From positions 1 through 64,000 of IMG/VR virus record IMGVR_UViG_3300043446_004437: a stretch of DNA of 64,000 nucleotides; one strand, written 5' to 3'. Positions 1-64,000 of the stretch are shown here, in pieces. How positions within the stretch are numbered: position 1 is the stretch's first letter; the number at the start of each line of letters is the position of its first letter. The notes under the pieces were generated by a model that searched no databases, was not told the origin of the DNA, and saw nothing but the letters and a program-made list of their open reading frames with translations. The position numbers and the translations under genes were made by a program.

Positions 1-53
1 GAGACGCTGTAGAAGCGATCTCTAATTAATGTTGTTACACCTGGTGTAGCCAT
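1..53 (-). CDS. 5' end of a gene running off the window, possibly the tail sheath
   Basis: ATG at 53 with GGAGG SD; reads MATPGVTTLIRDRFYSV; an N-terminal PGV is typical of sheath proteins. Confidence 0.45.
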   Translation of the reverse strand, partial: MATPGVTTLIRDRFYSV

Positions 54-90
54 GTTATTTTTGAACCTCCGACAGAATAACTCTTGTCTT

Positions 91-98
91 ATAGTAAC
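91..98 (-). promoter_or_regulatory. Candidate late promoter TTACTAT (first copy; others at 4108, 4440, 6973, 17012, 24433, 28513, 31325 variant, 45672, 47194, and on + at 48857)
   Basis: Same 7-mer, oriented with the gene, mostly 26-38 nt upstream of start codons. Confidence 0.6.
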
Positions 99-155
99 AA
101 GTAACTCATAAAAATAACTATGAATATATTAAGTAAGCTTAAATTAATATATGTT

Positions 156-926
156 TTAGTGCCTTGGAGTAGCGGTATTTTCCAAATCTATAAGATTAAC
201 TGGTATATCTTGATAGTTTGGAGTTGCGCCATTTAATAGTTCTGATTCGTAAGCCATAAATTGTCTTACGTCTACCGCGATCTTTTCTATTGTATTTGCC
301 TGTGCCGCAAAGGTTTTTTCAGTAGTCAGCATGTACGTTACGGTTCTTTTATGTACGTCTTTTACGTCTCTATTGACCTCTGAGTCCGAAAGCCTTCTTG
401 AATATACTAGTTCTGAAGCTCCTATCTTTTTAAAGATAGGCGTATATTCCAACATAAAATCTTCAAATGATTCTATTAAAGACTCAACAAGATAAGCGTT
501 GTCTTGGTCGTCGCAACCTGAGTCTGGGTTAGATCCTAGTCTTTTACCAACTGGAGACATAGCCGTGAATGCTACAACATTTTGAAATCTTTGCCCATAA
601 ACATATATATTATTATTTGTTATTTGTCTCATTCTAGGTTTTGGTTCTACAGAATGAGCTTTTCTTAACTCTAAAGAATAGACTATTATTGCGTCTGTTG
701 AATCATACTCTTGAGTTGCTGGATTAAACCAAGTAAAAGAATTTTCTGCGCTACTAGTTGCCTTTATAGGATAGTTTGGAAAACTTTGCTCCCATAAAGA
801 TTTTACTGCTGAAATGAATTCTAAATATGATAAATTTCCTTCAGACTGAAGAATATTTGCAAAACGTGATTTATCCATCGCATCTGCAAACCCAAGTATA
901 GGCATGTTTATCGGAAGTTGTGCCAT
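156..926 (-). CDS. Hypothetical tail completion/terminator-like protein
   Basis: 256-aa ORF between two sheath-like genes; function from position only. Confidence 0.4.
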   Translation of the reverse strand: MAQLPINMPILGFADAMDKSRFANILQSEGNLSYLEFISAVKSLWEQSFPNYPIKATSSAENSFTWFNPATQEYDSTDAIIVYSLELRKAHSVEPKPRMRQITNNNIYVYGQRFQNVVAFTAMSPVGKRLGSNPDSGCDDQDNAYLVESLIESFEDFMLEYTPIFKKIGASELVYSRRLSDSEVNRDVKDVHKRTVTYMLTTEKTFAAQANTIEKIAVDVRQFMAYESELLNGATPNYQDIPVNLIDLENTATPRH

Positions 927-927
927 G

Positions 928-2814
928 TTACGCTGCCGGTCCTGCTGATAAAGAAAGATTTATTTTTTTCAAACCTAAAGAAGATGTTAAATTAATATTT
1001 AATATTAATAAACCTTTTTCGCTTGTTGATTGTTCAGCTTTAAATTCATAATCAATAATTGATTTATTTTTCTTTAAAATAGCTAACATATTAGTAACAT
1101 TTGTTACCACTTTGTCATAGCCAAATTTGCCTATATAGTCATATCCATAAGCCTTAACTTGACTAGCAACAAAAGATGTTAATCTCATTTGTGGAAGCTT
1201 TGAAAATACCGAATTAGCATTTGCCAAAGTATAGTCTCCAGTTAAATAAACCTCATAGACATTACCTCTACGAGCTTTAACCCCTCTATATATAGTATTT
1301 ATTCCCATAGAATCTAGATCGTTTAATTGTGTTGATGTTAAATCAACTCCATATAAAGATAACGCTCCAGGAATTCTTTTTCTTGTTAAACCCATATTTA
1401 AATCAGATTGGGCTACCATCCCAGCAACTGCCGCGGCAACCGAAGCAGTATAGGTGGAATCTATTTGCATGTGTGAAAAAACTGCCTCTCCGTAAACTGG
1501 CATAACATATCTGCCAATATCTGAAGCTATTTGTGTGCTAGAGGTAGTATTTATAAAAGTTGTATATTTATATTTAAGATATTTGCTATTTTTAATTAAT
1601 TCTATATCATTTGCATTTATTCCATTAGTCCTACTTCCAATCACCCCCATTTGTACATAGCCTGTTTCGTTATGAAAATCATGGCAATAGTGAGCTAATT
1701 GCGAAAGAAAATCTACACCTTCTGTTTTAATTATGGAAGCTTCTAGCGGAACAACTATATCAATATAATCTAATTGTTTTATTATTTTATAAGTTTCAAT
1801 TAATCTTTTATAATATTTTTCATAAAAAGTTTGTGGTACAACATTAGATTGACTTTCACTAAAAATTGCATATGCTGTATTTCTATCTGGAACACTTGGC
1901 ACATACTCTGACATCGGCGCTGCTGCACAGATAAAAATGTTTCTTGCTCCAGCCCCATACGCATCTAGCACGCCTCTTAGAAGGGGGCTGTTTTTATTGC
2001 CAGACAATAAATCTATTGCGTTTTGTATAGAACTTATCTTTACTGGATTATTTATTTCTATTCCATCACCATGACCAATTAATAAGATTGATTGCATGTT
2101 TGTTTGATTCAAATCATCATATGATGGTTTATAGGATATTGTGGCAGATTTGTTTCCTTGCCCTGTTCCAGAAGTTAAATCATATAATGTATCTTTTAAT
2201 TCAAATTGCGCTATTGAACTAAGCGGATTACCATTAATAAATGTTTTAGCAACGACGGTATATATGCCGTTAAACAAAGAATTTTGGGCTTCTATATTTT
2301 CTGGTATCTTATAATTAAAGACAAATTCAGTTGTTCCATTTCTTTGGATATAAGCGTTAGGACTGGTATTTGCATCTGTGTACTTATATGAAATAGGAGA
2401 CCCTATAAGCGCTCCAGATTGATCTGGACCTCTATAGACGCTTACAACCACATCTGAGCCACCCGCTATTGGATCATAAGATAATCCACCATTTAACAAA
2501 TATGACTTAACTGATGCTGTCCCACCAGAAACTTGAACTGAAACATTTGATTCCATAGTTCTGTAAGAAAATGTTGAATCAGTAATTTCTTCTATTGTAT
2601 GTATTCCATTAAAAATACTATCAACACCGGCTATTGTTACGGCTTGACCAATTTGAAAACCGTGATTAACAACTGTTGTTATTGTTGCTTTACCATTTAA
2701 AATTTGTTTAAATGAAATATTTTTAGTATTAGTAGACGTACTTGACACATCTTTTGCATCAGCAACAAAAGTAAATTTAAATTTAAGTTGTTGATTCTTT
2801 TTTACTATTAACAC
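928..2814 (-). CDS. Tail-sheath-like protein with N-terminal beta-rich extension
   Basis: C-terminal half resembles sheath domains (LDSMGINTIYRG...SKLPQMRLTSFV); GTG start chosen just after the upstream stop. Confidence 0.55.
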   Translation of the reverse strand: MLIVKKNQQLKFKFTFVADAKDVSSTSTNTKNISFKQILNGKATITTVVNHGFQIGQAVTIAGVDSIFNGIHTIEEITDSTFSYRTMESNVSVQVSGGTASVKSYLLNGGLSYDPIAGGSDVVVSVYRGPDQSGALIGSPISYKYTDANTSPNAYIQRNGTTEFVFNYKIPENIEAQNSLFNGIYTVVAKTFINGNPLSSIAQFELKDTLYDLTSGTGQGNKSATISYKPSYDDLNQTNMQSILLIGHGDGIEINNPVKISSIQNAIDLLSGNKNSPLLRGVLDAYGAGARNIFICAAAPMSEYVPSVPDRNTAYAIFSESQSNVVPQTFYEKYYKRLIETYKIIKQLDYIDIVVPLEASIIKTEGVDFLSQLAHYCHDFHNETGYVQMGVIGSRTNGINANDIELIKNSKYLKYKYTTFINTTSSTQIASDIGRYVMPVYGEAVFSHMQIDSTYTASVAAAVAGMVAQSDLNMGLTRKRIPGALSLYGVDLTSTQLNDLDSMGINTIYRGVKARRGNVYEVYLTGDYTLANANSVFSKLPQMRLTSFVASQVKAYGYDYIGKFGYDKVVTNVTNMLAILKKNKSIIDYEFKAEQSTSEKGLLILNINLTSSLGLKKINLSLSAGPAA

Positions 2815-2815
2815 T

Positions 2816-3190
2816 TTAAACCTGTTTTTCTCTAGTCGCCCCAACAGTCCAATATACTATTTTTCCATTTTTTCCTCTAATTGGGGCACTTGTATCTATT
2901 ACGTAAATTGTATATTTATTTGCGGCGTTAGGAATCATTTCATATATTCTATCGCCTTCTCCTGGATTAATTGAGCCTTCAAAATAATAAACAATATCAG
3001 AATTAACCAATATACCTTCTGCTTCTTCATCAACAGATTTGGCTAAAAATCTTCCTTTTTGAAAAACACTTCTAGTAGTTACTTGTTGTAAGTTTTCTTC
3101 GTAATTACCATTGGGTTTTTTTCTTTGTATAAAAACATCATAGCCCCATTTTTTTAAAATGTTTAAAAAAGATTTTTCAAGATTAATCAT
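2816..3190 (-). CDS. Head-closure/neck-like protein
   Basis: ~124 aa, beta-rich, GDRIYE motif, neck-module position. Confidence 0.45.
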   Translation of the reverse strand: MINLEKSFLNILKKWGYDVFIQRKKPNGNYEENLQQVTTRSVFQKGRFLAKSVDEEAEGILVNSDIVYYFEGSINPGEGDRIYEMIPNAANKYTIYVIDTSAPIRGKNGKIVYWTVGATREKQV

Positions 3191-4082
3191 AATTATGTAG
3201 ACCCCTCTTTGGCATTGGGTCATACGATAGTTCTTTCTTTCTGCTAGCCCCGTATATATCCCTTTCGGTTAGATATGTAACTCTTCCTGTGTCTGGGTCT
3301 ATATACTTGCCTGCATTTACTATTGGGAGTGTTGGTATACCTTTAGGCTGAACTCCTCTCGCCCCGGTTATTCCAGCTAACATTTCTTTTCTTAGAGCAG
3401 CGGCTATTTGACACCAGGTTACGGCGTTGCCTCTGCTTATATTTGTTCTTGGAAGATTTCGAGCAGTTACAGTTAAATCACCAAGCTGGACAGATACGTC
3501 ATCATCACCACCATAACTATATGTTCTACTTAAATCGCACGCTGTTGCTGCTTTTATATATTCCAAACTTGTGTAATTAATATTTGATGCTGAATAAAAA
3601 TCATTAAACCCATAAATATCTCTTACTTCCATAGAATGGAAATGTATTATTTCTCCTATTTCCAATAAAGATGCTTCAGGAAAATATGCTTGCATTTCTT
3701 CTGGGTTTAAATAAATTGGATCAACATCTGGTGCAAATGTAATTATTTCATCTGCTTTTAAAGTTATTTTTGGTTTGTATTCATCGGTTGATGTGCTGAC
3801 ATATAACTGTTGATTTACTGTTATAGAGCTTCCACCAGGGATATTGCCAATGAAAACTATTTTATAAGTGTCAGCTACAGTTGGAGTAAAATCATAATAA
3901 TATTCAGAGCTAGTTAATGATGTCGCGCTAGTTGAAACAATTTCTGTATTATCTGATTTATATATAGCGACCAAAACAGAAGTGGGGCTAACTAAAATCT
4001 GTTCACCAGTAAGGTTGTTTACGTCAACAAATTTTACCTTTATTCTTATTTTATCATTTACAAGAACCGTGTTTGTTAACAT
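3183..4082 (-). CDS. Head-tail adaptor-like protein with N-terminal Ig-like domain
   Basis: 299-aa ORF; SVQLGDLTVT segment typical of adaptors; position. Confidence 0.4.
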   Translation of the reverse strand: MLTNTVLVNDKIRIKVKFVDVNNLTGEQILVSPTSVLVAIYKSDNTEIVSTSATSLTSSEYYYDFTPTVADTYKIVFIGNIPGGSSITVNQQLYVSTSTDEYKPKITLKADEIITFAPDVDPIYLNPEEMQAYFPEASLLEIGEIIHFHSMEVRDIYGFNDFYSASNINYTSLEYIKAATACDLSRTYSYGGDDDVSVQLGDLTVTARNLPRTNISRGNAVTWCQIAAALRKEMLAGITGARGVQPKGIPTLPIVNAGKYIDPDTGRVTYLTERDIYGASRKKELSYDPMPKRGLHNYD

Positions 4083-4120
4083 TTAATCTCCAAGTTTAAT
4101 ATTTTTTATAGTAACTATAT

Positions 4121-4408
4121 TTAGCCTAATATAGATACTTCGCCATTTGTAGTAATAGATATTACTTGGGCGGACGCAATAGCGCTTACGTCTTCATCTA
4201 AAACTTCAATGGAAATAATTCCTTCTGGATTTACATCAATACTTAAAACGCCAATTGTAGTTGAATTAGAGTAATCTTCATTATTAGCGTAAAATACTGT
4301 TATATTGTTTAATACAATTGGATTTATTAAACTACTTGCGTATATTAAAATTGTTCCATTGTACGTAACATTAGAAGAATTATATGAAATAGGTTCGTTG
4401 TATCGCAT
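4121..4408 (-). CDS. Hypothetical virion protein
   Basis: 95-aa ORF preceded by the TTACTAT motif. Confidence 0.5.
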   Translation of the reverse strand: MRYNEPISYNSSNVTYNGTILIYASSLINPIVLNNITVFYANNEDYSNSTTIGVLSIDVNPEGIISIEVLDEDVSAIASAQVISITTNGEVSILG

Positions 4409-4475
4409 GTTTTTCCAAAATTAAAGATTGTATATAACAATAGTAATATCAATTATTGTATTCGACCAGCGTATT

Positions 4476-5546
4476 TTAGAAAGTCACCGTTCCTGTTCCA
4501 GCAGTAAATTGATAATATCTATAGCTACCATAAGTAGATGTTGAGTATGTCAAACCTGCACCGATAGATGAAATAGTTGGCATGCTGCTTGAATAACGAA
4601 TGATTACAATTCCTGAACCACCAAGGCCAGGAGTGTTACTCCACGCAGAGTATTGTGCTCCACCTCCGCCTCCGCCTCCACCAGTGTTTGCTGTGCCGTT
4701 TGTACCGCTTCCACCGCTTGAACCTCCAGAACTAGCGCTTCCAGCATTATATTCAGCTCCACCTCCACCGCCTCCAGCACGACCAACCGCTGATCCAGTT
4801 ATGCTACTAGATATTCCAGCGCCACCATTACCTGCGTATGGCTGGTATCCGTTCAGAGTATACCCATTTCCCCCTGCTCCGCCTGCTCCACCACCACCAC
4901 CACCACCTGCCTCGCCGCCGGGTCCAAAACCACCAGAATAGCCGTATGAGCCAGCATTTCCACCTGTGCCACTCCCTGAATTAGCACCAGCCGTAGCGGT
5001 AACGCTACTAAACACCGAATTACTACCACCACCGCCAACTGTGACGGTAACAGAAGTTCCAGCGTTGATTGATAATGCTGATTCAAGCGGCTGACCACCG
5101 CCATTTGATTCGCCAGACACAGAAGAACGGTATCCTCCAGCACCACCGCCTCCTCCGCCATAATATGTTCCGCTGCTACCTCCAGTACGCCCAGTGCCGC
5201 CTCCACCAACAACAACATATTCCACAGAGAACGGTGGAGGAACCGGTGTAACAGAACCAGACGAAGAAGACGTAGCCGTTTCACTAGTCGATGATGTAGC
5301 TCTAACTGTAAAAGTATAGGCGGTTCCGTTAGTTAGACCAGTTACAGTAAGAGGAGAAGAAGACCCCGATGCCGTAAAATTTCCTGGCGATGAAGTCGCA
5401 GTATAAGTTACAGAACCAGATTTACCTTTATACGTCGATGCGGTAAAAGTTACTGTCGCCTGTGCGTTACCAGCGGTAGCCGAAACGCTCGTAGGAGCAT
5501 CGGGGATCCCCCCGCTGCGAGATGCAAAAATGCCTCTACTAGGCAT
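4476..5546 (-). CDS. FN3-domain plus Gly-rich virion protein
   Basis: PDAPTSVSATAGNAQATVTF...GLTNGTAYTFTVRA (FN3), then GGGG...GGSGIVIIRY; start coupled to upstream TAATG. Confidence 0.75.
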   Translation of the reverse strand: MPSRGIFASRSGGIPDAPTSVSATAGNAQATVTFTASTYKGKSGSVTYTATSSPGNFTASGSSSPLTVTGLTNGTAYTFTVRATSSTSETATSSSSGSVTPVPPPFSVEYVVVGGGGTGRTGGSSGTYYGGGGGGAGGYRSSVSGESNGGGQPLESALSINAGTSVTVTVGGGGSNSVFSSVTATAGANSGSGTGGNAGSYGYSGGFGPGGEAGGGGGGGAGGAGGNGYTLNGYQPYAGNGGAGISSSITGSAVGRAGGGGGGAEYNAGSASSGGSSGGSGTNGTANTGGGGGGGGAQYSAWSNTPGLGGSGIVIIRYSSSMPTISSIGAGLTYSTSTYGSYRYYQFTAGTGTVTF

Positions 5547-6916
5547 TAAGCGCTTAGATCTCCAATTAAAACCCATGTGTCCGTAGCACGTTTGGTTAAC
5601 GTTGCTGCAGACCATTGAGCACGTAGCTTAAGACCAGGGGTTCCGTTTACTGTTACACCACCAGCACCAGCTACCGTTATTTGACCAGCGCCAGTTTGTA
5701 AAATGTCGATGCGTGCACCTACAGGGAAAGCAACCGAAGTATTAGCTGGAACCGTAAGAGTTGTTGCCGAAGCATTACTTAATTCAACAAGTTTATTTTT
5801 ATCAGTTAAAACTAAAGTATAGCTTGCTGTTTGTGCATTTATTATAGTATCAGCTATCTTACCTTGATCAATTGCTGCTGTAGCAGATATATCAGCGTTA
5901 ACTATTGCTCCAGCAGCAATTTGTACGTTGCCAGTATTTGTAATAGTTACGTCACCAGAAACCGCTACAGATGTAGCAACGCCAGTTGCATTACCAACTA
6001 AAATATTGGCACTTGAAAGTGTTGCCAATTTGCTAAAATCAATTGCTGCAGACGCGTTTACGTCAGCGTTAACAATCGTCCCATCTGCAATCATTGTGCT
6101 AGTTACCGTGCCGGAATCTGCTGTTGTTACTATATTACCGTAAGTGGTTCCATCATTAGTGGATTCCCATATGTCATTGGTTTCATTCCAACGAACAGCA
6201 ACGGTGTTGGATAACCCGCGAAGAACTTCAATACCAGCATTTTCTGTTGGCGTACCGGTTGTAAAATCGCTGTTAAGGGTAACAATATTATCAGCAACGC
6301 TGAGAGTTGTGGTATTAATAGTTGTAGTTGTCCCAGAAACAGTTAAATTACCAGAAACAACTAAATTATTAGCAACTGTTATTAACCCTCCGGTTGAAGC
6401 AACTGTCAAGTTACCAGAAGATGTATTAATTGTTCCAGCTGCACTAGTGCCGATTGTAACAGTATTTGCTGTTACACCACCAAATGTTGGACTGTCAGAT
6501 GTGCCAACTCCAAGAGTTGTTCTAATTGCTGAAGTTGAGGCATCATCAAGAATGCTGCGTGCAGCAGATGTAACATCAGTTAAAGCAGCAGTGCCTGAAC
6601 CGGTAAAATATGGCATTTTGTCTGCTGCACTAGTTAACCCAGCAAGTGCGGTAAGTTCTGTATCAAGGGGTTGAGCGTTTGCATGAAGGCCATCTACATA
6701 ACCTTTTGTAGCAAGATCGGTAGAACTACTTCCTGCACTAGAAGCTACAATTGAACTAACATTTAAAACACCATTTGCTGCGATGTTTGCAACAACGTTA
6801 CCACTAGAATTTTTAAACTCTACTAGTGGTGCAGTAGCTCCGCTTGCTGCTTTAAATACAACGGATTCGTCGTATACTGTAATTTCTGGTGCGGTCTCAG
6901 TTCTTAAACGGGCCAT
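5546..6916 (-). CDS. Tail fibre-like protein
   Basis: NAGIEVLRG...RWNETND and IVNADI repeats; C-terminal [10 protein letters not shown] module shared with 18960-21536. Confidence 0.7.
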
Positions 6917-6995
6917 GATACTCCTATTAAAATCGGTTTTGAAAATTATAGTATTGGGTACAAACCAATTTTATAGTAATGAAATTATATAAATT

Positions 6996-7802
6996 TTATT
7001 GTGTTATTCTTTTTAAGAATTCTAACATTTTTCCAACGTATTTAATACGACCAAAATGTGTTAAATTAATAGTTGGATCAACCCAAACTTTTCCACCTAT
7101 TTTTTGCCAATATCTACAAAAGCCATAATCTTCCGACAAAAATCTACCATCTTCATCTACATAAGAATTAAACAACGCATAAGAAAAATTTTTTTCTACA
7201 CCATTTAAAGCACCAGTGTCATCATTATACTTTAATTTTTTGTATTTTTTAAACATCTTATCAAAGACTTGACGTTTAATTAACATAAAACCAGTCCCAG
7301 CTTCATAACACTCTATCGCACCATTATCGATATTTAATTGTGATTCTCCTGGTTTGACCATATGTACGACATATCTTGTGGCATACTCCATCAGATCTTT
7401 TGCTTCTAAACCTTCTGTTGCACCTTCTTTTATTTTATCCCAATTTATTTCTTTAATTGGATAAGAAGCTGTCACTACATCTTTATCATGCCACAAAAGT
7501 TTAAGAATTGCTTCTTTATCAAATTGTAAATCTACATCTATAAAAACCATATGGGTAAAAGACTCGTTGCCCATGAATTTAGCTACAAGATTATTTCTTG
7601 CACGATTAATTAAAGAATCAGAAATTGTACAAACTGAATACTTTAAACCAATTTCTTTATAATATAAAAGAGCTTGTAAAAAGCTCATCATAAAAGGTTC
7701 TGTTACGTGCGAATCATAACAAGGAAGAGCAAAAAAAACATTCCATTCTTGGATTTTTTCTTTTGGAATTGTTATATTAATTTGTTGTTGTTCTATAGAC
7801 AT
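6996..7802 (-). CDS. Glycosyltransferase (GT-A fold)
   Basis: SLINRARN, FIDVD (DxD) and LSEDYGFC motifs. Confidence 0.75.
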   Translation of the reverse strand: MSIEQQQINITIPKEKIQEWNVFFALPCYDSHVTEPFMMSFLQALLYYKEIGLKYSVCTISDSLINRARNNLVAKFMGNESFTHMVFIDVDLQFDKEAILKLLWHDKDVVTASYPIKEINWDKIKEGATEGLEAKDLMEYATRYVVHMVKPGESQLNIDNGAIECYEAGTGFMLIKRQVFDKMFKKYKKLKYNDDTGALNGVEKNFSYALFNSYVDEDGRFLSEDYGFCRYWQKIGGKVWVDPTINLTHFGRIKYVGKMLEFLKRITQ

Positions 7803-7814
7803 AATGAAATTATA

Positions 7815-7946
7815 TCATAACACTAGAAAATATCCAAATTTATATAATATATTTATATCCCAAGAAGAGCCATTCCAAATCCAACTTCTTCCACCCGATG
7901 TATATATCTGATTACTTGTTGGGGAATCTGGAAAGTCAATAGCCAT
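7815..7946 (-). pseudogene. Truncated 43-aa remnant of a virion protein
   Basis: AGGAG SD + ATG; MAIDFPDSPTSNQIYTSGGRSWIWNGSSW then an AT-rich tail and stop. Confidence 0.5.
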
Positions 7947-7957
7947 TAAAATATCTC

Positions 7958-8611
7958 CTAATTATCTGAGTATCCATAAACACGATAGAATCCTGTTATA
8001 GAAGCAGTAGCAATCCATGTTAAACCATCATTTGCTTCTGCAACATGATAAGTTCCTCCCCCGCTAATACTTGCATAACTATTAGCATCATCGCAACCAA
8101 AACCAGTCAGTGCAAAAGTTGTTCTTGTTGTTGCTTCAGTTGGGTTAAAAATTGTCATATTGGCAGAATATAGACGAATTGTAGATGTTGCACCAATATT
8201 TACTGAAGTTCCTGCATTTGTTTGATTAATTGCTGTTGAACCACTATATGGATATCTTTGAACATTTCCATAATAGCTAGAACCTGTCCTAGCCGAGCCA
8301 GCATTATTAACGCGAACTGAAATTTGACCATCAGAGCAACTTGTTATTTGAAATATAACTTGATATGTTTTATAAGTTGAAGTAAAAACCCCAGTTGCCA
8401 TGCTAACTGATGTAGAACTACTAAAACTTGCTCCAGCAATATATTGCAAACCATTCTGCGTAACCCATGCACTTCCGTTATAAGCAGCCAAACGGTTGGT
8501 ATCGGTTTCAAAAATGAGTTGACCAACATAAGGAACAGATGGGCGAGTAGATGAAGTAACGACTCCTGGTCTAATCGAAGATGATGCGCCGAGAACAGAT
8601 GAAAGAGGCAT
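7958..8611 (-). CDS. Fibre-associated virion protein
   Basis: TSSTRPSVPYVGQLIFETDTNRL..YNGSAW N-terminal module. Confidence 0.65.
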   Translation of the reverse strand: MPLSSVLGASSSIRPGVVTSSTRPSVPYVGQLIFETDTNRLAAYNGSAWVTQNGLQYIAGASFSSSTSVSMATGVFTSTYKTYQVIFQITSCSDGQISVRVNNAGSARTGSSYYGNVQRYPYSGSTAINQTNAGTSVNIGATSTIRLYSANMTIFNPTEATTRTTFALTGFGCDDANSYASISGGGTYHVAEANDGLTWIATASITGFYRVYGYSDN

Positions 8612-8829
8612 TATTCAACAACCTCAGGTGCTACTGGTGAAGTGAAATCTTCTGATTCTTCGTCGTAGATAAAGCCAATACCAGCGTAGGTCTTGCCCTC
8701 AGTGTCAAAGAAGGTTTCAACCCAACGTCCTGGATAACGATCAGGGTTGGCCTTAAGAAAGTCCTCCATGACCACTGCGACATGGGTGACTATATTATTT
8801 TCATCTATTTGTGCAAAGTATTGACTCAT
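8611..8829 (-). CDS. Small acidic protein accompanying Gly-rich fibres
   Basis: 72 aa, YFAQIDENNIV start, AGGAGG SD. Confidence 0.65.
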   Translation of the reverse strand: MSQYFAQIDENNIVTHVAVVMEDFLKANPDRYPGRWVETFFDTEGKTYAGIGFIYDEESEDFTSPVAPEVVE

Positions 8830-8849
8830 ATATCCTCCTATTATATCAT

Positions 8850-10589
8850 TTATGAAGTTCTGTAACGTACGTAGACGATACCTGATCCACCAGCACCAGC
8901 GGCATACGTTGGCGAACCATCTCGTCTACCACCGCCACCACCGCCACCACGATTAGTTGCACCAGCAGTTGCAACAGAACCACCAGCACCATTACCTCCA
9001 CCATCTTGACCAGTGCCGCCAGTGCCATTTGAACCACCATTGGTAGTGTTTGCCCCACCACCTCCACCACCACCAGCAACAGTTGTTGTTACTGTGCCAC
9101 CAGTAAATGTTGAAAGACTAAATCCAGAACCACCGTTTCCAGCCGCAGAACCCACGACATTATTCGCTCCGACAGAGCCATAACCTCCGCCTCCGCCGCC
9201 ACCTTGATAAATTGCACTACCTGCTCCACCAGCGTTACCCTGTCTTGGTGTTCCAGCACCAGCACTTGAACCAGAATTCTGAGATGCGGCACCACCACCA
9301 GAGCCACCAGCACTTGCGGCACCACTTCCAGATGTTTGACCAAATCCTCCACCTACTGCCGCAACACGACCAACAAGAGATGCAAGACCAATACGGTCAA
9401 CAGCACCACCAGCACCAACTGTTACAGAGGTGCTACCTGCTGGTAGATAAATAGTTTGTTCAACTACACCACCACCGCCACCTCCTCCACAACCAGAGTC
9501 GTTGGAACCAGGTGTTCCACCACCACCACCACCACCCACTAAAAGCACATCAAACAAACCTGCGGTTGTAACCGTTAATGTACCATCTGAGGTAAAGGTT
9601 AAAAGATTATAATTGATCCCTCCCGATACAATTGATGATGGGGAAGAAGCTCCGGTTGCAGCACCATATCCAGCAGTAGTAGCGAGGGCATCGCCTTGAA
9701 CACGGCGACGAATGTACACAATTCCTGAACCACCAGCGCCGCCAGCACGGCTGGAGCCTCCGGATGGTTGCCCACCACCGCCACCACCGGAGGCCGTGTT
9801 TGCCGAAGCGGCAGAACCTGCGGCAGAAGAACCGCCACCAGCACCACCAATAGAAGAACCACCAGCACCACCAGTAGAACCACCGCCACCACCACCGGCC
9901 CCTTTGAACAAGGATGCTCCGCCGATAAATGCGCTTACGTCTGTGCCTACACCGCCAGCGCCACCTGTAGTGCTTGCTCCATTTTGTCCAGCGCCACCAG
10001 TTCCGCCACCACCACCGCCAAATGCATTATCTGACCCGTTTCCGCCGCTGTACCCATAATCCGTCGAAGCATATGAACTTGCATATCCGGTCGTGTACCC
10101 CGTGTAACCAGCTCCACCACCGCCACACCCTCCAGTGACATGTGTCGATGTTCCAACAACAAATGGGCAACCACCAGAACCACCACCGGTCACTGCAAGA
10201 ATCGTCCCAATTCGTGACGCAGCACCAATCGTTCCCCAATCACCACTTGCAGATGCCGCACCTCCAGCACCACCCGCTCCGACCGTCACCGAGTAGGAGC
10301 CTGCGGCAAGATACACGGTGGTCTGAAGTTTTCCTCCAGCACCACCGCCTCCCGCTGGTCTGCTGCTGCTTCCCTGAGAAGCAGAACCGCCACCTCCACC
10401 GCCGAACATCAAAACATCAAACCACCCCGCTTTGGAAACAGTGAATGTTCCATCAGCAGTGAATGTATGCAACTGGTATGACACACCAGAGATCGTAATG
10501 GTGTCTCCAGTAGGGTCAACCTGACTTCCACCTGACCCAACGCCGTATTGCGTCACCAATCGTTGTGTGCGACCACCAGAAACACTCAT
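8850..10589 (-). CDS. Gly-rich virion protein, two tandem domains
   Basis: Two copies of HTFT.DGT..V..AG.FDVL..GGGG...GGSGIVY.R. Confidence 0.75.
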   Translation of the reverse strand: MSVSGGRTQRLVTQYGVGSGGSQVDPTGDTITISGVSYQLHTFTADGTFTVSKAGWFDVLMFGGGGGGSASQGSSSRPAGGGGAGGKLQTTVYLAAGSYSVTVGAGGAGGAASASGDWGTIGAASRIGTILAVTGGGSGGCPFVVGTSTHVTGGCGGGGAGYTGYTTGYASSYASTDYGYSGGNGSDNAFGGGGGGTGGAGQNGASTTGGAGGVGTDVSAFIGGASLFKGAGGGGGGSTGGAGGSSIGGAGGGSSAAGSAASANTASGGGGGGQPSGGSSRAGGAGGSGIVYIRRRVQGDALATTAGYGAATGASSPSSIVSGGINYNLLTFTSDGTLTVTTAGLFDVLLVGGGGGGGTPGSNDSGCGGGGGGGVVEQTIYLPAGSTSVTVGAGGAVDRIGLASLVGRVAAVGGGFGQTSGSGAASAGGSGGGAASQNSGSSAGAGTPRQGNAGGAGSAIYQGGGGGGGYGSVGANNVVGSAAGNGGSGFSLSTFTGGTVTTTVAGGGGGGGANTTNGGSNGTGGTGQDGGGNGAGGSVATAGATNRGGGGGGGRRDGSPTYAAGAGGSGIVYVRYRTS

Positions 10590-51898: not shown

Positions 51899-52225
51899 AT
51901 GAAAGAAATGGAATGGTGTGGATGCATGGATGCGCGTTCATGGAAAGATGGCTTTGCTGACATCTTTAGCAGGGAGCTAGTAGAAGGTAAAAGAAAAGGT
52001 GAGTTGTATGAATTGTTTGAAGTGAAAAGCTTTGAAGAATTCAAGGATGAGTTAAGTGATATTGCATGGGGCATAGGACGTATTGTTGGTGGTTTGTTTG
52101 GTAAGCCATATGTACGGATTATTGGTGATGCAAAGCACTACAACAAGGTTGTTTCTCGTATAAATGAATATGGTTGTATGAGGAGCAAGCGATTCTTGGT
52201 TAACGGCGAATGTCCAAACAAGTGA
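51899..52225 (+). CDS. Hypothetical protein
   Basis: AAGGAG SD; 108 aa. Confidence 0.65.
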   Translation: MKEMEWCGCMDARSWKDGFADIFSRELVEGKRKGELYELFEVKSFEEFKDELSDIAWGIGRIVGGLFGKPYVRIIGDAKHYNKVVSRINEYGCMRSKRFLVNGECPNK

Positions 52226-52239
52226 TTAAGGAGAACAAC

Positions 52240-52671
52240 ATGAAAGAAAAAGCGATAATCGTTGACATTGATGGCACTTTATTTGAAGAGGCGCCAGGCT
52301 GGACAATGGAGACTGATGCATGGTGGGTGGAAGAAACACTTAAGATGCGTGAGTTGGAAGTTGGGATTGGATTAATTAAGGTATTTAAGGAGATGGGATT
52401 TAAGTTGGTTTTCTTGACAGCAAGAGGACAAAGCTGCAAGAAGAACACTTGGATCAGATTTAAGAAAGCAGGCATTCATAGCTTGGTGGACTCGATGTGG
52501 CACAGGCCAATTAAGTGGAGCGAATTACCACCAGTTGAATACAAGAGGCTTATGATGCAACGGATTATGAAAAAGTATGATGTTGTATTTGCTATGGATG
52601 ATAGCGATAAGAACCTGGAAATGTTCAAGGGTTTGGGAATTAAAGTATTCGATGCAAAGAAATGGTGGTAA
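52240..52671 (+). CDS. HAD-family phosphatase (PNK phosphatase-like)
   Basis: IVDIDGTL, LTAR, K, AMDDS motifs I-IV. Confidence 0.85.
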   Translation: MKEKAIIVDIDGTLFEEAPGWTMETDAWWVEETLKMRELEVGIGLIKVFKEMGFKLVFLTARGQSCKKNTWIRFKKAGIHSLVDSMWHRPIKWSELPPVEYKRLMMQRIMKKYDVVFAMDDSDKNLEMFKGLGIKVFDAKKWW

Positions 52672-52673
52672 AC

Positions 52674-53078
52674 ATGAAAACGTTGGAACAAATCAAGCAA
52701 TACATTCTTAATACTGGTGTACTGTGGCACCTTACCACAGAGGCTAACAGTAGGCGGATAGTTAATGGTGGGATGGTGCTTACGCCTACCAACAACAGGG
52801 TTTATTTCTATGTAAATCCATCGGTGACACCATCAGACTATGATCTTTGCAGGTCGTATGTTAATGCAGATGGGGTGTATGTGTACATGCGTAACCTTGA
52901 TATGTGGCAGGTAGAGGTTACTCAAGAGATGCTTGACAACATGCATCTAGACATGGCGTTGAATGAGTTCCACCCAGGTGCAGCTGTCTACATTGAGGGT
53001 GTTGAAATCAAAGCTACCCTCCATACTCCTAGCGCACGAAAGATCGGTGTGCCATGTACTGAGTACCGCAACAAATAA
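52674..53078 (+). CDS. Hypothetical protein, possible ART/Tpt1-like fold
   Basis: LWHLTT..N..I..GG...VYF pattern. Confidence 0.45.
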   Translation: MKTLEQIKQYILNTGVLWHLTTEANSRRIVNGGMVLTPTNNRVYFYVNPSVTPSDYDLCRSYVNADGVYVYMRNLDMWQVEVTQEMLDNMHLDMALNEFHPGAAVYIEGVEIKATLHTPSARKIGVPCTEYRNK

Positions 53079-53139
53079 GGCGAAACCCTACCAAGGGTCA
53101 CTGTGGGATGACTGCCCACGGTCTGAAGAAGCCAAGTCA
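53079..53139 (+). ncRNA. Hammerhead ribozyme, type II with loop-I pseudoknot
   Basis: GGC-GAAA-stem III-GUC-stem I-CUGAAGA-A-GCC; TGACT/AGTCA pseudoknot. Confidence 0.8.
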
Positions 53140-53151
53140 AATTAAACAACA

Positions 53152-53539
53152 GTGCTACTGTTCTTTACTTGCTGTCCAGGTTGTTAAGTAAACAACAAAC
53201 AACAAGGAGAAAAACATGCACATATTGTCAGAAATCATCCTGGTGCTCTTCGCCGTATCGGTGATTGGCATCTTCGTTCTCACCATTGTTGGTGAGGTGG
53301 CATGGAGCTTGCTGGCTATTGCCGGCAAGATCAACAGGAAGTACGGTTCCTACGAAGCGGTGAAGGCTGCTGCGTTTGGGGTGGTGTACTACATGCTGCT
53401 GGCAAGTCAGAGTAACTCAACGTTTGTCGTGTGGTTTCTCACAATCTTCATGACATTGGGTTTTCTGAATCGTGTACGACAGAAGGCAGTAAGTAAGTAA
53501 GTAAGTAAAACCTGGACAGCAAGTAAAGGACAGTAGCAC
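53152..53539. repeat. 31-bp inverted repeats (53152-53182 and 53509-53539) enclosing one gene
   Basis: 30/31 complementary; the single difference is a G.U pair on the + transcript. Confidence 0.9.
53216..53500 (+). CDS. Small membrane protein
   Basis: 94 aa, about three hydrophobic helices, AAGGAG SD. Confidence 0.7.
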   Translation: MHILSEIILVLFAVSVIGIFVLTIVGEVAWSLLAIAGKINRKYGSYEAVKAAAFGVVYYMLLASQSNSTFVVWFLTIFMTLGFLNRVRQKAVSK

Positions 53540-53562
53540 ATAAACAAACAAAGGAGAAAGAA

Positions 53563-53808
53563 ATGTCAGCAAACCCTGAGCAGCAGGCTCGTGACGCCGT
53601 CATGAGCAAGTTGAAGATGATCAAGTCCTTGGACTTGACCCCAAATGAGTTGGAGTCCACCGAGCAGGAGGAGATCGAGTACCGTGCGATCTACGAGCTC
53701 GTGCTCAACGAGGGCATCGCACGTGGTTTCGAGCCTCGCGTGGTCTGCGCGATCCTTGGTCAGGCTCTCAACCTTGCTGCTGCAACCTGGTGGATCAGCC
53801 GGAAGTAG
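53563..53808 (+). CDS. Hypothetical protein
   Basis: AAAGGAG SD; 81 aa. Confidence 0.7.
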   Translation: MSANPEQQARDAVMSKLKMIKSLDLTPNELESTEQEEIEYRAIYELVLNEGIARGFEPRVVCAILGQALNLAAATWWISRK

Positions 53809-53822
53809 CTGATTGCAATAAA

Positions 53823-53887
53823 AGTAACCCCTGGGGACTTCGGTCCCTGGGGGTTTCTTTTTTATGACTAGGGAAAAGGTTTCTAGT
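53823..53887 (+). repeat. Cassette copy 5
   Basis: UUCG hairpin, T tract, ACTAGGGA-AAAGG-TTTCTAGT. Confidence 0.8.
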
Positions 53888-53914
53888 TTACAGTTAAACA
53901 AAGGAGAAAAACAA

Positions 53915-54217
53915 ATGATGAAACTAATTGAAGTTCGTCGTGACAACGAGGAGACGGAAATTCTTCTGCTCGATGTCATTTCAACCCATGACGAATGGGA
54001 AAAGATGAACGAAGAAGAACACAGGCGAGTCGATGAGTTGCTTGCTAACCAGCGAAACGACGAGTCCGGCATGCTCGTCGCTCGAGACCCAGATGATGGG
54101 TCTATGATCATCTTCCCCGAAGATACGGTTGTGGCAACACTTGACAAGTACAACTTTGCGACTGTCGTCTGGGCTGGCAAGTTTCCAAATTTTGTGTGCA
54201 GAATTTTGCGTAAGTAA
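53915..54217 (+). CDS. Acidic hypothetical protein
   Basis: AAAGGAG SD. Confidence 0.65.
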   Translation: MMKLIEVRRDNEETEILLLDVISTHDEWEKMNEEEHRRVDELLANQRNDESGMLVARDPDDGSMIIFPEDTVVATLDKYNFATVVWAGKFPNFVCRILRK

Positions 54218-54228
54218 TCGCAATCATC

Positions 54229-54296
54229 GTTGCAATGCAGTGAGATAGCATAAGAGTTGGTTCGTCCTGCTTGTGCTATCAACTCTGTTGTGCAAC
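54229..54296 (+). ncRNA. Structured RNA motif, copy 1 (long hairpin with 3x4 internal loop)
   Basis: GATAGCATAAG/CTTGTGCTATC helix; homologous to 54637-54709. Confidence 0.6.
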
Positions 54297-54325
54297 ATCA
54301 ACAGATAACAGAAACAGAGATAACA

Positions 54326-54625
54326 ATGGCATTGTACAAGACAATGAACAACAAAGAAAAGCGTCGTCACACAGCCGAGTTTGTTGGCAAACTTTGGAAT
54401 GAGTCAGACCGACTCGTATCCGAGGCTGGCAAAATCGTGCTTGGTTGCATTCATAGCGAAGTGCAACTTGCTGGCGACAAAGAGAATCCACGCAACATCA
54501 AGTTCGACCTCAATGACGAACTCCGTGATGTCGTCGAGGCTTTCCGCACGAACTACATACTCATCAGGCACTACTCGAAGGTTCTTGGCGAACTGGATGC
54601 GTTGGTTGCCGAGGAGCAGAAGTAA
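54326..54625 (+). CDS. Hypothetical protein
   Basis: 99-aa ORF between the two motif copies. Confidence 0.6.
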   Translation: MALYKTMNNKEKRRHTAEFVGKLWNESDRLVSEAGKIVLGCIHSEVQLAGDKENPRNIKFDLNDELRDVVEAFRTNYILIRHYSKVLGELDALVAEEQK

Positions 54626-54636
54626 CCGTAATCCGA

Positions 54637-54709
54637 TTCGTACTCGGTGAGAGCGCACAAGAGATTTCCACACTAGGTATCGCTTGTGCGTTCAACTCTG
54701 TGGTATGAA
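54637..54709 (+). ncRNA. Structured RNA motif, copy 2
   Basis: GAGCGCACAAG/CTTGTGCGTTC helix with compensatory changes. Confidence 0.6.
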
Positions 54710-54761
54710 CCATAGACACAAGTTTGCAAATGCAAACTCGTGAACAGACAAGGAGAAACAA

Positions 54762-54953
54762 ATGGCTAGGATCAAGTCGGCCACCACGATCAACCCCAAG
54801 CGGTTGCGCAGGCCCAAGCACAGGGAGCTCTTGCAGCTCTTGCCCATGATGGAGTCCCTCCACGCGATGAACGGGTATGGCATCCGTACTCCAGAGGACT
54901 ACCGCCACCACTGGCGCAAGCCAAAGAACTCAAAGCCCAAGCTCAAGAAGTAG
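54762..54953 (+). CDS. Small highly basic protein
   Basis: AAGGAG SD; K/R-rich. Confidence 0.65.
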   Translation: MARIKSATTINPKRLRRPKHRELLQLLPMMESLHAMNGYGIRTPEDYRHHWRKPKNSKPKLKK

Positions 54954-55031
54954 CTGTCGGCTTAAAATCGCAAACTACCCAAGGACAAAGTCCTCCTGCC
55001 ATTGAGCAGGTAAAAAGGAGGTGAATTAAAA

Positions 55032-55313
55032 ATGAGCGACAAGACCTACACTCTCAACGAAATCGTTGAGTCAGTCAGGAAGCACTACAACTTTCTGTTT
55101 TGGCAGACGAACGGCGAGCGAACGACTGCTTCAGCTTCTGAAGCACTCCTCGTACTTGCTGTTATCGCCGGCCTTGACGAGGCAGCACATGCCAAGTGGA
55201 CGGTTGCGGACATCACGCAGATTCTTGTGGACGGCAACGTCATGCCACAAGAGGAGGCGCAGAAGTTCGCCACCAGCTGCGTTGATGAGTACAACAACGT
55301 AACGTTGTACTAA
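55032..55313 (+). CDS. Hypothetical protein
   Basis: AAAGGAGGTG SD; 93 aa. Confidence 0.7.
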   Translation: MSDKTYTLNEIVESVRKHYNFLFWQTNGERTTASASEALLVLAVIAGLDEAAHAKWTVADITQILVDGNVMPQEEAQKFATSCVDEYNNVTLY

Positions 55314-55322
55314 GAAAAACAA

Positions 55323-55389
55323 AGAATAACCCCTGGGGACTTCGGTCCCTGGGGGTTTTCTTTTTTATGACTAGAGGAAGAGCCTCTAG
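55323..55389 (+). repeat. Cassette copy 6
   Basis: UUCG hairpin, T tract, CTAGAGG-AAGAG-CCTCTAG. Confidence 0.8.
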
Positions 55390-55445
55390 CAAACCAAGGG
55401 CTTTGCCCTCCTGCTTTATGGCAGGTTAAAGGAGGTGAACTGAAA

Positions 55446-55589
55446 ATGAAAGTCAACACCTACGCAAGCGAGCGTGGTTACGGCAACTTCTGCGATGCAT
55501 GCATCCAGAGGGAGTCCGAAAACCTCGTGCAGGTGGAGTTCGTCTGTGAGACGGACGCACCGTGCGCAGGCTGCTCCGAAAAGGAGTAG
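55446..55589 (+). CDS. 47-aa Cys-rich protein
   Basis: AAAGGAGGTG SD; CDAC and CAGC. Confidence 0.65.
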   Translation: MKVNTYASERGYGNFCDACIQRESENLVQVEFVCETDAPCAGCSEKE

Positions 55590-55663
55590 TTTGCGATTGC
55601 GAAGTATGGGCTAGTACCCCATCCAGAGCAGTAGTGACGCTTTGTTAAAAATAATCACTCGTT

Positions 55664-55730
55664 AAGATTCCCCTGGGGGCTTATGCCCCTGGGGGGTCTT
55701 TTTTTTATGACTAGTGGATAGGCCACTAGT
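55664..55730 (+). repeat. Cassette copy 7
   Basis: Hairpin, T tract, ACTAGTGG-ATAGG-CCACTAGT. Confidence 0.8.
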
Positions 55731-55755
55731 TTATGCTCAAACAAAGGAGAAAACA

Positions 55756-56028
55756 ATGAGCAAAGCAACAAAAATGTTCATTGCACTCATCGTAGCTTTG
55801 GTTACGCTGCTGTGCTTTGGACTGATCAAGCAAAACCCAACCTATTGTGATGTGAGTTCTGTGTTCACGTCACCAGGTGACACGCTGTGGGGTATCGCAA
55901 AAGAGTACTGCCACGGTAACAGCACAACCATCATGGTTGATGACATCTTCCAGCTCAACCCAGAGTTGAAGAAGCGTGATCTTCAGCCATCAGAAACAGT
56001 CAAGCTTCCAACTAAAGGAGACAAATAA
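55756..56028 (+). CDS. TM + LysM domain protein
   Basis: PGDTLWGIA...IFQLNP...LQPSETVKLP after a hydrophobic helix. Confidence 0.8.
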   Translation: MSKATKMFIALIVALVTLLCFGLIKQNPTYCDVSSVFTSPGDTLWGIAKEYCHGNSTTIMVDDIFQLNPELKKRDLQPSETVKLPTKGDK

Positions 56029-56030
56029 CC

Positions 56031-57557
56031 ATGACAAACAAAACAACAAACAACACAGCTGCAGTGCCAAAAGACACACTGTACGCCAAGTTCAGGAGGG
56101 CTCTCTACAAGGCAGTAGAGAACCAAGTTAACTTCAAAGACATGCAGTTCGATGCAAATGGCAGGTGCTATTTGTCTTGTGCTATGAAGAATTGTGGTTA
56201 CGATCACTACACTCGTGGAATGATTGCAACCGCACAACGCAAAGCAAACGGTAAGGGATGGGTAATATTCTTTACCATTGCAATGCCAACAGCAGGTGAG
56301 GTTGAAGATGAGATGTTTGAGGGAGAACGTAACTCCTTCAAGCCACGCAAGGGCAACAAAGTGTTCATGCGTGATCTTCCAATCAGGCTCACAATCAACG
56401 AAACACCATCTGGAGTTAAGCTCCTGTGGTTCTTCAAGAACAAGCCACAATGGGGTATGAACGCATTATGGGCTACAAACGCACATCTGTATTCAATGGA
56501 ACCACTTGTCCAAGATCTATTTAAACAAATTGAACAGTGGTATTCTCCGGCAGACTTCATCCCAATTGCAAAGTACCTTCGCCATTCATCGGTAGAAAAC
56601 ATTTTCTACGGAGATATGTTGTATGGTTTCCCGGATAAATGGATAAACAACCTTTCTGGCGGGACAAATCCTCGGGATATCTTGAATAAGGCCTATGGAA
56701 AGTCTGGTCAGCATGGGCTTAGCAAGAACGCCTTTGGTGGAGTTGCAAACTTCACATCGTTGGAGCAGCTTGCAACAGCATACAAGCTGGTGTCATGTCT
56801 CAGGTCGTTTCCACCTCATTTCTTTGATCGGATTAAAATCACTGATACAGAGAACATGCGATTCCCAGGAGATCAGCCCAATGGTCTTCCAATGATTAAG
56901 TATTTCTTTAAATACTTTAATCACAAGAAAATCTTGGATGATGCTGTTAGATATATCAGTATAGCTGATAGAAGAGCTGATGGCGATTCTTTACTCATAC
57001 ACCCAGATGAACCAGAAGATATTCATTTTGACTGGGATTTCTTTGGAACTAGCTCAATGATGATCTACAGCAGAGACGCAGGAAGAATGCTTCACCAGAT
57101 AAGAGATCGTGCTGTGCGTAGAAACATTCTTGCTTTCAAAGGAAACATTCGTGAAACTCATGACTTAATTATGTCTGAGTTCAACAAGTTGAAGACTGAA
57201 GACAAGAAGATCAAATACAACAAGAAATATGCGGTATTGGATAATCAAATGGTGACAAATAACATTGTTTCCGTTCTTCCGAAATCAACACACGATCTTG
57301 TTTCGTGGGGTTCAGACCAGCACAACTGTATTGGCAGCTACGCGAACAAGGTAATGCAGCCTTCAAAGACAATCATTGTTGGATTTAAGAATCAAACAAC
57401 AAATGATTGGATTGGACACGCTGAATTGAGTCAAACAACAAATGGTTGGGTAGTTATCCAGCTCAGAGGAAAGTACAACCAAATTCTTGAAGACAACGAT
57501 AACAAGGTAATTCGCAAGTTCATCGACAATGTGTTCAAGACCTGGAAAAACGTTTAA
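56031..57557 (+). CDS. PcfJ-like domain protein
   Basis: LPKS..DL..WG..QHNCIGSY...QLRGKYN C-terminal motif. Confidence 0.75.
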   Translation: MTNKTTNNTAAVPKDTLYAKFRRALYKAVENQVNFKDMQFDANGRCYLSCAMKNCGYDHYTRGMIATAQRKANGKGWVIFFTIAMPTAGEVEDEMFEGERNSFKPRKGNKVFMRDLPIRLTINETPSGVKLLWFFKNKPQWGMNALWATNAHLYSMEPLVQDLFKQIEQWYSPADFIPIAKYLRHSSVENIFYGDMLYGFPDKWINNLSGGTNPRDILNKAYGKSGQHGLSKNAFGGVANFTSLEQLATAYKLVSCLRSFPPHFFDRIKITDTENMRFPGDQPNGLPMIKYFFKYFNHKKILDDAVRYISIADRRADGDSLLIHPDEPEDIHFDWDFFGTSSMMIYSRDAGRMLHQIRDRAVRRNILAFKGNIRETHDLIMSEFNKLKTEDKKIKYNKKYAVLDNQMVTNNIVSVLPKSTHDLVSWGSDQHNCIGSYANKVMQPSKTIIVGFKNQTTNDWIGHAELSQTTNGWVVIQLRGKYNQILEDNDNKVIRKFIDNVFKTWKNV

Positions 57558-57587
57558 CCAAAACAACAGCCTTAAGGAGGCAAAGCA

Positions 57588-58073
57588 ATGAATAGGTATC
57601 AGTTCACATTCTCCGATAACGGAGAAAAGATGATTGTTGAGGCAGACAACTTAGTCGACCTCACCCCAATCATTCAAGGATTCAACAACCAAAAGAGAGG
57701 CTGCACCATAAAGCGTGTATCCGATCCTCAGGTTGCTGAAGAAAACACAAACACAAACAAAGGAGAAAACATGAGCAAGATCCAAGAAACCTGCCCACGC
57801 TGCAAAGGCACGGGCAAGTACCAAGACAAGGAAGACAGCAAGTGCTTTAAGTGCAGTGGGAAGAAGGTTGTGTTTTACGACCCGATGAGCAAGGCACAAA
57901 TCGGCTTGATCAGGATACTGTTCAAGGAGGCACGGCCGGCAATGTCCGTTGACAAGCAGGAAAACCTGATCTCCATTATGGAGAAGCACATCAGCGGAAC
58001 CGAGCTCAAGTCCACCTTGTGGGCAAGCGCAGCAATCGACACTCTCAAGACGTACGCAGGAGGTACAAAATGA
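57588..58073 (+). CDS. Protein with a DnaJ-type Zn finger; internal start at 57771
   Basis: CPRCKGTG and CFKCSG; second AAAGGAG SD in frame. Confidence 0.65.
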   Translation: MNRYQFTFSDNGEKMIVEADNLVDLTPIIQGFNNQKRGCTIKRVSDPQVAEENTNTNKGENMSKIQETCPRCKGTGKYQDKEDSKCFKCSGKKVVFYDPMSKAQIGLIRILFKEARPAMSVDKQENLISIMEKHISGTELKSTLWASAAIDTLKTYAGGTK

Positions 58074-58351
58074 GAACATCACCAAGATGCGTTGGCACAA
58101 CACGTGCTGGCAAACAGTGTTTGAGGAGTGAAAACTGCCCCAAGCACAAAGAAGCCAATGCAAAAGCAAAGGCAAAATGGAATGCCATAGAGTCAAACAA
58201 GACCTTAAAGCATTTCATGCGCACAAACGGTGGGGCAGAGCTTCCATTGGAATACATACCCTTAACAAAGGCGCAAATCAGAAACCTGGTGAACCAGGGG
58301 CACATTGAGGCCTGTGGTCGCCCATACTTTACCGAGGAGGTAACGCAATGA
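58070..58351 (+). CDS. Small Zn-finger protein
   Basis: C..TT..G..C.....CPKH; AGGAGG SD. Confidence 0.65.
   Translation: MRTSPRCVGTTRAGKQCLRSENCPKHKEANAKAKAKWNAIESNKTLKHFMRTNGGAELPLEYIPLTKAQIRNLVNQGHIEACGRPYFTEEVTQ

Positions 58352-64000: not shown

What the first reader, a model, noticed from the sequence alone, without database searches (positions are those of the whole stretch)
53079..53139. Type II hammerhead ribozyme directly after a stop codon
Stem III CCCT/AGGG, GUC triplet (cleavage after 53099), 8-bp stem I, core CUGAAGA and GAAA, 3-bp stem II, and a 5-bp pseudoknot between loop I (TGACT) and 53135-53139 (AGTCA). Caveat: one extra A before stem II. It probably processes the early polycistronic RNA.
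Basis: partly seen in the sequence, partly recalled or inferred. Interest (0 to 1): 0.7.

Follow-up and report, generated by a model that had tools for sequence, protein, structure and literature searches.

The report
Hammerhead ribozyme between two phage genes
The 61-base motif right after a gene's stop codon in this uncultured freshwater giant phage is a genuine, conserved type II hammerhead self-cleaving ribozyme that most likely cuts a multi-gene messenger RNA in two; it is a new example of a well-known class, not a new kind of element.

Summary
The motif has a complete hammerhead core, capped stems I and III, an open 3-bp stem II (type II) and a 5-bp loop I/3'-tail pseudoknot. It starts at the base after the TAA of ORF 52662-53078.

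It falls below Rfam's cut-off (29.5 vs 37 bits) but is not chance:
- E is 5e-5 over the 216-kb phage genome.
- No comparable motif appeared in 300 genome shuffles.
- A model built from 90 other viral type II hammerheads gives 47.4 bits, the only hit in the genome.

In orthologous loci the neighbouring gene is 68-95% identical in DNA, while the ribozyme is 90-100% identical. Changes occur only in loop III, the pair that closes it, and one compensatory pseudoknot pair.

The "extra A" is conserved in the orthologues. It matches the known A10 variant of a viroid hammerhead.

The ribozyme lies inside a five-gene, same-strand unit ending at a strong terminator. Cleavage after C53099 would therefore split a polycistronic mRNA. 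No RNA data exist for this locus, so cleavage and "early" timing remain inferred.

Verdict: a new member of a known kind, of modest interest.

The parts
52662..53078 (+). Upstream gene (138 aa, function unknown). Its TAA stop (53076-78) abuts the ribozyme, and its last A (53078) is also family position 1 of the ribozyme.
   Evidence: The ORF was listed. Homologues at 65-96% aa identity exist. All five strain differences seen in 53045-53060 fall on third codon positions. Both models align position 1 to 53078.
53079..53081 (+). Stem II, 5' strand (GGC). It pairs with 53131-53133.
   Evidence: The middle pair covaries among relatives as G-C, C-G and U-A.
53082..53084 (+). Core G12 A13 A14.
   Evidence: Invariant in 90 relatives.
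53085..53098 (+). Stem III hairpin: A15.1...U16.1, 5 bp, loop ACCA. It would be the 3'-terminal hairpin of the upstream cleavage product.
   Evidence: In orthologues the loop and the innermost pair vary while the outer 4 bp are kept.
53099..53099 (+). C17, the cleavage-site nucleotide. The predicted cut is between 53099 and 53100, leaving a 2',3'-cyclic phosphate on C53099 and a 5'-OH on A53100.
   Evidence: The position follows from the core alignment. The chemistry comes from established hammerhead knowledge (PMC8782182). It was not measured here.
53100..53122 (+). Stem I hairpin: 8 bp with a 7-nt loop at 53108-14. It would be the 5'-terminal hairpin of the downstream product.
   Evidence: The basal pairs covary among relatives.
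53123..53129 (+). Core C3 U4 G5 A6 A7 G8 A9 (CUGAAGA).
   Evidence: It fits the CUGANGA consensus, in which position 7 is variable.
53130..53130 (+). Extra A between A9 and G10.1 ('A10').
   Evidence: It is kept in all orthologous loci. It is absent in some close non-orthologous relatives.
53131..53133 (+). Stem II, 3' strand (GCC).
53135..53139 (+). 3' tail AGUCA, which forms a 5-bp pseudoknot with loop-I UGACU (53109-53113).
   Evidence: There are two compensatory pairs. U53113-A53135 becomes C-G in the orthologues. A53111-U53137 becomes G-C in the sub-family. All cells of the helix are paired.
53216..53500 (+). First downstream gene (94 aa, hydrophobic, likely a small membrane protein). It lies on the 3' cleavage product.
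   Evidence: No promoter-like site lies between the ribozyme and this gene. Other strains carry a different gene here.
51852..51880 (+). The nearest upstream copy of the repeated cassette motif (TTATGACTAG plus a palindromic hairpin) that follows a terminator-like hairpin. It marks the probable start of the unit that contains the ribozyme.
   Evidence: Promoter function is not established.
53826..53855 (+). Strong intrinsic terminator (13-bp G+C-rich stem plus a T-run) that ends the unit containing the ribozyme.
52210..52671 (+). Stand-alone polynucleotide-kinase-type HAD phosphatase domain gene in the same unit. It is syntenic with the 138-aa gene and the ribozyme in orthologues.
   Evidence: PF25109 at 49 bits. 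Synteny is shown. A link to the ribozyme is speculative.

Best explanation
Positions 53078-53139 (+) encode a functional type II hammerhead ribozyme in a five-gene, same-strand unit of an uncultured 216-kb freshwater phage.

How it works. Once the 61 nt are transcribed, stems I and III fold as hairpins. The 3-bp stem II closes the junction. The 3' tail pairs with loop I, and this pseudoknot holds stems I and II parallel. The RNA then cleaves itself after C53099, 21 nt past the stop codon of gene 52662-53078.

Shown here: the motif, its statistical significance, its conservation and covariation, and its position within the gene unit.

Inferred from established hammerhead chemistry: the cut itself, a 2',3'-cyclic phosphate on the upstream piece and a 5'-OH on the downstream piece.

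Inferred consequences:
- Only the 3-bp stem II joins the two products, so they separate at once and the cut is effectively irreversible.
- The upstream mRNA (three genes) ends in the stem III hairpin.
- The downstream mRNA (genes 53216-53500 and 53563-53808) begins with a 5'-OH directly on the 8-bp stem I hairpin. Such an end is a poor entry point for 5'-end-dependent RNases.
- The two halves of the operon would therefore decay, and be expressed, independently.
For: Anatomy and fold:
- The full core and all helices were read directly.
- The minimum-energy fold is the hammerhead junction.

Statistics:
- Rfam Hammerhead_II gives 29.5 bits, E 5.2e-5 over the genome.
- There were 0 descriptor hits in 300 genome shuffles.
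- A covariance model built from 90 other viral type II hammerheads scores the site at 47.4 bits, E 1.9e-9. It is the only hit in 216 kb.

Orthologous loci, found through the neighbouring protein and so independently of the RNA:
- The neighbouring gene is 68-95% identical in DNA, while the ribozyme is 90-100% identical.
- All differences lie in loop III, the pair that closes it, or a compensatory U-A to C-G pseudoknot pair.

Covariation and context:
- Ten relatives give 99.5% paired cells, 6 pairs with double changes, and 22-41% paired in slid controls.
- Four metagenome strains show third-codon-position changes up to 53060 and none in the ribozyme.
- The ribozyme is on the same strand as the flanking genes. 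No promoter-like site follows it, and a strong terminator sits at 53826.
- The stop-ribozyme-SD layout is typical of the family.

Literature:
- Type II hammerheads with this pseudoknot are common in phages and prophages. They are proposed to process long transcripts (PMC3088659).
- Three type II hammerheads near phage-like genes cleave in vivo in Desulfovibrio vulgaris (PMC8782182).
- An extra A10 only moderately slows a viroid hammerhead (PMC1636495, PMC3705267).
Against: - There is no transcript or cleavage data. No RNA run was listed for the locus.
- The Rfam score is below the family's gathering threshold.
- My own model was trained on sequences retrieved with patterns taken from this motif, so part of its score comes by construction.
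- In a 206-nt context the minimum-energy fold keeps stems I and III but replaces the 3-bp stem II with another pairing.
- The extra A and the 3-bp stem II could slow catalysis.
- Stem III is a short hairpin, so protection of the upstream 3' end may be weak.
- The promoter of the unit is not identified, so co-transcription of the flanking genes is inferred from the absence of signals.
Confidence: 0.8

Rival explanations
1. It is an active hammerhead, but cleavage is conditional rather than constitutive. The ribozyme begins at the base after the stop codon. A ribosome terminating on the upstream gene would therefore cover stem II's 5' strand, G12-A14 and half of stem III, and prevent folding. 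Alternatively, its products may feed another process, for example an end acted on by the neighbouring PNKP-type phosphatase.
For: - The abutment to the stop codon is a family trait. The ribozyme starts -4 to +5 nt from the upstream stop in 214 of 406 distinct hammerheads, against 5.7% of control positions. The peak is at distance 0.
- The conserved A before stem II is often the last base of the stop codon.
- The phosphatase gene, the 138-aa gene and the ribozyme stay together in orthologues even at 38-42% protein identity.
- Regulated cleavage by phage hammerheads has been proposed (PMC3088659).
Against: - Genome compaction explains the same layout. The next SD-led start codon is equally tight, 21-30 nt after stem II in 51% of cases.
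- The position just after a stop codon is simply the first place where a cut does not truncate the protein.
- The A before stem II is conserved even where it is not part of a stop codon.
- No RNA ligase (RtcB, Rnl2-type) was found in the genome to complete a repair pathway.
- Homologues of the window's unit genes, the phosphatase included, were not found at the other hammerhead loci, apart from one weak hit.
Confidence: 0.12
2. It is a hammerhead-shaped but catalytically dead or very slow relic. It would be retained as a structured intergenic spacer, for example as stabilising hairpins or a protein-binding site.
For: - There is an extra nucleotide in the core strand and only a 3-bp stem II.
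- The score is below the Rfam threshold.
- Some relatives carry clearly damaging core changes, such as CCGAUGA in L319.
- Some phage hammerhead variants are slow in vitro (PMC3088659).
Against: - All 13 consensus core positions (N7 is free) are invariant across orthologues, while neighbouring coding DNA diverged to 68% identity.
- The pseudoknot is kept by compensatory change, and it matters only for the active fold (PMC3088659).
- An extra A10 only moderately slows cleavage in the viroid precedent, and stem II of 1-2 bp is active (PMC1636495, PMC3088659).
- The natural frequencies of the inserted base (none > U > A >> C, G) mirror the measured activities (PMC3705267).
Confidence: 0.06
3. It is a chance resemblance in an intergenic spacer.
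For: The thermodynamic z-score of the 61-mer is only -1.57, and the Rfam score is below threshold.
Against: - There were zero descriptor hits in 300 genome shuffles.
- E is 5e-5 with Rfam and 1.9e-9 with the custom model.
- The motif is conserved, with compensatory changes, at orthologous positions.
Confidence: 0.01

Closest known systems
Type II hammerhead ribozymes of bacteria, prophages and metagenomes (Perreault et al. 2011, PMC3088659; Rfam RF02276)
   Same: - The same core and the same permutation: stems I and III capped, stem II open and very short.
- The same pseudoknot between loop I and the tail right after stem II.
- The same setting between same-strand phage genes.
   Different: - It scores 29.5 bits against the 37-bit gathering score. 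It has an extra A before stem II and a non-consensus tail (AAGUCA instead of AGCCA), which the Rfam model mis-aligns.
- It is a single copy in a 216-kb lytic-type jumbo phage genome, rather than one of a cluster in a prophage.
Plus-strand hammerhead of chrysanthemum chlorotic mottle viroid, with extra A10 (De la Pena & Flores 2001, as described in PMC1636495 and PMC3705267)
   Same: One extra A lies between the conserved A9 and G10.1. In the viroid this is tolerated, with a moderate loss of rate.
   Different: - The viroid ribozyme is not a type II hammerhead. It uses loop-loop contacts, not a pseudoknot.
- It processes a rolling-circle replication intermediate, not an mRNA.
- In the viroid the A10 has a second role in the genome fold.
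The three type II hammerheads near phage-like genes in Desulfovibrio vulgaris, captured by cyPhyRNA-seq (PMC8782182)
   Same: The same class and a phage-gene neighbourhood. These show that such motifs do cleave in vivo.
   Different: Those have direct end-mapping evidence. This one has none.
HHphage of haloviruses HF1/HF2, upstream of the first gene of an early polycistronic transcript (PMC3088659)
   Same: It is a hammerhead in a lytic virus gene block. The mapped transcript 5' end lies within 3 nt of the cleavage site.
   Different: - It is a structurally distinct variant that needs high salt or Mg2+, and it belongs to an archaeal virus.
- It lies before the first gene rather than between genes.
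Engineered ribozyme insulators between genes (e.g. RiboJ; from my own knowledge, not checked here)
   Same: The logic is the same. A self-cleaving ribozyme leaves a 5'-OH hairpin leader on the downstream cistron and uncouples it from upstream sequence.
   Different: Those are synthetic, derived from a satellite-RNA hammerhead of another topology.

Membership tests
Hammerhead ribozyme, type II (Rfam RF02276) | Conserved core nucleotides: C3 U4 G5 A6 N7 G8 A9, G12 A13 A14, the A15.1-U16.1 pair, and H17 (not G) at the cleavage site. | tested here: met
   All are present: CUGAAGA 53123-29, GAA 53082-84, A53085-U53098 and C53099. They are invariant in the orthologues.
Hammerhead ribozyme, type II (Rfam RF02276) | [quoted passage not shown] | tested here: met
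   Stem I has 8 bp and a 7-nt loop. Stem III has 5 bp and a 4-nt loop. Stem II has 3 bp formed by the two ends of the motif. Helices are supported by covariation.
Hammerhead ribozyme, type II (Rfam RF02276) | A pseudoknot of 4 or more bp between loop I and the nucleotides immediately 3' of stem II (PMC3088659). | tested here: met
   There are 5 Watson-Crick pairs, 53109-13 with 53135-39, starting 1 nt after stem II. Two of the five pairs show compensatory changes among relatives. Chance is about 0.9%.
Hammerhead ribozyme, type II (Rfam RF02276) | A score at or above the curated Rfam gathering threshold (37 bits). | tested here: not met
   The score is 29.5 bits. The model deletes its two stem-II positions and aligns this motif's A-GCC to its tail consensus.
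Hammerhead ribozyme, type II (Rfam RF02276) | Recognition by a family model built from independent members. | tested here: met
   Model R1 (90 viral type II hammerheads, own sequence excluded) gives 47.4 bits, E 1.9e-9, and is the sole hit in the genome. Caveat: the training set was retrieved with patterns derived from this motif.
Hammerhead ribozyme, type II (Rfam RF02276) | A strict consensus junction with no nucleotide between A9 and G10.1. | tested here: not met
   There is an extra A at 53130. This is a recurrent natural variant. Among viral type II hammerheads with a GGC/GCC stem II, at least 199 have no insert, at least 86 have U, 17 have A, 2 have C and 0 have G. It is known to be tolerated (PMC1636495, PMC3705267).
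Hammerhead ribozyme, type II (Rfam RF02276) | Evolutionary conservation of the structure at orthologous positions. | tested here: met
   The ribozyme is 90-100% identical where the adjacent gene is 68-95% identical. Changes occur only in loop III, the pair that closes it, and a compensatory pseudoknot pair.
Hammerhead ribozyme, type II (Rfam RF02276) | Site-specific self-cleavage yielding 2',3'-cyclic phosphate and 5'-OH ends. | not testable with these tools
Intercistronic phage hammerheads (context described in PMC3088659) | The ribozyme lies between same-strand phage genes, in the sense orientation. | tested here: met
   The flanking ORFs and the ribozyme are all on the + strand. The stop-ribozyme-SD layout is shared by about half of 406 family members.

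The most novel reading that the evidence does not exclude
The ribozyme may be a translation-gated switch.
- Across the viral type II family, the ribozyme's first conserved base is often the last base of the upstream stop codon.
- A terminating or queued ribosome would then physically prevent the ribozyme from folding.
- The operon would be cut only when translation of the upstream gene lapses.
- This would couple mRNA processing and the fate of the downstream cistron to the translational state of the upstream one.

A weaker variant concerns the conserved trio of PNKP-type phosphatase, 138-aa protein (possibly with an ADP-ribosyltransferase-like fold) and ribozyme. These could form a functional module acting on the RNA ends that the ribozyme creates.
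Probability: 0.1. Interest if true: 0.65.

Novelty: new member of a known kind. Interest (0 to 1): 0.3.

Why it matters
- **Annotation.** A default Rfam scan misses this ribozyme, so real type II hammerheads with an A or U inserted before stem II are probably under-counted in phage genomes.
- **A test case for function.** The biological role of phage hammerheads is still unproven. This is a clean single-copy example inside a short unit that ends at a strong terminator, with orthologues that vary only where theory allows. It would suit a test of whether cleavage sets the relative expression of upstream and downstream cistrons.
- **Family-level patterns.** Two patterns seen on the way could guide that work. 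Both come from a biased sample. The ribozyme abuts the upstream stop codon, and the frequencies of the inserted base mirror published cleavage rates.

Tried and rejected
- **DNA similarity to known phages.** Window 52600-53600 gave no match among 50,697 phage records.
- **RNA runs.** None was listed for the locus, so 5'-end mapping at 53100 could not be attempted. The DNA-run contigs served only to show strain variation.
- **Bacterial genomes.** The pattern for the stem-I apex gave 10 hits in genome contigs, none of them a hammerhead. This gave no clue to the host.
- **Other ribozymes.** No Rfam family other than tRNA reached its gathering score in the window or in genome 64-204 kb; the last 12 kb were searched only with the hammerhead models. 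There is no second hammerhead in the genome. A circular or excised RNA made by paired ribozymes is therefore rejected.
- **Gene association.** tblastn of the unit's proteins against the other hammerhead-bearing loci then held found only the near-identical strain L266 and one weak phosphatase hit.
- **RNA-repair pathway.** No RtcB or Rnl2-type ligase was found. The Rnl1 search was uninformative because its control also failed.
- **The 138-aa protein.** PHROGs, Pfam, PADLOC and a PDB profile search gave nothing. The AlphaFold model was poor (pLDDT 58.6), and its Foldseek search gave nothing at E <= 0.001. Only a weak ESM-Atlas lead to ADP-ribosyltransferase-like folds remains.
- **Sigma-70 promoter.** None was found between the ribozyme and the next gene, or in the repeated cassettes.
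- **Longer-context folding.** This did not recover the 3-bp stem II. It is uninformative, because the energy model ignores the pseudoknot and tertiary contacts.

Full report

- The TAA stop at 53076-78 ends ORF 52662-53078.
- Stem II is GGC 53079-81 paired with GCC 53131-33.
- GAA lies at 53082-84.
- Stem III is ACCCU paired with AGGGU (53085-89 with 53094-98), with loop ACCA.
- C17 is at 53099.
- Stem I has 8 bp (53100-07 with 53115-22, one G.U) and a 7-nt loop.
- The core is CUGAAGA at 53123-29, followed by one extra A at 53130.
- The tail AGUCA (53135-39) is the exact complement of UGACU in loop I (53109-13).

Stems I and III are capped and stem II is open, which is the type II permutation. 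The unconstrained minimum-energy fold of the 61-mer is this junction. Its z-score against shuffles is only -1.57.

**2. Is it more than chance?**

- A default Rfam scan of the window returns nothing.
- With permissive thresholds, Hammerhead_II (RF02276) matches 53078-53137 end to end at 29.5 bits, against a gathering score of 37. E is 3e-4 for 301 nt against all families and 5.2e-5 for that family over the whole genome.
- The window is the first 64 kb of a 216,024-bp IMG/VR virus record.
- A hand-written descriptor, looser than the motif, finds this one site in the genome. It finds none in 300 dinucleotide-preserving shuffles of the genome. An even looser version finds 27 in 300.
- The 5-bp loop/tail complement arises in 0.9% of random 14-mers from the window.

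Chance is excluded.

**3. Relatives elsewhere and the extra A**

Pattern scans of IMG/VR retrieved several hundred type II hammerheads with a GGC/GCC stem II. The patterns fixed only the core and stem II and placed no constraint on stems I and III. Most of the hits nevertheless have well-paired stems I and III and a loop I/tail complement.

Counts of distinct, well-paired sequences by the base between A9 and stem II are as follows:
- no insert: at least 199;
- U: at least 86;
- A: 17;
- C: 2;
- G: 0.

This ranking parallels published kinetics for the same position (A10) in the CChMVd (+) hammerhead. There, A causes a moderate slow-down, U is 3-4-fold faster, and C or G is strongly detrimental (PMC1636495, PMC3705267).

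A covariance model built from 90 diverse members, excluding this phage, scores the window site at 47.4 bits. E is 1.9e-9, and it is the only hit in 216 kb. One caveat applies. The training sequences were retrieved with patterns derived from this motif, so part of that score comes by construction. The Rfam result and the evidence in section 4 are independent of it.

**4. Orthologous conservation, the strongest evidence**

Homologues of the upstream 138-aa protein (65-96% identity) led to metagenome contigs chosen without reference to the RNA. In every one, TAA is followed at once by the ribozyme, with the extra A kept.

| Locus | Gene DNA identity | Ribozyme identity |
|---|---|---|
| L266 | 95.4% | 100% |
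| L344 | 79.5% | 95.1% |
| L342 | 68.2% | 90.2% |
| L337 | 68.5% | 90.2% |

All ribozyme differences lie in loop III and the pair that closes it, or in one compensatory pseudoknot pair (U53113-A53135 becomes C-G).

A wider sub-family shares the stem-I apex. In it, loop AUGGCUG always goes with tail AAGCC(A/G), and loop AUGACUG always goes with AAGUCA.

Counted formally on ten sequences:
- 99.5% of cells are paired;
- six pairs show double changes;
- two of the five pseudoknot pairs are compensatory;
- slid controls give only 22-41% pairing.

Strain-level contigs from four metagenomes differ from the window at third codon positions up to 53060. They show no difference inside the ribozyme.

**5. 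Context**

*The phage.* The first 47 kb of the window (- strand) is a structural module with a portal and tail fibres. The portal is about 34% identical to those of Bacillus phage 0305phi8-36 and Moorella phage MTATph1.

*The small-gene region.* From 47.6 kb the genes run on the + strand. They start with a UvsX-like recombinase and continue into a region of small genes.

*The cassettes.* Between 50.5 and 55.7 kb there are seven copies of a cassette. Each consists of a G+C-rich terminator, a T-run, TTATGACTAG, a covarying palindromic hairpin and an SD sequence. All copies are on the + strand, and there are none elsewhere in the genome.

*The unit.* The ribozyme sits in the unit that runs from the cassette at 51852 to the terminator at 53826-55. 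The unit's genes are:
- 51899-52225;
- 52210-52671, a stand-alone PNKP-type HAD phosphatase domain (PF25109, 49 bits);
- 52662-53078;
- the ribozyme;
- 53216-53500, a small hydrophobic protein;
- 53563-53808.

No promoter-like site lies between the ribozyme and the next gene.

*A mosaic boundary.* In strain L266 the sequence is identical through 53151 and then continues with a different small gene. L266 lacks window 53152-54981. In more distant orthologues the downstream gene again differs, while the phosphatase, the 138-aa gene and the ribozyme stay together.

*The family layout.* Across 406 distinct family members:
- the ribozyme starts -4 to +5 nt from the upstream stop in 53% (control 5.7%), with a peak at distance 0;
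- an SD-led start codon follows 21-30 nt after stem II in 51% (control 2.5%).

The A before stem II is conserved whether or not it belongs to a stop codon. In this window the downstream spacer is longer, 82 nt from the end of stem II to the start codon. This fits a replaced downstream cassette.

**6. How it most likely works**

*Shown:* a conserved, covarying type II hammerhead lies in the sense orientation between co-oriented genes of one terminator-bounded unit.

*Inferred from established chemistry:* self-cleavage after C53099, giving a 2',3'-cyclic phosphate and a 5'-OH (PMC8782182).

*Inferred from anatomy:*
- The two products are held together only by the 3-bp stem II, so release is immediate and religation unlikely.
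- The upstream RNA keeps its stop codon plus 21 nt ending in the stem III hairpin. That is enough for normal termination.
- The downstream RNA starts with a 5'-OH directly on an 8-bp hairpin.

[quoted passage not shown] Nobody has yet proved this proposal, and I could not test it here because no RNA run was listed.

**7. Rivals**

- A conditional, ribosome-gated ribozyme, or one linked to the phosphatase, is not excluded. Genome compaction explains the same layout. No RNA ligase was found to complete a repair pathway.
- A dead relic is unlikely. The consensus core positions are invariant, and the pseudoknot is maintained by compensatory change.
- Chance is refuted.
- A circular-RNA or excision role is rejected, because the genome has only one hammerhead and no other ribozyme reached Rfam thresholds in the window or in 64-204 kb.

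**8. Comparison and verdict**

The motif works like, and by every sequence-level criterion except the curated Rfam score and the strict A9/G10.1 junction is, a type II hammerhead of the phage/prophage kind described in 2011. Catalysis itself is untested.

It is a new member of a known kind. It is notable mainly because default annotation misses it, and because its orthologues give an unusually clean picture of selection on the core, the extra A and the pseudoknot.

'Early' remains undetermined.

Noticed in passing
window 50486-55740 (+): copies at about 50486, 51177, 51477, 51826, 53826, 55328 and 55669: There are seven copies of a regulatory cassette. Each has a G+C-rich terminator hairpin, a T-run, TTATGACTAG, a 19-nt palindromic hairpin (CTAG-N11-CTAG, arms covarying) and an SD sequence. 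All are on the + strand, and there are none elsewhere in the 216-kb genome. From memory, they resemble the promoter-early stem-loop cassettes that mediate gene shuffling in T4-type phages. Promoter function is not shown.
   Followed up: partly
window 53152-54981, compared with L266:2682-3053: A strain variant (metagenome contig L266) is about 96% identical up to 12 nt past the ribozyme tail. It then lacks this 1.8-kb block of five small ORFs (four of them tested, none with a significant family match) and carries a different small gene instead. The ribozyme therefore marks a mosaic boundary.
   Followed up: partly
window 52210-52671 (+): This is a stand-alone PNKP-type HAD phosphatase domain (PF25109, 49 bits) with no kinase domain. 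It stays next to the 138-aa gene and the ribozyme in orthologues at 38-42% identity. No RtcB or Rnl2-type RNA ligase was found in the genome. Any link to the ribozyme's 2',3'-cyclic phosphate end is speculation.
   Followed up: partly
window 52662-53078 (+): The 138-aa protein has no Pfam, PHROG, PADLOC or PDB-sequence match. ESM-Atlas neighbours include ADP-ribosyltransferase-fold families (DarT/PARP, Tox-ART-HYD1, Arr-ms, DUF952, DUF3990) at TM about 0.5. H23, Y48/Y50 and E112 are invariant. The AlphaFold model was poor (pLDDT 58.6), and Foldseek found nothing. This is a lead only.
   Followed up: partly
Loci L004-L265 (IMG/VR contigs), e.g. L163, L175 and L052: Three family-level patterns were seen among viral type II hammerheads. 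The sample is biased to GGC/GCC stem II.
- The inserted base before stem II ranks none > U > A >> C, G, mirroring published A10 kinetics.
- The ribozyme abuts the upstream stop codon, and the next SD follows within 21-30 nt.
- Up to six ribozymes occur within 5-6 kb of one contig.

   Followed up: partly
L325:7004-7068 and L319 (- strand, around 1111-1128): Two close relatives have unusual cores.
- L325 has CUGAAUGA before GCC, with the extra base inside the core strand. The total length matches the window's CUGAAGA-A.
- L319 has CCGAUGA (U4 changed to C), which is probably crippled.

   Followed up: no
Genome 69-106 kb (L310:5076-5148, 14019-14105, 16838-16910, 17080-17152; L311:1-71, 1540-1611; L312:1772-1844): The phage carries seven tRNA genes outside the window. 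No other Rfam family reached threshold in 64-204 kb.
   Followed up: no
window 46000-64000: G+C content steps from 33-36% (46-50 kb, around the UvsX-like recombinase gene) to 43-52% from 50 kb onward, where the cassette-bounded small genes begin.
   Followed up: no
window 53078: The A just before stem II is conserved in the family (61-72% A even where it is not part of a stop codon, against a 19% background). In this phage it doubles as the last base of the TAA stop codon.
   Followed up: yes

What the first reader, a model, noticed from the sequence alone, without database searches (positions are those of the whole stretch)
53152..53539. A membrane-protein gene looped out by 31-bp inverted repeats
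The arms differ only by a G.U-compatible change, favouring an RNA stem like pre-rRNA processing stalks. Cutting it would release, or allow circularisation of, a one-gene mRNA. It starts 12 nt after the hammerhead. A DNA invertible segment or miniature mobile cassette is the alternative.
Basis: partly seen in the sequence, partly recalled or inferred. Interest (0 to 1): 0.62.

Follow-up and report, generated by a model that had tools for sequence, protein, structure and literature searches.

The report
Portable one-gene cassette with inverted-repeat ends
A small membrane-protein gene in an uncultivated 216-kb phage sits between two conserved 31-base inverted repeats, and relatives carry the same repeat-to-repeat unit in other genomic surroundings, so it is a portable gene cassette; whether its ends work as an RNA stem or as DNA ends is still open.

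Summary
Arms 53152-53182 and 53509-53539 are 31 nt, complementary at 30 of 31 positions, unique in the window, and not expected by chance. They enclose one complete cistron: a leader with a Shine-Dalgarno site, a 94-aa hydrophobic ORF, and stops in all three frames.

New here: three other lineages from independent metagenome assemblies carry the same unit. Two of them (L074; L010/L048) show both arms. The unit has three different surroundings, and homology to the window starts and stops at the outer ends of the arms.

The arms differ at 10% of positions, against 45% at synonymous sites of the ORF, so they are under selection. Pairing is kept (one compensatory change, three wobble changes, one C.A mismatch). 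Once relatives are included, the G.U argument no longer tells the strands apart.

The neighbouring hammerhead-like element is a separate module. It occurs without the cassette, and the cassette occurs without it.

No inverted orientation, second copy, target-site duplication or recombinase was found.

Best reading: a portable, self-contained expression cassette whose ends pair in the mRNA as a likely RNase III target or clamp. The main rival is a transposon-like DNA element. Processing was not tested.

The parts
53151..53539 (+). The whole portable cassette: the unit conserved between lineages
   Evidence: Homology between the window and L010/L048/L012 begins at 53151 and ends at about 53538. 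The flanks are unrelated: 37% and 49% identity, at the level of chance.
53152..53182 (+). Left arm of the inverted repeat (IR-L), in the 5' untranslated part
   Evidence: It is 90% identical to the L010 arm, 97% to L014 and 94% to L074.
53183..53215 (+). Cassette leader: two TAA stops (53185-53187, 53189-53191), an A/C-rich tract and the AAGGAG site (53204-53209)
   Evidence: Read. It matches L010 at 32 of 33 positions and L014 at 33 of 33.
53216..53500 (+). ORF94, a small hydrophobic (membrane-type) protein with no known family
   Evidence: hydropathy; dN/dS 0.37. Pfam and PHROGs give no hit. Only four protein clusters were found among 5.8 billion proteins, and no further real relative among 1.84 billion representatives.
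53489..53508 (+). (GTAA)5 tract that supplies the ORF's stop codon and TAA stops in all three frames just before IR-R
   Evidence: Read. It is partly conserved in L010 and longer by one unit in L074.
53509..53539 (+). Right arm of the inverted repeat (IR-R), in the 3' untranslated part; it ends 11 nt before the Shine-Dalgarno site of the next gene
   Evidence: It is 90% identical to the L010 arm.
53078..53139 (+). Context, not part of the cassette: a hammerhead-type-II-like element directly after the stop codon of ORF138
   Evidence: Rfam RF02276, 29.5 bits, below the gathering score of 37. It is nearly invariant in relatives that lack the cassette.
53563..53808 (+). Context: ORF81, the downstream gene of the same operon, followed by a terminator at 53826-53855
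   Evidence: In relatives its homologues are preceded by no cassette or by other cassettes.

Best explanation
The 389-bp stretch 53151-53539 is a self-contained, portable one-gene expression cassette in the variable early region of an uncultivated phage of about 216 kb. It consists of IR-L, a leader with its own ribosome-binding site, a 94-aa membrane-protein ORF, stops in every frame, and IR-R. The two 31-nt arms are a selected part of the cassette and travel with it.

The most likely role, which is inferred: both arms lie in one + strand transcript and pair into a duplex of about 30 bp. The duplex loops out the whole cistron and leaves the ribosome-binding sites of ORF94 and of the next gene free. 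Such a duplex would insulate the cassette from whatever transcript it lands in. It is also long enough to be a substrate for the host's RNase III. Cutting there would detach a one-gene mRNA with base-paired ends from the neighbouring messages.

Shown here: the repeat; its conservation; its coincidence with the cassette boundaries; its three contexts; and the fact that the cassette always lies in the direction of transcription. Inferred: pairing in vivo, cleavage, and any effect on stability or translation.
For: (1) The repeat is real and not a chance match.
(2) The same unit, with both arms, occurs in L074 and in L010, L011, L012, L013 and L048. L014 and L015 show the left arm before the contig ends.
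(3) It has three contexts. In the window it lies between the hammerhead-like element and ORF81. In L074 it lies between the hammerhead-like element and an ortholog of window gene 49892-50458. In L010 it lies between a terminator-plus-hairpin module and a terminator. Homology breaks at the outer arm ends.
(4) The arms differ at 6 of 62 positions between the window and L010, against about 31 of 67 synonymous sites (Fisher p = 4e-6). The leader differs at 1 of 33.
(5) Pairing is kept: 29 consensus pairs, none broken, one compensatory C-G to U-A change and three one-sided changes to G.U.
(6) No terminator-like site lies between the arms, and the cassette always runs in the same direction as its flanking genes and terminators.
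(7) The arms lie outside the ORF and stop 21 nt and 11 nt before the two Shine-Dalgarno sites. The predicted folds contain the stem.
(8) The arm core is single-copy in the 216-kb contig. It was found only beside ORF94-family genes in the viral, metagenome and genome collections. This fits a gene-specific element better than a spreading transposon.
(9) Precedents exist for paired repeat ends as RNase III targets (Correia elements, PMC2649163) and for 5'-3' UTR pairing in a bacterial mRNA (icaR, PMC3868564).
Against: No transcript data exist, so pairing and cleavage are untested.

The strand-specific signal is not significant. Three of four one-sided changes are + strand wobbles. The fourth (arm position 15) is a C.A mismatch in L010 and L074, and the duplex energies for the + and - strands are equal there.

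One coincident double change among 3 + 3 substitutions is expected by chance about 27% of the time (my calculation).

Only three independent lineages show both arms.

The arms are more conserved in sequence than a 31-bp helix would need, and homology breaks exactly at the arm ends. Both are what DNA ends recognised by a protein would also show.
Confidence: 0.45

Rival explanations
1. The arms are terminal inverted repeats of a very small non-autonomous DNA mobile element, comparable to a MITE with a passenger gene or to the 439-bp mycobacteriophage MPME elements. A transposase or recombinase encoded elsewhere would move it. Pairing in the transcript would be a by-product, or a second use as in Correia elements.
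For: Homology between lineages starts and stops at the outer ends of the arms in unrelated flanks. The arm sequence itself is conserved well below the synonymous rate. The size and layout resemble MPME elements (439 bp, short inverted repeats, one small ORF; PMC3029335). Relatives have the hammerhead-like element followed directly by a leader with no cassette.
Against: No consistent target-site duplication: the flanks are ...AAACAACA / ATAAACAA... in the window and ...CTAGTTA / GAAACCCC... in L010. There is a single copy in the 216-kb genome, and no copy with other cargo in any collection. No transposase, integrase or invertase domain was found in about 48 window ORFs scanned. ORF94 is a hydrophobic membrane-type protein and an unlikely transposase. 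No strictly orthologous empty site was found, because the downstream genes differ.
Confidence: 0.28
2. The segment is an invertible DNA switch: site-specific or homologous recombination between the arms flips the gene on and off.
For: The 31-bp inverted repeats flanking 326 bp fall within the size range of known invertible segments (my own knowledge). The phage encodes a RecA-family recombinase at 47667-48638.
Against: The orientation is the same relative to flanking transcription in all 10 assemblies that contain it. The segment holds a complete promoterless cistron rather than a promoter or alternative gene ends. No promoter-like site lies inside it. No invertase was found.
Confidence: 0.05
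3. The repeat is a passive scar, for example an inverted duplication made when the gene was inserted, and has no function.
For: Recombination in variable phage regions produces repeats. The function of the arms was not tested.
Against: Both arms persist in lineages whose ORFs differ at 45% of synonymous sites, while the arms differ at 10%. Pairing is maintained, including by a double change.
Confidence: 0.07
4. Hammerhead cleavage plus the stem leads to a circular one-gene RNA.
For: A hammerhead-like element lies 12 nt upstream. The stem would bring the two ends together.
Against: There is only one ribozyme candidate, and it scores below Rfam's threshold. It is a separate module: present without the cassette and absent beside the cassette in L010 and L048. 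No RtcB-type ligase was found in the window ORFs scanned.
Confidence: 0.03

Closest known systems
Pre-rRNA processing stalks (long-range stems flanking 16S and 23S rRNA, cut by RNase III)
   Same: Two complementary segments hundreds of nucleotides apart enclose a complete functional RNA. The duplex is long enough for RNase III.
   Different: The enclosed RNA here is a protein-coding cistron in a phage operon. The stem is nearly perfect and 31 bp long. The unit is portable between genomic contexts. Cleavage is not shown.
Correia repeat enclosed elements of Neisseria (PMC2649163)
   Same: Inverted-repeat ends of a small mobile unit lie in transcripts, pair, and are bound or cut by RNase III, which changes expression of adjacent genes.
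   Different: Correia elements are 100-155 bp, carry no gene, occur in hundreds of copies and have target duplications (my own knowledge). This unit carries a gene, is single-copy, and shows no duplication.
Mycobacteriophage mobile elements MPME1/2 (PMC3029335)
   Same: Ultra-small (439 bp) phage-borne elements with inverted-repeat ends and one small ORF, found at different sites in related phages.
   Different: MPME repeats are short (11 bp, my own knowledge). Their ORF is thought to be the transposase, and precise pre-insertion sites are known. Here the repeats are 31 bp, the ORF is a membrane-type protein, and no exact empty site is available.
PeSL promoter-terminator cassettes and modular shuffling in T4-type phages (PMC2839356, PMC4122927)
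   Same: The surrounding region is built the same way: small orphan genes separated by repeated composite modules of terminator plus conserved motif plus hairpin. Gene content differs between relatives.
   Different: PeSLs are direct repeats that mediate exchange by homologous recombination. This cassette is bounded by inverted repeats of its own, and in the window it sits inside an operon, not between PeSL-like modules.
5'-3' end pairing in bacterial mRNAs (icaR, PMC3868564; hok fold-back inhibition, my own knowledge)
   Same: Long-range pairing between the two untranslated ends of one mRNA. In hok the product is a small hydrophobic membrane protein.
   Different: In those cases the pairing hides the ribosome-binding site, or an antisense RNA takes part. 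Here both ribosome-binding sites stay outside the duplex, and no antisense promoter was seen.

Membership tests
RNase III-processed long-range stem (processing-stalk type) | Two complementary segments that form a duplex of at least about 20 bp around the released RNA | tested here: met
   31 nt, with 30 Watson-Crick pairs plus one G.U. The stem is present in the MFE and centroid folds.
RNase III-processed long-range stem (processing-stalk type) | Both segments lie in one transcript | tested here: inconclusive
   No terminator-like site lies between 53078 and 53826, and the genes are co-directional. No transcript data.
RNase III-processed long-range stem (processing-stalk type) | Pairing conserved in relatives, with compensatory change | tested here: met
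   29 consensus pairs, none broken; one pair changed on both sides and three wobble changes in 4 sequences from 3 lineages. Statistically weak.
RNase III-processed long-range stem (processing-stalk type) | Cleavage by RNase III in vivo or in vitro | not testable with these tools
   Needs RNA end mapping or an enzyme assay.
MITE / TIR transposon (including Correia and MPME types) | Terminal inverted repeats at the exact ends of the mobile unit | tested here: met
   Homology breakpoints coincide with the arm ends.
MITE / TIR transposon (including Correia and MPME types) | Target-site duplication or another constant insertion footprint | tested here: not met
   The flanks in the window/L074 context and in the L010 context share no direct repeat. 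The A/C-rich similarity in the window is explained by leader sequences.
MITE / TIR transposon (including Correia and MPME types) | Several dispersed copies, or the same ends around other cargo | tested here: not met
   The 216-kb contig holds only the two arms. In the metagenome and genome collections, only ORF94-family cassettes show two arms, and the rest are single chance hits. These were exact-match searches, so diverged copies could be missed.
MITE / TIR transposon (including Correia and MPME types) | Presence/absence polymorphism at an otherwise identical site | tested here: inconclusive
   L077 and L083 have the hammerhead-like element followed directly by a leader, without the cassette, but with a different downstream gene.
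MITE / TIR transposon (including Correia and MPME types) | A cognate transposase in cis or trans | tested here: not met
   None among about 48 window ORFs scanned. The remaining 152 kb of the contig was not scanned.
Invertible DNA switch | Both orientations present in the population | tested here: not met
   One orientation in all 10 assemblies. Raw reads were not examined.
Invertible DNA switch | An invertase nearby, with promoter or alternative-gene logic inside the segment | tested here: not met
   No invertase domain was found. The segment holds one complete cistron and no promoter-like site.
PeSL-bounded module of T4-type phages | Cassette bounded by direct repeats of a composite terminator/promoter motif | tested here: not met
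   Such modules fill the region and flank the cassette in L010. In the window and L074 the cassette lies inside an operon without them.
Hammerhead ribozyme type II (for the neighbouring element only) | Rfam gathering score, conserved core and three stems | tested here: inconclusive
   29.5 bits against 37. The CUGANGA and GAAA cores and stems I and III are present. Stem II has 3 bp, with an extra A after the core (read). The element is nearly invariant in relatives.

The most novel reading that the evidence does not exclude
A new class of phage gene cassette that carries its own RNA insulator. The inverted-repeat ends would form a long-range duplex wherever the cassette lands. Host RNase III would cut the duplex and release a one-gene mRNA with paired, protected ends. 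The same ends would define the unit that moves between genomes. That would make it a protein-coding counterpart of an rRNA processing stalk and a mobile element in one.
Probability: 0.25. Interest if true: 0.7.

Novelty: new variant of a known kind. Interest (0 to 1): 0.5.

Why it matters
Phage genomes gain and lose small orphan genes constantly, but how such a gene stays expressible after landing in a foreign transcript is poorly understood. A cassette that carries its own leader, stops in every frame and a clamp of paired ends would be a natural solution to that context problem, comparable to engineered insulators. If the arms are instead DNA ends, this would be a very small gene-carrying mobile element in a large phage with no visible transposase. 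Either outcome can be tested with a simple reporter construct, because the unit is only 389 bp long.

Tried and rejected
- **Rfam.** At gathering thresholds the whole window gives nothing. In E-value mode the only relevant hit is the sub-threshold hammerhead.
- **tRNAs.** None found.
- **Cultured phages.** DNA similarity of 51500-55500 to GenBank phages gives no match. The RecA gene is below 60% identical to anything there, so no annotated relative exists.
- **ORF94 family.** Pfam and PHROGs give nothing. A profile search of 1.84 billion representatives adds no real relative. Distant homologues could therefore not be used to test covariation of the arms.
- **ORF94 against other slot occupants.** It is not similar to the small membrane ORFs that occupy the same slot in L077 and L083.
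- **P0002.** This protein is 69% identical, but its contig has no DNA on file.
- **Arm core in the collections.** The viral, metagenome and genome collections add only L048 as a new two-arm locus. All other hits are single chance matches, for example L053 inside an unrelated gene.
- **Hammerhead 3' half in viral contigs.** Only the two known contigs match.
- **Other repeat-flanked genes.** My own scan of the window and 13 related loci found no other gene flanked by a long inverted repeat. The scan was stringent: it also missed the L010 arms.
- **Target-site duplication.** Considered and rejected. The TAAACAA motifs either side of the cassette in the window are absent in L010, and they match the general A/C-rich leader.
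- **Other families considered.** Integron attC, retron a1/a2 repeats and a type I toxin-antitoxin were considered. The window shows no integrase, reverse transcriptase or antisense promoter.
- **Not run.** The count of structure pairs was not used, because it would have needed a long typed structure string. fold_alignment was used instead.

Full report
**Source.** The window is the first 64 kb of IMG/VR contig IMGVR_UViG_3300043446_004437 (216,024 bp). A second contig from another sample, IMGVR_UViG_3300046804_002698, is 100% identical over the 10.3 kb compared. The window encodes a portal protein, a large terminase, a capsid protein, tail fibres, RecA and a ClpX-like ATPase. It has no DNA relative among deposited phages. 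It is therefore an uncultivated large phage. Genes from about 49.7 kb onwards run on the + strand. They are small, mostly orphans, and separated by repeated composite modules: a G+C-rich terminator hairpin, the motif TTTTTTATGACTAG and a second hairpin whose stem covaries. This resembles the hyperplastic regions and PeSL modules of T4-type phages (PMC2839356, PMC4122927).

**The observation.** Arms 53152-53182 and 53509-53539 are 31 nt long and complementary at 30 of 31 positions. No comparable repeat exists elsewhere in the window. Shuffled sequence gives no match. The layout, read:
- ORF138 ends at 53078.
- A hammerhead-like element runs from 53078 to about 53139.
- Twelve nucleotides follow, then IR-L.
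- The leader has two TAA stops, an A/C-rich tract and AAGGAG.
- ORF94 runs from 53216 to 53500.
- A (GTAA)5 tract puts TAA in all three frames.
- IR-R follows, then the leader and AAGGAG of ORF81 (53563-53808).
- A terminator lies at 53826-53855.

Both Shine-Dalgarno sites lie outside the duplex. As RNA, the stretch folds with the full long-range stem in both the MFE and the centroid structures (z = -6.45). ORF94 is strongly hydrophobic and evolves under purifying selection (dN/dS 0.37). It has no family assignment. Its family is tiny.

**What relatives show.** Protein searches followed by retrieval of the encoding contigs gave three further lineages.
- L014 and L015 are 94% identical in DNA to the window over 53001-53376 (90% over the 815 nt aligned) and have the same upstream context. 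The contigs end inside the ORF, so only IR-L is visible.
- L074 has the same upstream context (phosphatase gene, ORF138 homologue, hammerhead-like element) and a complete cassette with both arms. Its downstream gene is an ortholog of window gene 49892-50458, not ORF81.
- L010, L011, L012, L013 and L048 are five assemblies from JGI, NCBI and Logan. Their cassette is 77-78% identical to the window's, with both arms, in a quite different place. A terminator-plus-hairpin module lies directly upstream, 95% identical to window 51422-51543. A terminator lies directly downstream.

In the alignments, similarity to the window begins at 53151 and ends at about 53538. Outside those points it falls to the level of chance. 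The repeat-to-repeat unit is therefore what is shared, and it has at least three sets of neighbours.

**Are the arms selected?** Between the window and L010, identity by segment is:

| Segment | Identity |
|---|---|
| Arms | 90% |
| Leader | 97% |
| N-terminal half of the ORF | 82% |
| C-terminal half of the ORF | 65% |

Synonymous sites differ at 45%. Six differences in 62 arm positions against about 31 of 67 synonymous sites gives p = 4e-6. A passive scar is thus unlikely.

Pairing is retained. RNAalifold puts 29 pairs of the stem in the consensus with none broken. One pair changes on both sides (C-G to U-A). Three change on one side to G.U. Arm position 15 is U-A in the window but C.A in L074 and L010.

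With relatives included this no longer discriminates.
- L074 and L010 each have one + strand wobble and one C.A mismatch. Their duplex energies are the same for the two strands: -52.2 against -52.4 kcal/mol in L074, and -46.0 against -46.3 kcal/mol in L010.
- Three of four one-sided changes favour the + strand, which is not significant.
- One coincident double change among 3 + 3 substitutions is expected in about 27% of cases by chance.

Several facts favour an RNA role.
- The arms always sit in the untranslated ends of a cistron that runs in the direction of transcription.
- They spare both ribosome-binding sites.
- In L010 they would pair the 5' and 3' ends of a monocistronic transcript.
- They are tied to this one gene family, single-copy in the genome, and absent around any other cargo.

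Other facts favour a DNA role.
- Homology breaks exactly at the arm ends.
- Sequence conservation goes beyond what a 31-bp helix needs.
- The unit resembles the 439-bp MPME elements of mycobacteriophages (PMC3029335).

Some facts count against a DNA role.
- No target duplication is visible.
- No transposase, integrase or invertase was found in about 48 ORFs scanned.
- No second copy exists.

The two roles are not exclusive. Correia elements of Neisseria are mobile repeats whose paired ends are RNase III targets in mRNA (PMC2649163).

I place the RNA-stem cassette first at 0.45 and the transposon-like element second at 0.28. An invertible switch gets 0.05, because all 10 assemblies show one orientation and the segment holds a promoterless complete gene.

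**The hammerhead.** The Rfam hit (RF02276, 29.5 bits) is below the gathering score of 37. The cores CUGAAGA and GAAA and stems I and III are in place. Stem II has only three pairs, and an extra A follows the core (read). Even so, the element is almost invariant in L077, L080, L081 and L083, whose upstream protein is only 65-69% identical. The only differences are three or four bases (one an indel) in the loop of stem III, one base in the loop of stem I and one in the 3' tail. It is therefore a real conserved element.

In those loci it is followed after about 12 nt by an ordinary leader and another small membrane-protein gene, with no inverted repeat. In L010 and L048 the cassette has no such element beside it. 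The two are independent modules, so the idea of ribozyme-assisted circularisation has no comparative support.

**The slot.** The place in front of ORF81 homologues is itself variable. It is empty in L057, L058 and L066. It holds a 125-aa membrane ORF in L009 and L068, and a 149-aa ORF in L070. The L009 insert is bounded by direct repeats of a structured element of 80-99 nt, which is the PeSL style of shuffling. The ORF94 cassette is the only one bounded by inverted repeats.

**Verdict.** What is present is a portable, repeat-bounded, one-gene cassette with conserved ends. Its mechanism is still inferred. It is a new variant of known kinds (phage orphan-gene cassettes, repeat elements that pair in mRNA, processing stalks), and it can be tested with a 389-bp construct.

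Noticed in passing
window 53078-53139; L077 760-822; L083 1046-1108; L074 1330-1392: The hammerhead-type-II-like element scores below Rfam's threshold but is almost invariant across relatives whose neighbouring protein is only 65-69% identical. It always sits directly after the stop codon of the ORF138-family gene, which in turn follows a HAD/PNKP-type phosphatase gene. A possible pseudoknot joins UGAC (53109-53112) with GUCA (53136-53139).
   Followed up: partly
window 50486-50561, 51172-51244, 51477-51548, 51837-51875, 53822-53893, 55324-55396, 55664-55736: Repeated composite modules: a G+C-rich terminator hairpin, TTTTTTATGACTAG, and a second hairpin whose stem covaries between copies. They resemble the PeSL terminator/promoter modules of T4-type phages and separate the small + strand genes.
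   Followed up: partly
L009 3719-3752, 5414-5512, 5898-5996, 6319-6417; window 49773-49830: An unknown repeated element of 80-99 nt (GTCTGATTGGATCGAC ... TGTCCATGA ... plus a hairpin) with compensatory changes between copies. As a direct repeat it flanks a 125-aa membrane ORF that is absent from L057, L058 and L066. Rfam gives no match.
   Followed up: partly
window 49892-50458 (+): This gene has no ATG, GTG or TTG in frame after the upstream stop. Its reading frame begins at ATC, 7 nt after AGGAGG. The L074 ortholog (1815-2384) starts with ATG. This may be a non-canonical start codon.
   Followed up: no
L057 3892-4001; L068 3518-3895; L070 506-955: The slot in front of ORF81 homologues is empty, or holds a 125-aa ORF or a 149-aa ORF, in different relatives. 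It is a hot spot for single-gene cassettes; the 125-aa ORF, and the unrelated ORFs that follow the hammerhead-like element in L077 and L083, are small membrane proteins.
   Followed up: partly
window 52210-52671 (+): A stand-alone HAD phosphatase of the polynucleotide kinase-phosphatase type (PF25109, 9e-13) lies two genes upstream of the hammerhead-like element, and this order is conserved in L074, L080, L081 and L083. An RNA-end-healing enzyme next to a possible self-cleaving RNA may be more than coincidence.
   Followed up: no
window 8850-12259 (-): Two adjacent paralogous genes (both PHROG 2295) lie in a stretch with G+C of 0.48-0.55, against about 0.34 on either side. The window as a whole is very uneven in composition.
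   Followed up: no
L014 and L015, both ends: Both contigs begin and end with the same primer-like sequence (GTTTCCCAGTCACGATA and its complement). This looks like untrimmed random-amplification primer, so the last bases of these contigs are not phage sequence.
   Followed up: no
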